The notes under the pieces were generated by a model, which saw only the letters and a program-made list of their open reading frames with translations, did not search any database and was not told the DNA's origin. A DNA stretch of 50,940 bases, taken from positions 1-50,940 of the forward strand of contig CAYGXM010000006.1 in NCBI GenBank assembly GCA_964354105.1, in the 5' to 3' direction. The stretch is from Candidatus Woesearchaeota archaeon (GTDB lineage: Archaea; Nanobdellota; Nanobdellia; UBA10117). Below, piece after piece: positions 1 through 50,940 of this stretch. Each line of letters starts with the position of its first letter. The stretch's first letter is position 1. The position numbers and the translations under genes were made by a program.

Positions 1-424
1 CCACCAATTCAAAAACAGAAGTTGCAGCAATTGCACTTCTGATTGCTTTCCTGTTTTCTTTTTTGTTGATTTTTTCCCAGAATATCTTTCCAACTTTTGG
101 CGGGAAAGCTTTGATGCCTTTTACAGTCTGTGCTCCTCTTGCGCCGACCCAGCCGAACTGTTCTCCCCGATGCCACATGACTTTTCTAGCAACTCTGGAA
201 ATTCCCTTTCCATAAGTTCCGCCATACTTTCGCCTTCTTTTTGGCAAAGCTTTTCCTTGCCTCAATCCAGCCTGCGGGTCTGTACCGTAGGCCTGATGTT
301 GTGCAGACATAACAGCCAGGGCAGCCCTCTTAATCAAATCTTCCCTGACAGGCTCTGAAAATTGTATGGGCAAATCTACATCTGAAATTTTTTGCCCTTC
401 AATTGATAATACTGGAACTTTCAT
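1..424 (-). CDS. rpl4: 50S ribosomal protein uL4 (archaeal type), 3' end runs off the window
   Basis: Manual translation from ATG at 424: MKVPVLSIEGQKISDVDLPIQFSEPVREDLIKRA...; directly downstream of rpl3. Confidence 0.93.
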   Translation of the reverse strand, partial: MKVPVLSIEGQKISDVDLPIQFSEPVREDLIKRAALAVMSAQHQAYGTDPQAGLRQGKALPKRRRKYGGTYGKGISRVARKVMWHRGEQFGWVGARGAQTVKGIKAFPPKVGKIFWEKINKKENRKAIRSAIAATSVFELV

Positions 425-426
425 TT

Positions 427-1479
427 TCAACCTTGCTGGCTCCTTACGCTAATGTGTGTGATATCTGGCGCCTGTTCAAATAGAACTCTGCCAGGTCTGA
501 TAGGATGTGTCAGTATAACTAATCTTTTCTTGGCTCCCGGTATTGAACCATCAATCAAAATATAATTGCCTTTAACCAAGCCATATCTGGAAATTCCTGA
601 TGTCGGATTTACATTTGTTGTTTTGACGTCTGAGATCTTGAGAATTTGCTTGTTATAATCTGTTCTTTTATGGAAACCCATCTGGCCGGGCATAGCAATC
701 CACCAGGCAGTTACAGGAGGGGAAATCGGGCCCATTGTTGCCCTGTGTCTTCTTCCGAATTCAGACTTATGCGATGCTAATTTAACTCCGAATCTCTTTA
801 TGTCTCCTTCAAAGCCCTTGCCTTTTGTAATACCATGGACATCAACATACTGGCCTGCCTTGAAAACATCATTAACAGAAATTTCTTTCCCTAAAATAGA
901 ATTTGCATAATCAAACTGCTCCTGAACAGAACCGCCGATTGGAATTTCAAAAACTTCAGGCATCTTTTTGCCGAAGCCGGTCTCATCAGGCTGAGTGTAC
1001 ACTAAAACTCTGACATTGGAAACATCTGGCAATTTTGCCTTTAATTGTTCAAGTGTAAACTTTTTCTTCCCAAGCGAAACTTCTTGTTTCGCTGGGCCCC
1101 GCTGAGCTTCGCTCAGCTTGGGTTTCGGTAAATTTAATCTGCGGGATAATTCCTTATCCAAATGGTCTGCCCAGCATTCTCCAATTGATTTTGTGCCATA
1201 AGGTGTTGCATGATATAGCCTAAGACCCAATACTTTCAGCGGAGGTACTTCTAATATTGTAACTGCCCGCATTATTTCTTCGCCTTTCGTCGGCGATTTT
1301 GGCTTGTTATCAACAATCATTATAGAAATCATCCCTGCTTTGTAGCCTGCAAATCCCAGCAAAGCTGCCTGTTTTGAAGAAGCCCAGTTTTTAATCATAG
1401 GATAAATACGTTTAGCCCGCTTTCGAGGCCACACACTCAGTGAACCTCGTCTTGGTCTCTTTCTTTTGATATGTCCCAT
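427..1479 (-). CDS. rpl3: 50S ribosomal protein uL3 (archaeal type) carrying an 18-aa repeat-derived insertion
   Basis: RPRRGSL..PRKRA, GFAGYKAGM, GITKGKGFEG, GQMGFHKRT motifs. Confidence 0.97.
   Translation of the reverse strand: MGHIKRKRPRRGSLSVWPRKRAKRIYPMIKNWASSKQAALLGFAGYKAGMISIMIVDNKPKSPTKGEEIMRAVTILEVPPLKVLGLRLYHATPYGTKSIGECWADHLDKELSRRLNLPKPKLSEAQRGPAKQEVSLGKKKFTLEQLKAKLPDVSNVRVLVYTQPDETGFGKKMPEVFEIPIGGSVQEQFDYANSILGKEISVNDVFKAGQYVDVHGITKGKGFEGDIKRFGVKLASHKSEFGRRHRATMGPISPPVTAWWIAMPGQMGFHKRTDYNKQILKISDVKTTNVNPTSGISRYGLVKGNYILIDGSIPGAKKRLVILTHPIRPGRVLFEQAPDITHISVRSQQG
1069..1122 (-). repeat. 54-nt twin-hairpin element, copy 1 (in-frame in rpl3)
   Basis: CCCAAGCTGAGC-GAA-GCTCAGC-GGGGCCCA-GCGAAAC-AAGAA-GTTTCGCTTGGG; homologous to 9485-9538 and 19993-20044. 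Confidence 0.9.
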
Positions 1480-1584
1480 TTCTACCTATCTGTAAAAACC
1501 TGCGAAAAGCTCTGGCGCCTCAGCGCTGCCCATTTTCTTCAGGTATATCGTAAAATCACTCAAAAAGTTGATTTTTAAAACTAT

Positions 1585-2337
1585 CTAATAGGGATTCTGC
1601 TCCAAATCATATATTTTTGCCTCCAATATCACTTCAGAAGGCACTGTTGTCAGCTGATATTTCTTGCTTCCCACGTAGAAAGGCCTTCGTTCTAACCAGC
1701 CGTTTTTATCAAATAATTCATAACGTTCCAGCAAAAAGGAATCAAGTGCATCTTTTAATTTAAAATTTTCCAGCTGCTTGGTGAATACAGATAAGCTGGA
1801 CCAACCCTTGGGTGGCAATTTCATAACATATTCATTTCCCAATTCTGCTAAACGATTCAATTCGCCAATAGCAGAAGAACTAAGTCGCTGTTCAATTTTG
1901 TTTATTGACTTAAGATTCGCAAAAGCTATGTAAAAATTCGTTCCTCTAACTACATAGTTTTTAGTTTCGCCTTTGGCAATCGGTGCAGTTATTCTTTTTA
2001 TTAAATGTTCGCGAAGCAGATTCTGGCAATTCCCGACAAGATAATAATCCATTTTGCTGTCGTGCGCCTGACAGCGAGGTTTTTCCGGCTTGTGTGTATT
2101 AGTCGGGCACTTCATTCTTATCGTGCCTATATCTGACAAATAAGTATCAAGTCTGGCATCTGGGTGCTCCGGACAGTATCCAACAGGATAAGTTTCGTTG
2201 CCTTTCTTGCAGACAAACTGAGCATCTTCAAAGATCCACCAAAAATCCCCAAAGTTTTTACTTAAAGAAGGCTCATTCTTTTCGAGCCAGCGACTAAACA
2301 TCATTTCCAGGCCAACTGTGTTTTCAGCATCTGCCAT
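1585..2337 (-). CDS. hypothetical protein with Cys/His clusters (possible Zn binding)
   Basis: Long ORF; CPEH, CPTNTH, CQAH motifs; start placed at ATG 2337 just after the upstream ORF stop. Confidence 0.65.
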   Translation of the reverse strand: MADAENTVGLEMMFSRWLEKNEPSLSKNFGDFWWIFEDAQFVCKKGNETYPVGYCPEHPDARLDTYLSDIGTIRMKCPTNTHKPEKPRCQAHDSKMDYYLVGNCQNLLREHLIKRITAPIAKGETKNYVVRGTNFYIAFANLKSINKIEQRLSSSAIGELNRLAELGNEYVMKLPPKGWSSLSVFTKQLENFKLKDALDSFLLERYELFDKNGWLERRPFYVGSKKYQLTTVPSEVILEAKIYDLEQNPY

Positions 2338-2339
2338 AA

Positions 2340-2597
2340 TTACCCTTCGATTCCGCGGTATTTCTGTCTTTGTTTGGCCAATTGAATTATATAATCTGGA
2401 CAATTAATAGCTTTTGATGCCGAGCAATAGACAATGCCGTCATTATACGGAATTTTGCAGGGCTTAATTTCTGGGATAACATCTTCTACAGGCGGAACTC
2501 TGCAGACTATCCTATCTTCTAAGTCATCTGTGATTCTTTTTTCTTGCATGAGCATAAGTTTCCGGCCGATCTCGGCCCCGACCGGAAGGAGGCACAT
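2340..2597 (-). CDS. small Cys-rich hypothetical protein
   Basis: Tightly packed between ORFs 2600-2842 and 1585-2337 (2-nt gaps). Confidence 0.55.
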   Translation of the reverse strand: MCLLPVGAEIGRKLMLMQEKRITDDLEDRIVCRVPPVEDVIPEIKPCKIPYNDGIVYCSASKAINCPDYIIQLAKQRQKYRGIEG

Positions 2598-2599
2598 GG

Positions 2600-2842
2600 C
2601 TACTGGCCACTTAAAAATTCGCCGAGCATGAGTTTTTCCTGCCTTGTCCAGGCAGTTTCGAACGGAGGATAAAAGTCCAGCTTTGCTAGTTTTTTCGTGA
2701 AGTCAATCATGCGCATTGCCCCTTTTGCCATGATTGGCACTTTGACTTTTTTGCGCACAATGCTTTTCAGCAAGGCATAGTATTTTTTCGCTTGACTTTC
2801 TTCGTCAAGATTAAACAACTGTATCCCCCTAAGCGCTTTCAT
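2600..2842 (-). CDS. hypothetical protein
   Basis: First ORF of a 3-gene unit divergent from an Lrp regulator. Confidence 0.55.
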   Translation of the reverse strand: MKALRGIQLFNLDEESQAKKYYALLKSIVRKKVKVPIMAKGAMRMIDFTKKLAKLDFYPPFETAWTRQEKLMLGEFLSGQ

Positions 2843-2855
2843 TTTGAAATGCTAT

Positions 2856-2872
2856 ACTTACGATATGTAAGT
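2856..2872. promoter_or_regulatory. inverted repeat ACTTAC-N5-GTAAGT, candidate operator in the divergent promoter
   Basis: Perfect 6-bp IR between the 3-gene unit and the Lrp/AsnC gene, next to TATA-like TATAAA. Confidence 0.4.
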
Positions 2873-2969
2873 TTCTGATATATAAAGGTTTCTCTTCGCA
2901 ATTAAACACTTACAAATAGTGATTTTGCAGCGATTAGCTTTTAAATTTGAGCCTCTCTAATTTACTGTA

Positions 2970-3428
2970 ATGTTAGATGCTGTTGATGTAAAAATTATTT
3001 CTAAACTTGCACAAAATGGTCGCATCTCTCTTACTGAATTAGCATCGGGTACAAATCTATCCAGGGTTGCGATTGCAAACAGGATTGATAGGCTAATGGC
3101 GGCAAATGTCTTGAAAGTCTCTGCTCTTGTAAATCTAGAAAAATTAAATTACCAGACATTGATAGTTGAACTGCAGGTTGACAAGCCAAAAATCCCGCAA
3201 TTCCGAAAATTAATTTCCACAGAATCTAAAGTTCTGCAATGTTTTGAGATTGCCGGGCAGTTTAATTTTATGCTGGTTTGCGCTGCACAAAATAACAGTC
3301 ATCTTAGAATATTCATAGAAGACACCCTGAAAAAATTCTGCAAGGACTGCAAAGTCATACTAAGCTCGAATCCTGCTCATCCTGAATTTGTTCATTTGAA
3401 AGATATGGGAGGCTTAAAATGGCAATAG
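2970..3428 (+). CDS. Lrp/AsnC family transcriptional regulator
   Basis: MLDAVDVKIISKLAQNGRISLTELA HTH; C-terminal RAM-like domain (CFEIAGQFNFML). Confidence 0.88.
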   Translation: MLDAVDVKIISKLAQNGRISLTELASGTNLSRVAIANRIDRLMAANVLKVSALVNLEKLNYQTLIVELQVDKPKIPQFRKLISTESKVLQCFEIAGQFNFMLVCAAQNNSHLRIFIEDTLKKFCKDCKVILSSNPAHPEFVHLKDMGGLKWQ

Positions 3429-3760
3429 GATTTCCACCACACATGTTTGCAACTCTGGATATATTAGCCTTGATTTTCCTAGGCATATCCTTCTTTTTGA
3501 CATTTAAGCTGAGAAAATTGATGGGGGAAGGCAAGGATACGGCCCCGATAAAATTACTGACTGCAACAATAGCAATAATTTTTGTCTTAGGCGCATCGCT
3601 GCTTGCTGCAATTTATGAAAAATCAATCGGCGGATATGTAAATTATGCGAGAATCGCTGACTTCATGATGTTTATAATAGGCCTGATACTAACAGTATCA
3701 GTCTACAAGATTTACAAAGACTACAAACATTTGATAAAAAAGCACGAGCCTAATCTTTAA
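3419..3760 (+). CDS. small membrane protein (3 predicted TM helices)
   Basis: Three hydrophobic stretches; overlaps the Lrp stop. Confidence 0.7.
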   Translation: MAIGFPPHMFATLDILALIFLGISFFLTFKLRKLMGEGKDTAPIKLLTATIAIIFVLGASLLAAIYEKSIGGYVNYARIADFMMFIIGLILTVSVYKIYKDYKHLIKKHEPNL

Positions 3761-4278
3761 TCTTTCCAATTTGCTAAAAGGTTTATATCTTCTTCCGTTA
3801 TTCCTGCGTCATCCAAAACTTTCAACAAAAGGTCCTTGTCTTTTTCCATTATCTTGCCTAATATTGCATTTTGAATATTTATCACCTTATTCGCAGTCTC
3901 AACAGTGGCATATGTTTCCCTCAATTGATCTTCATACTTTTTGTTCAAGTCTGCTTTAATCATCGCTATTCTCTCTTCTTCTATTTTTCTTGCTTCTATT
4001 AGAAATTCTTCGCGCACTTTTCCAAGTTCTCTTTGTATAAGACCCTCTTCCAAATCCTTGCGAATTTCAAGTGATCTTGTAAGTGATGGGGCAGGTGGCA
4101 CTTTTCCCATAATATTGGCAGTAGCTGCACGTTCTTGCCAATTAGATTCGATTTGGTGAAAGTATTTGTCCACTAATGGGTTCTTTGGTCCTGCAGAAGG
4201 CAAATAAGGTTGAATATTCTGCCCATTTGTTGCAGGAGGCGTATAGTTTTCCTGCCCGCTATTTTGGTTCTGATACAT
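3757..4278 (-). CDS. hypothetical coiled-coil protein
   Basis: 173-aa ORF, low-complexity N-terminus, E/K-rich helical C-terminus. Confidence 0.65.
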   Translation of the reverse strand: MYQNQNSGQENYTPPATNGQNIQPYLPSAGPKNPLVDKYFHQIESNWQERAATANIMGKVPPAPSLTRSLEIRKDLEEGLIQRELGKVREEFLIEARKIEEERIAMIKADLNKKYEDQLRETYATVETANKVINIQNAILGKIMEKDKDLLLKVLDDAGITEEDINLLANWKD

Positions 4279-4337
4279 GCTAATATAGCTAAAAAAAGTA
4301 GTATTAAAACTTTATGCCTCTGGAAAAAAAGAGAAAA

Positions 4338-5851
4338 TTAGCCCTTTACATTGCCGCAAGGCTTGAATAGGCAGACCTTCTTTGATACGCCTGCAATGTC
4401 CATAGTATCAACGACTTCATTTATGCTTTTGTAAGCCAAGCCAGCCTCTTCAGCCAATCCTGACATCGACACAGTTCTTACATAGATCCCTTCCTTTTCC
4501 ATCTTTTTCTGCAAATCTGTGCCATAGACTTGCCTTTTTGCAGCTGCTCTTGACATTGTTCTTCCAGAACCATGCATTGTACTTCCAAATGTCAGCTCGT
4601 CTGCTTCATCTGTTCCAACGCATAAGTATGAGCCTGTTTCCATGCTTCCGCCAATGATAACTGGCTGACCGGTTTCCCTGTAAATCTTTGGCAGTTCTTT
4701 TCTTGCAGGTCCGAAACACCTTGTTGCTCCCTTCCTGTGCATCACAACTTCTTTTTTATGCCCGTCAATTTTATGCTCTTCAACTTTTGCGATGTTGTGT
4801 GCTACATCATAAATCAGATGCATGCCCAATTTTTCTGCATCCTGTCCAAATACTTGCGAGAAGCCTTCTCTAATCCTATGTAAAATAAGCTGGCGGTTGG
4901 CAAAGCCGTAATTTGCAGCGCAGTTCATGGCTGCAAAATAATCCTGTGCCTCTTTTGATTTAAACGGAGCACAAGCTAATTCTTCATCTCTGACTTTAAG
5001 GCCCCACTCAGGCATTTTATGCCTAAATACATTAACATAATCTGTACATATTTGATGTCCAAACCCTCTGCTACCACAATGTACCATTACAACAATCTGG
5101 TTTTCAAACAAGCCGAATTTCTTTGCAATTTGCTTGTCAAAAATATTTTTTGCTTCTATTAATTGAACTTCAAGATAATGATTTCCGCTTCCTAATGTTC
5201 CAAGTTCTGGGGCGCCTCTCTTTATCGCTTTTGGACTTACTTTTGAAGGGTCTGCTCCTTCTATTCTGCCGTAATCTTCAATCCTGTCCTTGTCTTCTGC
5301 CCAGCCATATCCATTTTTGATGCACCACTGGGCGCCATCTATCATTACATCTTTGTGCTGCTTCTCATTTAGCTTGACAAAACCATGTGCACCTACGCCT
5401 GCAGGAACAGTTTTGAAGAGATGGTCAATTAATTGTTTCAGTTTTGGCTTGACTTCGTCTATTGTCAAATCAGTCCTGACTAAACGCATTCCGCAATTAA
5501 TATCATAGCCTATTCCACCCGGACTTATGATTCCACTATCTAAGTCAAAAGCAGCAACCCCGCCTATTGGGAAGCCATAGCCCCACTAGTCTCTCTTGGG
5601 CCTTAAGAGAAGTGAGCGTCGGGCATGGCCATCGCCGCCTTTTGTATTCCAGGCAAACAAGCCACATTGCTTATCTGTTCAAAGACCGCTAAATCCATTT
5701 GCCCCAGCAGTTTCTCTGTTGCAAATATTCGCGCAGGCACCTGCATAGCAGGAACATCTTTCTTGTAATCTGGAGATATCTCCCAAATTACTTCTGAAAT
5801 GCGCTTTAGCGGCGGCCTTTGTGTTGGTATTTGTATCATGGGCCCCAGCAT
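4338..5851 (-). CDS. rtcB: RtcB tRNA-splicing ligase, split by a 26-nt candidate intron: join(5612..5851, 4338..5585), 495 aa (491 aa from ATG 5839)
   Basis: Exon 1 ends ...LPGIQKAAMAMPDAH; exon 2 reads WGYGFPIGGVAAFDLDSGIISPGGIGYDINCGMRLVRT... and continues with GTLGSGNHYLE, HCGSRGFGH, YDVAHN, HRKGATR, STMHGSGR motifs, all intact. Confidence 0.93.
5586..5611 (-). other. candidate bulge-helix-bulge mRNA intron in rtcB (26 nt)
   Basis: TTCTCTTAAGGCCCAAGAGAGACTAG; 6-bp stem TCTCTT/AAGAGA; two 3-nt bulges AC|U and AG|U around a 4-position helix GCUC/GACU; removal gives CAC|TGG. Confidence 0.75.
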
Positions 5852-5878
5852 TTAGCATTAAACGAACATTTTAAGCTT

Positions 5879-7114
5879 TTAGTTATAAGCAGGATCGCTG
5901 GGGGTTTTCCTGAGCCTTCTTTCAATGGCATCTAAATCACACATGTATTTATTTTTTTGTTCCAAGTCAAATTTATCATCATCATTTGCAGGCGTACAAT
6001 GCGATTTTAGCATGTAAACTGTCGCTAAATTTATGTAGTTACTTAAGTGGCCAACAGTATTTTTTACCAAAATTTTTGCTTCCTCGCCTTTGGCGGCTCT
6101 TGCAATGCCTTCTAAGGTTTCGACAATTTTACGCTCGCCTAAAATACCATTCACATAACTTACAGTTTGCCAAAAGTCCTCGCAGACTTCTTCTTTCAAC
6201 ATATTTTTGAACTCTTCTTCTACTTTTTTCTTGCAGTAGTTGCTTTTTGCATATTTTTTATATTTTCCAATTAATTTCTTATTTTCTTCAAGCTCATCAA
6301 ACCGCTCTATTGGATAAATAAGCTCTTTAAGAACAGGCCAGAACATTTTTGCTTTTTCTTTATTTGTGGCTTCATGCTCAAATCTTTTGAAAATATCATT
6401 CAGATACAAGTACGTGCAAAAACCTGGTTCAAAATTAGGATTATTTTCTATTGTCTTTATGACAAAGTCTTTGTTGAGAAGATGTGTATGGTTCAAAAAT
6501 TCACAAAATGATTCATAGAGCCATCTCTGAGATTTTTCCGTATTATGATGTTGGCTGGAAAGGCTGTAAGAAAATTCTTTTGAATTTTCCACGAAATTTG
6601 TAAAAGCTAATCTTATACACTGTTCCAAGTCTTGCACCGAAACAAGGTGTTTTAGCTTTGATTTTGGATTTGTTACAACATCATGGAGTAATTCATAAGG
6701 ACCATAGATATTGTGGCGGCTCTCCGGATCTCCCCATCTGTAAACATGCGGGTCAAAACATTGCTCTATTGCGATCTTTCCCAGATTGTCTCTAGTTTCT
6801 TTCTTTTCATCTGGAATCATATCTATATGTGTGAATGCGTGCCAATATGAACCTCTGTAAAGTTCATTAGCTGCAGCATAAGTATGATATGAATCAGCAG
6901 GTATGCCTTCTGGACTAAGTCCGATAATAATGCTATCCGCAACTTCTGCAGGCTTTTTAGTGGCTATATCTTTGGCTAAAAGTTCTGCTTGGAATTCGGT
7001 CCAAGGCTTTTCCTCTAGTTTTTTAATTACTATTGGAGCGATATGTGGCTGTTCAATTGCGAGAATATCTTCAAGCTCTTGAGCATGCGGCATTCCAGTA
7101 GCGCCAATAACCAT
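5879..7114 (-). CDS. hypothetical protein
   Basis: 411-aa ORF, no recognisable motif. Confidence 0.7.
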   Translation of the reverse strand: MVIGATGMPHAQELEDILAIEQPHIAPIVIKKLEEKPWTEFQAELLAKDIATKKPAEVADSIIIGLSPEGIPADSYHTYAAANELYRGSYWHAFTHIDMIPDEKKETRDNLGKIAIEQCFDPHVYRWGDPESRHNIYGPYELLHDVVTNPKSKLKHLVSVQDLEQCIRLAFTNFVENSKEFSYSLSSQHHNTEKSQRWLYESFCEFLNHTHLLNKDFVIKTIENNPNFEPGFCTYLYLNDIFKRFEHEATNKEKAKMFWPVLKELIYPIERFDELEENKKLIGKYKKYAKSNYCKKKVEEEFKNMLKEEVCEDFWQTVSYVNGILGERKIVETLEGIARAAKGEEAKILVKNTVGHLSNYINLATVYMLKSHCTPANDDDKFDLEQKNKYMCDLDAIERRLRKTPSDPAYN

Positions 7115-7164
7115 GCAAAACTTTGGTCAGAAAGTGATTTAAGCTTTTGGCTGGCGGCTAGAAT

Positions 7165-7785
7165 ATGCATCGCAAAAAACTAAAAGAATTAATCAACAAA
7201 GGCATCTCTGATAAGCCTTTAATGCTGCACGGAACAGGACTAGCTAGCCTGCTAAAACTTAATGAAACAGGCATCTTACCTACTGGAAGGCTTCCAGAAA
7301 AAGCAACTAAAAATTATTTGCATTTTGCGCCAGTACAGAAAAAATTTGCAGAAACGAAATTTTATAATGAACTTAGGGGCTGCGCCCATAATTGGGCACT
7401 CTGCACAGCTAGAGAATATGCCCGCATGCATGCACAGGATGAATACATTACTAAAGAGCTAATATCTGCAGGCATTAATCCTAAATACGCAGATCAGCTC
7501 ACATTTGAATTTGTCTACGGAATTAATTCTATGGTGCCTAAACAAGAAAGGCAGAGAGCATTGAAATTAGGAGATCATTGGTGGTCCAAAACATATTCCA
7601 TAGCTAATAAGATAAATAATGGCATTATAATTGAAGCAAACGAATCCATTCTAGAATTAAAATTAAGCATAGATCCTGATGGTGATGGATTAAGAGTATT
7701 CTGCCCAAATGGCCTATATATCAAATATATCCAAGGAATAAAGTTATTGGAGCCAGAAGGAAAAAGAATTTTCAACGGTATCTAA
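7165..7785 (+). CDS. hypothetical protein, possible ADP-ribosyltransferase-like fold
   Basis: N-terminal LMLHGT...GILP resembles strand 1 of H-type ART folds; weak. Confidence 0.55.
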   Translation: MHRKKLKELINKGISDKPLMLHGTGLASLLKLNETGILPTGRLPEKATKNYLHFAPVQKKFAETKFYNELRGCAHNWALCTAREYARMHAQDEYITKELISAGINPKYADQLTFEFVYGINSMVPKQERQRALKLGDHWWSKTYSIANKINNGIIIEANESILELKLSIDPDGDGLRVFCPNGLYIKYIQGIKLLEPEGKRIFNGI

Positions 7786-8285
7786 TTTTTAATTCTCTTA
7801 TTGAGATAAGGCGAAAAATGGTTTTTGTATCTTTTTTGCAAATCCTTTAGCTTCCAGTCATTTCCTGTAATAATTTTCCTGCAAAACTTTGATTTGCAAT
7901 TACACTCCATTTTCCAATAAGGCCTAGAAATCCACGTTCCATAATCTGCGGTCAGCTCTTCGTCTTTCTTAATATCATGTTTTGCGATAAGTGTCACTTC
8001 GTCTTTTAGCCAAAGGTTCGGATTGCACGAATGATTTAGAAAATCAACGTTATCAGATTCACCAGGTTTGCCTGCAATGTAAAGCCCTTCTCCAATTTCC
8101 ACGCTACTGCCTTTTTGATATTCACCTTTAGCTATTTCTTTTTTAGTTAGAACTGTCCCTCCAAAAACAATGACTTTTTCTCCTTTTTTAATAGGCTTTT
8201 TAGTGAATAAGCCTTTTCCACCTAAAGAGGAAGAATGTACTTCAACTCTTGAATCCAGCCAGGATTCAGATTTGTATTTTTTCAT
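7782..8285 (-). CDS. SET domain protein (lysine methyltransferase-like) with post-SET Cys motif
   Basis: GKGLF, FLNHSCNPN, EELTADYG, CNCKSKFCR. Confidence 0.92.
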   Translation of the reverse strand: MKKYKSESWLDSRVEVHSSSLGGKGLFTKKPIKKGEKVIVFGGTVLTKKEIAKGEYQKGSSVEIGEGLYIAGKPGESDNVDFLNHSCNPNLWLKDEVTLIAKHDIKKDEELTADYGTWISRPYWKMECNCKSKFCRKIITGNDWKLKDLQKRYKNHFSPYLNKRIKN

Positions 8286-8289
8286 GAAC

Positions 8290-8736
8290 TTAAATATCAA
8301 TTACAACCTGTGCTCTCCAGCCTTTGCCTTTCTTTTGCAATTCAAACATATGCCAGGTTGCTGCCTTCGCATCTGCCAGAAGCTTGTGCTTTTTCCAGTC
8401 TATTTTATCTCCAGAGATTTCTGCAGTTAATTTCCAAAGCTTGTCTTTTTGTTCAACTTTAACCTTGAACTTTGAGAATATCATTGAATCTGCATCCTTG
8501 TAATATATTATTTCATTTAAGAAATCAACGAGCAAATTATTCAACTCTGCATTCTGTAGTTTAAATACTTTCTTTATTTTAGCTGAAACAGTTTTTGTAT
8601 CAACCATTGTTTCATTCAAAGCGAGAGCTGAATTCTGGAAAAGTTCATTTAGATTCTTGCCAAAGGCTTCAAATGCTATGTCTGCTGTTACAAGCTTTTC
8701 AAGGAAATTAAATTTGCCTGATTTCGCTTTCGCCAT
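8290..8736 (-). CDS. archease (RtcB activating cofactor)
   Basis: TADIAFEAFGKNLNELF, KAATWH, C-terminal VVIDI. Confidence 0.93.
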   Translation of the reverse strand: MAKAKSGKFNFLEKLVTADIAFEAFGKNLNELFQNSALALNETMVDTKTVSAKIKKVFKLQNAELNNLLVDFLNEIIYYKDADSMIFSKFKVKVEQKDKLWKLTAEISGDKIDWKKHKLLADAKAATWHMFELQKKGKGWRAQVVIDI

Positions 8737-8790
8737 GTTGTTGAGCCCAAAATCAGCTTTAAAAAGGCTTTCTTACTATGTTAAAGTTAT

Positions 8791-8915
8791 GCCGGCGTGG
8801 CAGAATCCGGTCCTCAGCAAGCGTAGCTTGGCTATGTTTATGATGGGAAAATAATGCGTACGCCTTGAGAGCGTATGTCCGCAAGGACTTCCAGGTTCAA
8901 ATCCTGGCGCCGGCG
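8791..8915 (+). tRNA. tRNA-Ser(TGA) with ~41-nt D-loop intron (8811..8851)
   Basis: Acceptor GCCGGCG/CGCCGGC plus G73; anticodon stem TACGC/GCGTA with loop CTTGAGA; long variable arm; GGTTCAAATCC T-arm; extra sequence after G18G19. Confidence 0.9.
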
Positions 8916-8956
8916 CTTCTGAAAAGCTTTATAAAACATCAAAAAAGCTGAGACTT

Positions 8957-9205
8957 ATGCCAAGTCATACTAAAAAGGTTGGATCAGCTGGCCGTTTTGG
9001 CGCCAGATATGGCCTTAGAATAAGAAAGAAGGTCACAGAAATTGAATCTGTGCAGAAACAGAAGCACAAGTGCCCTGTTTGCTTCAAGTTTGCTCTCAAA
9101 AGACTGTCTGCTGGCATCTGGCAGTGCAATTCGTGCAGTACTAAATTTGCCGGAAAAGCTTATGAACCGGGATTAGAGAAGCCGTTACAAGTCCAGGAGG
9201 TTTAA
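8957..9205 (+). CDS. rpl37ae: 50S ribosomal protein eL43 (L37Ae)
   Basis: [19 protein letters not shown]...GIWQC..C. Confidence 0.96.
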
Positions 9206-9216
9206 AATAAACGAAT

Positions 9217-9354
9217 ATGTCATACAAATGCTTTTACTGTCAAAAAACTTTGTCTAAATTAGATATAGAGAAGAGAATAATCTGCCCTTACTGCAGTGCC
9301 CGCGTTATTATGAAAACGAGGCCTGGAACTTTGAAGAAAGTCAAGGCGCGATAA
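9217..9354 (+). CDS. rpo12: RNA polymerase subunit Rpo12 (P); absent from the ORF track
   Basis: MSYKCFYCQK...IICPYCSARVIMKTRP...VKAR; canonical position after rpl37ae. Confidence 0.92.
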   Translation: MSYKCFYCQKTLSKLDIEKRIICPYCSARVIMKTRPGTLKKVKAR

Positions 9355-9361
9355 TAATATT

Positions 9362-9646
9362 ATGTTTACCTCGGAGATTGAAATAAAAGGCGACAAGGCT
9401 TTTTTGAAAGCTTGTTATGAAGCTTTGGAGCCTGAAACAGAGTTTAAAACAGACCGAGCTCATTACACGATGAAACTCGGCAAGCCCAAGCTGAACAAAG
9501 TTCAGCGGGGCACCGCGAAACAAAATGTTTCGCTTGTGACGTTGAAGATAAAAATTAAGGCTCAGGATGCAACTGCATTCCGTGCAGTTGCTACAACAAT
9601 AACGGGATTGCTGTCAATTGTTGAAAAAGCGTGGAAGCAAAAATAG
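9362..9646 (+). CDS. pcc1: KEOPS complex subunit Pcc1 carrying an 18-aa repeat-derived insertion
   Basis: YEALEPE...DRA...LKIKIKAQDATAFRA; synteny rpo12-pcc1-prefoldin beta. Confidence 0.85.
   Translation: MFTSEIEIKGDKAFLKACYEALEPETEFKTDRAHYTMKLGKPKLNKVQRGTAKQNVSLVTLKIKIKAQDATAFRAVATTITGLLSIVEKAWKQK
9485..9538 (+). repeat. 54-nt twin-hairpin element, copy 2 (in-frame in pcc1)
   Basis: CCCAAGCTGAAC-AAA-GTTCAGC-GGGGCACC-GCGAAAC-AAAAT-GTTTCGCTTGTG. Confidence 0.9.
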
Positions 9647-9655
9647 GAATTGAAA

Positions 9656-9994
9656 ATGGTTGAAAAAATATCGGAAGGGACGCATGGGAAAATACAAGAA
9701 CTGCAGCTGTTGCAGCAAAGGCTGCAGGTTTTTGCAGCACAAAAACAGCAATTGCAATTACAGCAGATTGAAACTGAAGGTGCTCTGGCAGAATTGGAGG
9801 TTGCAAAGCCTCCGGTATACAGGATGGTTGGCGAGCTGCTTGTTGAAAAGCCGATTGCCGACTTGAAAAAAGAGCTGAAGGAAAGAAAAGAAGAAATTGA
9901 ATTAAGAATCAAGACTGTTGAAAAGCAGGAATTAAAGTCAAGGGAAAGGGCGCAGGAACTGCAGAAAGAAATTACTGCTTCGATGAAGAAATAA
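9656..9994 (+). CDS. pfdB: prefoldin subunit beta
   Basis: Q-rich coiled coil, ALAELE...VYRMVGELLVEK hairpin. Confidence 0.93.
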   Translation: MVEKISEGTHGKIQELQLLQQRLQVFAAQKQQLQLQQIETEGALAELEVAKPPVYRMVGELLVEKPIADLKKELKERKEEIELRIKTVEKQELKSRERAQELQKEITASMKK

Positions 9995-10002
9995 TTCTGA
10001 AA

Positions 10003-10066
10003 AGGTTATTTCTTTGGGCTTGTAAGGCTTTAGAAAGAACGCAATAAACCCTTGAGAGATAACCCT
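10003..10066. repeat. short intergenic element with inverted ends (AGGTTATTTCT...AGAGATAACCCT)
   Basis: Ends match those of elements at 26087, 31435 and 36141. Confidence 0.6.
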
Positions 10067-10126
10067 CGTCAAGTGCAAAAATCTTAAAAGCTTATTACTT
10101 TAGAGTTTACTCAATTACTATGCAAA

Positions 10127-10375
10127 ATGGGTTCCATCGACGAGGTGCAGCAACTATTAGATTTAATACTTCAAGACGGCGCAATTTCCAAGAACATACG
10201 TGAGATTCTAAACGAGATTAAGGAAGAGTTATGTGACGAGAAAAATATCGCATTAAAGATCAATGCCGCCCTGCAAAAGACTGAAGATTTGTCCTTGGAC
10301 CCCAATCTGAGCGCTGATATCCGCACGCAATTGTGGAATTTAGCCACTTTATTGGAAGGCGCACAGCGGGAATAA
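10127..10375 (+). CDS. UPF0147 family protein
   Basis: ILQDGAISKNIR...LSLDPNLSADIRTQLW motif. Confidence 0.88.
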   Translation: MGSIDEVQQLLDLILQDGAISKNIREILNEIKEELCDEKNIALKINAALQKTEDLSLDPNLSADIRTQLWNLATLLEGAQRE

Positions 10376-10501
10376 CGCAAACTTTGAGTTTGCGGAATTG
10401 AAAACCTCAAAAATCGCATATAATGGTTTTCAATAATGTGTATTCTGCTATGCAGAAAAGCTTATAATGTGGTGCGGTTTTGAGTAAAATAAGGTGATGA
10501 C

Positions 10502-10909
10502 ATGGCGCTGTTTGATGGTTTGAAAAAAGTCTTTACAACTCAGGATTCTGATGTAGAATTAGGGGAAGATTATGTTGAGCTAGAGGCTGATATAAAAGAC
10601 CAAAAATCAAAGGTATTGGTAAGGCCCTTTACCTTGGAAAAGTTTGATGACATTAAGGAAATTATCAATGCTGTCAGGGAAGGGTTTACAATATCCATAT
10701 TGAACATCGAGCCCTTGAAAGACAAAGATTTGGCTGAATTGAAGAGAGCAATAGACAAGATAAAGAAGACTGTCGAGGCAAATGAAGGGGATATTGCAGG
10801 CTTCGGCGAGAACTTCCTTGTAGTCACGCCAAGTTTCGCGAAGGTCTGGAGAGCATCTGCAGCAAAGAAAGCAGAAGACGTTACGGAAGCTGAAGGCGAA
10901 GAGCTATAG
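10502..10909 (+). CDS. sepF: cell division protein SepF (archaeal)
   Basis: ELKRAIDKIKKTVEANEGDIAGFGENFLVVTPS. Confidence 0.9.
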   Translation: MALFDGLKKVFTTQDSDVELGEDYVELEADIKDQKSKVLVRPFTLEKFDDIKEIINAVREGFTISILNIEPLKDKDLAELKRAIDKIKKTVEANEGDIAGFGENFLVVTPSFAKVWRASAAKKAEDVTEAEGEEL

Positions 10910-11064
10910 GGCAAAGCTTTTTTAGAAAAGTTAAGCAGAAACAGAGTTAGCTCTCAACATCAACTAAGCAAGAAAGCTAACAAGCTCAGACAGATAACCT
11001 TAGCTGTAAAGTTAACTGCACAATAGAAACAAATCTATTTATACCTCTTATTTTTATTTTAATT

Positions 11065-11247
11065 ATGGTAGATGGTTTAGGTGCTGGTGAGATTGTACTG
11101 TGGGCAACCACATTCGGGCTTTTAATCGGCGTTATCTGGAGCCTAAAATATATTGTAATAATAGACAGAAGGATTGAGAGGCTTGAAGAGCACATGGACA
11201 AATTATTACATCACTTTGGTGAACGCCCGAGAAGAAGACGCAGATAA
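11065..11247 (+). CDS. small single-TM protein
   Basis: One hydrophobic helix, then IVIIDRRIERLE and a basic tail. Confidence 0.65.
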   Translation: MVDGLGAGEIVLWATTFGLLIGVIWSLKYIVIIDRRIERLEEHMDKLLHHFGERPRRRRR

Positions 11248-11372
11248 GAGCTGCAAGATATTGGGGTTCTTGAATTTTACATGACTGCCAAGTAGGAAGC
11301 TTTACAGATGTCAAGTTGAATTATCAGTAAGTTCAAGCTAACACTTAATAATAAGTTTTCCACAGTAATAAT

Positions 11373-12413
11373 ATGGCTAAGTATCTTTTTGAGCTCTCTG
11401 GAGAAAATCTAGATTTAGCAATACAGGAAATTACTGCGCTTTTTGGAACTGAAAAGGCCAAGTTGAAAGTTTTGGAGCAGTTCAACAGTTTTGTAGTAGG
11501 GGAATCTGCTTTGTCTGAAGGGAAGGTGTCAGAGTTAATGGAAAGATCTTCCCTCATCTGGAAAGCTGCTGTCTTAATCAAAGAGCTTCCCTCCCTGCTT
11601 TTATCCGAGCTGGACAAAGTAAAATGGAGTTTTGTAAAACTCCCATTTTGTGTAAGAGTCGATGACCTTACAGGACTTGCAAGATCCCGGATAGAGGCAA
11701 AATTAGCGGGCCCCATTTATGATTATTATGCGCATCATGACGGCAAGGCTGAAATTTTGGTAAACCTGGAAAAGCCAAAGACAACTGTTCTTTTTGTCCT
11801 TACAGATAAAAAGAATTACGTTGCAAAACTCCTGTGGAAAGCTGAAAAAGGCAGATTTTTGCAGAGAGAGCCGATTAAGAAGCCTGCTTTTCATCCGACT
11901 TCCCTGAAGCCAAAATTGGCAAGATTATTGATTAATCTTTCCAGGGCGCAAAAAGGCAAAATTCTGCTCGACCCTTTTTGCGGAACTGGTTCTGTTTTGA
12001 TAGAAGCTGCAATCTTAAATTGTAAAGCAATCGGAGTTGATATAGATAAAAAAATGATATCTGGAAGCAAAACAAACATAATGTTTTACAAACAAAAAGC
12101 CAAATTAATGCTGGGAAATGCATTGGAATTGCAAAAAACATTCAAAAAGAATTCAATCGATGCAATTGCAACAGACCCGCCATATGGCAGATCAACTTTT
12201 GTAGGTGCTAAATCCTTGAATTCCCTCTATAAGGACTTTCTTTCTTCAGCACATGCGGTTCTGAAGCCAAAGAAATATCTCTCATTGCTATACCCCCACT
12301 ATGTCAACGTTAAGAAAATGCTGAACAAAAGGCAATGGAAAATCATCTTTGAATCAGAGATGTATGTTCATGGAGGCCTGACCAGGAAATTCCTGGTTTT
12401 GCAGAAAAAGTAA
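11373..12413 (+). CDS. THUMP-domain tRNA (guanine-N2) methyltransferase, Trm11/TrmG10-like
   Basis: HPTSLKPKLARLLINL, LDPFCGTGSVLIEA, ATDPPYG. Confidence 0.88.
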   Translation: MAKYLFELSGENLDLAIQEITALFGTEKAKLKVLEQFNSFVVGESALSEGKVSELMERSSLIWKAAVLIKELPSLLLSELDKVKWSFVKLPFCVRVDDLTGLARSRIEAKLAGPIYDYYAHHDGKAEILVNLEKPKTTVLFVLTDKKNYVAKLLWKAEKGRFLQREPIKKPAFHPTSLKPKLARLLINLSRAQKGKILLDPFCGTGSVLIEAAILNCKAIGVDIDKKMISGSKTNIMFYKQKAKLMLGNALELQKTFKKNSIDAIATDPPYGRSTFVGAKSLNSLYKDFLSSAHAVLKPKKYLSLLYPHYVNVKKMLNKRQWKIIFESEMYVHGGLTRKFLVLQKK

Positions 12414-12414
12414 G

Positions 12415-12597
12415 ATGGTTAAGATACCAATCTGCCCAAAATGCAATTCCACAGAAATAAGGCAGGAAACATCAATCAGCGGCTGGCTGCTTCCTGAAAA
12501 GTGGATTTGCGACAAATGCGGCTATACAGGCATCCTTGTCAAGGAAATAGACACCGAAAAACAAACGGGGAAGAAAGAAAAGCTTAAAAATAAGTGA
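12415..12597 (+). CDS. small zinc-ribbon protein
   Basis: CPKC...CDKCGY. Confidence 0.75.
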   Translation: MVKIPICPKCNSTEIRQETSISGWLLPEKWICDKCGYTGILVKEIDTEKQTGKKEKLKNK

Positions 12598-12664
12598 AGC
12601 TTCCTATTAACAGGCTACTGAGTATAACTATGAATATACCTATTAAATTAGGAGGTATATTACT

Positions 12665-12850
12665 ATGAACTTACATAGTGATATTCTCAAGATGCTGGAA
12701 AAACAGCAGGTTATTACTACATCAGAAGTTGCTTCTTTGTTGAAAGTAAGCTGGAACACCGCCGAAAAGGCCCTTTTGGAATTAACTATCGATGGTAAGG
12801 TTCAACGAATAAAGAAAGTAGGAGTAAATCTATGGCTGAAAATGAAGTAA
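12665..12850 (+). CDS. small winged-helix HTH protein
   Basis: TTSEVASLLKVSWNTAEKALLEL; GGAGG ribosome-binding site upstream. Confidence 0.8.
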   Translation: MNLHSDILKMLEKQQVITTSEVASLLKVSWNTAEKALLELTIDGKVQRIKKVGVNLWLKMK

Positions 12851-15800
12851 ACAAATTATGCGCCAAAGATTGGGCAGTTATAGCGATAGCCATAAGTGCC
12901 CTGATTGTAAGCTTGCTCCTGATAATTTTCCCGCCATTCACATTAACAGGCGCCGGAACTTTCGACGCAGGCGGTTCATCCTGGGAACACCAATTGCAGA
13001 TACCGGCAGACAGCTCGCAGCGAACAATCACAATACACATTGTATTTGATCAATACAGAACTGAAGACTGCCGAGATATTTATATCGAAGCTGACGGCCA
13101 GAATATTCAATTTAGAAATGAAAATAATATCATAGCAAATGACGGCCTCTGCAAGGAAACTGATGTCATTTTCAACAACGATATATTTGGCCCTTCAGCA
13201 TATAATATTTATTATGGCAAGATCACGACGCCGATAGAAACCCAGCCAGCAGAACCTGCAACCTTGGAAATGGCCCCTTCACCTGAGCCAAGTTTCACGA
13301 CGCAAGCCACAACTGTCACGGCTTGCGGGGATTTATCTACAGATAATGAAGTTTATACATTAGACAGGGCGATATATGGCAACCAGTCAGATGGAAGGTG
13401 CTTAGATATCCAGGCAGAAAATGTAACTTTGGACTGTGCAAATTATAACATAACAGGCACGGATACCCCTGCTCTAAATACTTATGCCATATATGTAAAT
13501 GGCTACAAAAATCTGACAATTAAAAATTGCAACATCACGAACTATATGCGGGGAATTTATGCATATGATTCGGATATTAGTAATGTGAACTACAACAACA
13601 TTACCGGATGTACGTCTGGCTGCAGAACAGGCATTTGGCTGGAGGCTTCGATTAATGCTACAATCTCATACAATATTATACAGAAAAATATAGAAGCTGT
13701 AAGCGGAATACACTTGAACTATTCAAATGGAACTAACATACATCATAATACTGCTTTTAGCAACGGTGCGGGTGTATTCCTTGAACATTCCAGTCAAAAT
13801 AATATTACTCTAAACAATTTTAGCAGCAACAATGGAGGCATTATATTACAATCTTATTCCACTTATAATAATATAACAGATAATAATGCCAGCTTCATGT
13901 ATGGAGGAGGCACCAAAGCTGGAATTAGTTTATACGACAATTCAGGTTACAATTCCATTGAGGGAAATAATGTCAGCTACAATGGCAATGGCATTTACAT
14001 CTTTGGTTCAAACGACGACAACAACACGCTGATAAATAACACTGCAAATAACAACACCCAGAAAGGCATCTATATCGAGAATTCCAAAAACAGCACGTTA
14101 ATTAATAATACCGCCAATAACAACACCCAGCAGGGCATTTACCTCACTTCCAGCTCAAACAACACCCTGACAGCGAATACTGCCAACAACAATGACGAAG
14201 GTATCGTCCTCAGCTCCAGTTCCACCAACAACACCCTGATCGAAAATAAAATAGCAAACATTCGGCACGGCATAAACCTTGATTATAGCGACAATAATAC
14301 CCTATTCAACAATACCTTCGACTACAACGGATGGCAAGGCGTCTACATTTTCTTTAGTTCCAATACCAATATAACCAGCAATAGTGTCAGCAACAATGGC
14401 AAACAGGGCATTTTAGCCACATCCGGTTCTTACAATGACATTATCTCAAACACAATTAACAACAACACGTACAACGGAGTTTTGACTTCTTCATCCCCGC
14501 ACTACAACTTTACAAACAACACTATTAGCAATAACAGGGGCACAGGCATAACAATCAGTGCCACCAATAGCGGTGTTTTGATAAATAACACCATAGACAA
14601 TAACACGGAATACGGAATTCAACTCTCCGCCAGCAATAACATAAACATTGCAAACAATACAGCCAATAACAACACTCAATACGGCATCTACCTCCAATCC
14701 AGCTCAAGCAATAATAATTTAACTAACAACACTGCTGTTAACAATACGCAATGGGACTTTTATTCATACAAGAACGCCCTTGACAATACAGTCATTGATT
14801 TGGAGATAGGCTCTGTAGTTGTCAGCTTCACATCCAAAGGCATTGCATTAAGAAACGGGACTTCACCAGGTGGCGAGCCTCTGCTAAGCATCAACAAGTA
14901 TGTAAATGCGACAAACAATTCTGATGACTCCTGGCTGTTCCTGAATGTTTCTTATGCTGATCCTGGAGACCTTAATAATATAAATGAAAGCACCTTAAGG
15001 ATAGCCAAAAATAATGCGAGCGGGTGGTTTACAAACCCTGCAGATTTTGCCAATGCATACGATGTAAACATAACAGATAACTATGTTTATGCAAACATAA
15101 CAAATTTTGAAAGCACTTTTGCGCCTCTTGGAGCATCACTCCCGATAAACGTATCAAACTGCATGAACTTGACACAGGCAAATCAATTATATGTATTAAA
15201 CCAGTCAATATCAGGGAACCAGTCAGATAGTATCTGCATAGATGTCCAAAACAGCAACATAACGTTGGACTGTTTAAACTTATATTCGATAAATGGAACA
15301 TTTAGCGGCACAACTTATGGGATTTATACAAACAGCAGCAATACAACTATACAAAATTGTAATATAAGTAATTACACAAAAGGCATACAATTACAAAACA
15401 GCAATTATACCATAGTTAATAATAATAGAATTTCTAATTGCACACAAATGGCAATAACGCACAATTTTGGCACTGATAGCAATTTTACAAATAATATTAT
15501 TTATTATTCGGCCGCAGGCATTTACATAGGATCCGGCCCGAATAATATTATAAAAAATAATGTTATATATAACAACACAGATGAAGGTATCCAGTCTAGT
15601 GGTGCAAATTACACACAAATAATTAACAATACCATAACATACTCTACAGGATCTAATGGAATTGGTATAGATATTAGTAATAATTACAATAACACGCTGA
15701 TAAATAATACTGCCAATTATAATAAATGGTATGGCATTAGAGTTGAAACATTTTCGAATAATCATACTTTATTTAATAATACTGCAAACTATAATAACGA

Positions 15801-18357
15801 CACTGGCATAGTTATATGGCAGGGTAATTATAGTAATTTAATAAATAATACTGCAAACAACAATTTAATTAATGGATTTTGGCTATTCATAAGTTCTCAT
15901 AATGCGTTTACAAATAATTTTGCCAGCAATAATACACAAGCAGACTTTAATTCCACATCGACTTCTGTAAAATCAGAAAATAATACAGTCATTAATTTAA
16001 CAACTCAGCAAAATATAGTATCATTTAATTCGTTTGGCATCGCGTTAAAGGGTTTAATGTCAACACAAGCCCCATCTAATTCTGGTACTGGATATTACAA
16101 CATAAGCAAATGGATAAACGCCACAAATAATTCCGCAGGCGCATATCTTTTCTTAAACATAAGCTATAACGAAACAGAAGTCGTTAACCTTGGCATCGAC
16201 GAAAGTACTTTATTCCTTGCAAGAAACAATGGCACCTGGGAAACGGATACGAGCAAATTTGCAAGCACGTATGGTGTAAACACTGCAGAAAATTATACTT
16301 ACGCAAACATAACCAGCTTTGGAAGTATGTTTGTGCCTCTTGGCCCAATAAATCAACCGCCACAAATACAATTAAACCTGCCTTCAAACAACACGCAAAT
16401 TAACAATACGCAGACAATAACATTTAATTTTACAGCGATAGACGACCTTAATGCTACATTGAATTGTTCGATTTACCTGAATGGCACATTAAATCAAACA
16501 AATGATACGACACTAAATTACACTTTAACAGATTTTACAATAAGCGGCATCAGTTATGGCTATCACAACTGGAGTGTAAATTGCAGTGACGGAGCATTAA
16601 GCAATGTTTCTGAGACTTGGTTTTTCAGAATTGCAGATACTATGCCGCCCGTTGTTACAATAATAGCTCCAACGCCTGTTAATAATTCATACATAAATGT
16701 TTCAACAGCAACAATAAACGCAACTGTAGTCAACGGAGTATCAAATATTGATACTTGCACTCTGGAATTTAACAATAGCAATAATACAATGACTAAGAAT
16801 GGCGCCGGAAGTTCTGTAACGTGCGACTACACAAAATCCAGCCTAAATGAAGGTAAGCATAACTTCACAGTCTATGCCAATGAAACATCTGGAAACACAG
16901 GCTCAAATGGAACATGGTTCTTTACAGTTGATACCATAAATACGAGCATTTATTATAATCCATCAACAACATCTGCAGGAAATCACTCACAGAATTGGAT
17001 TTTAATCAATATAACCTGCGCGGATACAAACAGAGATACTGTAATATTAAACTGGAATGGAACAAATGAAACTTTTGACAACAACGCCGGAGACGTTTTC
17101 TGGGAAAACAAAACTGCACTGAGCGATGGTACTTACACCTTCTACGCTTGGTGCAACGACTCTGCAACAAATTCAAATCAAACTGCGACTAGAAATGTTA
17201 TGTTGGATACAACACCGCCAACAATAACAATAATAAACCCGTCGCCTGCAAATAACTCTGTACAAACCTCAACTTCTGCGATAATCAATGCTACTGTAAT
17301 AAATGGGGCATCCGCCATAGATACCTGCATTCTGGAATTTAATGGCACTAATGAAACCATGACCAAAATAGGGGCTGGAAGTTCTGTAACTTGTAACAGC
17401 ACAAAGATAGGATTAAATTTAGGCCAGCATAACTTCACAGTTTATGCTAATGATACTGTAGGAAATACAGGGGCTAATGGAACATGGTTCTTCACAGTGC
17501 ATAGGCATGAAGAAGAAATTGCGCGCAGAGGAGTAGCTGCAGAGCCGGCAATTATCTATAACTGCAGCATAGCGGAAGGCCAGTCAAGGCAATTTGAATT
17601 AAGAGTTGGAGACAGCATTGACTGCATAATCAGAGGAAAGCTGCATAACATAAGACTGGCAGAAATTTTAGACGAACAGCAGCTGGCTGAATTCGAAATA
17701 GCATCTCCACTCCGAACAGCTCTGGCAATTAATCAAATTTATTATGCTGATATCGATAACAGCGGCTTGAATGATACTGCAATTAAACTGCTGAAATTCG
17801 CGCTGCCTAGAAATGCCACCATCATATTATCCCTACTGAAGGAAGTAGCTCCAGTTGCTCCAACACCTCCGGCACCCCCTGCGCCGCCAACTCCGCCACC
17901 CGCCATAGCAGCAGCGCCCCCATATGCATTACTTGGCCTACTTGCGTTGCTCATCATGGTACTAATAACTACAGGCTATCGATATTATGCAGCAAGGCCT
18001 GCACGCCCGAGAGCAGTTACAAAAGCGATTATGCGTGCACCAAAGCCAGTTCCAATTGTCAGGGTAGCAAGAATAAAGGAAGAGCCGCTGAAGCTTCCGG
18101 AAATACAAATTCCACCTGCAAGGGCGCCAGCAGCACCTGAAGTAACGCCCTTGCAGCAAAAGATTGTGGCGCTTAGAAAAGAACTTGCTGAAATGAAAGT
18201 TACAGAATTGCCTGCAAAACCAAAAGCCAGGGTCATCGGAGAAGTTAAAAAAATACCCAAAGCTAAGCCAAAGATGCCGAGACCAAAGCCTGCAGCAAAG
18301 CCTAAAAGCATTTCTAGAGCTCTGAAAGATGTCGAAAGGACGCTAAAGAAAAAATGA
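12832..18357 (+). CDS. large cell-surface glycoprotein with two NosD/CASH parallel beta-helix regions, Ig-like repeats and a C-terminal TM anchor
   Basis: N-terminal hydrophobic helix; many GI-x-L...NN-x-I-x-NN repeats; dense N-x-S/T sequons; Pro-rich linker, TM helix, K/P-rich tail. Confidence 0.9.
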   Translation: MAENEVNKLCAKDWAVIAIAISALIVSLLLIIFPPFTLTGAGTFDAGGSSWEHQLQIPADSSQRTITIHIVFDQYRTEDCRDIYIEADGQNIQFRNENNIIANDGLCKETDVIFNNDIFGPSAYNIYYGKITTPIETQPAEPATLEMAPSPEPSFTTQATTVTACGDLSTDNEVYTLDRAIYGNQSDGRCLDIQAENVTLDCANYNITGTDTPALNTYAIYVNGYKNLTIKNCNITNYMRGIYAYDSDISNVNYNNITGCTSGCRTGIWLEASINATISYNIIQKNIEAVSGIHLNYSNGTNIHHNTAFSNGAGVFLEHSSQNNITLNNFSSNNGGIILQSYSTYNNITDNNASFMYGGGTKAGISLYDNSGYNSIEGNNVSYNGNGIYIFGSNDDNNTLINNTANNNTQKGIYIENSKNSTLINNTANNNTQQGIYLTSSSNNTLTANTANNNDEGIVLSSSSTNNTLIENKIANIRHGINLDYSDNNTLFNNTFDYNGWQGVYIFFSSNTNITSNSVSNNGKQGILATSGSYNDIISNTINNNTYNGVLTSSSPHYNFTNNTISNNRGTGITISATNSGVLINNTIDNNTEYGIQLSASNNINIANNTANNNTQYGIYLQSSSSNNNLTNNTAVNNTQWDFYSYKNALDNTVIDLEIGSVVVSFTSKGIALRNGTSPGGEPLLSINKYVNATNNSDDSWLFLNVSYADPGDLNNINESTLRIAKNNASGWFTNPADFANAYDVNITDNYVYANITNFESTFAPLGASLPINVSNCMNLTQANQLYVLNQSISGNQSDSICIDVQNSNITLDCLNLYSINGTFSGTTYGIYTNSSNTTIQNCNISNYTKGIQLQNSNYTIVNNNRISNCTQMAITHNFGTDSNFTNNIIYYSAAGIYIGSGPNNIIKNNVIYNNTDEGIQSSGANYTQIINNTITYSTGSNGIGIDISNNYNNTLINNTANYNKWYGIRVETFSNNHTLFNNTANYNNDTGIVIWQGNYSNLINNTANNNLINGFWLFISSHNAFTNNFASNNTQADFNSTSTSVKSENNTVINLTTQQNIVSFNSFGIALKGLMSTQAPSNSGTGYYNISKWINATNNSAGAYLFLNISYNETEVVNLGIDESTLFLARNNGTWETDTSKFASTYGVNTAENYTYANITSFGSMFVPLGPINQPPQIQLNLPSNNTQINNTQTITFNFTAIDDLNATLNCSIYLNGTLNQTNDTTLNYTLTDFTISGISYGYHNWSVNCSDGALSNVSETWFFRIADTMPPVVTIIAPTPVNNSYINVSTATINATVVNGVSNIDTCTLEFNNSNNTMTKNGAGSSVTCDYTKSSLNEGKHNFTVYANETSGNTGSNGTWFFTVDTINTSIYYNPSTTSAGNHSQNWILINITCADTNRDTVILNWNGTNETFDNNAGDVFWENKTALSDGTYTFYAWCNDSATNSNQTATRNVMLDTTPPTITIINPSPANNSVQTSTSAIINATVINGASAIDTCILEFNGTNETMTKIGAGSSVTCNSTKIGLNLGQHNFTVYANDTVGNTGANGTWFFTVHRHEEEIARRGVAAEPAIIYNCSIAEGQSRQFELRVGDSIDCIIRGKLHNIRLAEILDEQQLAEFEIASPLRTALAINQIYYADIDNSGLNDTAIKLLKFALPRNATIILSLLKEVAPVAPTPPAPPAPPTPPPAIAAAPPYALLGLLALLIMVLITTGYRYYAARPARPRAVTKAIMRAPKPVPIVRVARIKEEPLKLPEIQIPPARAPAAPEVTPLQQKIVALRKELAEMKVTELPAKPKARVIGEVKKIPKAKPKMPRPKPAAKPKSISRALKDVERTLKKK

Positions 18358-19289
18358 TGCCTGTAAAAGACATTAATTTAAGCAAGGCAAAGACGCCAAA
18401 TGACTTGATTAAACAAATGCATAGCGCAGGCGGTTTTTCCGCCAAGAAGATAGCAATAGGCGTTGATATTCTGGAAACAATGATAAAAGACAAGGGCTGC
18501 ACGAGGATTTTGTCAATGCCCGGCGCGCCTATTTCAACAGGCCTTCGCGGAGTTATACGTGATTTAGTAAAAAATAAGATGATTTCGATGATAATAACAA
18601 CTTGCGGCTTCTTGGATCATGATTTTGCAAGAGTTTGGAAGCCTTATATGCATGGAGATTTCACAATGGACGATAAAGTGCTACATAAGAAAGGTATTTT
18701 CAGGCTTGGAAATATTCTAATTCCTAAATCGTCATACGGGGAAATTTTAGAAGATAAACTGCAGCCGCTTTTACAAAAACTTTGGGCTGAAGGGAAGCAA
18801 GAATTGGCTTCATATGAAATAATTGAAGAAATGGGCAAATCCTTGGAAAATGAGAAGAACAAAAATGATTCCATAATATACTGGGCTTACAAAAATAATG
18901 TTCCTATCTTTGTTCCCGGCCTGACAGATGGTGCTGTGGGAAATCAAATATGGTTGTTCTCGCAGAAAAAGAAATTCCGCATCAACACATTGGAAGATGA
19001 GAATAAAATAGCATCAATGATGTTTGACGCCAAAAAACTGGGCGCATTGTCAATAGGCGGAGGCATATCCAAACACCATGCCATCTGGTGGGCTCAATTC
19101 AGGGGCGGGCTTGATTACATGGTTTACATCACAACAGCCGTAGAATATGACGGCTCATTATCAGGAGCACAGACCAGAGAGGCTATAAGCTGGGGAAAAC
19201 TTAAAGAGAAGGCAAAACACATAACAATAGAGGGAGACGCCACTGCAATACTGCCTTTGATGATTGCAGCTCTGCTGGAGCGTTTGTAA
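18354..19289 (+). CDS. dys: deoxyhypusine synthase
   Basis: ISTGLRG, RLGNILIP, IGGGISKHH, DGSLSGA..REAISWGK. Confidence 0.96.
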   Translation: MMPVKDINLSKAKTPNDLIKQMHSAGGFSAKKIAIGVDILETMIKDKGCTRILSMPGAPISTGLRGVIRDLVKNKMISMIITTCGFLDHDFARVWKPYMHGDFTMDDKVLHKKGIFRLGNILIPKSSYGEILEDKLQPLLQKLWAEGKQELASYEIIEEMGKSLENEKNKNDSIIYWAYKNNVPIFVPGLTDGAVGNQIWLFSQKKKFRINTLEDENKIASMMFDAKKLGALSIGGGISKHHAIWWAQFRGGLDYMVYITTAVEYDGSLSGAQTREAISWGKLKEKAKHITIEGDATAILPLMIAALLERL

Positions 19290-19293
19290 AAAA

Positions 19294-19506
19294 ATGGTGC
19301 AACACATAACAATTTCAATAAAAAACACACCAGAACTAATCAAACGGCTTTATAGAACAATAAATAAGTCTGCAAAATGCTTCTATTGCGGCAAGCCCGC
19401 ACACTATCTGCAAATTGCAGTAGAGAAGGAAAAACATTTATTAACAAGAAAGATTTGCCACAGTTGTGAGCTTTCGAGGAGAAAAAAACAATGGTCGAAA
19501 AAATGA
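19294..19506 (+). CDS. small zinc-finger protein
   Basis: CFYC...CHSC; ATG at 19294. Confidence 0.55.
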   Translation: MVQHITISIKNTPELIKRLYRTINKSAKCFYCGKPAHYLQIAVEKEKHLLTRKICHSCELSRRKKQWSKK

Positions 19507-19646
19507 ATGTAACCTGCCCAAAATGCGGTTCTGCAGCGCTCGGCGCAACCAAAAGCACAATACCAACATCGCAGTTGTACAAGGTAAATATCAGGGTGAG
19601 ATGCCTGCATTGCGGTGCTGAGTTTGAACTTGTTGAGAGAACCTAG
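19503..19646 (+). CDS. small zinc-ribbon protein (absent from the ORF track)
   Basis: MNVTCPKCGS...RCLHCGAEFELVERT; overlaps the upstream stop and abuts the pth2 start. Confidence 0.65.
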   Translation: MNVTCPKCGSAALGATKSTIPTSQLYKVNIRVRCLHCGAEFELVERT

Positions 19647-19988
19647 ATGTCAAAACAAGTAATAGTTCTGCGGACTGATTTAGAAATAGGTAAAGGCAAG
19701 CTGGCAGCACAGGCAGCACACGCCTCTGTTGAATCTGTATTGAGGTCTGATGCAAAAACTGTCCAGAAGTGGCGGGAATCCGGGGCTAAGAAAGTTGTCC
19801 TTAAAGTTAGCTCTGAAACAGAATTGAAATCCATACAACAAAAGGCCGCAAAGGCAAAATTAATCTCTGTCTTAATTTCAGATGCAGGCCTTACTCAATT
19901 AAAGCCAGGCACTAAAACAGCAGTTGGCATAGGCCCTGATGCTGAAGCTAAAATAGATAAGATTACAGGTAAACTAAAACTTCTCTAA
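19647..19988 (+). CDS. pth2: peptidyl-tRNA hydrolase Pth2
   Basis: KQVIVLRTDL, GKGKLAAQAAHA, DAGLTQ, GIGP, ITGKLKLL. Confidence 0.96.
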   Translation: MSKQVIVLRTDLEIGKGKLAAQAAHASVESVLRSDAKTVQKWRESGAKKVVLKVSSETELKSIQQKAAKAKLISVLISDAGLTQLKPGTKTAVGIGPDAEAKIDKITGKLKLL

Positions 19989-20138
19989 GGGATACAAGCG
20001 AAATGTAATTCCGCTGTACAGCTGAACTATACGTTCAGCTTGTATGCCTAAACATTAGTCAGCCTTCAACTTGCAAGCTAGAAACTTTTTAAGATGCTAA
20101 AGCTTTCAAGGAACATTAACAAAACATAACAGATTCCC
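19989..20138. repeat. intergenic inverted-end element (GGGA...AGATTCCC) containing twin-hairpin copy 3
   Basis: Fills the convergent pth2/dph6 gap; right end ACAGATTCCC identical to that of the 36141 element. Confidence 0.55.
19993..20044 (-). repeat. 52-nt twin-hairpin element, copy 3 (intergenic)
   Basis: Minus strand TACAAGCTGAAC-GTATA-GTTCAGC-TGTACA-GCGGAAT-TAC-ATTTCGCTTGTA. Confidence 0.85.
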
Positions 20139-20139
20139 T

Positions 20140-20826
20140 TTATTTCTTAGCCAACTTTGCTTTTTTGATTAGATAAGTTCCGTGGTCTTCTTTCCAGAAC
20201 TTTTCTGCATCCTGTATTTCAATTCTTTTCTTGAAAAGAGGGCCATTAATTACAAAGGTTTCGAACTCGCCGCCTTCCCCGCCGATATGTATGCCAAATT
20301 TTGCGTGTAAGTTCTTTAAATCATCCATGGCTTGCACATCCAGCTTCCTTCCAAGCCAGGTTTGCCCCATTCCTTCTGTAGAAACTGAGCAGAAAATTGC
20401 TTCAAAACCTTCTCTTAAGAACTCAGACAGGTAAGTATTAGGATCCAAATGCCATAATGGCGCCAAGCTTCTTAATCCAAGGTCTGCGCAAACTGTTTCG
20501 ACCCTGTATCTTTGATATTCTGAAGCAACTGCTCCTGAAACAACGCCTTCAATCTTGTATTTTTTGATTGCCAATTGAAGGGCTGCCTTCAAATCTTTCA
20601 ATTCTTCTTCTTTAATTCCAGTAGTTTTCTTGAAAATTACAGGTATTCCAAGGGCTTTTGAATGCAAGCTCTTGATCAAATCAATATTTGTTGTATGAAA
20701 CATGTAGGAAGAAGGATTATCTGACTTTATTGTAATAAGACACATTATTTCACGGCCTTGCTGCATGGCCCTGTACATGGCAAACAGGCTGTCCTTCCCG
20801 CCGGTATATAGAACTGCAACTTTCAT
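20140..20826 (-). CDS. dph6: diphthine--ammonia ligase (Dph6, PP-loop ATPase)
   Basis: TGGKDS, SYMFH, SEYQR, GEGGEFET. Confidence 0.92.
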   Translation of the reverse strand: MKVAVLYTGGKDSLFAMYRAMQQGREIMCLITIKSDNPSSYMFHTTNIDLIKSLHSKALGIPVIFKKTTGIKEEELKDLKAALQLAIKKYKIEGVVSGAVASEYQRYRVETVCADLGLRSLAPLWHLDPNTYLSEFLREGFEAIFCSVSTEGMGQTWLGRKLDVQAMDDLKNLHAKFGIHIGGEGGEFETFVINGPLFKKRIEIQDAEKFWKEDHGTYLIKKAKLAKK

Positions 20827-20869
20827 GTAATCTGTTTAGTAGAGTAGATATTTAAGATTTACTCTAAAA

Positions 20870-20940
20870 TGCGTCGACTGGGATTCGAACCCAGATTTGT
20901 GACTTGGAAGGCCACAGTCCTACCATTAGACTATCGACGC
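20870..20940 (-). tRNA. tRNA-Gly(TCC), intronless
   Basis: GCGTCGA acceptor, anticodon loop CTTCCAA, GGTTCGAATCC. Confidence 0.96.
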
Positions 20941-20983
20941 ATTTAATTACAAACATTATAGTGTTTTTAAGTATTTTCAAAAG

Positions 20984-21099
20984 CGCCCGAGGGAAGATTT
21001 GAACTCCCGACCCTCGCATTACTGATGTAATCAGTCCCGCAAAACATCCCTGTTTTGCGATAGGAGTGCGATGCTCTATCCAAGCTGAGCTACCCGGGC
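20984..21099 (-). tRNA. tRNA-Arg(CCT) with 41-nt intron at 37/38 (21020..21060)
   Basis: GCCCGGG acceptor, GCTC/GAGC D-stem, TCGCA/TGCGA anticodon stem, CTCCTA|A loop, TTCAAAT T-loop. Confidence 0.92.
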
Positions 21100-21137
21100 A
21101 TGATTAAAAGATAAAAATTTGATTTAAAAGAGCTTTC

Positions 21138-22754
21138 TTAACTAGAAAAACTGATTTCTTTCCTATTTATGAGGGCATCTGCTATTAATTTGCCCAGCTT
21201 TGATTTCTTATGTATCTTTACTTCTCCAGACCTCGGCACAGATAATTTGGTTATTGGCTGGCCACTTATCTGCAAAGTGGCTGCATGAACTCTTGAAGGC
21301 AGATAAAAGCTGATGAATTTCTTTGCTTCCCTTACTTTGAAGTTTATTGCACTTCCATGCATGGCTGTGATTGCAGTTGATGCTAATTTACTTTTCTTCT
21401 TGATTGGAACAACAACAGTCTGCTCGCCGTAAGTGTAAAGCTCAAATTCTAATTCTCCTGTTTCAAAATCTTTTACCTCAACAACGGGCCTTGCTAAATC
21501 AGCTTCCGTCATTCCTGTTGGCACTTTAACTCTCATTGTTAGTTCTAAGACTCTAGCGACAGCACCGTTTTCAATGAAAATTATTGTATCAATGATAGAC
21601 GGCATCATTCCCAGCTCAACACGGCCTATAAATCTCTGCACAGCATCAATTGGCTGTGTTGAATGTACAACACCAACCAGACCTATTCCAGCAAGACGCA
21701 GATCTGCATAAAGCCTGAAATCTTCTGTAACTCTCATTTCATCAAAGATTGTATAGTCCGGCCTTGTCAATAACATTACATTATGTATGTCGTCCCTGCT
21801 GCCGAGATTTTTCGAGTATTGAACAACTTCATCAGGAACCTGCAAATCCCTTGGACTTTCTATTGTCTTGACAATTTTTCCCGATTTAAGGTAAGATTTT
21901 GCGAGGGCAGAAGCAAAAGTAGTTTTTCCAGAGCCCGGAGATCCCGATATTAGGATTCCTGCAGCCCCTAAAGATATTCTATCTACAAGTTTCTGTGTTA
22001 ACTTATAATCTTCCAATTCTAAGCTTACAAGCGGCCTTACTGCAGTTAATTCCCAGCCGTCTGCAAATGGCGGTTTTGTTATAACAATCCTGTAATTCTG
22101 GAACTGCACAATTGTAACTCCTGCATTGCTTAGTTCAATGAAAGCATTTTGTGAAATCTTTGTTTTCTCAATTATGTCTGACGTCAGCAATCGGATGGCG
22201 TGCCCGTCCATCTTTTCTTTTGCAACCTGCATGAAACTCCAAGCACCTGGCTTTCCTTTTTTCGCCAATGGAATTGTATTTTCCTTGAAATGTACTGACA
22301 TTGTTTCAGAATCAAAATATTTTTCTATTTCCAGCTTGCCGACAGTCTTAGTTGGCAAGGGTGTGAGAAGCATTGTTGGAATTCCCAGCGCCTCTGCAAC
22401 AAGCGCCTGGACTCTGTCTGCTGTAATCAAAGTACCTTTCTTTTGCACAGCAACTTCTCGTATAATATCATCCATAGCGCCTTGCCTTGCGCCTTTTATG
22501 TAAGCCTCGACTGGCTTCTGGCCAGCATATTCCAAAAGAATCTTCTTTTCTTCAGCTAATTTTCTCAATTCTTTAATTTCCTCTAATCCAAGAAAACCTT
22601 CTGTCTGGTTTGTATTTGCCTGATGCTCTAGCTCTGCCAAAACTGCGAGAGGTATGACTATCTTTCCCTTTATTTTCTCTTTTTTTACTAGTTCTGATAT
22701 CTGTCTTTCAATCAAGACAGACGTATCTACTACGTATGTTTCTGTTTCTTTCAT
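21138..22754 (-). CDS. PINc/VapC-domain ATPase (PINA family)
   Basis: VVDTS PIN domain; GSPGSGKTT; KTIESPRDL; FDEMR; GVVH; EADLARPV. Confidence 0.92.
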   Translation of the reverse strand: MKETETYVVDTSVLIERQISELVKKEKIKGKIVIPLAVLAELEHQANTNQTEGFLGLEEIKELRKLAEEKKILLEYAGQKPVEAYIKGARQGAMDDIIREVAVQKKGTLITADRVQALVAEALGIPTMLLTPLPTKTVGKLEIEKYFDSETMSVHFKENTIPLAKKGKPGAWSFMQVAKEKMDGHAIRLLTSDIIEKTKISQNAFIELSNAGVTIVQFQNYRIVITKPPFADGWELTAVRPLVSLELEDYKLTQKLVDRISLGAAGILISGSPGSGKTTFASALAKSYLKSGKIVKTIESPRDLQVPDEVVQYSKNLGSRDDIHNVMLLTRPDYTIFDEMRVTEDFRLYADLRLAGIGLVGVVHSTQPIDAVQRFIGRVELGMMPSIIDTIIFIENGAVARVLELTMRVKVPTGMTEADLARPVVEVKDFETGELEFELYTYGEQTVVVPIKKKSKLASTAITAMHGSAINFKVREAKKFISFYLPSRVHAATLQISGQPITKLSVPRSGEVKIHKKSKLGKLIADALINRKEISFSS

Positions 22755-22840
22755 TTTTTGCTCCTTTGTTTATTGTTTTTAGAGCTGATACAAATTAGCG
22801 AAAAAACTCGTCTTCGCCTACTCGATTTGCTCTACAGTCG

Positions 22841-23179
22841 TCAAGCTGACCCGCGGGCCCTCTTAACCAGATTGAAGAAAGATTTTGTGGCTTTATAAGC
22901 GTTTTCAGCCTCTTCTCTCAGAACTGCAGGCTTTACCGCTACATTAAGCAAATACATGTACTGGGAAGCAAATTCCTTTGATTCAGGGTCGTCCGCCAGC
23001 TTGCTGCAGGCTATCTGCGGGCTGATTTTGGCATTTTCATCCATGTTAAGGTGTATTGTTACAAGCATATTGGCTGCCTGCAGGATATGTCTCATTGCTG
23101 CAGCTGGAAACGGCGGATCTCTATTTAGCAGATAGTCTGCCAGATTCAACTTTTGTTCAACATCTTTTAGGTCTAACAT
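22841..23179 (-). CDS. hypothetical helical protein
   Basis: 112-aa ORF overlapping the upstream gene; LNLADYLL resembles IELADHML of its neighbour. Confidence 0.6.
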   Translation of the reverse strand: MLDLKDVEQKLNLADYLLNRDPPFPAAAMRHILQAANMLVTIHLNMDENAKISPQIACSKLADDPESKEFASQYMYLLNVAVKPAVLREEAENAYKATKSFFNLVKRARGSA

Positions 23180-23669
23180 CTTGCTTGCTTATTGCGTCTG
23201 CAATTTCCTGCACAAATTTCTTTGTTAAATTGGAATATCTCTTTACAGTATCTAAATCGATTGCAGACATGCTATATTCTGCAGTACTCAGGATGTATTT
23301 ATCACCCCTTTTGAAACGCACAACAGATTCAGCATCATATTTCTGCACTTCCATTAGTTTCTGCAGTAATTTGTAGTATTTCCAATCTAGATTATATCTT
23401 GGAGCGACCTTTTTCTGGTAAATCTCGACTTCCGAAAGGAATGTCCTGTTGAACTGTTCCAGCCTCTTGTACAAAAGCTCGAATTCCAGAAGCGCCTGCA
23501 CAGAACATCTTGCAGCGCTTATAACATGATTTGCAATTGCCAGCAGGAATTTAGTCTCCTGAACTAAAGGATAAGTAACATAGAGCATATGGTCTGCAAG
23601 CTCAATCTGCTTCCTTGCAGTCTGCAGAAGCTCCTGATACCTCTCCCCCACTATCACCGCACAATGCAC
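23157..23669 (-). CDS. hypothetical protein
   Basis: ARKQIELADHMLYVTYPLV...; start uncertain. Confidence 0.7.
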   Translation of the reverse strand: MHCAVIVGERYQELLQTARKQIELADHMLYVTYPLVQETKFLLAIANHVISAARCSVQALLEFELLYKRLEQFNRTFLSEVEIYQKKVAPRYNLDWKYYKLLQKLMEVQKYDAESVVRFKRGDKYILSTAEYSMSAIDLDTVKRYSNLTKKFVQEIADAISKQDVRPKRC

Positions 23670-23899
23670 CCCATTACATTAGGAATGCGAAAGAATAAAG
23701 ACTTTTTGTATAACCTTATCGACTGACGAAGGGGAAGTTCTCATCACTTCAAAAAGCCCATAAACGAAAATAGCTTAAAAACTCATCAGTATGCTTTTAA
23801 ACAAAATTAAGAGATAACAAAAATTGCTAGCAATTTTTGGGATGGAAAAATCGGGCTAAAGCCAAGAGTTTTAAATACCGATTTTTTCATAACCTTTAT

Positions 23900-23982
23900 G
23901 CCTCCGTAGCTCAGTGGTAGAGCGTCCGTTTCGTAAGGTTCGAAAAAACGGGAGGTCGCCAGTTCAAATCTGGTCGGGGGCA
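23900..23982 (+). tRNA. tRNA-Thr(CGT) with 11-nt intron at 37/38 (23936..23946)
   Basis: GCCTCCG/CGGGGGC acceptor; TTCG/CGAA central helix with bulges TA|A and AA|A. Confidence 0.93.
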
Positions 23983-23987
23983 CTCAA

Positions 23988-24428
23988 ATGAAAATACGAA
24001 AATATTCTCTAAAAGACATGCCTGCATGCATGGCAATTTTCAATAGCAATTGCCCTAAATATTTTGCACTGCATGAGCTAAAATCTTTTGAAAATTGGCT
24101 AACTAATGCCCAAAATTATTACGTAATTGAAGAAAATAATCAGATTATTGGTTGTGGTGGCTATGATGTTAATGACAAAGAAAATAAAGTAGCGCTTTCT
24201 TGGGGCATGATACATAAGGATTTCCACAAAAAAGGCTTCGGCAGAAAGTCGATAGAATACAGATTAGAGTTAATTAAAAAATTGAAAAAAGACTTTACTA
24301 TCGTGTTGGACACGTCTCAACACACTCATAAATTTTATGAAAAATTAGGATTTAAAGTGGATAAAATTACTAAAAACCATTATGGAAAAGGTTTAGATAG
24401 ATACGATATGTCTATGCAGCTAACATGA
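23988..24428 (+). CDS. GNAT family N-acetyltransferase
   Basis: HKKGFGR acetyl-CoA motif, FYEKLGF. Confidence 0.9.
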   Translation: MKIRKYSLKDMPACMAIFNSNCPKYFALHELKSFENWLTNAQNYYVIEENNQIIGCGGYDVNDKENKVALSWGMIHKDFHKKGFGRKSIEYRLELIKKLKKDFTIVLDTSQHTHKFYEKLGFKVDKITKNHYGKGLDRYDMSMQLT

Positions 24429-24877
24429 AAATCCGTAAAGCAACAATAAATGATTCCGCTGAATTGTATCGGCTCGGCAAAAATACGCCAGAATTGAGGG
24501 TTAGTGCCACAGAACCTTTTATGGATAAAGATGAATTTAATGCGTTCATAACAGACGAAAACTGCATTTTCTTAGCAGCAGAAGAGAAGAAGTCCATTAT
24601 AGGATTCATAATAGGTCATACAGAATGGGTAAATATGATAGTTAAAAATCTCAAAAATAAATACGGTTATTTGATCTTTCTGGTTGTTGCCCCAGAATTT
24701 CGTAAAAGAGGTGTAGCTACTAAACTATATTCTGCGTGTATTGCAAAGCTAAAGGAAAAGGGAGCAACTCACATTTACAGTTGGGCAAACGCAAATGGCG
24801 AGGATGTTATAAACTTCATGAAAAAGCAGGGTTTTACAGAAGGCCATAAATATATTTGGATGGATAAAAAATTATGA
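24425..24877 (+). CDS. GNAT family N-acetyltransferase
   Basis: VAPEFRKRGVATKL, FMKKQGF. Confidence 0.9.
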   Translation: MKIRKATINDSAELYRLGKNTPELRVSATEPFMDKDEFNAFITDENCIFLAAEEKKSIIGFIIGHTEWVNMIVKNLKNKYGYLIFLVVAPEFRKRGVATKLYSACIAKLKEKGATHIYSWANANGEDVINFMKKQGFTEGHKYIWMDKKL

Positions 24878-24889
24878 AAAAATTAAATA

Positions 24890-25213
24890 TTACACTTCTT
24901 TTTTCTCGTCTCTAACTATCTTGTTACATTGCATAACCAGAGCATTGACAATGCGCCTGGAACCTTCAATCAATTCCAAGGCATTTGCCTTCATCTGACT
25001 TGGCATGCTAGTTCGGACAAGCGTACCCAAAACTGCTCGAAGGGCTACTAAGTCATCCTGTAGCAGAACAACATCGCGAACTAATCTGTTTGCATCGCTA
25101 TTAAGCACATGCTCTGTTTCTATATGTTGATTCACTATGTTTAAAGCGGCTTGAAAATTATTTTTCTTTATTGCACTTTCAGCATCATTTAATGTTTTTT
25201 TAAACATTCCCAT
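24890..25213 (-). CDS. hypothetical helical protein
   Basis: 107-aa ORF, ATG start. Confidence 0.6.
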   Translation of the reverse strand: MGMFKKTLNDAESAIKKNNFQAALNIVNQHIETEHVLNSDANRLVRDVVLLQDDLVALRAVLGTLVRTSMPSQMKANALELIEGSRRIVNALVMQCNKIVRDEKKEV

Positions 25214-25318
25214 TTTACTTCATTAATTTATACAAAGAGAACAATATAATACTTTCGCTGCCTTTACGACTATTGTACAAAACATATATTAATGATAGAA
25301 TATTGAAGTTGTATCAGC

Positions 25319-26086
25319 ATGAAATCCTTTGATGTACACTGCCATCTATATGATAAAAGCTTTGACAAAGATAGAGATATTGTTATTTCTAGAGCTAAGA
25401 AAGTGCTCTCGGGAGTAATTGTTGCAGGCGAAAACCCAGAAATTAACAAAAAGATACTGAAATTAGAGAAAAAATATCCTAAATTCTGGCATTCTGCTCT
25501 TGGCTTTCACCCTTCAGAGATTCACAAATTCACAGATGAAGAAATTGAAGAAGAAATAGAATGGATAAAAAAGCAAAAACCAATTGCAATTTCTGAAATT
25601 GGCTTGGATTTTAAAACAATTAAGATAGAAAATTTAGATGAGTTTGCAAAGATGCGTCAAATAGAATGGTTTGAACGCTTTTTGAAATTGGCTGATGAAT
25701 TAAATATTCCTGCAATCGTACATAGCAGATGGGCCACCAAGCCTGTTATTGAGATTTTGGAGGATTTGAGGCCGAAAAAAGCGGTTTTACATTCATTTTC
25801 AGGAACAGTGGAAGAAGCAAAGCGGGCCTTGAAACTAGGTTATAAATTTCCAATTGAAAATACAGTCGCTTATGCAGAGCAAAAACGTGAATTAGTAAAG
25901 GAATTGCCTATAGAATCAATGATGCTGGAAACAGATTCCCCTGTTCTGCCTCCAAAGCCAGGAGAAAGGAATGAGCCTTCAAATATTACTTTAGTTGTAA
26001 AAGAAATATCCAGGATAAAGAAAATCCCTGAAAATAAAGTTATAGAAATTACAAACAAGAACGTGAAAGAATTATTTGGACTCTAA
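25319..26086 (+). CDS. tatD: TatD family hydrolase
   Basis: DVHCH, GFHP, EIGLDF, VHSR, LHSF, LETDSP. Confidence 0.94.
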   Translation: MKSFDVHCHLYDKSFDKDRDIVISRAKKVLSGVIVAGENPEINKKILKLEKKYPKFWHSALGFHPSEIHKFTDEEIEEEIEWIKKQKPIAISEIGLDFKTIKIENLDEFAKMRQIEWFERFLKLADELNIPAIVHSRWATKPVIEILEDLRPKKAVLHSFSGTVEEAKRALKLGYKFPIENTVAYAEQKRELVKELPIESMMLETDSPVLPPKPGERNEPSNITLVVKEISRIKKIPENKVIEITNKNVKELFGL

Positions 26087-26161
26087 GGTGAATCTCTATT
26101 GTTCTGTAAAACTCAACACTTAGCTTCTCAGGAAAATTTAACTGAACTTAAGAGATAACCC
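26087..26161. repeat. short inverted-end intergenic element filling a convergent gap
   Basis: TAA|GGTGAATCTCT...AGAGATAACCC|TTA; interior shares GTTCTGTAAA and CAGGAAAA with 31435-31510. Confidence 0.7.
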
Positions 26162-27022
26162 TTAGCCTATGTACGGTGTTGGCTGTTCTTTTTCTTTCTT
26201 TAACATTGCTGCATCTTTTGTTTGCCCTATCAATTCCCTTAGTTTTTCTTCAAATCCTGCAGCTCTTTTCAGCAAAGGCTTGTAGTCAATCTTTAATCCC
26301 AGGTACTGGTCAAGAACTTGGATTAATTTTGCAGCTGCCCTGCTGTCCGGCAAGTCAGAATGTGTCTCCACAAATAATGCAATTACCTTAACATCTTTCG
26401 GCAGTTTAACCATTAATGCGCCTGATACGCCAAAAATAACGCCTTCTGCAATTTCTTTCAGGCCGATTTTTTCAAGGATTGCCTTTTTGTCGGGCTGGTT
26501 TGTGAAATAATAGACTTGCGGAACTTTCCGTTCTACTGGGCCGCTTATGCCTTCTATGCTTATGATTTCCTTGGCATTTGTTTTCTTGTACAATGAGATA
26601 ATTGCTTCGGCCAGCTCCCATTCCAGGCCCCCGACTCCTGAAACTGCTTCCGTAACAATCAGATTATGCTTGTCATTGTGAAAAATCTCAATTGGCTGTA
26701 CAATTCTCTTATTATGAATTAATGCCATTGGGGTAAATCTGGGGGACCAAACCCTTCCGATTGGGTGCATCTTCAAATGATCCAGCAGGTATTCCGTTGC
26801 AATTGTCGCTACAAATCCTAAGCCTGGAAACCCTTCGATTATTATTGGACTCTTTGGTCTTAATTTTAGCTGTAATTCCAGCTTTTTAGCCCCATAAGAT
26901 AAACTCCTCAGGCTGGGAGCAATTTCGTGATTAAGCGGGCTTGAAATCGAAGAAGCTCTGGGTTTTTGCATAATTGTTTTTTTAGTTATCCCGCCCAAGT
27001 CAGGCAAGAATGGTGTGGCCAT
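26162..27022 (-). CDS. proteasome assembly chaperone (PAC2 family) with N-terminal extension
   Basis: IEGFPGLGFVATIA, IISIEG, PDSRAAA. Confidence 0.88.
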   Translation of the reverse strand: MATPFLPDLGGITKKTIMQKPRASSISSPLNHEIAPSLRSLSYGAKKLELQLKLRPKSPIIIEGFPGLGFVATIATEYLLDHLKMHPIGRVWSPRFTPMALIHNKRIVQPIEIFHNDKHNLIVTEAVSGVGGLEWELAEAIISLYKKTNAKEIISIEGISGPVERKVPQVYYFTNQPDKKAILEKIGLKEIAEGVIFGVSGALMVKLPKDVKVIALFVETHSDLPDSRAAAKLIQVLDQYLGLKIDYKPLLKRAAGFEEKLRELIGQTKDAAMLKKEKEQPTPYIG

Positions 27023-27068
27023 ATTCCTAGATTTATTGCATAGTATTTATATCTTATGTTCTGCGATT

Positions 27069-28016
27069 TTAGATTTGCTTTGCATCAATACCTATTCGGG
27101 TTCTCAAAACATAATAACCTTCTTTTTCCAGTGCTTTTGCAACTTTTTCCTGGACATTCTTTCCAGGAGTTAATGCAACCATATACCCGCCAAGGCCGCC
27201 GCCCGTAAGCTTTGCGCCAATTGCGCCGTTCTTTCTTGCAAGCTCAACCATAGAATCTAATTCAGGACAAGACACGCCTATTTCCTGCAAAAGCTTATGA
27301 TTTTCATTCATCAATGCACCAACCTCTTCGATTTTATTACTCTCCAAAGCTTTCCTGGCCTTCACTGCAAGCTCTTCAGCAGACTTGAACAACTTTGCAA
27401 ATTTTGCAGGATTATCCGCTCTCCTCCTGTTCACGCCTTCAACCGCTGCTTTTGTGTCTGTAACGAGGCCTGAATTGCCCATCACGATTTCAACCGGCGC
27501 TTTCATCTTTATTTTTTCCATTACAGTTTCATGCACATCGCGCTTATACCAGATCAGGCCGCCAAAAGTTGCAACAGTATTATCAATTCCTGAAGGCGTT
27601 CCGTGATAACCTTTTTCGCCTTCAAATGCTACCTCATTAATTCGCTCATCCGTCAAATTCAGCTTAAATTTGTCATTAAGCGCGCGGGCGATTGCAACGC
27701 AGGAAGCTGCGCTGGCCCCCACGCCGCTCGCTGCGACAAGGCTTCCTCCAAGAGTAATTCTTACATTATTTTTATCTGCTAAACCCATCGCCCTGAAAAT
27801 ATTATCAATGGAATCCGCTTGCTGGTCCTTTTTGTCTTCCTTGTAGCCTGGTGTTGCCCTTCTCTCATCACAAAGTTCCCACGTATTTTTTAGTTTAGCA
27901 GCTTCAACAACTGCTGTAGTTTCCATTTCTATGGCAGATGCTATTGACGGTATGCCATGAACTACAAAATGCTCATTAAACAGGATGACTTTGCCGAAAC
28001 CGCTTCCTTTTCCCAT
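27069..28016 (-). CDS. mvk: mevalonate kinase
   Basis: GKVILFNEHFVVHG, ASGVGASAA, HGTPSGIDN, GAKLTGGGLGG. Confidence 0.93.
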   Translation of the reverse strand: MGKGSGFGKVILFNEHFVVHGIPSIASAIEMETTAVVEAAKLKNTWELCDERRATPGYKEDKKDQQADSIDNIFRAMGLADKNNVRITLGGSLVAASGVGASAASCVAIARALNDKFKLNLTDERINEVAFEGEKGYHGTPSGIDNTVATFGGLIWYKRDVHETVMEKIKMKAPVEIVMGNSGLVTDTKAAVEGVNRRRADNPAKFAKLFKSAEELAVKARKALESNKIEEVGALMNENHKLLQEIGVSCPELDSMVELARKNGAIGAKLTGGGLGGYMVALTPGKNVQEKVAKALEKEGYYVLRTRIGIDAKQI

Positions 28017-28101
28017 AATTGAAAATCAATAAAGGGCTATATTAGGATTGTGCCTTTGGCCATGCAGTAAAGCTTAAAAATCAAATTACCGCAACATTAA
28101 A

Positions 28102-28219
28102 TGCTAGCGGTCAAAGTACAAGGGCAAAACCCGTTCCCATTCCGAACACGGAAGTTAATCCTTGTAACGTTTGGTTGTGTACTAACCCTCGGGTTGGGAA
28201 ATTCCGAAAACTGCTGGCA
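28102..28219 (+). rRNA. rrf: 5S rRNA (stand-alone)
   Basis: Terminal helix TGCTAGCGG/CTGCTGGCA; conserved CCCGTTCCCATTCCGAACACGGAAGTTAA; ~118 nt. Confidence 0.92.
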
Positions 28220-28263
28220 CTAATATTCTCAAACCTTTTAAAACTTCTTTTGCCATAACAGCT

Positions 28264-28725
28264 ATGAAACGACAAGCAATAAAAGCTGGTCTAAAAGAGT
28301 TTCTAAAAAAGACTCATAATAAAGGTCTTGAGCATTATCTTAAAAGCCAAGAAAATCCGGCCATACCGATACAAAAAACAAATTACGAAACTGCCGAAGT
28401 TATGGAATTAAATGATGCTAACAAAGTGGTTTTGTTTTTTAGAAATGAATATCCGGAAAGCAAATTAAATCCAACCCATATCTATCATCTGATACGGCTT
28501 GGCGGTACCAAAGAATCTGCTAAAAGAATTGGCGCAATTCATTTTATTTTAAATACGGCGTATCCAACGTGGCTTACTAACCCCAATGCGACATTTAACT
28601 ATAAAGCAATACTAGAAGAAGTATATGATAATATTTTCAACAATTTCAAGAAAGAAGAGCTTTATGACGATAAAACAATAACTAAGACGCTAAATAACTT
28701 ATTAGCATGGGAAGGTCATCGATAA
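28264..28725 (+). CDS. hypothetical protein
   Basis: 153-aa ORF. Confidence 0.6.
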   Translation: MKRQAIKAGLKEFLKKTHNKGLEHYLKSQENPAIPIQKTNYETAEVMELNDANKVVLFFRNEYPESKLNPTHIYHLIRLGGTKESAKRIGAIHFILNTAYPTWLTNPNATFNYKAILEEVYDNIFNNFKKEELYDDKTITKTLNNLLAWEGHR

Positions 28726-28778
28726 GCGGCCTTTTGTCTGCGACCTGCTGGCGCTTCTAATTAAAATTAAATCCTATT

Positions 28779-29174
28779 TTAAGGATCGTCTATATACGGC
28801 ACAGGGTCGCCAAAAAATATTTGGCCATAAACACCAAGCATTTCATCTTTGTTTTTCCAAAATGGCTTGGCATATTTTTTGGTTAGTTCCAGAAGTTGTT
28901 CATATTTCTCATTTTCAAAGTCACGCGATTTCCTTACACGCAGGCCTTGGTGATCCTTTTTAGACCATACATTAGCCCTAGCTAAAGGCCATAACCTGTC
29001 TTTTAGACCAGGATTAGGTTTGGTGATATAGACTTTATTAATTATGCAACCAAAGTACTTGCTTTGTTTTACTATCATATCTAAGCCGCTTTCTTTGGTG
29101 GCTTGCTTCAGGGCCTCCAATACGTCCTCGCCTTTACTTCCTAACTCAAAGTATATCTTCTTACCTTCTTCCAT
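28779..29174 (-). CDS. hypothetical protein
   Basis: ORF; start moved to ATG 29174. Confidence 0.6.
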   Translation of the reverse strand: MEEGKKIYFELGSKGEDVLEALKQATKESGLDMIVKQSKYFGCIINKVYITKPNPGLKDRLWPLARANVWSKKDHQGLRVRKSRDFENEKYEQLLELTKKYAKPFWKNKDEMLGVYGQIFFGDPVPYIDDP

Positions 29175-29261
29175 ATAGAAAATATATATAGATACTTTAA
29201 AAACTTTTCGGCTCTTTGTTAGCTTCAATAGGCTTAAATGCTCCTTTTTGCTTTAAAAGGC

Positions 29262-29585
29262 ATGCAAAACAAGGCTGAATCCCAATCCATAGCCCAAGAG
29301 AGAATAGCAGTTCTCTTCAAGGAAGCCGATTCTGCAGCAAAGGAAGGCAACCTGCAGAGAGCTAACCGCTATATCTTCCTTGCCAGAAAGCTCTCCATGA
29401 AATTTGGCGTCAAATTAAACAGGGAGCAGAGAAGGAAATTCTGCCATAAATGCTACAAATTCCTAATGCCGGGAAAAAACTTGTCTGTTAAAATCAACCC
29501 TAAAACACAATCAGTTGAATATCTCTGCAAGGAGTGCGGGAATGTGACAAGATATCCTTATATTCGTGAAAGGAAATCTCAATAA
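29262..29585 (+). CDS. rnp4: ribonuclease P protein component 4 (Rpp21)
   Basis: IAQERIAVLF...ANRYIFLARKLS...FCHKC...CKECG..RYP. Confidence 0.93.
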   Translation: MQNKAESQSIAQERIAVLFKEADSAAKEGNLQRANRYIFLARKLSMKFGVKLNREQRRKFCHKCYKFLMPGKNLSVKINPKTQSVEYLCKECGNVTRYPYIRERKSQ

Positions 29586-29599
29586 CAAAGGCTGCTGAC

Positions 29600-30337
29600 A
29601 TGGAACGCATAACTAAAATCCTAATAGTTTTGACAGCAGGCATGACTTTTTTTGCGGCTTTTAGAATAATTTTTAATATATACTACTCAAATTTGCTGCT
29701 CCCTGTATTTTTCATGGTCATGGGCTATGTGCTTTACAAGGAAATGATAAGACATAAACAGATCAAAATCCATCCAGCCATAGTAGAACATGCAATACCT
29801 TGGATCATTATAATCTCAATTGCATTATTTTTCGAAGGCCATGGTTTGAATCACAGCGCAAATTATATAGGATATTTTATAGATAAGAGTACCAGCGCAA
29901 CTCTGAAGTCTGTGATTTATTTCTATGATGAAATTTTATCCCACAAAATACTGTTTTCTGGTTTATTCGGCTTATTTGCAGCAGGCATGCTCTTACAAAT
30001 ATCAAGGCCATTTAGCTTCAAGATGCATAAAGATGATGAAACTGCCCTTGGAATCTGCGGCATTCTTTATGGCTTGGGCCTTGGTACATCTCTTCTAGAA
30101 GGCCAAAGCCCTTACATTGGCATAATCGCGTCAGCCATCTTCGTGCCTGCTTTAATATTCCATCATCAAAAGCATACTTTGAAAGTTGTCATTAGAAAAT
30201 ATCCGCTGAATTATTTCCTTGCATTGACTTGCATAACAATTCTCATCCTATTTGCAGTCTATTATGCTTATTTTGGCTCATTTATAGAGCCTTCAACAGT
30301 ACTTTGCAACTGGGGTTATCATACTTGTGTTTATTAG
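29600..30337 (+). CDS. polytopic membrane protein
   Basis: About 7 hydrophobic segments; GHGLNHSAN and YFYDEILSH motifs. Confidence 0.75.
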   Translation: MERITKILIVLTAGMTFFAAFRIIFNIYYSNLLLPVFFMVMGYVLYKEMIRHKQIKIHPAIVEHAIPWIIIISIALFFEGHGLNHSANYIGYFIDKSTSATLKSVIYFYDEILSHKILFSGLFGLFAAGMLLQISRPFSFKMHKDDETALGICGILYGLGLGTSLLEGQSPYIGIIASAIFVPALIFHHQKHTLKVVIRKYPLNYFLALTCITILILFAVYYAYFGSFIEPSTVLCNWGYHTCVY

Positions 30338-31185
30338 TCAGGAAAAGAAATTGAAATAATTAAATCACCATTCTCATCAAACAAGAATGCAGTATCTCCA
30401 TCATTATTCCAGATTGGATCCTTGGAATTCCAATATAATTCTGTTTTTGTGTTGTCTCCTGCTCCTGTGTAAAGTGTTAGATTAATGTTTGGAGATAACT
30501 CTATGGATGGAAATTCATAGATATGCGTAGCCTCGTCTTTTATCGTCCAGTTAGTCATATCAATTGTTTTATTTCCGTTATTTGTAATAATAACATATTC
30601 TCCATTCATGTTTTCTGTATCACTTCCAGGAGCATCATAATTTACAAAGAGTGTTATGTTGTATTTATTTACAGCGCTCCAGATACCTCTCTTGTTCGCT
30701 TTTGCTTCAATCTCAAGACATTTCATCAAATTGGCATATTTTGTATCATTTCCAACGATAAATACAGTCGCGAGGCCTTGCTGAACAAGCTCGGCATTCA
30801 CAAAACTGTCATCTGTAAAGACATATCGAAGCAATCGGCCGTACTTATCTTCATCTTCAGCATCTCGTGTAAGATAAATACTATCAGAAACAGCATTTTC
30901 TGTAAATGCTGCTGCTTCAGCAGACCATTTCATCCCTTTTTCAGGCGTATTTATCTCAAGGAAGCGGACTTTCTGCCCACCAGATAATTCAATTGTATCG
31001 CCGTCTATAGCTCTTGAAACTTCAAACAACCTGTAATCGCCACCTGTATTATCTTTTATGATGCTAGGAAGCTTTGCGATTTCCTTGGCACAGCTCTCTG
31101 AATTAGGAACATCTGTCTTGGCGGAATAGCCAACACATCCGCTAAGTAAAACAATTGCAATTAACAGAACTAGCCAGATGCGCAT
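30334..31185 (-). CDS. lipoprotein with thermonuclease (SNase) and lamin-tail domains
   Basis: LSGC lipobox; IDGDT, INTPE, DKYGRLLRY; EYVIITN...WTIKD...IWNNDGD. Confidence 0.9.
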   Translation of the reverse strand: MRIWLVLLIAIVLLSGCVGYSAKTDVPNSESCAKEIAKLPSIIKDNTGGDYRLFEVSRAIDGDTIELSGGQKVRFLEINTPEKGMKWSAEAAAFTENAVSDSIYLTRDAEDEDKYGRLLRYVFTDDSFVNAELVQQGLATVFIVGNDTKYANLMKCLEIEAKANKRGIWSAVNKYNITLFVNYDAPGSDTENMNGEYVIITNNGNKTIDMTNWTIKDEATHIYEFPSIELSPNINLTLYTGAGDNTKTELYWNSKDPIWNNDGDTAFLFDENGDLIISISFPD

Positions 31186-31218
31186 ATCTTTTTATGCTGT
31201 GTTTGATTTAAATCTCTT

Positions 31219-31434
31219 ATGAAAACCTTAATTGTAAAGGTAAAGCCTAATGCTCCTAAGACGAAGGTTATCTCTCAGAGTGAAAATGAGCTCATTCTTG
31301 CAGTTGCAGCTCCGCCTGAAAACAATAAAGCTAACATCGAGCTGATTAAATTTCTTTCAAAACATTTCAAGGGAAAGGTTAAAATTATTAGAGGTTTAAC
31401 ATCCAAAACAAAATTAATTAGAATTAACGACTAA
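31219..31434 (+). CDS. DUF167/YggU family protein
   Basis: VKVKPNA...APPENNKANIELI...IIRGLTSKTK. Confidence 0.9.
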   Translation: MKTLIVKVKPNAPKTKVISQSENELILAVAAPPENNKANIELIKFLSKHFKGKVKIIRGLTSKTKLIRIND

Positions 31435-31510
31435 AGGTTATCTCTTTAGTTCTGTAAAGCCAAACTTAAGCTCAGTGCAGGAAAAGCTATTCTGACATTA
31501 AGGCATTCCC
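31435..31510. repeat. short inverted-end intergenic element filling a convergent gap
   Basis: TAA|AGGTTATCTCT...AGGCATTCCC|TTA. Confidence 0.7.
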
Positions 31511-32065
31511 TTAGTAATTATGCCCCGAGCAAAGAAATTTCACTTTCAAATCCATTAATCTTCTTGCAGACCTGAAAATATCCTGCTTGTTTGCTGTTGG
31601 GCAGTCAAATCTCCCAATAGAATCGCCTCCAAACCAACAGTCTCCTGAAAAAAGAATTTGGTTTGCGGCATCATAAAGCGCAATACAGCCGGAAGTATGC
31701 CCAGGAACTTTCAAAACCCTGAATCTGTATGCTCCAGTATATATTTGAGCCCCTTCCTGCAATATCAAGTCAACACGAAAAGGCTCAACAGCTTGTATCA
31801 CAGCAGAATCCATTTTCTTGATGTGAACTGCAGCTTCTTCAGAAGCTGCAGTAGTGCATTTCGGATTTTTCTTTTTGATTTCAGCAGCTTTAGCAATATG
31901 ATCGAAGTGGCAATGCGTCAATATTAGAAGGTCAACAGGCTTGCCATCAAGCAAAAGGCCTGCATCAATTTGCACTTTTTTGTCATCATCAATGTAATAG
32001 ATATTCGCTTTAGTCTCAGGCTCTTCAAAACATAAAATTTTTTCTGTTATCTGCTTAGGCTCCAT
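31511..32065 (-). CDS. MBL-fold metallohydrolase
   Basis: THCHFDH, PGHT, FSGD, SGH. Confidence 0.92.
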   Translation of the reverse strand: MEPKQITEKILCFEEPETKANIYYIDDDKKVQIDAGLLLDGKPVDLLILTHCHFDHIAKAAEIKKKNPKCTTAASEEAAVHIKKMDSAVIQAVEPFRVDLILQEGAQIYTGAYRFRVLKVPGHTSGCIALYDAANQILFSGDCWFGGDSIGRFDCPTANKQDIFRSARRLMDLKVKFLCSGHNY

Positions 32066-32066
32066 T

Positions 32067-32669
32067 TTAATCAGTCTCCAAGCTTTTCCAAAGAATCCTG
32101 CAAGCATGTGTTCTGTAAGGAGACCATTTCTGTGTAATTGATTCTATGTCTTTTCTTTGTCCATATGCATTTGTGATGGCCTTGCGCAAGCCTAAATCTC
32201 CTTTTGAAAATACATCTTCTCTTCCCAGTGTAAACATCAAAAACATTTGTGCAGTCCAGGGCCCTATGCCTTTAACCTTGAGCAGCTCGTTTATCACCTG
32301 CTCATTATCCAATGTTTTTAGCTTCTTTAGATTTATTTTTCCTTCAACAACGCTTTTAGCCAAATCTTTCACAAATTCTACTTTAGACCAGGACATGCCA
32401 ACTTTTCTTATCTTGGCATCAGGCATCTTGAGTAAATACTCTGGTGTAATATTTTTGCCAGGAAATAATTTCACAAACCTGCCAAAAATTACCTGAGCAA
32501 CCTTGCCGCTAAGCTGCTGGCCAATAATCTCCCTGCAAAGGCTTCGGAGATAAGCATTCGGGCTTCTTGGCTTTATTACTTCAATTGGGCCAACTTTTTG
32601 CATTAAATTATACAATATTGGGTCGACTTTTCTAAAATGCTTTGTGATTTGTTTAGAAATTTCTTCCAT
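32067..32669 (-). CDS. DNA-3-methyladenine glycosylase (AlkA/HhH-GPD)
   Basis: IIGQQLS, VKGIGPWTA, DLGLR, WSPYRT. Confidence 0.92.
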   Translation of the reverse strand: MEEISKQITKHFRKVDPILYNLMQKVGPIEVIKPRSPNAYLRSLCREIIGQQLSGKVAQVIFGRFVKLFPGKNITPEYLLKMPDAKIRKVGMSWSKVEFVKDLAKSVVEGKINLKKLKTLDNEQVINELLKVKGIGPWTAQMFLMFTLGREDVFSKGDLGLRKAITNAYGQRKDIESITQKWSPYRTHACRILWKSLETD

Positions 32670-32726
32670 CAATTTAATTTTTGGCGCATCTTTTTTAAGG
32701 TTATTGTGCCATATCGTAAATTAGAT

Positions 32727-33341
32727 ATGGTTGACGAAACTGACTATAAGGAAAAGGTGCACCAAGACAAATACGTAAATCCTTATAGAATCACGCAGCA
32801 CAAGGCCTACAAGATTTGCCTTTATGGCGAAGGCGCTGTCGGAAAGACCTGCCTTATCAGAAGATATGTTGACAATACATTTGGCGAGAAATACATAATG
32901 ACCATAGGCACAAATATATCAAGGAAAAAGATTATTCTCCAGCATCCTAAAGAAAAGGACACTTGCATTGAAGTCACTCTCAATATTTGGGATATAATGG
33001 GCCAGATGGGCTTCTCGGACTTGCTCAAAAAGAAGCATTTTGAAGGAGCAAAGGGGGCAATCGGCGTGTCAGACATAACCAGAAAATCTACCCTTGATGA
33101 TTTGCAGGATTGGACAGATTCCCTTCACGAAAAAGTGGGCAAGATTCCTGTAATTTTGCTTGCAAACAAATGCGACCTCGCCAGCAAGCTGACATTTGGG
33201 GAAAAGGAGCTGGCTGCAATGGCAAAGAATTACGGCGCTGTTTATGGTTTCACAAGCGCAAAGACAGGGGAAAATGTTGAAAATGTATTCAAGCTCATCT
33301 CAGAAGCTATGCTGTTAACAGACAATAAGGTATATGTTTAG
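32727..33341 (+). CDS. Ras/Rab-like small GTPase
   Basis: G1 GEGAVGKT, G2 MTIG, G3 WDIMGQ, G4 NKCD, G5 TSAKTG. Confidence 0.92.
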   Translation: MVDETDYKEKVHQDKYVNPYRITQHKAYKICLYGEGAVGKTCLIRRYVDNTFGEKYIMTIGTNISRKKIILQHPKEKDTCIEVTLNIWDIMGQMGFSDLLKKKHFEGAKGAIGVSDITRKSTLDDLQDWTDSLHEKVGKIPVILLANKCDLASKLTFGEKELAAMAKNYGAVYGFTSAKTGENVENVFKLISEAMLLTDNKVYV

Positions 33342-33345
33342 GTCG

Positions 33346-35088
33346 TCAGCTGCTTTTGTTTTCAATCTCTAGTGTTACTTGTTTGATGAAATCTGCAACT
33401 TTGATGCCAAACTTTACCTTCTGGCCGCGGGGCCTTACTGCAATTGTTTGCGCCTGTTCTTCCTTGTCCCCGCAAACGAGAATGTAAGGAACTTTTTCCA
33501 TCTCAGCCTGCCTTACTTTATACTCAACAGTATTGCTGCTGTAATCAGTTTCTATACGCAGGCCTTCAGCTTTCAATTTCTTCTCTATCTTCTCTGCATA
33601 TTTCAAATTCCTGTCTGTGAATGTCATCAGCTTTACCTGCACCGGAGCCAGCCATGTTGGGAAAGCTCCTGCATAGTTTTCTATTAAAATGCCAATAAAT
33701 CTCTCTAAAGAACCATAAATGACCCTGTGTATGCAAATTGGAGTCTTTTCCTTGTTATCTTTATCAGTATATTTCAAGTTGAATCTTTTTGGCTGCAGGA
33801 AATCCAGCTGTATGGTGCCTGTCTGCCATTCTCTTCCCATGGCATCTGTCATAAGAATATCAACTTTAGGCCCATAGAATGCGCCTTCAGTAGTCCCCGT
33901 AACATATTTCCCCTTTCCAATCTTTTTGTCAAGTATTTTCCTCAGAATAGCTTCAGCTTTGTCCCAAATTATCTTATCGCCCATGAATTTTTCAGGTCTT
34001 GTGCTCAATCTATATTTGTAAGGTATCTTGAATATTCCATAAAATAATTCTGTTATCTTGAAAATCTCATTATACTCTGCTTCAATCTGGTCTTCTGTAA
34101 CATAATTATGAGAATCATCCTGTCTGAAAGATCTGGCTCGAAGAAGGCCGGTCATTGCTCCTGATGCTTCACATCTGTGCAGGACATCTGTATCAGAAAG
34201 CCTCAGGGGCAGGTCCTTGTAGCTTCTTGTCTTGCTGGCAAAGGCAATCATGGCATTAGGGCAGTTCATTGCCTTCAATCCATAGAGTTCATCGCCAACT
34301 TTTGCCAAGAACATATCATCTTTGTAATGCTCCCAATGTCCGGAAGTTTCCCATAATTCCTTTTTGTTTAGGATAGGAGTTGAAATTTCATGATATCCAC
34401 GTTTTGCATGCTCTTTTCTCCAGAAATCTGTCAGCACATTAAGAATAATCTGGCCTTTTGGCATCCAGTAAGGCATGCCAGGAGCAGTCTCATGAAAGAA
34501 GAACAATCCAAGCTGAGGCCCCAGCTTCCTGTGATCACGCTTCTCTGCTTCTTCTCTTCTTTCCAGAAAATCATTTAGCATTTCAGGATTCGGGAATGAA
34601 ATACCATAAATTCTCTGCAGCACTTTCCGTTTAGGATCTCCTCGCCAGTAAGCTGCAGCCATGTTCAGTAATTTGAAGGCCTTAATCTGGCCTGCAGATT
34701 CAACTAAAGGATTGTTGCAAAGGTCAATAAACTGTCCATGTTGCCCAAATGAAACATTCTTGTCTGGGATATCTCTCAAAAGTTCCAGCTTGTAAGGCTC
34801 TTTGGCAAGGAATTTTTCTGCATCCTTCCTTGAGAGCTTCACTTGTTTGAAAAATTTATCTTCCTTGATGATTTTCTTCATTTCTTTTTCAATTTTGACA
34901 AGGTCTTCTGCTGTAAATGGCTCTTTCTTGTCAAAATCATAATAGAAACCATCAGCTATGGCAGGACCTATTCCAAGTTTCGTGTCTGGCCATAATCTCT
35001 TGACAGCATCAGCTAGTATATGTGAAGTAGAATGCCAGAATCTCTCTTTATCCTTCTCCGATACAAAGGGAGCTGCCTTGTGTGCCAT
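33346..35088 (-). CDS. thrS: threonine--tRNA ligase (bacterial type, lacking the TGS domain)
   Basis: HSTSH, AAAYWRGD, RDHRKLG, SGHW, MNCP, GAFYGPKVD, IHRVIYGSLERF. Confidence 0.96.
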   Translation of the reverse strand: MAHKAAPFVSEKDKERFWHSTSHILADAVKRLWPDTKLGIGPAIADGFYYDFDKKEPFTAEDLVKIEKEMKKIIKEDKFFKQVKLSRKDAEKFLAKEPYKLELLRDIPDKNVSFGQHGQFIDLCNNPLVESAGQIKAFKLLNMAAAYWRGDPKRKVLQRIYGISFPNPEMLNDFLERREEAEKRDHRKLGPQLGLFFFHETAPGMPYWMPKGQIILNVLTDFWRKEHAKRGYHEISTPILNKKELWETSGHWEHYKDDMFLAKVGDELYGLKAMNCPNAMIAFASKTRSYKDLPLRLSDTDVLHRCEASGAMTGLLRARSFRQDDSHNYVTEDQIEAEYNEIFKITELFYGIFKIPYKYRLSTRPEKFMGDKIIWDKAEAILRKILDKKIGKGKYVTGTTEGAFYGPKVDILMTDAMGREWQTGTIQLDFLQPKRFNLKYTDKDNKEKTPICIHRVIYGSLERFIGILIENYAGAFPTWLAPVQVKLMTFTDRNLKYAEKIEKKLKAEGLRIETDYSSNTVEYKVRQAEMEKVPYILVCGDKEEQAQTIAVRPRGQKVKFGIKVADFIKQVTLEIENKSS

Positions 35089-35118
35089 ATATCTATACAC
35101 AAAGAAGGCGATTTATAA

Positions 35119-35257
35119 CTTTAACTCGAACGTGAGCGAGTTAAAGGAACAATCTGACGAGGTCAGATGTTCAACAAAATCTACTGATTTTGTTTGAATA
35201 GAAAAAAGGCCTTTTGGCTTTTTTCTATAAATGTTTTATTAGGCGTAAACCTAATAA
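35119..35257. repeat. array of five consecutive hairpins in the thrS/kinase divergent gap
   Basis: IR pairs CTTTAACTCG/CGAGTTAAAG, ATCTGAC/GTCAGAT, AACAAAATC/GATTTTGTT, ATAGAAAAAA/TTTTTTCTAT, TTATTAGG/CCTAATAA. Confidence 0.75.
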
Positions 35258-35279
35258 GACTTACACCGCCATATGATAT

Positions 35280-36140
35280 ATGCGGGCTGTAGTAAAATTA
35301 GGCGGTTCTCTGCTTACATACAAAGATATAAAGGATTATCCTGGAGGGCCTTGTGTCGTTTATGAAAATCCTGGCAAATATCTTCGACTGGATGTTATAG
35401 ATAAAATTGCAGATGTTATAAGGCAAGCTAAAAACCGCAATAAAAACCTTGAGCTTATTTTAGTTACAGGAGCAGGCTGCTGCGGGCATCCACAGGTTAA
35501 GGCAGGCTTTCCGGTACCGGTAATCCAAGAGCTTGCTGCCACGCCGGCCACTTTTCTTTCCAGCGCCTTGCATAAAAAAGAGATAGAACCCGTAGCTATA
35601 TCGCCAGGATGCTTTATGAAATGCTCTGAATCTGACGGCAAGCAGGGCATAGATTATGAAACAAATGAACACTGGAAAACTGCTGATAATTTTGCAAACT
35701 TCATCATGATTTCCTATGGGGATGTCATTCCAATGGTTGAAGGCAAGACTGGCCGGTTAGGAAATTATGAAGTTGTCTCTGGCGATGATTTGATTACATA
35801 TTTCGGAGAGGCATGGCCTGCTGACAAGGTAATTTCTGTTTCTGATGTTAATGGTGTTTATGCAGAATTTCCCCCGAAAGAGGGCCAGAAGCCGATAGCA
35901 AGGATACTTGCCAATGAACCATTAAGGGATGATACCCACTTCAAGGAAAAGATGGAAGACCTATACAAAGTAACATTCAATGATGTAAAGGACGTAACTG
36001 GCGGACTCTTCGCTAAAGTCAGGAAGCTGTATGATTTCACGCAGGATACAGGCACACCATCACAGCTGGTTGGCCTTAATGATCTCAGAGGTGTCCTGCA
36101 GGGTCATTACGCAGGTACGCTGATTGAAAGAACTATCTGA
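35280..36140 (+). CDS. amino-acid-kinase family protein, probable isopentenyl phosphate kinase
   Basis: KLGGSLLTYK, GAGCCGH (cf. GAGSFGH), YGDV, VSGDD, SDVNGVY, DVTGG..K. Confidence 0.75.
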   Translation: MRAVVKLGGSLLTYKDIKDYPGGPCVVYENPGKYLRLDVIDKIADVIRQAKNRNKNLELILVTGAGCCGHPQVKAGFPVPVIQELAATPATFLSSALHKKEIEPVAISPGCFMKCSESDGKQGIDYETNEHWKTADNFANFIMISYGDVIPMVEGKTGRLGNYEVVSGDDLITYFGEAWPADKVISVSDVNGVYAEFPPKEGQKPIARILANEPLRDDTHFKEKMEDLYKVTFNDVKDVTGGLFAKVRKLYDFTQDTGTPSQLVGLNDLRGVLQGHYAGTLIERTI

Positions 36141-36251
36141 GGGTTATCTCTTGATATTGGGCTTTGCATTTCTTGAATCTGTTAAGTTCCAAAAGGCATT
36201 TCTAAAACAGCTTGGCGGCAGGTTAGGCTTTCCCGACCATAACAGATTCCC
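36141..36251. repeat. inverted-end intergenic element
   Basis: TGA|GGGTTATCTCT...ACAGATTCCC. Confidence 0.65.
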
Positions 36252-36261
36252 CTAAACAATC

Positions 36262-36414
36262 CTATCGTCTCTTAAAGAACTGAACTTGCCTTTCATGCCG
36301 GAGAGCAGCTTTCTTAGAAGCAAATGTGCCCAAATTCCGCTTTCTGCCAGTCTTAGGGTTAATGCTCCTGCTGTAAAGCCTCCATTTCCCTTTTCCTATC
36401 TTGCGGATTACCAT
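36262..36414 (-). CDS. small basic protein
   Basis: MVIRKIGKGKWRLYSR...RKRNLGTFASKKAALRHERQVQFFKRR. Confidence 0.65.
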   Translation of the reverse strand: MVIRKIGKGKWRLYSRSINPKTGRKRNLGTFASKKAALRHERQVQFFKRR

Positions 36415-36502
36415 GCTAAATAACCACCTATTCTTGCATATAACTTTTACCAAACGTCTAACAAAAAGCTTAAATAGTGTTGTTATTATAGTATATACTA
36501 AA

Positions 36503-36856
36503 ATGATAACGATAGCATCACTAAAAACAATGAATAAGGAAATTGGCGAAGAAGGCAGGCTCGAGAATGCATCCGCTTTAGAGTTTGCAGTTGATCAGGC
36601 AAATAGGCTGAGAGCTGATGCCTTTTACAAGCAGCTGGCTTATGTTGCCCGCGCATTACTTGTCGATCACGCCTTTGTAGAGGGAAACAAGAGAACATTT
36701 ACTTATTTTGCTGCCCAGCTGCTCAAGGAAAACAAAATAGAGCTGGATACTGCTCTGACGTGGAAGCTAATGGACTGCATCTATAAAATTACTACAAAGA
36801 GAATAACGAGTTTGGAAAAAATCAGGCTGATGCTAATCAATTATTTGAGGAGATAA
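36503..36856 (+). CDS. Fic/Doc family protein
   Basis: HAFVEGNKRT matches the Doc-type HxFxxGNKR motif. Confidence 0.88.
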   Translation: MITIASLKTMNKEIGEEGRLENASALEFAVDQANRLRADAFYKQLAYVARALLVDHAFVEGNKRTFTYFAAQLLKENKIELDTALTWKLMDCIYKITTKRITSLEKIRLMLINYLRR

Positions 36857-36858
36857 AA

Positions 36859-37062
36859 ATGGATAAGATACTGAAAGAAGCAATCAAAGCGTGGGAAGAG
36901 TATGACAGGACAGGTATTCTTCCCGAACAATTAGCTAGAAAGAAGAAGGTATTGATTAGCATAAACGAGTCTACATTTTTAAAATTCAAGGAAAAATGCA
37001 GGCAGGAAGGCACCAAAGTATCGCCAAAAATGGAAAAATTAGTAAGGCTGGCTATTGCCTAA
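36859..37062 (+). CDS. small DNA-binding protein (RHH-like), possible antitoxin
   Basis: KKVLISINESTFLKFKEKC...VSPKMEKLV; 2 nt after the Fic gene. Confidence 0.6.
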   Translation: MDKILKEAIKAWEEYDRTGILPEQLARKKKVLISINESTFLKFKEKCRQEGTKVSPKMEKLVRLAIA

Positions 37063-37134
37063 TGCAGAAGGCTTAAAATCCAAACAATTTCGCCGAAACC
37101 CTTTTAAAATACAATATTGACAATTAGTAGTAAA

Positions 37135-37791
37135 ATGGGATACAAAAACGGGAAAGGAGTCACGCCTGCAGCATTCGCTGCAGCTCTTAGCGGAGATTTA
37201 GAAAGTACTATTATAGCCACCACGCCAGGCGGTATAGAAAGGCAAGAAGCACAAGGCCAAGCTGAAATGGTGAGGAATTGCAGGCTTCCTAAAAAGCTTA
37301 ATGGATATGACCAGAAATATACAATTCAGCAAGCATATGAAAAAATGGGCATTAAAGTATTAGGCGATGCTGACGACATTTTCTATAAAGTCCAGCTTCC
37401 GGAAGGATGGCAGCTTAAACCGCAAGAAGATTCATCAAACAGTTATTGGTCCAATCTTATAGATAACAAAGGTAGAAACCGTGCTTCGATATTTTACAAG
37501 GCCGCTTTTTACGACAGGCGCGCAGATATTGGAATTGAACAAAGATTTAGCTACGGGGTTGTGCCTGAGGACAACTACAAAACCGATATAAGTTTCCAAG
37601 AAAGGCAGAAAATGCCTTGCCGTGGCGTTGTATACGACAGTAAAAAAGAAATATTTGCCACGAAACCTAAAGTCCTGCCAAGCGATCCTGCCAAGCGTGA
37701 CGCAGAAGAAAAGAAAATGCTAAAGGAATGCGAGGCTTTCCTAAAGAAGAATTACCCCAAGTGGAAAGATGATTTTGCATATTGGGATTAA
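37135..37791 (+). CDS. hypothetical protein
   Basis: GGIERQEAQGQ...LPEGW...RASIFYKAAFYDRRA; function unknown. Confidence 0.7.
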   Translation: MGYKNGKGVTPAAFAAALSGDLESTIIATTPGGIERQEAQGQAEMVRNCRLPKKLNGYDQKYTIQQAYEKMGIKVLGDADDIFYKVQLPEGWQLKPQEDSSNSYWSNLIDNKGRNRASIFYKAAFYDRRADIGIEQRFSYGVVPEDNYKTDISFQERQKMPCRGVVYDSKKEIFATKPKVLPSDPAKRDAEEKKMLKECEAFLKKNYPKWKDDFAYWD

Positions 37792-37843
37792 ATTAGATTT
37801 TAGTTCTCAAAAGGCTTAAAATCCTCTATATTCTTAGTTCTTT

Positions 37844-38569
37844 ATGGCCACAAATCGTCCGATAACAACATTATTTATGCTATCTTCAGTAGATGGAAAA
37901 ATATCTACTGGCGATATTGACCAACGCGATGTCGACAAAGATTTTCCTAAAATTGCTGGAATAAAGGAAGGACTATATCAATATTATAATTTAGAGAAGA
38001 AAACTGATTTCTGGTCTCTTAATACTGGAAGAGTAATGTCTAAAATTGGATTAAACGAGAAAAAAGATTACCGCCCGAAAAATAATACTCTTAGATTTGT
38101 TATTATCGATAATAAACCGCATCTAAAAAAGAGCGGAATTACGTATTTAACAAGATGGTTAGGCACTTTATACCTAATAACAAATAATAAAAAACACCCT
38201 GCTTTTGAAATGCAAAAGAAATTAGATAATTTAATAATTATCTACTATCCCAAAAGAATTAGTTTTGAAAATTTATTTGCTAAATTAAAAAATAAATATG
38301 GATGCAAAAGATTAACTATACAATCTGGCGGTTCACTAAATGCAATTCTTCTAAGAAAAGGATTAATCGACCATATTTCTGTAGTGATTGCCCCCGCCTT
38401 AATCGGAGGACGACATACATCTACATTAATTGATGGTGAGTCACTTCGTATGGAAAAAGAATTATCCCACATCAAAGCGCTTAAGTTAAAGAAATGCGCA
38501 GTCCTAAAACATTCATACTTGCACATACTATACGACATTATTAATAAGACGAAGATAAGCAAGGTTTAA
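37844..38569 (+). CDS. RibD C-terminal/DHFR-like reductase
   Basis: SVDGKIS, IQSGGSLN, GLID...APALIGG. Confidence 0.85.
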   Translation: MATNRPITTLFMLSSVDGKISTGDIDQRDVDKDFPKIAGIKEGLYQYYNLEKKTDFWSLNTGRVMSKIGLNEKKDYRPKNNTLRFVIIDNKPHLKKSGITYLTRWLGTLYLITNNKKHPAFEMQKKLDNLIIIYYPKRISFENLFAKLKNKYGCKRLTIQSGGSLNAILLRKGLIDHISVVIAPALIGGRHTSTLIDGESLRMEKELSHIKALKLKKCAVLKHSYLHILYDIINKTKISKV

Positions 38570-38593
38570 ATTCCCAATCAGATATCCTTAGTT

Positions 38594-39253
38594 ATGCCAC
38601 ACAAGCTATCTCCATCAGCATTAAACCTGTTCAAGGACTGCCCTAGATGCTTCTGGCTTGATAAGGTTAAAGGCATCAAGAGGCCTGAAGGCATATTTCC
38701 CAGCCTTCCAAGCGGAATCGATAAAGTCCTGAAAGCTCATTTTGACAAGCACAGAGCCAAGAATGAAATCCCTAAAGAGCTGGATTTGAAGGATGTAAAG
38801 CTCTTTGACGATACTGAAAAGCTGAAAGTCTGGACAGCCAATCTCAAAGGCATTCCCTATACAGACAAGGATGGCAACATATTGCGCGGGGCAGTAGATG
38901 AAGTCCTGGTTAATACAAAAAACAACAAGCTCATAGTCCTAGACTTCAAAACAAGAGGGTTTCCCTGCAAGGATGACACTCACGAGCATTATATTGACCA
39001 ATTAAACATCTATAACTATCTTCTAAGGAAAAACAATTACGAGACAGAAGATTATGGCTATCTCATGTTCTTCCATCCAAAAGAGCTGACAGAAAAAGCT
39101 ACATTCATCTTCAACATAGACCTGATGAAAATCCCCACAGACATAAAGAGAGCAGAGCAGCTATGGAAAGCGGCGATTGAATGCCTTAATGGCAAGATGC
39201 CCGCTCCTAGCAAAGAGTGTGGGTATTGCGGTTGGGAAAGAGTTAGTAATTGA
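38594..39253 (+). CDS. PD-(D/E)XK nuclease, Cas4/RecB-like
   Basis: LSPS..DCPRCFW, GAVD, VLDFKT, QLNIY, C-terminal CGYC. Confidence 0.88.
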   Translation: MPHKLSPSALNLFKDCPRCFWLDKVKGIKRPEGIFPSLPSGIDKVLKAHFDKHRAKNEIPKELDLKDVKLFDDTEKLKVWTANLKGIPYTDKDGNILRGAVDEVLVNTKNNKLIVLDFKTRGFPCKDDTHEHYIDQLNIYNYLLRKNNYETEDYGYLMFFHPKELTEKATFIFNIDLMKIPTDIKRAEQLWKAAIECLNGKMPAPSKECGYCGWERVSN

Positions 39254-39287
39254 AAACCTTATAAATTAACAAGTTTCTTACATTTTT

Positions 39288-40064
39288 ATGTGGATAAATG
39301 AATTAAGAAATAGGGAGTTTTCTAATTATTGCGAATACCTTGCTTGCTCGAAATTAAAAGATCTGGGTTGGAAAGTTTTCCGTCCTTTGATAGATAGATA
39401 TGTCGATATAGTTGCTATTAAAAAAATAGAGGGCAAAACAATCTTAAGAACTATCCAAGTTAAAGGTTCTCGCATAGAAAATAAAGATATTTCCGAAGGC
39501 GAATCTTATGGTTTTACCCACGAGCCTAAGGATTTATTACACTCCGGCGAGCATTTTTTTATTTGGGTACTAATCAATAACATGGGTGAAGCTAATTTCT
39601 TTATAGTCCCTATTGATGAATTCATAAAAATCAGAGGGGAATACTTGCCGAGTAGCAAACGGAGAGAGCATCCTTCTCTCTTAATGAGAAATGAATGGCG
39701 ATATGGCACAGATAGAATGCATCCTTATTTTTGGAAAAACAAATCCGATGATGCGTATAAGCGAAGAGTTGTAAAGTATAAAAATATATTTTCTATAAAA
39801 AGTCCTTCTTGGGAGATCGAAGGTTCTGTAATTGATAATTTTCTAAATAATTGGGGCTTATTAGATTTAAATAGACTCAATTGCTCGAAAAAAGCAATAA
39901 AATCGCAAGAAATTAACAAAAATTGGAGCTCTAGCGATAAAAAAGTTATGCGAATATGGATTCATAATAATAAAAAAGCTTATCAAAAATTAGCTAAAAA
40001 TAAAATTGCTCTAATTGGGAGCAAAAAATTAGACGACACTGGATTTCCGGAGCGACATGGCTAA
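39288..40064 (+). CDS. putative restriction endonuclease (PD-(D/E)XK)
   Basis: E..A..L...GWKVFRP..D..VDIVA...IQVK; convergent with a DNA methyltransferase. Confidence 0.65.
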   Translation: MWINELRNREFSNYCEYLACSKLKDLGWKVFRPLIDRYVDIVAIKKIEGKTILRTIQVKGSRIENKDISEGESYGFTHEPKDLLHSGEHFFIWVLINNMGEANFFIVPIDEFIKIRGEYLPSSKRREHPSLLMRNEWRYGTDRMHPYFWKNKSDDAYKRRVVKYKNIFSIKSPSWEIEGSVIDNFLNNWGLLDLNRLNCSKKAIKSQEINKNWSSSDKKVMRIWIHNNKKAYQKLAKNKIALIGSKKLDDTGFPERHG

Positions 40065-40452
40065 AAAAGCTGTTAAAAGTAAATTACTCGACTTGTTTAA
40101 AGAAACAGTTAAACCAAATAATTGGGAAATTTACCTTCCTTTTGAAGATAGTCATGAATATCTTCTCTTAAGACCTATATGTTCAAAATGTAAAAAATCC
40201 TGGCTCGTAGATAGAAAAGAATGTTTTTATTGCAAAACAAAATATTTTAGAGTAAAAACATGTCCTACTTGCTCAACAATATATCCTGAAAATGTTCCAC
40301 GATGTTCAAAAGATAAATCAACTAATGTTAAAATGTGTTTAAATTGCCGAAAGATAGATTCTGAACGAAATGTAGTATTTGTTCCCATTACATTTTGTTG
40401 GTTTTGTGGAAACCGAGAAAATGAATTTGAATGGAAATTAGTTACTATTTAA
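40057..40452 (+). CDS. Cys-rich multi-zinc-finger protein
   Basis: Five CxxC pairs in 131 aa; overlaps the nuclease stop. Confidence 0.75.
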   Translation: MAKKAVKSKLLDLFKETVKPNNWEIYLPFEDSHEYLLLRPICSKCKKSWLVDRKECFYCKTKYFRVKTCPTCSTIYPENVPRCSKDKSTNVKMCLNCRKIDSERNVVFVPITFCWFCGNRENEFEWKLVTI

Positions 40453-41537
40453 TCTTTATTTTCCACATATTTATCCTTGCTGAATATTTTTGACGCGCGT
40501 ACATGTAAGATTTTTCCGTGAATGTCTTTTAATTTTAATACTTCCAAAGTATGTTCTTCGCCGTCTAAAGTTCTTTGTTTAGTTTTTTCTTTTAATCTTT
40601 TAGCGCCAAGGTCAATAAATTCTTTTGTGATGTCTATTCCAACACTATTTCTACCATTTTTCATCGCAACCAAAGACGTTGTAAAGCTTCCTGCGAAAGG
40701 ATCTAATACGGTATCGCCTTTATAGGTGTATGCTTTTATCGCAAATTCAGGTATATCTTCGGGGAATGGTGCGCTGTGACCTAATTTATTTTGCCCATTG
40801 AACATTTTAATAACTGGTGAAAAAGATACTATATCTTTTCTCCATTTTTGAAGTAATTCTTTTTCAATTTTATTTTCTTCAGTTTTGCCGGAATCCATCA
40901 TTATAGAACGCGCAGAATATCTTTTCCCTCTATTTCCAGCACTACGATGTTTACAATTTTCGTTATTACACTCCCAGCTTTGCACATTAATTTCAGATTG
41001 ACTATTATTTTGTACATGATTTGTTCCACATTCAGGGCAAGGCAATCTGGTCGAATCTAAAACGTGTTTATGAAATATGAGAATATGCTCATAACAGTTT
41101 ACAGGGTAATGATAAAATGGATAGGGTTCGTGCATATGTCTAAAACTTTGTGGTTCTCCCTTATGCCATACAAAATCATCAACATATTGGAATCCTATTT
41201 CTTGGCACATCATGGTAAATAATGCGCCTAAAGGAATTCTTTGATTTGTCCAAGGCTGTTTACCAATCTGACAATTAACGTCGCCGACATTTAGAACGAA
41301 AACGTGATGATTATCCAAAACTCTAAAAACTTCGATAAATATATTCTTCATATCGTCAAGATATGCTTGTAATGTTGGCCACTGAGAATATTCTCTCGCA
41401 TTAAAATAAGGTGGAGAAGTTACTGCAAGATGTATGGAATTATCTGAAAAGGATTTTAATGCTAGCTTGCTATCTCCTAAAATGAGTTTATGGTCAGTCA
41501 TGTTTGCACCTCTAAATCTTTTGTTGTAATCTGCCAT
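40449..41537 (-). CDS. site-specific DNA methyltransferase (N4-C/N6-A, beta-type motif order) with internal Zn ribbon
   Basis: TSPPY precedes HSAPFP and DPFAGS; insert CPECG...WECNNENC. Confidence 0.92.
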   Translation of the reverse strand: MADYNKRFRGANMTDHKLILGDSKLALKSFSDNSIHLAVTSPPYFNAREYSQWPTLQAYLDDMKNIFIEVFRVLDNHHVFVLNVGDVNCQIGKQPWTNQRIPLGALFTMMCQEIGFQYVDDFVWHKGEPQSFRHMHEPYPFYHYPVNCYEHILIFHKHVLDSTRLPCPECGTNHVQNNSQSEINVQSWECNNENCKHRSAGNRGKRYSARSIMMDSGKTEENKIEKELLQKWRKDIVSFSPVIKMFNGQNKLGHSAPFPEDIPEFAIKAYTYKGDTVLDPFAGSFTTSLVAMKNGRNSVGIDITKEFIDLGAKRLKEKTKQRTLDGEEHTLEVLKLKDIHGKILHVRASKIFSKDKYVENKD

Positions 41538-41538
41538 A

Positions 41539-41667
41539 TTAATCTTTTGCCTCCCAGAACGCAGGATGCAACCATATCAATATTGCAACTGATAGCCAAA
41601 GCACTGCGGCCACCAGAACGTTCAAAACTTCCCTAGGAAGCGACTCTAACAATAAACAAAGCCCCAT
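41539..41667 (-). CDS. possible small hydrophobic peptide
   Basis: 42-aa ORF from ATG 41667 with one TM stretch, abutting the MTase start. Confidence 0.35.
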   Translation of the reverse strand: MGLCLLLESLPREVLNVLVAAVLWLSVAILIWLHPAFWEAKD

Positions 41668-41670
41668 ACC

Positions 41671-41725
41671 TATATACGTATATACGTGCATATATTTAAA
41701 TGTTTCTATCATAAGTATATACGTA
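41671..41725. promoter_or_regulatory. TATACGT(A) repeats/palindromes, candidate RHH operator
   Basis: TATATACGTATATA palindrome, an overlapping TATACGTG copy and GTATATACGTA reaching the RHH start codon. Confidence 0.55.
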
Positions 41726-41862
41726 TGGCTGAAAAGCAAAAATTCACAACAACAATCGACAAGAAACTGCTAAACGAGGTCAAAAAGAAAGCCATAGACC
41801 TTAATCAAGATGTCAATGAAATTCTCGAAATGCTACTTAAAGACTGGCTGAAGAAACACTAA
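41725..41862 (+). CDS. ribbon-helix-helix protein (absent from the ORF track)
   Basis: MAEKQKFTTTIDKKLLNEVKKKAIDLNQDVNEILEMLLKDWLKKH. Confidence 0.8.
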   Translation: MAEKQKFTTTIDKKLLNEVKKKAIDLNQDVNEILEMLLKDWLKKH

Positions 41863-42611
41863 TTCTCTAAATTGGCTAAGAAATCTTGAACTGCTATTCT
41901 TATGTTATCCGCATACTTATCTATATCTGCTTGTTTTAAATTAATTCGAGGATTATGTGCTGCCGTACCACCATATAATTTTATCTTGTGTAAAACATCT
42001 TTGGTCACTCTACCTAGTTTTATTTTTGATTGATTCAGACATTTTGGTATTAGATCACGTAACATGAAATAATTTTTATTAGAATCTTTTATTTCTTCTT
42101 CAATACCTAGTTTTTCATAGACTTCAATTATCAAGGTTTCTATAAGTTTTCTAACCATAGTATAACAAGCATCATAATAGCTGTCACTATAACAACCATT
42201 AATCTGGTAAGTAGTTTGTTTAATGTAACCCTTAGAATTTTCCACTAATTCGGGCGGCACCACAAATTTGGAAAATTTTTTAATTTTCGGAGCAAAGAAG
42301 CCTAGTGCTTGAAGACCTTCTTCTTGTATAGTATACTTCTTACTCTTATCTTCCCATTTCACATCAACATATTCACTAGACTTTAGCGCTATTTCAACTG
42401 CTTGGCGCGTTATCTTTACCCCAAACTTTCTATTGCCTATCTCCGCAATTTCAGATGCGGTAAGGCCATTTACGCTAAACTCTAATTTCGCAACCCCTAA
42501 AACATACAAAGCCTTGAAAAGTGCTGTGTTGAAGTTTTTAATTGGAGGATACTTAGCCTTATCAAATTCTTTACTTAGTAGATTTTTTATTTGTTCTGCC
42601 ATCTGTTTCAA
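41859..42611 (-). CDS. wHTH plus DUF4145/HEPN-like domain protein
   Basis: GLTASEIA...VKITRQAV N-terminal HTH; CY..YYDACYTMVRKLIE...GTAAH C-terminal domain. Confidence 0.7.
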   Translation of the reverse strand: MKQMAEQIKNLLSKEFDKAKYPPIKNFNTALFKALYVLGVAKLEFSVNGLTASEIAEIGNRKFGVKITRQAVEIALKSSEYVDVKWEDKSKKYTIQEEGLQALGFFAPKIKKFSKFVVPPELVENSKGYIKQTTYQINGCYSDSYYDACYTMVRKLIETLIIEVYEKLGIEEEIKDSNKNYFMLRDLIPKCLNQSKIKLGRVTKDVLHKIKLYGGTAAHNPRINLKQADIDKYADNIRIAVQDFLANLEN

Positions 42612-42972
42612 TTAGCTCCTTAATTCTTATTAAATTATAATTGGGCACAAAATAGCCGTTTTCATCTTTATTAACAAAAGACCCAAGCCTTTCTAAACAC
42701 TTACTTAGATTTCCTATTTTAATGCCTGTTTTTTGAGAGATTTCGGTGTTTGACGCAGATTCGACGTCTATAAGCTGTTTAAGTTTCATTACTTTGCGGG
42801 CTAACAGATACAAAACTATTTGTGCATTCTGTGTAAGTTTAAAATAGTCTTTTTCGAATATAACTTCGCAGTCATCAGTTATACGTAGATATCTAAGTAA
42901 AATATCCTTAAGCAAACTCTTGTCTAATGCTTGTTTCTTACTTATTACAATTTCGTCTAATTCATCAACCAT
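42571..42972 (-). CDS. winged-helix protein
   Basis: YLLARK...SNTEISQKTGIKIGNLSKCLERL...GYFVP. Confidence 0.7.
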   Translation of the reverse strand: MVDELDEIVISKKQALDKSLLKDILLRYLRITDDCEVIFEKDYFKLTQNAQIVLYLLARKVMKLKQLIDVESASNTEISQKTGIKIGNLSKCLERLGSFVNKDENGYFVPNYNLIRIKELIETDGRTNKKSTK

Positions 42973-42973
42973 T

Positions 42974-43297
42974 TCACTTCCTCACAACATATTTCCAAAC
43001 TCCACTTTCTTTAACTCTTGTAAGCTGTCTTTTACTCTTCATAAAATCTCTGCGGAGTATGGTGCTAATTGTATCAAATCTATAGAAATATCCTTGGCGT
43101 TCCATTTCCTGCTTAACTTCAAGTATGCTCTTAGGAACCGCAAGAAAATCATCTGCGATTAATCTGGCAATAGCTCCTGAAGGTCCAGAATAAATTTTGC
43201 TTGCTAATTTTTTAACAATTTTTGCGGGCGAACCTTCTAGTGCAACAATTCGGTTCTCTAGCTCCCTGAGCTTGCCTTCGATATAACTGATGTCCAA
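42974..43297 (-). CDS. winged-helix protein with N-terminal coiled coil
   Basis: LIADDFLAVPKSILEVKQEMERQGY...LTRVK..WKY. Confidence 0.7.
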   Translation of the reverse strand: MDISYIEGKLRELENRIVALEGSPAKIVKKLASKIYSGPSGAIARLIADDFLAVPKSILEVKQEMERQGYFYRFDTISTILRRDFMKSKRQLTRVKESGVWKYVVRK

Positions 43298-43343
43298 TTT
43301 AGCACCTCTGACAGTATTAGTATAGTAAAGTATTTAAACCTTT

Positions 43344-43706
43344 TCATGAATGATTTACGGTATATTTATAATGTTTGGCAGCTCCTTCTCTACTTATTTC
43401 TCCTCTCCGCACCATAAATAATAACACAGGAGATATTTCAGAAAGCTTAACGGAGTACCCTTTCATACTTAATTGTTCAGCTACTTCGTTTATGCTTCTT
43501 GGGGGGCTGAAAAAGCCAATTTTTATAAGTTCGCGTACCTTATCCGTAACGGAATTTGCTAACGTTCTCTTGGTCGGCTTCTTATTGATTTCTTTAGCAG
43601 GCAATTGGTGCGATTTAAAATATTCCAGTAAATGCTTAACTTCGTCTATTTCGCCTTTTATAATTACTTTCATTCCATCCTTGGTTAAAATTTCTGCTTC
43701 TGCCAT
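43344..43706 (-). CDS. winged-helix protein
   Basis: LIKIGFFSPPRSINEVAEQL..KGY...ISRE...YKY; similar to 42974-43297. Confidence 0.72.
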   Translation of the reverse strand: MAEAEILTKDGMKVIIKGEIDEVKHLLEYFKSHQLPAKEINKKPTKRTLANSVTDKVRELIKIGFFSPPRSINEVAEQLSMKGYSVKLSEISPVLLFMVRRGEISREGAAKHYKYTVNHS

Positions 43707-43884
43707 ATCTTTTATGTTAAATTATGTTATAAAAGCATTTCTATTCATAAGTAAACAGTTATATGTCTATTTCAGTTAGCATACTGCACTTGTCCGAATT
43801 ACAATATTAGACTACGGTAACAATTAGGGGCTTGCATAAAAAGCCTACCGACACACTTTTAACCAGCATTAAGCTTTAGATCAT

Positions 43885-43965
43885 ATGGCCCCCAATTCCC
43901 ACACATTAAGCAACCTAATCTTAAATCAGGCAGGCGGCTCAGAATTCGGCGTCATTGGGAACTGA
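43885..43965 (+). pseudogene. 26-codon 5' fragment paralogous to the gene at 45179
   Basis: MAPNSHTLSNLILNQAGGSEFGVIGN* vs MATNHSISNILLGQAGGSEFGIIGN. Confidence 0.75.
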
Positions 43966-44022
43966 AAGTGACGGAAAACCTAAACTAACATTATGAGATT
44001 CCCTTTCAATTAGTCCGTTATT

Positions 44023-44424
44023 CTATTGCAAAATTTCTATGAATTCCGAAGGGCTAACAATCTTCACACCTTTGAATTCTTTTATGGCTAACAGATGCTT
44101 GTCTCCAGATACTATAAATTTGGCTTTTCCTGCAACTGCCGCATCAAGGAACTTATTATCATCCGGATCTTCTTTTATTGCTGTAAACCTAATTTGAGGC
44201 AAGGCTATCAAGGATTCACATATTGCAAAACGCGTCCAGAACTCCACTAAATCTGCACCTAACTTGCCCTTGAATTCGTTTAGAACCCTGTGCAGCTCAT
44301 AAATACATTCCAGGGATGTTACCAGCTCAAAATCTCTGTTCTGGGCGGCACTTATAATCTGCCCGGGAACACCGCCCCAGAAAATTCCAGATATGAATAT
44401 ATTGGTATCAAGAACTATGCGCAT
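44023..44424 (-). CDS. PIN-domain toxin (VapC-like)
   Basis: MRIVLDTNIFIS, EDPDDNKFL, IVSGDKHLL. Confidence 0.92.
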   Translation of the reverse strand: MRIVLDTNIFISGIFWGGVPGQIISAAQNRDFELVTSLECIYELHRVLNEFKGKLGADLVEFWTRFAICESLIALPQIRFTAIKEDPDDNKFLDAAVAGKAKFIVSGDKHLLAIKEFKGVKIVSPSEFIEILQ

Positions 44425-44686
44425 GCCGAACCTTAGTTATTGCAACTTCCAAGTCTTTTGGCGTTATGCCTGCTTTTTTGACTGCATCTCTTGTAGCTTT
44501 AAGCATAGACTCGAATTTTTCTTTTGGGATGGGCCTGATTGCTTTTAGCAGTATAGTGTCTGCTTCCGCCATTACGAAAAATTTATCACCTTCTCCCAAG
44601 CCGAGCCTTTCCCGCACGTCCAGAGGCAGTACAACCTGCCCTCTTGAGGACATTGTTGTTGTTTCAACTTTAATTTGGCTTACCAT
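44408..44686 (-). CDS. AbrB/MazE/SpoVT family antitoxin
   Basis: MSSRGQVVLPLDVRERLGLGEGDK; overlaps the toxin start. Confidence 0.92.
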   Translation of the reverse strand: MVSQIKVETTTMSSRGQVVLPLDVRERLGLGEGDKFFVMAEADTILLKAIRPIPKEKFESMLKATRDAVKKAGITPKDLEVAITKVRHAHSS

Positions 44687-44702
44687 ATCTTACTAGTAAG
44701 AT
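44687..44702. promoter_or_regulatory. perfect 16-bp palindrome ATCTTACTAGTAAGAT, candidate TA operator
   Basis: Directly abuts the antitoxin start codon, downstream of TTTATAAA. Confidence 0.65.
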
Positions 44703-44843
44703 TTTCTTATTTATAAACTTTTCGCTGATGCTTGTAGTATATAACTTAGTTATGGGCTACAAATTAACACTTATTGCGTTTTTGTGGTCACCTCAAGGGT
44801 TATCTCTATAGACTTAAAAGCACAATCAGCATCTATCTCCATT

Positions 44844-45089
44844 TCATGGCTTGATGTAAGCAGCCCATAATTTACTGCATACTTGCCAAGCTTCTTTGTG
44901 CAGTCTTTTATTTATTTTTATGCATTTTGGACAAGTCACTAATGCCAAAGCAAAATCTTTTTCTTCCATCTCCAAGCTTTTGCTTTGATGTTGTTTGCAT
45001 AAATTCCAGCATATTAAAAAATCCTCTAAAGCTAATAGCTCTTTTTCATTAATAGTTATTGATACTCGTTTATTTTTACCTTTGGCCAT
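44844..45089 (-). CDS. small hypothetical protein with Cys/His motifs
   Basis: CKQH, CPKC. Confidence 0.55.
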   Translation of the reverse strand: MAKGKNKRVSITINEKELLALEDFLICWNLCKQHQSKSLEMEEKDFALALVTCPKCIKINKRLHKEAWQVCSKLWAAYIKP

Positions 45090-45178
45090 TTCAAAAATGC
45101 AAATCTCCTTTGATTTTAAACTGTTATGGTCAGTTCGCAGAACAATAATTTTTTAAGCAGCCCAACCATATAATCACT

Positions 45179-45829
45179 ATGGCCACAAATCATAGCATAT
45201 CTAATATCTTGCTGGGACAGGCCGGAGGCTCTGAGTTTGGCATTATTGGGAATGCCTTTGAGTTTTCAAGCTGGTTTAAGGAAAGATATGGCTATTATGT
45301 AAACAAGCCTGTTGCTTACATTAAATGTGCTTATTCTGGCGGGCAATCACAGCATAAGCTTGATGTCCTAACGCAGGGTTATCTTGTTCTTTGTGTTGAT
45401 CGCATAGTTTTCTTTTCAACTGTGCCTGGCATGAAATTTATCATAGAGATTCCCCTGCAAAACATCAACCGTGATTTGATGTTTGTTGAGGCTAAGGGAT
45501 TTGCTAGATTGGCCCTCACTACTCGTGATAGGGACAAGTTCCTGAGCATTTTGGAGCATATGGACATCACAAAGGAAAGCAAAAAGATACTGCAGAACCT
45601 TCCTGAAGAGACTGCTGCCCTTGCCCGGCAGAAATATTCCAAGAGAGATATCAATTATTTTGTTGAATCTGTAATTAACATCACAACTGTTATCAAGAAA
45701 AAGACATTGCAGATTCCTTACATGAGTTATTGGGGCCTGGAAAAACCTAAATTCTGGCTGGGGATAACATCGCCAGGCTTGAGTGAGTTTGTTTATGCCT
45801 GGGCTAAGCTTATGCTCAAAGGAGGTTAA
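45179..45829 (+). CDS. hypothetical protein
   Basis: 216-aa ORF; coding status supported by the conserved paralog fragment at 43885. Confidence 0.7.
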   Translation: MATNHSISNILLGQAGGSEFGIIGNAFEFSSWFKERYGYYVNKPVAYIKCAYSGGQSQHKLDVLTQGYLVLCVDRIVFFSTVPGMKFIIEIPLQNINRDLMFVEAKGFARLALTTRDRDKFLSILEHMDITKESKKILQNLPEETAALARQKYSKRDINYFVESVINITTVIKKKTLQIPYMSYWGLEKPKFWLGITSPGLSEFVYAWAKLMLKGG

Positions 45830-45830
45830 C

Positions 45831-46052
45831 ATGAAAGGTGAAGTTATAGAGAAGATAGCTGCATTGATGACTGCTGCATTCGGGCTGATTGCTGCGCTTG
45901 CTTGGAATGATGCCATAAAGAGCTTATTTGCTGTAGGGGGACCGCTCTATGTACTGGCAAAATATGGAGTCTGGGTATATGCAATCCTTGTAACAATAAT
46001 TGCAGTTGTAATAACTATCTACATAGGAAAGCTGGCACAAAAGGCAAAGTAA
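45831..46052 (+). CDS. small 2-TM membrane protein (DUF5654-like)
   Basis: AAFGLIAALAWNDAIK; GGAGG ribosome-binding site upstream. Confidence 0.8.
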   Translation: MKGEVIEKIAALMTAAFGLIAALAWNDAIKSLFAVGGPLYVLAKYGVWVYAILVTIIAVVITIYIGKLAQKAK

Positions 46053-46214
46053 TAGCTAAGCTTATGCTAAAGGACTAAAGCTAATGACTTTGCTATCTCT
46101 ATTGGCTGGAAAGCTAAAGTCCTGAAGCTTGAGCGGTAAGTTAAGTTTTCCTGACAGCAAGACATTCCCCTTTTCGTTTTCCGTTTCCCTTAAAAAACTT
46201 CTTTTTTAGGTATT

Positions 46215-46661
46215 ATGCATATGACCAAACCCAAGCCTGCTGTCAGCTATGACCTGTACAAGCTTTATCTGCAGGTTAAACTAAAATATCATTACACGCG
46301 AAAAAGCCCTATGCTGGAAAAACTCGCGGAGTTATTCGCACAGGACGATAATCTGGCGAAAAAAGCCTATGAGGAGCTGACGAAGGGCAAATTTGACAGG
46401 GATTCTGAAGCCGGCTCTGAAATTAAGTTTGACATGGTGCGCGATAAAGTAGTGAGCTCCTGCCCGAGCAGGTATGCAAACATATCCATAAAGAACGTGC
46501 AAGACAAGTTTTGGTCTTTCAGGGATGATTTGGAAGAGATTTGTTCATTAGAAGTCTGCAGCAGGACAGACAAGTGGTTATTTAAGACCTTGACAAGGCA
46601 GGCAGAAGAGGAAGCTCAAAGGGCCAGGGAGGCCAAAAAGGCCAAGAGAGCTAAAAAATAA
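46215..46661 (+). CDS. hypothetical protein
   Basis: 148-aa ORF. Confidence 0.6.
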   Translation: MHMTKPKPAVSYDLYKLYLQVKLKYHYTRKSPMLEKLAELFAQDDNLAKKAYEELTKGKFDRDSEAGSEIKFDMVRDKVVSSCPSRYANISIKNVQDKFWSFRDDLEEICSLEVCSRTDKWLFKTLTRQAEEEAQRAREAKKAKRAKK

Positions 46662-46662
46662 A

Positions 46663-47217
46663 ATGATTCCTGAATTTTCTGAATTTGATCTTGAGAAGAT
46701 TGTAAAGAGCTGGGGAAATGCTCCAGACGAGGCTATTCTCTTTGAAAAGGAAAGCGCGATAATAGAATATATATACAAACGCGCTGAAACTACTAGCATG
46801 TCTGCTTCTTTACGCAACATAGCAGACAATTTGAAATATGACATACAGGATACTTCAAAATTATTGGGAAATTTGCGGAGAAAAGGTCTTGTAAAATTTT
46901 TCGAGGACAGCAAAAACTGCAGCCTGACAATAGCAGGCCTGAATCATTTTGAAAGCGAGAGGCAAATATATGCCAAATTGATAAGGGCAATCTCAAGAAT
47001 AGGCATTAAATACAGAACCGACCGCATAGATATTCCGCGCCTTACCAGAGAATTAAGATGGGGCGATTATGGCCTTACACTGCGCTGTCTCGAAAGGCTT
47101 TGTAAAAGCAATATTGTAGCCCTTTCAAACAGGAATACAACGATGGGGAACTTTTACACTGCAAGCCTCACAAAAAAGGGAGAAGCTCTTCTCCGGTACA
47201 TCAATTCAAAATCATAA
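46663..47217 (+). CDS. tandem winged-helix protein
   Basis: Two wings: SLTIAGL and SLTKKGE. Confidence 0.65.
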   Translation: MIPEFSEFDLEKIVKSWGNAPDEAILFEKESAIIEYIYKRAETTSMSASLRNIADNLKYDIQDTSKLLGNLRRKGLVKFFEDSKNCSLTIAGLNHFESERQIYAKLIRAISRIGIKYRTDRIDIPRLTRELRWGDYGLTLRCLERLCKSNIVALSNRNTTMGNFYTASLTKKGEALLRYINSKS

Positions 47218-47686
47218 TTGCATAATTCAAAATTGCTGCAATACTCACCCAGCCTATGTATGGAATAAGAAGATAGGCTGCCGGCTTTGATATGCTATAA
47301 AATCTTACTATTGTCAGCATTATGAAAAGCCACATTATGATTATTACGTTAAAGGACAATTGCAATGCGTGCAGGCCAAAAAACACAGGGCCCCAGATTG
47401 CATTAAGGGCTAACTGGACTGCAAAAAGAGCAATTCCTATCTTAACTTCTTTCTTGGAGATGCCTTTACTCCATACTAGATAAAGAGAAATGCCCATTAA
47501 GAGATACAAGGTTACCCAGACAGGGCCGAAAAGCCAGTTTGGAGGGGCAAATGCTGGCTTGTTGAGAGTTGAATACCAATCTGAAATGGCTCCAATTGTA
47601 ACTATCGAGCCAATGACTCCGGCTAATTGGCAGATGATGAGGGATATTGCTAATTTAGTGAAATCTATTTTAGGGAACTTGGCCAT
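47201..47686 (-). CDS. tspO: TspO/MBR tryptophan-rich sensory protein
   Basis: WYSTLNKPAFAPPNWLFGPVW, QLALNAIW, LLIPYIGW. Confidence 0.94.
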   Translation of the reverse strand: MAKFPKIDFTKLAISLIICQLAGVIGSIVTIGAISDWYSTLNKPAFAPPNWLFGPVWVTLYLLMGISLYLVWSKGISKKEVKIGIALFAVQLALNAIWGPVFFGLHALQLSFNVIIIMWLFIMLTIVRFYSISKPAAYLLIPYIGWVSIAAILNYAIMILN

Positions 47687-47737
47687 ATTTATTCAAACAC
47701 AACAATACTTTTATGCTTATCTGCTGTTACTGAGGAG

Positions 47738-48205
47738 ATGGGATACACAACAAGTAACATTCCTGACACAAATATGGAAGTTCTTGATGAAAAGACGCTT
47801 GATGACAAGTTCAAGCCTGAAGCTACCCTTGAGACCTTTTTCCTAGTGAATAAAGAAGAGCATGTTGCCAAGACTGGAGAATTAAATGATGGCATTGCAA
47901 AGCTGAAACGCAGGTGGAAGCCTGGCAATTCTTTTGGCTCTAAAAACATTTTAGTCATGGCATATGTAAAATCAGATAAGATACAGAAATTCATGGATAT
48001 CCAAAAAAGCCAGCTTCATGCCATTCATGAACTTACAATGTATGACCCTGATGCATTCTATGAGTGCAAGCAATGCGGTGGATTCATCAAAGGCAAGCCG
48101 GAGGAGAAAGAATCTGGCGCGATTGTACTAGGCACACCTGACATAACAAGTTATAATTGCATAAGATGCGGCGCAACTCTGGCCACATACAAGATTTCAC
48201 TCTAA
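47738..48205 (+). CDS. hypothetical protein with C-terminal zinc ribbon
   Basis: CKQCGG...CIRCG. Confidence 0.65.
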   Translation: MGYTTSNIPDTNMEVLDEKTLDDKFKPEATLETFFLVNKEEHVAKTGELNDGIAKLKRRWKPGNSFGSKNILVMAYVKSDKIQKFMDIQKSQLHAIHELTMYDPDAFYECKQCGGFIKGKPEEKESGAIVLGTPDITSYNCIRCGATLATYKISL

Positions 48206-48223
48206 ATAATCTAAATTAGCCAA

Positions 48224-49012
48224 CTAGACTTTCCTGCAGATTAAGGTAAGATTTTTGTGTTTTTCCGGAGTAGTCTCTAAGCGAATGTATTCTATTGATT
48301 TGTCCTTAATTTTCCCAAAGCCGGCCGCTTTTAAGTATCCACACAACTCCTCTTTGTAATCAATAAAATTATTAGGATTGCAGCTAAGAACTAGCTGGCC
48401 ATTTGGCGCAGTGACAGCCGCAAGAGCCTTAGTTTTGAAAGGCAGCAGTTCATCATAAATTATATTACACGCGCTAACGTACGCAGCCCCGCCTTCAAAA
48501 ATCATATTTGTGCAAATTACAGATTCAAATTGCCTTCCCTTAAGCTCCTGGCAATCTTCCAAACTTGCCAGATCTGCGTTAATAAACTCTATATGTGCAT
48601 CATATTTCTTGGCCCGTTTCTCTGCAACACTTAGCAGAGGTTTTGAAAAATCAATGGCGGTTATTTTCGCATTGGGGTTTACAAGTGCGTAATAAACTGT
48701 TTTTAAGCCGGTTCCACAGCCCACGTCTAAGACAATCTTTTTCCCCTTAACACCTTTCTCTATAATAAAAGGTGTGATTGCTTCTGTTTCTGGTCGAGTC
48801 GGGGTTGCGAATAAAGTATCAAGACCGTGCTCAACAACAAAAGCATACCATTCTTGGCAATTATCGTGGTGGGGGCAGCCATTAACATTACTAAGCAGTT
48901 CGTTATACTGCTCAAAGTCCTTCAGCTCAAGCGTGTCTTCTATTTTCTTATCTCGCTCAACAAAGCTCATAGCTTTCAGGCCTTCTCTGTCAAGATAGTC
49001 TGTAAGTTCCAT
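48224..49012 (-). CDS. class I SAM-dependent methyltransferase
   Basis: VLDVGCGTG, AIDFS, FINAD. Confidence 0.85.
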   Translation of the reverse strand: MELTDYLDREGLKAMSFVERDKKIEDTLELKDFEQYNELLSNVNGCPHHDNCQEWYAFVVEHGLDTLFATPTRPETEAITPFIIEKGVKGKKIVLDVGCGTGLKTVYYALVNPNAKITAIDFSKPLLSVAEKRAKKYDAHIEFINADLASLEDCQELKGRQFESVICTNMIFEGGAAYVSACNIIYDELLPFKTKALAAVTAPNGQLVLSCNPNNFIDYKEELCGYLKAAGFGKIKDKSIEYIRLETTPEKHKNLTLICRKV

Positions 49013-49213
49013 CGAAGTGAATTACAATATTGTGATTATAAGCTTTTTTATCTTATAATTTAGCCAATTGTCCAGAATTATTGTTACTTCAGCAAACTTA
49101 GCTTAAGCCAAAACGCGAGTTTGCTGAAAATAGATATTTGCAATATTTCCTAGTGGTGAGTAAGCTTTATATTGTCCGAATGTCCAGAATTATTAACCAG
49201 CTTTAGGAGGCTT

Positions 49214-50002
49214 ATGGTTTCAAATATCAAAAGAATAGTCCTATTTCGTTTTCACAGAAATGCACTTGTTTGCAAGAATAAATTAGAGTTATTACAGAAG
49301 TTTAATCCTGGGATAAAGGTTTTCGGGCTTTTTGGCGGACGAGAAAGTGAATTAGTCGCATTCAAGAAAGTTCTAAAACTTTACCTTAAAAATATTTACT
49401 GCATTAAGGGCAAAAGTAAATATTGGAAGTGGGCTAATAGCGACCTTGCCATAAGACAATGGTACAAAGATTATGGCAAAAAGCTAACGTTTGACGTCTT
49501 ACACTTTATTGAGTGGGATATGCTTTTGTTTGCGCCCATCTCTAAACTCTACAAACATATTCCAAAAGACGGAGTTGGCCTGACTGGTTTAACTAAGTTA
49601 AAGAAGATAGAAAAAAGATGGGACTGGATGTATAGAGAACCTTATAGAAGTCGCTGGGCCAAACTTTTTGAATTCGTTAAAGACAAGTATGCTTACAATA
49701 AAGAACCTTATGCTTGTATTGGTGGCGGACCTTGCTTACCTAAAAAATTCTTAGAAAAATATGCTGCAATTGACGTGCCTGAATTAGCGCATGATGAGTT
49801 AAGATATCCTCTCTTTGCCCAAATTTTAGGCTTTAAGCTTTATGACACTAAATTCTATAGAAAGTTCTTTGATAAAAATGAAGAAAGATTCTTCAATGCG
49901 GAAAAGCAAGATATAAAACTCTCAGTTATCAAAAAGGAATTGTCTAAGTCCTCAGGACGCAGAGTTTTCCATCCCTATAGAAAAGTTTGGAGGCTAACAT
50001 GA
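49214..50002 (+). CDS. hypothetical protein, possibly glycosyltransferase-like
   Basis: LFRFH N-terminus, EWD motif, C-terminal FHP; weak. Confidence 0.6.
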   Translation: MVSNIKRIVLFRFHRNALVCKNKLELLQKFNPGIKVFGLFGGRESELVAFKKVLKLYLKNIYCIKGKSKYWKWANSDLAIRQWYKDYGKKLTFDVLHFIEWDMLLFAPISKLYKHIPKDGVGLTGLTKLKKIEKRWDWMYREPYRSRWAKLFEFVKDKYAYNKEPYACIGGGPCLPKKFLEKYAAIDVPELAHDELRYPLFAQILGFKLYDTKFYRKFFDKNEERFFNAEKQDIKLSVIKKELSKSSGRRVFHPYRKVWRLT

Positions 50003-50487
50003 GCCGCTGCAAGAATCATTACAAACTGCCTTTAAGGCTTAAAGACATAACACACTGGCACAAACGGACTTCTCCTGCGCATGTTGGCAGGTTAAAGCAT
50101 TCATTAGATATCTACGCACCTGAAGGCACGCCGATAAAAGCTGCTCTAGATGGCAAAGTAGTCTGGCTTAGGAACAGTTCAAAAGTTGGCGGGTGCAACA
50201 AGAAAAAATACTGGGATGCAGGAAATAGAATTGTCATAAAGCACAAAAATAACGAGTATTCTGCTTATGAGCATAACAAATACAAAAGTGCTAAAGTTAA
50301 AGTTGGCCAAAAAGTCAGGCAAGGGCAGATTATTGCACTAGTTGGAAATACTGGTTGGACCTACCGCCCTCACTTGCATTTTGAAGTCTTTACAAGACCT
50401 GACAAATGGAAAGCTGAAGGTGAAACATTACAGATCAATTTTAAAATTTCTAGAAAGGGCAGATGCGTAAAGGAGGTTTGTTACTGA
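49999..50487 (+). CDS. M23 family metallopeptidase
   Basis: HSLD (HxxD), GTPIKAALDG, VGNTG...PHLHFEV. Confidence 0.9.
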   Translation: MSRCKNHYKLPLRLKDITHWHKRTSPAHVGRLKHSLDIYAPEGTPIKAALDGKVVWLRNSSKVGGCNKKKYWDAGNRIVIKHKNNEYSAYEHNKYKSAKVKVGQKVRQGQIIALVGNTGWTYRPHLHFEVFTRPDKWKAEGETLQINFKISRKGRCVKEVCY

Positions 50488-50726
50488 TGAGCCGCAGGCC
50501 AGGCCCGCATCAGCTTAAACTAGAACTTATCTTGTATGCTCTCCAGACTCATCCTCAAGGCCTTTGGATTCGAGAGATTTCCAGGCAGACTAGTTTGAAG
50601 AAATCAACAGTATCATACTATCTGCAGAATCATCTTGCTGACAAGATAGAGACAGTACATGAATCAAAGCACATTAAGATAGTAAAGCTGAAGACTGCTG
50701 AGCAGGCGCCGAGCTATTGCCAGTAG
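50487..50726 (+). CDS. HTH transcriptional regulator
   Basis: PQGLWIREISRQTSLKKSTVSYYL. Confidence 0.78.
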   Translation: MSRRPGPHQLKLELILYALQTHPQGLWIREISRQTSLKKSTVSYYLQNHLADKIETVHESKHIKIVKLKTAEQAPSYCQ

Positions 50727-50756
50727 GCTTAAAAAACTAAATTCAAACTCTCAAAC

Positions 50757-50940
50757 ATGGAAAAAGCAGACAAAAATGAGAAATCCATAGCACCTAAGAC
50801 ATGGTGGCTGAGAATCCGTTTATGGCTTCTCATGACAGTTCTATTCGGCATAATGTATGCTTTAGTTGCTGTTGTTGCCAGCCTGCTTGGAATCACTAGT
50901 TTCCTATTTTACGGAATTGCTGCAATCGGCTTTATCGTTC
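50757..50940 (+). CDS. membrane protein, 5' part only; resembles the N-terminus of HtpX-type M48 proteases
   Basis: MEK...WWLRIRLWLLMTVLFGIMYAL...FLFYGIAAIGFIV; runs off the window. Confidence 0.5.
   Translation, partial: MEKADKNEKSIAPKTWWLRIRLWLLMTVLFGIMYALVAVVASLLGITSFLFYGIAAIGFIV

Follow-up and report, generated by a model that had tools for sequence, protein, structure and literature searches.

A twin-hairpin repeat inserted in frame in unrelated genes of a Woesearchaeota genome is probably a small mobile DNA element

Two unrelated housekeeping genes of a Woesearchaeota archaeon, those for ribosomal protein uL3 and for the KEOPS subunit Pcc1, contain similar in-frame blocks of 54 nucleotides. 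What is this block, how did it reach both genes, and does it remain in their products? The first-pass annotation of the window (the whole analyzed stretch of 50,940 nucleotides) suggested either a mobile structured mini-element that adds peptide loops to essential proteins or an insert removed at the RNA level. Here we address these alternatives by comparing the two copies, their relatives, and the corresponding empty sites.

A shared twin-hairpin block in uL3 and Pcc1

The coordinates, orientation, frame, and both encoded peptides given by the first-pass annotation were all reproduced (Table 1). The two copies lie on opposite genome strands, yet have a common sense orientation and codon phase within their host genes. 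The identification of Pcc1 is further supported by a match to the NCBIfam KEOPS Pcc1 model (27.8 bits, cut-off 27). Solved archaeal uL3 chains match the host uL3 at E 8e-84; in the alignment, the insert faces a gap located within a stretch of variable length. In an AF2 model of uL3 obtained from a 13-row alignment and poor overall (mean pLDDT 43.6), residues 120-137 are unstructured (pLDDT <50) and flanked by two helices, which weakly suggests that the insert forms a disordered loop.

Table 1. Host genes and copies of the element in the window (R1, covariance model built from five copies).
Feature	Coordinates	Strand	Score
Ribosomal protein uL3, 350 aa (332 aa without insert)	427..1479	-	Pfam Ribosomal_L3, 263 bits
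Twin-hairpin copy in uL3, codons 122-139, PKLSEAQRGPAKQEVSLG	1069..1122	-	R1 82.2 bits, E 3e-16
uL3 copy, hairpin 1	1122-1097	-	
uL3 copy, hairpin 2	1096-1069	-	
KEOPS subunit Pcc1, 94 aa (76 aa without insert)	9362..9646	+	Pfam Pcc1, 29 bits (cut-off 20.9)
Twin-hairpin copy in Pcc1, codons 42-59, PKLNKVQRGTAKQNVSLV	9485..9538	+	R1 78.4 bits
Pcc1 copy, hairpin 1	9485-9510	+	
Pcc1 copy, hairpin 2	9511-9538	+	
Divergent 52-nt family member in intergenic spacer	19993..20044	-	R1 36.5 bits, E 1.6e-5

The uL3 and Pcc1 copies are identical at 46 of 54 positions. Of the eight differences, four amount to two compensatory pairs, at element positions 11/17 and 28/53, three lie in loops (13, 40, and 42), and one, at position 30, breaks an A-U pair beside a bulge; thus, the original reading of the differences as compensatory or unpaired holds for seven of the eight. 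Degenerate patterns for the half-elements match at the uL3 and Pcc1 sites only and yield no match in any of 100 dinucleotide shuffles, that is, the similarity is beyond chance. The first-pass annotation referred to three copies, leaving the third unspecified; a third, divergent window copy was found in the spacer between the convergent ORFs 19647-19988 (+) and 20140-20826 (-). This copy folds as a twin hairpin (-20.7 kcal/mol) and scores nearly as high on the opposite strand (34.7 bits).

The element is a doublet in which two imperfect hairpins are joined head-to-head without a spacer. Hairpin 1 has, above a 3-4 bp foot, a small internal loop or bulge, asymmetric and A-rich on the 5' strand, followed by a 7-bp stem with a triloop; it is strongly conserved in sequence across the copies. 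Hairpin 2 consists of a 4-bp foot and a 7-9 bp stem with a one-base bulge on the 3' strand. The foot is common to both halves, and half 1 is, on average, 62% identical to the reverse complement of half 2 (49% in shuffles). The ends are CCCAAG/CTTGGG and variants thereof, with 7-bp terminal inverted repeats, CCCAAGC/GCTTGGG, in the uL3 copy; neither end carries a GTAG or CGTC tetranucleotide tag. The minimum free energies are -31.2 kcal/mol for the uL3 copy (z -5.3) and -24.2 kcal/mol for the Pcc1 copy (z -5.6), in both cases with none of 200 shuffles as good.

The claim that nucleic acid structure is conserved is borne out by covariation among five copies: 98.1% of 104 cells are paired and both sides have changed in 9 of 21 pairs, compared with none of 500 shuffles as high and 30-51% pairing in slid controls. 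In one non-coding copy (C3:25073-25128), the sequence of hairpin 2 is wholly different and the pairing is retained. An Rfam search of the window and four loci detected only 5S rRNA and three tRNAs, with no match of the element at the gathering score; this result and inspection, which places CUGA within a stem, rule out a hammerhead or other ribozyme.

Empty sites and a dispersed repeat family

Comparison with orthologs yields the clean 18-aa indel that the first-pass annotation proposed: the residues are absent from uL3 in 14 of 14 family orthologs and from Pcc1 in all 5 examined (G001, G010, G003, G008, and G004). The same-genus genome G001 reads CCG AAG/AAG AAA AAG at the uL3 site (slash at the insertion point), and the source genome (G000) reads CCG AAA-(54 nt)-AAG AAA AAG, an exact gain of 54 nt; because four Lys codons are present in both, no target duplication accompanied the insertion. 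For Pcc1, one metagenomic contig (run X1, in which the comparison covered DNA contigs only) joins position 9483 to 9538, so that exactly 54 nt are skipped, with a 1-nt ambiguity only and no target-site duplication; a 97%-identical contig of the same run retains the uL3 copy. Both insertions are young, given that they are lineage-specific and that the one in Pcc1 is polymorphic in metagenomes. Similarly, two copies in the uS3 tail of G015 have no counterpart in its congeners G002 and G011, and no orthologous copy common to two species was found.

The covariance-model scan proposed in the first-pass annotation identified at least 10 copies in the 723-kb source genome, with matches additional to the five model copies extending down to ~32 bits. 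Among 60 relatives, 18 contain matches at E<=0.01, from 1 to the maximum of 52 (in G007) per genome, distributed over 12 of 16 genomes of the same family, 6 of 22 from other families of the order, and none of 22 from other orders. Altogether, R1 matches number in the hundreds, in 19 of 61 genomes including the source. The exact core pattern was found in 22 stretches among 185,579 species genomes, all of these archaeal MAGs that, where labeled by lineage, belong to Woesearchaeota, Nanoarchaeota, Nanoarchaeia, or Nanobdellati, and in no viral contigs. Our literature search found no description of the 54-bp twin-hairpin element. A MITE census reports, in the part available, 105 MITEs/Mb in a 'Woesearchaea' genome (PMC11602168), and the twin-hairpin family may be among the MITEs counted there.

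Copies inside and outside genes

To place the copies relative to genes, we used the best-scoring 88 (10 from the source genome and 78 from relatives), which are therefore not a random sample and, coming from kin genomes, not independent; long ORFs were defined by open-frame length (at least 120 aa), not by annotation. By this criterion, 37 of the 88 copies (~42%) lie in long ORFs and 51 outside. Within long ORFs, 31 copies are in the sense orientation vs 6 antisense (binomial p 4e-5), and the sense copies occupy only two of the three phases (17, 14, and 0). One in-ORF copy, C2:37287-37339, is read in another frame. The length is a multiple of 3 in 28 of 31 sense copies, compared with 28 of 51 of those located outside long ORFs (Fisher p 0.001). 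Of all frames, the two occupied ones are open most frequently (64/88 and 72/88), encode the most hydrophilic peptides (KD -0.51 and -0.83), and have the lowest F/W/Y/C content. From these biases, we infer that in-gene copies are kept in the mRNA and translated, although the sense bias would also fit a role at the RNA level.

The host ORFs of the relatives include those for MetAP, Kae1, uS3, TruD, aminoacyl-tRNA synthetases (aaRS), RNA polymerase (RNAP) A'', EndA, and RFC, and 21 of 31 distinct ones belong to Pfam families. No gene-breaking copy was found. In the four inspected cases where a frame of 120 aa or more appeared once the copy was deleted, the frames were either two adjacent genes (L142, where the copy provides a stop codon) or short antisense frames (the other three). 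Another copy, C11, lies 17 nt past a stop codon. For the SecE copy (C5), the SecE domain spans only residues 78-130 of the 131-aa frame, so that the copy may precede the true start. ARAGORN, which may miss tRNAs with unusual introns, detected no tRNA gene carrying the element in the 32 loci with copies outside long ORFs. An odd tRNA-like call was made by the same program 66 nt from the copy in L121.

Target sites and the search for a mobilizing enzyme

The insertion sites are A-rich, and the exact block of ~54 bp is gained at the DNA level, without target-site duplication. The target preference is weak, a loose R-A-R-A, with A at -3 in 52 of 88 sites, a purine at -1 in 73, and G at +1 in only 2. 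We searched 17 family genomes for Y1_Tnp and TnpB and the source genome for IS110, resolvase, integrase, and DDE_1 families, in MAGs that are 52-93% complete. The Pfam Y1_Tnp domain (PF01797, the RAYT/IS200 transposase family) has no match in the source genome (87% complete) and is found in 1 of the 17 family genomes (G007). This copy (G007:C74) belongs to an IS605-like unit with tnpB that is not flanked by the element and whose end hairpins fail the model (6.8-7.9 bits). In the source genome, no IS110-type, DDE_Tnp_1, or resolvase match exceeded the cut-off, and one XerA-like integrase was detected. The G007 genes located between inverted copies are mutually unrelated (an HNH_3-domain ORF and a PIN-ATPase), and none of these searches yielded a mobilizing partner for the element.

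Alternative explanations and the likely origin of the element

The empty sites, the repeat family, and the unrelated hosts support the suggestion that a structured mini-element is mobile and lengthens unrelated housekeeping proteins by ~18 residues. Taken together, the evidence makes it likely that this is a mobile DNA element, small and non-autonomous, that is specific to DPANN of the Woesearchaeota type, resembles REP doublets and Rickettsia palindromic elements (RPE), and is translated within genes. The twin-hairpin fold would be recognized by an enzyme, with single-stranded DNA as the probable substrate, as is the case for REP/REPIN and the ends of IS200/IS605, and the compensatory changes would then reflect selection on mobility among source copies rather than function within uL3 or Pcc1. 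Within genes, the element would stay in the mRNA and be translated as a hydrophilic loop of 16-19 residues, and only insertions that are in frame, free of stop codons, and add an acceptable peptide at a position that tolerates it would survive. Such survival would account for both the sense bias and the restriction to two of the six frames.

That the similarity arose without mobility, by chance, through convergent loops, or by gene conversion between two loci, might have been entertained for a short block with only two copies in the range covered by the first-pass annotation. The chance of this is negligible, considering the absence of matches in shuffles and the unrelated host genes; the family matches in the source genome and its relatives, together with the exact empty site in G001, refute it. 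Removal at the RNA level is a more substantial proposition: the element would be an intron-like insert, transcribed and then excised from the mRNA, for instance with the archaeal splicing endonuclease, an enzyme of broad specificity, making the cuts and RtcB joining the ends, so that the proteins would be normal. The strong sense bias (31 vs 6) and the conserved structure agree with this, as does RtcB itself, which in the same window contains a 26-nt frame-breaking insert with a stop codon, absent from relatives. This insert folds as an exon-exon helix with an internal loop and a hairpin, so that mRNA splicing may exist in this organism; it is a better intron candidate than the twin hairpin. 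However, the element does not match what is expected of an insert excised from RNA, as it forms no bulge-helix-bulge (BHB) motif: folding of both copies with 20-nt flanks yields a pair of closed hairpins without a BHB, and none can be drawn where the empty sites place the exact boundaries; the exon bases CCGA, at 3-6 nt upstream of the uL3 copy, are not complementary to CUUG of the element; and the copies do not have related flanks. Furthermore, an excised insert would need neither lengths that are multiples of 3, nor stop-free frames, nor hydrophilic peptides, about half of the copies are outside long ORFs, and no stop-bearing or frame-shifting in-gene copy was found. Hence, the excision suggested by the first-pass annotation is not borne out, and we regard it as distinctly unlikely.

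Somewhat less improbable, but still unlikely, is a host-recruited cis element, such as a terminator, an mRNA-stability hairpin, or a protein-binding site in RNA or DNA, with the structure conserved in place. Intergenic copies at gene ends (the window copy between convergent ORFs, C11, and L142), the strong sequence conservation of hairpin 1, and the resemblance to bacterial REPs for which such roles have been hypothesized (PMC3733652, in part) all speak for this possibility. Against it, the copy number ranges from 0 to 52 among close relatives, the insertions are species-specific, no orthologous copy that would demonstrate in-place conservation was found in two species, and a terminator-like hairpin within uL3, RNAP, or aaRS genes would be harmful. 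We assign a comparably small likelihood to a self-contained mobile unit that spreads without a recognizable transposase, either through a host enzyme acting on the folded single strand or through an RNA intermediate involving the splicing endonuclease and RtcB ligase, and that is possibly removed from some transcripts; if this were the case, a new class of archaeal mobile elements would be remodeling uL3, uS3, Pcc1/Kae1, RNAP, and EndA.

Under the preferred explanation, a non-autonomous mobile element, insertion of palindromes into genes would also be at work in the ultra-small genomes of DPANN archaea, where it reaches the core machinery: uL3, uS3, Pcc1 and Kae1 of KEOPS, RNA polymerase, aminoacyl-tRNA synthetases, and the tRNA splicing endonuclease. 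Being only 54 bp long, with no target duplication and no visible transposase in these genomes, the element offers a clean system for studying how palindromes move. In practical terms, gene calling, alignment, and phylogenetic analysis of marker proteins can all be misled by the copies. Their presence-absence polymorphism provides strain markers for these uncultured archaea.

Comparison with known systems

The analogy with RPE drawn in the first-pass annotation is apt, given the in-frame inserts in unrelated conserved genes and the clean indels. In the portions of the sources available, RPE are palindromic, with terminal inverted repeats, and occur both between genes and, in frame, within numerous conserved, mutually unrelated protein genes of a reduced genome (Ogata et al. 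2000/2002, via PMC2229807, PMC10969869). Insert-free orthologs, expected of RPE-like palindromes, exist in the present case. However, RPE are single long stem-loops of 105-150 bp in bacteria, whereas the element described here is an archaeal 54-bp hairpin doublet of unrelated sequence; and translation of a tolerated RPE insert is established for gmk (PMC2229807, PMC10969869), whereas for this element translation is suggested by biases in frame, length, and hydropathy. An archaeal palindromic repeat family cited in PMC2229807 can, judging by the title, also lie in coding sequence.

REP dimers and REPINs, as far as covered in the cited excerpts, are short imperfect palindromes arranged head-to-head, some 1-2 bp apart, that fold separately or as one hairpin (PMC3733652, PMC3116915); intragenic GTAG/CGTC-tagged dimers encode 20-30 residues in known proteins, and CGTC REPs seem to be without a dedicated transposase (PMC3733652). 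The element shares with these the arrangement as an inverted doublet, being made of two bulged hairpins with a common foot. Unlike REP/REPIN-RAYT systems, in which the cognate RAYT gene is single-copy and flanked by REPs, it lacks the tag, there is no RAYT gene in the source genome, and a Y1 transposase occurs in a single family genome; also, REPs are mostly extragenic, in contrast to the large in-ORF share of the sampled copies, and the host here is an archaeon. The ends and miniature derivatives of IS200/IS605 are covered in PMC6006769, in the part available.

Classical MITEs, derivatives of DDE transposons, have terminal inverted repeats in common with the element, which lacks their target-site duplication. 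Elements of the IS200/IS605 family transpose as single-stranded hairpins through HUH Y1 enzymes and have sharp targets of 4-5 nt immediately 5' of the left end. The imperfect hairpins with an extrahelical base and insertion without target duplication resemble this family; the target preference seen here is only the loose R-A-R-A, and the sole IS605-like unit has unrelated end hairpins. In archaeal BHB introns, two 3-nt bulges separated by a 4-bp helix place both splice sites. Such introns, including that of the cbf5 pre-mRNA, are likewise short structured inserts in archaeal protein genes without target duplication (PMC2738675, in part), whereas the twin hairpin contains no BHB, preserves the frame, and is free of stop codons. 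The twin-hairpin family thus fits a kind of element that is already known, that of REP doublets and RPE, of which it is a new case.

A structured repeat in the uL3 and Pcc1 genes

The first-pass annotation described two 54-nt twin-hairpin blocks inserted in frame into the genes for uL3 and Pcc1, and this observation stands, with coordinates, peptides and frame all recovered as described (see table). Read in the sense of their host genes, the two blocks are identical at 46 of 54 positions and share the same codon phase. Four of the eight differences form two compensatory pairs and three lie in loops, in agreement with the claim that the differences are compensatory or unpaired, and the remaining one disrupts a pair, so that the claim holds for seven of the eight. 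Each copy comprises two adjacent hairpins that are far more stable than shuffled sequences (uL3, -31.2 kcal/mol, z -5.3; Pcc1, -24.2 kcal/mol, z -5.6; 200 shuffles). Degenerate patterns for either half of the element matched the window at the uL3 and Pcc1 sites only, and none of 100 dinucleotide shuffles was matched, placing the similarity above that of shuffled sequence.

Features in the window, the source genome and its relatives
Feature	Sequence	Position	Strand	Remark
uL3 gene	window	427-1479	-	carries 54-nt block
Element copy in uL3	window	1069-1122	-	54 nt
RtcB gene	window	4338-5851	-	open frame of 415 aa
Insert in RtcB	window	5586-5611	-	26 nt; contains TAA stop, shifts frame
Strain-variable segment	window	7750-8290
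SET-domain-like ORF	window	7782-8300		covered, with neighbours, by strain-variable segment
Pcc1 gene	window	9362-9646	+	carries 54-nt block
Element copy in Pcc1	window	9485-9538	+	54 nt
Weaker covariance-model match	window	19993-20044		between two convergent ORFs
tRNA match	window	20984-21099	-	116 nt; Rfam tRNA, 47 bits
Sub-family copy	source genome, C3	24764-24812
Sub-family copy	source genome, C1	104428-104476
Sub-family copy	source genome, C8	2397-2445
Sub-family copy	source genome, C1	128762-128811
IS200/IS605-like unit	G007:C74 (L078)	1-1780		divergent tnpB (runs off contig) and tnpA (Y1_Tnp, 150 bits)
Bracketed ORFs	L201 (G007:C72:3500-6400)	281-2601		481-aa ORF with C-terminal HNH_3 endonuclease domain; 130-aa ORF
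Long RtcB frame	L157 (G010:C90)	2953-4119 and upstream		1013 aa
Composite repeats	G007 loci L116, L118, L119, L107	~750-1100 in each locus		~190 nt

Recent insertion at the DNA level

The 18 residues are absent from all 14 other uL3 genes of the family that were translated, with the alignment there otherwise unchanged, and Pcc1 is uninterrupted at the insertion site in five relatives (G001, G010, G003, G008 and G004); the clean 18-aa indel proposed for both proteins is thereby borne out. In G001, a genome of the same genus whose uL3 protein is 83% identical to that of the source genome, CCG AAG AAG AAA AAG corresponds to CCG AAA, 54 nt and AAG AAA AAG in the source genome; because both carry four Lys codons, no target bases are duplicated at the uL3 site. 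A DNA contig from the public metagenome run X1 (~92% identical) links position 9483 to 9538, skipping 54 nt in Pcc1, and another contig from this run (97% identical) retains the uL3 insert. Furthermore, the uS3 tail of the relative G015 contains two copies that have no counterpart in its congeners G002 and G011. Given the insert-free uL3, Pcc1 and uS3 orthologs and the empty-site X1 contig, the insertions are young and species- or strain-specific. The exact empty sites and the presence or absence of copies at the strain level support the earlier proposal of a structured mini-element adding residues to unrelated proteins: the element is mobile and was recently active. In an alignment to solved archaeal uL3 chains, the uL3 insert corresponds to a gap within a stretch of variable length, and an AF2 model, which is poor and gives weak support, would place it between two helices as an unstructured segment of low confidence.

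The element family and its anatomy

As the first-pass annotation had anticipated, further copies exist in the source genome (723 kb in 14 contigs, ~39% G+C), where they were detected by BLAST with the uL3 and Pcc1 copies and then by a scan with R1, a covariance model of the element built from five copies. One of these lies in a SecE/Sec61-gamma frame (TIGR00327, 65 bits), within a long N-terminal part and in the same phase as in uL3 and Pcc1; the true SecE start may be located downstream of it. Another occupies a different phase within a low-complexity protein of very large size, and yet another is non-coding, with a wholly different hairpin 2 sequence that nevertheless retains pairing. Taken together, the uL3 and Pcc1 copies and these three show 98.1% pairing in the two-hairpin structure, a level reached by none of 500 shuffles, with changes on both sides in 9 of the 21 pairs; in a control in which the partners were slid by 1-3 columns, only 30-51% pair. 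R1 recovers all five source copies along with weaker ones in the same genome, and an Rfam search yielded no family matching the element. Four copies in this genome form a 49-50 nt sub-family with a weak hairpin 1, the hairpin 2 of the family and conserved flanking sequence, acaaa on the upstream side and ttaag on the downstream side.

We uniformly scored a set of 88 copies, 10 from the source genome and 78 that were the best-scoring, not randomly chosen, matches in relatives. Both halves are built alike, with a foot that is usually CCCA...TGGG, a single extrahelical base, a stem of 7-9 bp and a loop of 3-5 nt. The extrahelical base (or a small internal loop) is on the 5' strand of hairpin 1 and on the 3' strand of hairpin 2. 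Compared with the reverse complement of half 2, half 1 is on average 62% identical (49% in the shuffled control), and the identity is at least 70% in 20 of the 88 copies. The element thus consists of two hairpins of a single type placed head to head without a spacer, which is why R1 scores both strands. The flank preference is loose: of the 88 copies, 52 have A at -3, 73 have a purine at -1 and 2 have G at +1. In the relative G007, the twin hairpin is also central to a composite palindromic repeat whose arms are rich in GACGAC and whose inner part contains an inverted pair, CATTGATTGAG / CTCAATCAATAG; in the loci L121 and L140, it is nested in the right arm of this composite, making another apparent pair of empty and filled sites.

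Distribution and host genes

At E<=0.01, R1 matched 18 of the 60 relatives scanned, extending the element beyond the source genome as the proposed covariance-model search had envisaged: 12/16 genomes of the same family, 6/22 from other families of the order and 0/22 from other orders of the class, with 1 to 52 matches per positive genome, both strands counted. An exact 26-letter core pattern run over 185,579 species, one genome each, hit 22 stretches, all in archaeal MAGs whose titles, where a lineage is included, read Woesearchaeota, Nanoarchaeota, Nanoarchaeia or Nanobdellati; viral contigs yielded no hits. The element is lineage-specific.

Pfam families were assigned to 21 of the 31 distinct host ORFs in relatives. 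The hosts include methionine aminopeptidase (two), Kae1/TsaD, uS3, an integrase, deoxyhypusine synthase, M1 peptidase, TruD (three copies in one gene), class I aminoacyl-tRNA synthetases (two), RNA polymerase A'' (two copies), an RFC-like ATPase, tRNA splicing endonuclease, a DEAD helicase, NurA and others.

Translation or excision

The inserted copies could be either translated or, as the first-pass annotation also suggested, removed from the RNA. Of the 88 copies, 37 are contained entirely in frames that stay open for at least 120 aa, with 31 in the sense orientation and 6 antisense (binomial p 4e-5); the other 51 include copies in genuine but short genes, Pcc1 among them. The 31 sense copies occupy phase 0 (17) or phase 1 (14), never phase 2, and 28 of them have a length that is a multiple of three, compared to 28 of the 51 copies not in long ORFs (Fisher p 0.001). 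When all 88 copies are translated in six frames, the two used frames stay open most frequently (64/88 and 72/88), encode the most hydrophilic peptides (mean Kyte-Doolittle -0.51 and -0.83) and have the lowest content of F/W/Y/C, the antisense frames being more hydrophobic. Therefore, selection at the peptide level can explain the bias in orientation and phase.

No bulge-helix-bulge (BHB) motif could be drawn at the exact insertion boundaries; the hairpins of the element are self-closing, and the exon bases needed for the central helix are not complementary. Each copy was also deleted in silico in search of a new frame of at least 120 aa where no ORF covered the site. Such a frame opened in four cases, all of which were inspected: one consists of two adjacent genes, the final residues and stop codon coming from the element, and the other three are short antisense frames, so that no copy-interrupted gene was found among the 88 copies. 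Removal at the RNA level is accordingly disfavoured, and the biases in frame, length and freedom from stops, all read from sequence, favour translation; the most probable outcome is that the element is translated as part of essential proteins.

Possible routes of mobilization

HUH Y1 transposases process REP/REPIN elements and IS200/IS605 ends as single strands. The lack of target duplication, the bulged hairpins and the doublet layout would recall movement of this kind and, by analogy, an HUH-type enzyme might mobilise the element in trans, a possibility that we consider less likely than not. A Pfam Y1_Tnp match was detected in one of the 17 family genomes, G007, the richest in element copies, where it belongs to an IS200/IS605-like unit; the end hairpins of this unit are unrelated to the element and do not match R1. 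In the source genome, the search for transposases found none recognisable and only one XerA-like integrase; the MAGs are incomplete, so that a mobilising enzyme may have been missed. Genes bracketed by inverted element copies are of differing kinds: the tight flanking of the two ORFs in L201 by two inverted elements was seen once, and the other pair of this sort encloses a PIN-ATPase.

Other features of the window and relatives

The RtcB gene of the window contains an insert that occurs once in the genome and lies between the codons for His and Trp in the conserved motif PDAH|WGYGFPIGG; the site is uninterrupted in five relatives, and RtcB open frames in relatives measure 491-501 aa. The insert folds into a relaxed BHB-like shape (12-bp exon-exon helix, internal loop, 6-7 bp hairpin) and is a candidate mRNA intron in the very gene that encodes the splicing ligase, the alternatives being a pseudogene or an assembly error. 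In G010, the RtcB open frame is twice the usual length and may contain an intein or represent a fusion. The tRNA match, with two other tRNAs and 5S rRNA nearby, is probably intron-bearing because it spans 116 nt. Finally, related-strain contigs from the metagenome runs X2, X3 and X4 have 5-34 other letters replacing 513-2443 nt at the strain-variable segment.

Comparison with known systems

Palindromic elements with coding potential were reportedly described in M. jannaschii in a 2005 paper. Among the closest matches, as the first-pass annotation proposed, are the Rickettsia palindromic elements, which, according to two reports, are in-frame and tolerated, and translated in the gmk case (PMC2229807, PMC10969869). 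Di Nocera et al., whose intragenic REP dimers are also among the closest matches, describe REP dimers spaced by 1-2 bp, intragenic dimers that code for 20-30 residues, and CGTC REPs that apparently have no transposase of their own (PMC3733652). Unlike REPs, the element has neither a GTAG or CGTC tag nor a REP-associated Y1 transposase (RAYT); unlike classical MITEs, it lacks a target duplication; and unlike archaeal BHB introns, it lacks the BHB. A MITE census includes one Woesearchaeal genome with 105 MITEs/Mb, among which the family may figure (PMC11602168); no published description of the element was found in the literature searched. The element joins the known kind of 'protein-coding palindromes' and is not itself a new kind.

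Follow-up and report, generated by a model that had tools for sequence, protein, structure and literature searches.

The window analyzed here (the whole 50,940-nucleotide stretch of contig CAYGXM010000006.1, from a Candidatus Woesearchaeota archaeon) encodes on its minus strand the RNA ligase gene rtcB, interrupted by 26 nt between a His codon (5614-5612) and a Trp codon (5585-5583); the insert fills the gap between the two codons exactly (Table 1). An 82-amino-acid open reading frame (5851..5603, minus strand) terminates in ...AAMAMPDAH-F-S-stop, and a 415-amino-acid stop-to-stop frame (5585..4338, minus strand) opens with WGYGFPIGG; these frames confirm the initial annotation, which had described rtcB as split at this His/Trp junction. 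Unspliced, the message reaches a TAA stop two codons past the His codon, and its product is an 82-residue stub. The Pfam RtcB model is divided between the two parts, with positions 1-23 matching the end of exon 1 and positions 23-426 matching exon 2 (E 1.9e-158); exon 2 also aligns to residues 69-481 of the Pyrococcus horikoshii RtcB chain 1uc2_A. Intact relatives of the same family, free of the insert, read ...AAMAMPDAHWGYGFP(V/I)GG at this position, so excision of the 26 nt gives back the expected RtcB. The cuts originally proposed, within AC↓U and AG↓U, take out exactly 26 nt, leave His-Trp in frame and regain the motif of the intact relatives; moving both cuts by one base gives an identical spliced RNA. 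Similarity to the sister species begins at the second ATG (5839), which is probably the true start of the gene.

Table 1. Features of the interrupted rtcB gene, the predicted RNA fold around its insert, and related genes in the window (arrow, predicted cut)
Feature	Position	Strand	Remarks
rtcB exon 1	5612..5851	-	80 codons ending at His codon 5614-5612; Pfam RtcB 1-23
Intervening sequence, candidate BHB-type pre-mRNA intron	5586..5611	-	26 nt
rtcB exon 2	4338..5585	-	415 codons + stop; first codon Trp; Pfam RtcB 23-426
Exon-exon helix, 5' strand	5621..5630	-	GGCCAUGCCC, codons Ala-Met-Pro; in minimum-energy fold; CC/GG pairs by RNAalifold
Exon-exon helix, 3' strand	5573..5583	-	GGGC-U-AUGGCU, codons Trp-Gly-Tyr-Gly; in minimum-energy fold and by RNAalifold
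Central helix, exon strand	5614..5617	-	GCUC
Central helix, intron strand	5588..5591	-	GACU; against 5614-5617: C-G, U-A, C.C mismatch, G.U
5' splice-site bulge	5611..5613	-	AC↓U, predicted cut after 5612
3' splice-site loop	5585..5587	-	AG↓U, predicted cut after 5586; faces GAC (5618-5620)
Intron hairpin	5592..5610	-	Stem UCUCUU (5610-5605)/AAGAGA (5597-5592), 7-nt loop AAGGCCC (5604-5598)
Archease gene (RtcB cofactor)	8293..8772	-	PF01951, E 9e-38; 2.4 kb from rtcB
Intron-containing tRNA	20983..21099	-	41-nt intron by ARAGORN; needs same splicing machinery
Intron-containing tRNA	23900..23983	+	11-nt intron by ARAGORN

Several other explanations of the interrupted frame were rejected. The first start codon in exon 2 comes no earlier than residue 33, downstream of the Asp and Cys aligning with residues 95 and 98 of the solved RtcB, and this speaks against a protein assembled from two separately translated pieces. 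An intein was rejected (26 nt that cannot be translated through), as were a group I or group II intron, for which the insert is much too short, and a DNA transposon, given the lack of a target duplication and a site that is identical across lineages.

The genome to which the window belongs (87% complete) contains a single copy of rtcB, and no second, intact gene was found in it; five other genomes, each at least 94% complete and one of them a single contig, likewise have only a fragmented rtcB together with an unbroken EndA gene. The splicing endonuclease EndA is encoded in the window's genome as a 225-amino-acid protein with both domains; this is the only alpha-like unit found, and tolerance of relaxed motifs depends on the EndA subtype. 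The RtcB-type ligase of the organism is the interrupted gene itself. A gene of the ATP-dependent RNA-ligase family (PF09414) is also present, so exclusive reliance on RtcB is unproven. ARAGORN finds only 2 tRNAs in its default mode, and its intron mode is required; in that mode 19 of 30 predictions in the genome bear introns, several of the calls being doubtful (SeC, Pyl, and odd intron positions). Within the window, the initial annotation's count of three intron-bearing tRNAs out of four agrees with ARAGORN intron mode, and Rfam detects three of these tRNAs.

The BHB-like fold first proposed for the transcript was recovered in most of its parts: the exon-exon stem, the intron hairpin, the central GCUC/GACU helix, and the ACU and AGU elements are all present, and only the 3' site departs from the clean 3-nt bulge that had been described. 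At the 5' site, AC↓U forms a 3-nt bulge between the central helix and the 6-bp hairpin stem. On the same strand, GAC (5620-5618) separates the exon-exon stem from the central helix, so the 3' site, where AG↓U faces this GAC, forms an internal loop, or alternatively a GA bulge together with a C-G pair, and not a strict bulge. In the wider family described below the outer (exon-exon) helix is offset by 2-6 unpaired bases, beginning 2-3 nt off in one intron type (class 1) and about 6 nt off in the other (class 2). Such a relaxed 3' site fits the relaxed motifs that sections of PMC5829648 describe for broad-specificity EndAs. The minimum-energy fold of the window sequence (-25.6 kcal/mol, z -2.2) forms the exon-exon stem and the intron hairpin and lacks the central helix, which is likewise absent from the minimum-energy fold of the sister species (z -3.1). 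Constraining the window to the BHB costs about 4 kcal/mol relative to the minimum, more than for any other member of the set; the figure is rough, since a non-standard pair was forced. The C.C mismatch within the central helix occurs only in the window and the sister species (2 of 63 class-1 sequences). As modeled, the central helix of the window is the weakest of its family, and the motif is a relaxed, unusually weak BHB.

A second species of the genus, represented by an independent assembly, carries an insert of 27 nt at the same place; its stem and splice-site bases are identical to those of the window, and its loop has one substitution and one extra base. The flanking exons of the two species differ at 47 of 339 nt (28 codons with synonymous and 7 with non-synonymous differences), a pattern indicating that both rtcB exons are under purifying selection.

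Same-site inserts are also found in many other archaea. A pattern scan of one genome per species for 12-42 extra nucleotides at the rtcB site, accompanied by a metagenome scan, matched 75 genome stretches (70 in rtcB context and 5 bacterial chance matches) and 5 metagenome stretches, 4 of them genuine; a metagenome match, L111, was rejected as an intron, being a scaffold duplication containing N. The resulting 74 further inserts (70 on genome contigs and 4 on metagenome contigs) are 21-36 nt long and are carried mostly by genomes labeled as DPANN (small-genome) archaea. None of the 76 inserts can be translated through: 36 break the frame, and all 40 whose length is divisible by three hold an in-frame stop. 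Excision restores an in-frame His-(Trp/Ser/Phe)-Gly-Tyr-Gly in every one of the 76. The two intron types have splice sites 2 nt apart; the boundaries of class 2 fall inside the Trp codon, and its bulges are UG↓A and AA↓G or UA↓G, the spliced product again being His-Trp. Minimum-energy folding leaves the 5' bulge fully unpaired in 60 of 63 class-1 and 11 of 12 class-2 sequences, and all three bases of the 3' site unpaired in only 14 of 63 and 2 of 12, respectively. Judged by these alignments, the candidate intron of the window is a member of a family that occupies the same rtcB site in many DPANN-type archaea.

The helices of this family covary; the initial annotation had proposed to look for such covariation in insertions at the same codon in related genomes. 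Of 63 distinct class-1 sequences, all form central pair 1, and 61 each form pairs 2 and 3; the exon and intron strands change together (GGUC/GAC, GGCC/GGC, and GCCC/GGG). At the fourth central position, 55 of 63 have G.A. Hairpin pairs 1-4 are formed in 62-63 of the 63 with many pair types. RNAalifold recovers the same structure, with double changes at 7 of 10 class-1 pairs, a count inflated by kinship among the sequences. Paired cells amount to 98.1% observed versus 84.1% in shuffled alignments (0 of 500 shuffles as high), and the covariation score is 0.477 versus 0.192; kinship inflates these figures, as it does all covariation statistics on this set. Slid controls gave 33%-56% paired cells, and a separate slid control 41%-57% against 97.6% observed. 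In class 2 (n = 12) the central helix has all four pairs in every sequence, including one double change from C-G to U-A. Compensatory changes are thus present in the BHB helices, including the pairs formed between exon and intron. The silent codon sites of the exons are, on the same comparative grounds, taken to support the outer helix: 56 of 63 class-1 genes use CCC as the Pro codon versus 9 of the 150 intronless genes listed, the latter counted by eye.

These comparative data make the insert more than a chance occurrence. We consider it very probable (roughly 85%) that the 26 nt constitute an archaeal BHB-type pre-mRNA intron, predicted to be cut by EndA and ligated by RtcB itself. The original proposal of an EndA-type (BHB-like) intron in the only rtcB gene is upheld by the insert in the sister species, the 74 untranslatable same-site inserts, the covariation, the single rtcB copy, the presence of both EndA and archease, and the many predicted tRNA introns. 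On the transcript, the rtcB codons flanking the insert would pair with each other as the outer helix, the four exon bases just upstream of the last two bases of the His codon would pair with four bases near the 3' end of the intron as the central helix, and the middle of the intron would fold as a hairpin. This would leave each splice site in a short unpaired segment, the two on opposite strands and separated by roughly the length of one 4-bp helix. Cleavage by EndA produces 2',3'-cyclic phosphate and 5'-OH ends; EndA would cut both sites, leaving such ends on the mRNA halves, which RtcB, with archease, would then ligate to give ...His-Trp... in frame.

Since unspliced mRNA yields only a stub, new RtcB would require active EndA and pre-existing RtcB, a self-referential positive feedback dependent on RtcB protein inherited by the cell. 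We infer the cleavage by EndA and the ligation by RtcB from the sequences, and the dependence on RtcB from the known chemistry of EndA products. The autoregulatory circuit of the initial annotation is hypothetical, as is any regulatory value of the intron; the circuit would follow only if RtcB were the sole ligase for EndA products. A search of sequencing runs for the window's rtcB returned no RNA run containing the sequence, and splicing is thus predicted from DNA. Four DNA metagenome runs matched only 4%-8% of the words of the rtcB region and represent relatives, not the window organism. In contigs of these relatives, 25 ends lose the match at 5585 and run straight on into the complement of a His codon, and at one joint 198 letters are replaced by 172, that is, 26 fewer. 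We read contigs joining at 5585 as probable intronless rtcB genes; they are silent on expression and on the window's own insert.

The insert might be removed from the RNA by other means (another nuclease, a self-cleaving fold, or an ATP-dependent ligase acting with end-healing enzymes), in which case the gene would have no self-dependence. The departure of the 3' site from a canonical bulge, the weak central helix of the window, and the PF09414 gene all lend this some weight, but we regard it as improbable. To our knowledge, 26 nt is far below the size of any known ribozyme intron, and ligases requiring 5'-phosphate and 3'-OH ends do not join EndA products directly. Moreover, the 4-bp helix of class 2 is free of mismatches and its loops are 3 nt long, and the family conserves the geometry recognized by EndA, with three unpaired nucleotides in the 5' bulge, a covarying 3-4 bp helix, and a hairpin that starts directly behind the bulge; the features of EndA are outlined in sections of PMC5829648.

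It is very unlikely that the ribosome hops over the 26 nt without any splicing, as on phage T4 gene 60, assisted by the hairpin and the stop. A hairpin does lie immediately after the would-be take-off codon, with a stop within two codons, and every in-frame insert of the family contains a stop; however, the would-be landing site is never preceded by a codon matching the His take-off codon. The introns end in AG, AA, AT, TT, TG, or TA (63 class-1) or in AA or TA (12 class-2), and in the 72 of 76 inserts covered the base preceding the terminal dinucleotide is never C. The covariation between exon and intron 3' end would play no part in hopping, and the insert lengths vary from 21 to 36 nt, with class-2 boundaries within the Trp codon.

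That rtcB is decaying or recently broken, with ligation supplied by a host or by an unassembled copy, is likewise highly improbable, although the genome is 87% complete, the BHB is degenerate in this lineage, and DPANN archaea are often host dependent according to excerpted literature. The exons are open and under apparent purifying selection (28 synonymous versus 7 non-synonymous codon differences), the stems of the insert are constant between the window and the sister species while the loop has changed, and the same state recurs in 74 other contigs and in a single-contig genome whose only rtcB is in pieces. The earlier view that the gene is not a pseudogene is upheld by the sister insert with unchanged stems, the mostly synonymous exon differences, and the sole copy of the gene. 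An assembly or sequencing artefact is scarcely credible: the source is a metagenome-assembled genome and the reads matched came from relatives, but the insert recurs, slightly different, in the independent assembly of the second species and in 74 contigs under many different record names, and the real artefact, L111 with its N-containing duplication, bears little resemblance to the insert.

An EndA-spliced intron in rtcB, our preferred reading, also has a history that can be followed in the relatives. Some genomes have extra mini-introns in rtcB, 25-30 codons downstream of the first site, and some relatives have inteins there as in-frame inserts of 1.3-1.5 kb, 30 codons downstream and beside the Cys aligned with residue 98; the intein position coincides with the second mini-intron site. 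Sister genes carry different intron types, and in near-identical rtcB genes the intron is either present or precisely absent (L006 versus L109 and L113). The intron at the rtcB site, as far as these sequences indicate, appears to have been gained or lost often. The central-helix strand of the window's intron fits a Gly-type exon (GGUC) better than its own Ala-type exon (GCUC), a misfit that suggests transfer between alleles.

The two unrelated intron types 2 nt apart, the presence/absence pairs, the downstream introns and inteins, and the Gly-type strand lead us to propose, tentatively and with more doubt than confidence, that rtcB is a preferred, recurrent landing site of mobile BHB mini-introns across DPANN, the ligase being made only from mRNA repaired by the splicing pathway. 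The rtcB intron may be a tolerated selfish element. A screen of the window's genome for other pairs of open reading frames bridged by a BHB gave 584 candidates versus 582 expected by chance, that is, no excess; the screen has low power and would miss hairpin-less introns of 12-15 nt. Stricter filters left 11 candidates, rtcB among them. Scoring by codon usage placed both flanks in the best frame for only three of the others, and Pfam searches of those three gave no sign of a split gene.

Endonuclease-spliced introns in archaeal protein genes comprise essentially that of cbf5, together with one untranslated-region substrate in Haloferax, according to PMC7714728, PMC5829648, and the works cited by papers from 2025-26. 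Our full-text literature searches found no description of an intron in rtcB, in agreement with the initial annotation, which knew of no such case; supplementary figures S6-S7 of PMC12918454 (EndA and RtcB of uncultivated archaea), which lay outside the search, might show a split RtcB. rtcB would thus be a second gene family with such introns, in another part of the archaeal tree, and its dozens of natural variants already serve as a mutational test of the motif. The interrupted gene encodes the pathway's own ligase, which would close a self-referential loop. In carrier genomes, rtcB will come out of gene calling in two or three pieces or not at all, which may affect surveys of RtcB presence and absence as well as trees based on called proteins. 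With the exact presence/absence polymorphism and two intron types at hand, the spread of BHB introns can be addressed directly. If rtcB is indeed a landing site, synthesis of the ligase would be coupled to endonuclease and ligase activity, and the site would offer a prokaryotic example of mRNA-level gain and loss of introns, in the very gene whose product carries out the reaction.

Among the closest known systems is the cbf5 (pseudouridine synthase) gene of Crenarchaeota, for which a BHB pre-mRNA intron is reported (Watanabe 2002, as cited in later papers; Yokobori 2009, PMC2738675), along with its splicing (PMC2738675). Both are short introns with a splicing-endonuclease-type motif, in the gene of an archaeal RNA-processing protein, present or lost depending on lineage. 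Unlike cbf5, rtcB encodes the splicing pathway's own ligase and is interrupted in DPANN-type archaea rather than Crenarchaeota; it has at least two intron types at sites 2 nt apart, as well as further intron sites, and its introns are known here from DNA alone. Archaeal tRNA and rRNA introns (hBHBh', HBh', and BHL; cut by EndA and joined by RtcB, in the partial account drawn from PMC5829648) share the unpaired sites on opposite strands with a short helix between, the cuts after the second unpaired base, and sizes of 12-40 nt; in rtcB, by contrast, it is an mRNA that would be cut, codons supply the exon part of the motif, the 3' site takes the form of an internal loop, and G.A usually occupies the fourth central position.

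Another parallel is the HAC1/XBP1 mRNA, cut by IRE1 and ligated by Trl1 or RtcB. That system too combines a protein endonuclease, stem-loop sites, a tRNA ligase, and a short mRNA intron, and splicing changes the frame and switches on the full protein; there, however, the endonuclease is the stress-activated IRE1, the mRNA encodes a transcription factor and not the ligase, and the two have no evolutionary link. The inteins of rtcB resemble the mini-introns as selfish insertions in the most conserved part of the gene, but inteins keep the frame open and are removed from the protein, whereas the 26-nt insert is untranslatable.

The rtcB gene of the window carries a 26-nt insert between the His and Trp codons of its conserved motif, as the initial annotation had claimed, and we put at about 0.85 the probability that this insert is a pre-mRNA intron cut by the splicing endonuclease EndA and ligated by RtcB. 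The interruption is the only one in the window's rtcB, and ten relatives from the same family read uninterrupted through the motif (...MPDAHWGYG(F/Y)P(V/I)GG). The Pfam RtcB model matches exon 2 over its positions 23-426 (E 1.9e-158), positions 1-23 being the final residues of exon 1. From its residue 2 onward, exon 2 aligns with RtcB of Pyrococcus horikoshii (1uc2_A) from residue 69 (E 1e-156), so in the numbering of that protein the interruption separates residues 67 and 68.

Features of the window and of its own genome
Feature	Location	Strand	Description
rtcB exon 1 frame	5851..5603	minus	82 codons, end ...AAMAMPDAH-F-S-stop
rtcB insert	5611..5586	minus	26 nt between His codon (5614-5612) and Trp codon (5585-5583)
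rtcB exon 2 frame (stop-to-stop)	5585..4338	minus	415 codons, first residues WGYGFPIGG
5S rRNA gene	28103-28219	plus	Rfam, 71 bits
Second RNA-ligase gene	own-genome contig C9:3893-4666 (L115)	minus	258-codon frame; ATP-dependent RNA ligase family PF09414, E 2.8e-21

Related genomes contain insertions at the same codon with covarying helices, a check that had been proposed for the intron. One genome per prokaryote species was scanned with a degenerate pattern (Met-Pro-Asp-x-His, 12-42 extra nt, one codon, and Gly-Tyr-Gly-Phe-Pro); of the 75 stretches returned, 70 lie within an rtcB reading frame, in records labeled Woesearchaeota, Aenigmatarchaeota, Micrarchaeota, Nanoarchaeota, "archaeon," or "uncultured Methanosarcinales," and five, bacterial and without rtcB context, were rejected. 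A metagenome scan confined to the Ala-His form yielded five stretches, four of them genuine (loci L109, L110, L112, and L113); in the fifth (L111:4436-4506) two copies of the rtcB motif region flank a pair of N, and this scaffolding artefact only looks like a same-site insertion. With the window and its sister species (G001) the total is 76 inserts of 21-36 nt. Thirty-six break the frame, and the 40 divisible by three all contain an in-frame stop; none of the 76 can be translated through. Among 401 sampled genomes of the window's phylum the insert pattern occurs in 10 (reversed-pattern control, 0) and the uninterrupted pattern in 154, four of them flagged unpublished (G281, G431, G357, and G368); both counts are lower bounds, since the pattern needs exact flanks. 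In the bins labeled "uncultured Methanosarcinales" (L033, L055, L063, L064, L068, L078, L084, L089, L093, L098, and L103), rtcB is nested among Woesearchaeota- and Nanoarchaeota-labeled sequences, and these labels may be wrong.

Two intron types occupy the site. Class 1 comprises 64 inserts (63 distinct), including the window's, with a predicted cut directly after the His codon. Its central helix joins exon GGYC or GCCC to intron GRC or GGG, six to four positions from the intron 3' end (states GGUC/GAC, GGCC/GGC, and GCCC/GGG). Central pairs 1-3 are formed in 63/63, 61/63, and 61/63, the third failing only in the window and its sister species, and the fourth is G.A in 55/63; hairpin pairs 1-4 are formed in 62-63 of the 63, with up to five pair types each. 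In class 2 (12 inserts) the predicted cut lies two bases later, within the Trp codon, and the predicted product is again His-Trp; all four central pairs form in 12/12 (CCAU/AUGG or CCAU/GUGG, once UCAU/GUGA), and the splice-site loops, each with its predicted cut after the second base, are UGA and either AAG or UAG.

Run without our model on the 63 class-1 sequences, RNAalifold returned a 3-bp central helix, a 3-nt bulge, a 5-bp hairpin stem, and two outer C-G pairs, with double changes that keep pairing in seven of the ten pairs. On this alignment 98.1% of cells are paired, as against 84.1% when shuffled, and the covariation score is 0.477 against 0.192 (0/500 shuffles as high for either), figures that are inflated by kinship. 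With partners slid by 1-3 columns only 33-56% are paired, and an alignment-free pair count gives 97.6% against 41-57% slid; these controls and the many pair types argue for a real structure despite the kinship inflation. Five codons upstream, Pro is encoded by CCC in 56/63 class-1 genes and in 9 of the 150 uninterrupted genes among the matches listed (of 154; counted by eye). With Ser (TCC) following His, the adjoining Gly codon is always GGG (16/16), and the outer helix is moved by one register. At least three central pairs are present in the minimum-energy folds of 53/63 class-1 and 11/12 class-2 inserts; the 5' bulge is wholly unpaired in 60/63 and 11/12, whereas the 3' site is so in only 14/63 and 2/12, and the predicted motif is therefore a relaxed bulge-helix-bulge (BHB) with a canonical 5' half.

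In the window itself, all pairings listed in the initial annotation are present, but the central helix is weak and does not appear in the minimum-energy fold, which contains the exon-exon stem and the intron hairpin (-25.6 kcal/mol, z -2.2; sister species, z -3.1). The annotation had also overlooked GAC (5620-5618), unpaired between the exon-exon stem and the central helix. Excerpts of one study state that relaxed motifs are cut by EndAs bearing extra loops, and that DPANN lineages in which many tRNA genes are disrupted commonly have alpha4-type EndAs with a loop of this kind (PMC5829648). The window's own genome encodes one EndA of 225 aa with both domains; among solved structures it comes closest to the Nanoarchaeum alpha subunit and the Methanocaldococcus homotetramer. 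An archease gene lies 2.4 kb from rtcB. ARAGORN in intron mode called 30 tRNA genes in this genome, 19 with introns, and four in the window, three with introns as first reported, although some calls are doubtful. It also gave introns at unusual positions and SeC and Pyl tRNAs (window 8791-8916, plus strand, and several other contigs); the call at 8791-8916, beside the archease gene, has no Rfam match. Removal by some other pathway, translational bypass, a pseudogene, and an artefact were weighed as rivals to cleavage by EndA and ligation by RtcB, and each was judged unlikely. The EndA catalytic domain is unbroken in five other carriers.

These five carriers are at least 94% complete (one is a single contig); each has a single rtcB locus, split into two or three pieces. 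The window's own genome (723 kb, 14 contigs, 87% complete) likewise has one rtcB locus and no second intact copy, which had been named as a finding that would count against the intron. The sister species, the only other genome of the genus, has a 27-nt insert at the same site with identical stem and splice-site bases, the loop differing by one substitution and one extra base; the frame is kept, but an in-frame TAA is present. Exons of the two differ at 47 of 339 comparable nt, with 28 synonymous and seven non-synonymous codon differences (at least three of the seven upstream of the probable true start, 5839), indicating purifying selection on both exons, and the insert helices vary less than silent sites do. 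The single locus, the selection on both exons, and the conserved insert show that rtcB here is not a pseudogene, as the initial annotation had argued; nor is the insert an artefact. A protein made in two pieces is excluded because exon 2 offers no start codon upstream of residue 33, a point already past the Asp and the Cys matching residues 95 and 98 of solved RtcB, both metal ligands.

In a quick-search tree of the C-terminal 380 residues of RtcB (90 rows, intron region excluded), a single starred clade of 75 rows takes in every intron-bearing gene as well as the intronless genes from the window's family. The sister of the window's gene is intronless (L012, 88% identity), and L006, without an intron, is sister to the intron-bearing L109 and L113, from which it is separated by about 0.03. 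Class-2 genes turn up among class-1 genes in three or more positions, and in two cases the starred sister is a class-1 gene. The tree requires nine or more state changes, gain and loss being indistinguishable under a biased sampling (intron rows picked by pattern, intronless rows from the window's kin only). The tree shows intron presence, absence, and type switching between close relatives. The window's intron has 16 of 20 bases (first 7 and last 13 positions) in common with the introns of Gly-type genes, and its central-helix strand would pair 4/4 with a GGUC exon but against its own GCUC forms only 3/4 pairs around an internal mismatch; this hints that it may have moved between alleles. RtcB of family f4 in the window's order (L029, L030, and other genomes) is very divergent (Pfam ~275 bits versus 530-585 for the others; branch length 6.2), and RtcBs of other families in the order also fall outside the clade holding the window's, so that gene tree and taxonomy disagree.

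Some rtcB genes carry two or three mini-introns; contig ends truncate part of the 76 loci, and the numbers are therefore lower bounds. In 13/76 loci (within L032-L106, e.g., L097, L034, L063, L088, and L092) Gly-Phe-Asp is separated from Cys-Gly-Met by a second insert, 23-33 nt long and 25-30 codons past the His-Trp site; its best-scoring cuts lie either directly behind the Asp codon or 2 nt further on, with 4/4 central pairs in 11/13 and a hairpin stem of at least 4 bp in 9/13. One to two codons upstream of this site, four loci (L044, L079, L057, and L076) have a 12-15 nt insert resembling a bulge-helix-loop. At the same second site, adjoining the Cys that aligns with residue 98, six loci (L033, L057, L059, L062, L073, and L076) and three relatives of the window (G010, G017, and G021) contain inserts of ~1.3-1.5 kb that stay in frame (the open frames span 560-1060 aa; RtcB model position ~44-50), presumably inteins. 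Elsewhere in the window's own genome, a low-power screen for BHB-bridged ORF pairs gave 584 candidates where chance alone would give 582; stricter filters left 11, rtcB among them. Three further candidates have both flanks in the best coding frame, and Pfam gave no indication of a split gene in any of these three.

EndA products have an established end chemistry, from which dependence of the splicing on RtcB is predicted. Under the EndA-RtcB reading a positive loop would follow, new RtcB requiring old RtcB and active EndA. A caveat to a gene that "needs its own product" is the second RNA ligase of the genome (PF09414), which came to light in the BHB screen and whose chemistry is unlike that of RtcB. 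That the loop is adaptive, ligase synthesis being licensed by endonuclease activity, is a tentative and rather unlikely suggestion; if so, it would hold in balance two steps of a pathway with harmful intermediates. Equally plausible is a tolerated selfish element at a site that cannot drift.

No published description of an intron in rtcB was found by a full-text literature search covering few of the subscription journals; the initial annotation likewise knew of none. Excerpts of PMC7714728 (2020) give the BHB as known in one mRNA, cbf5, and add one Haloferax mRNA substrate. In the parts available of a 2025 paper archaeal mRNA introns are credited only to the cbf5 work, in those of a 2026 review the archaeal motif is named only for pre-tRNAs, and excerpts of PMC12918454 report RtcB in all its archaeal genomes with no mention of interruptions. 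The candidate rtcB introns share their intron type with the archaeal endonuclease-type mRNA introns already known; what is new is the host gene, which encodes the pathway's own ligase, together with the lineages and the multiple sites and intron types.
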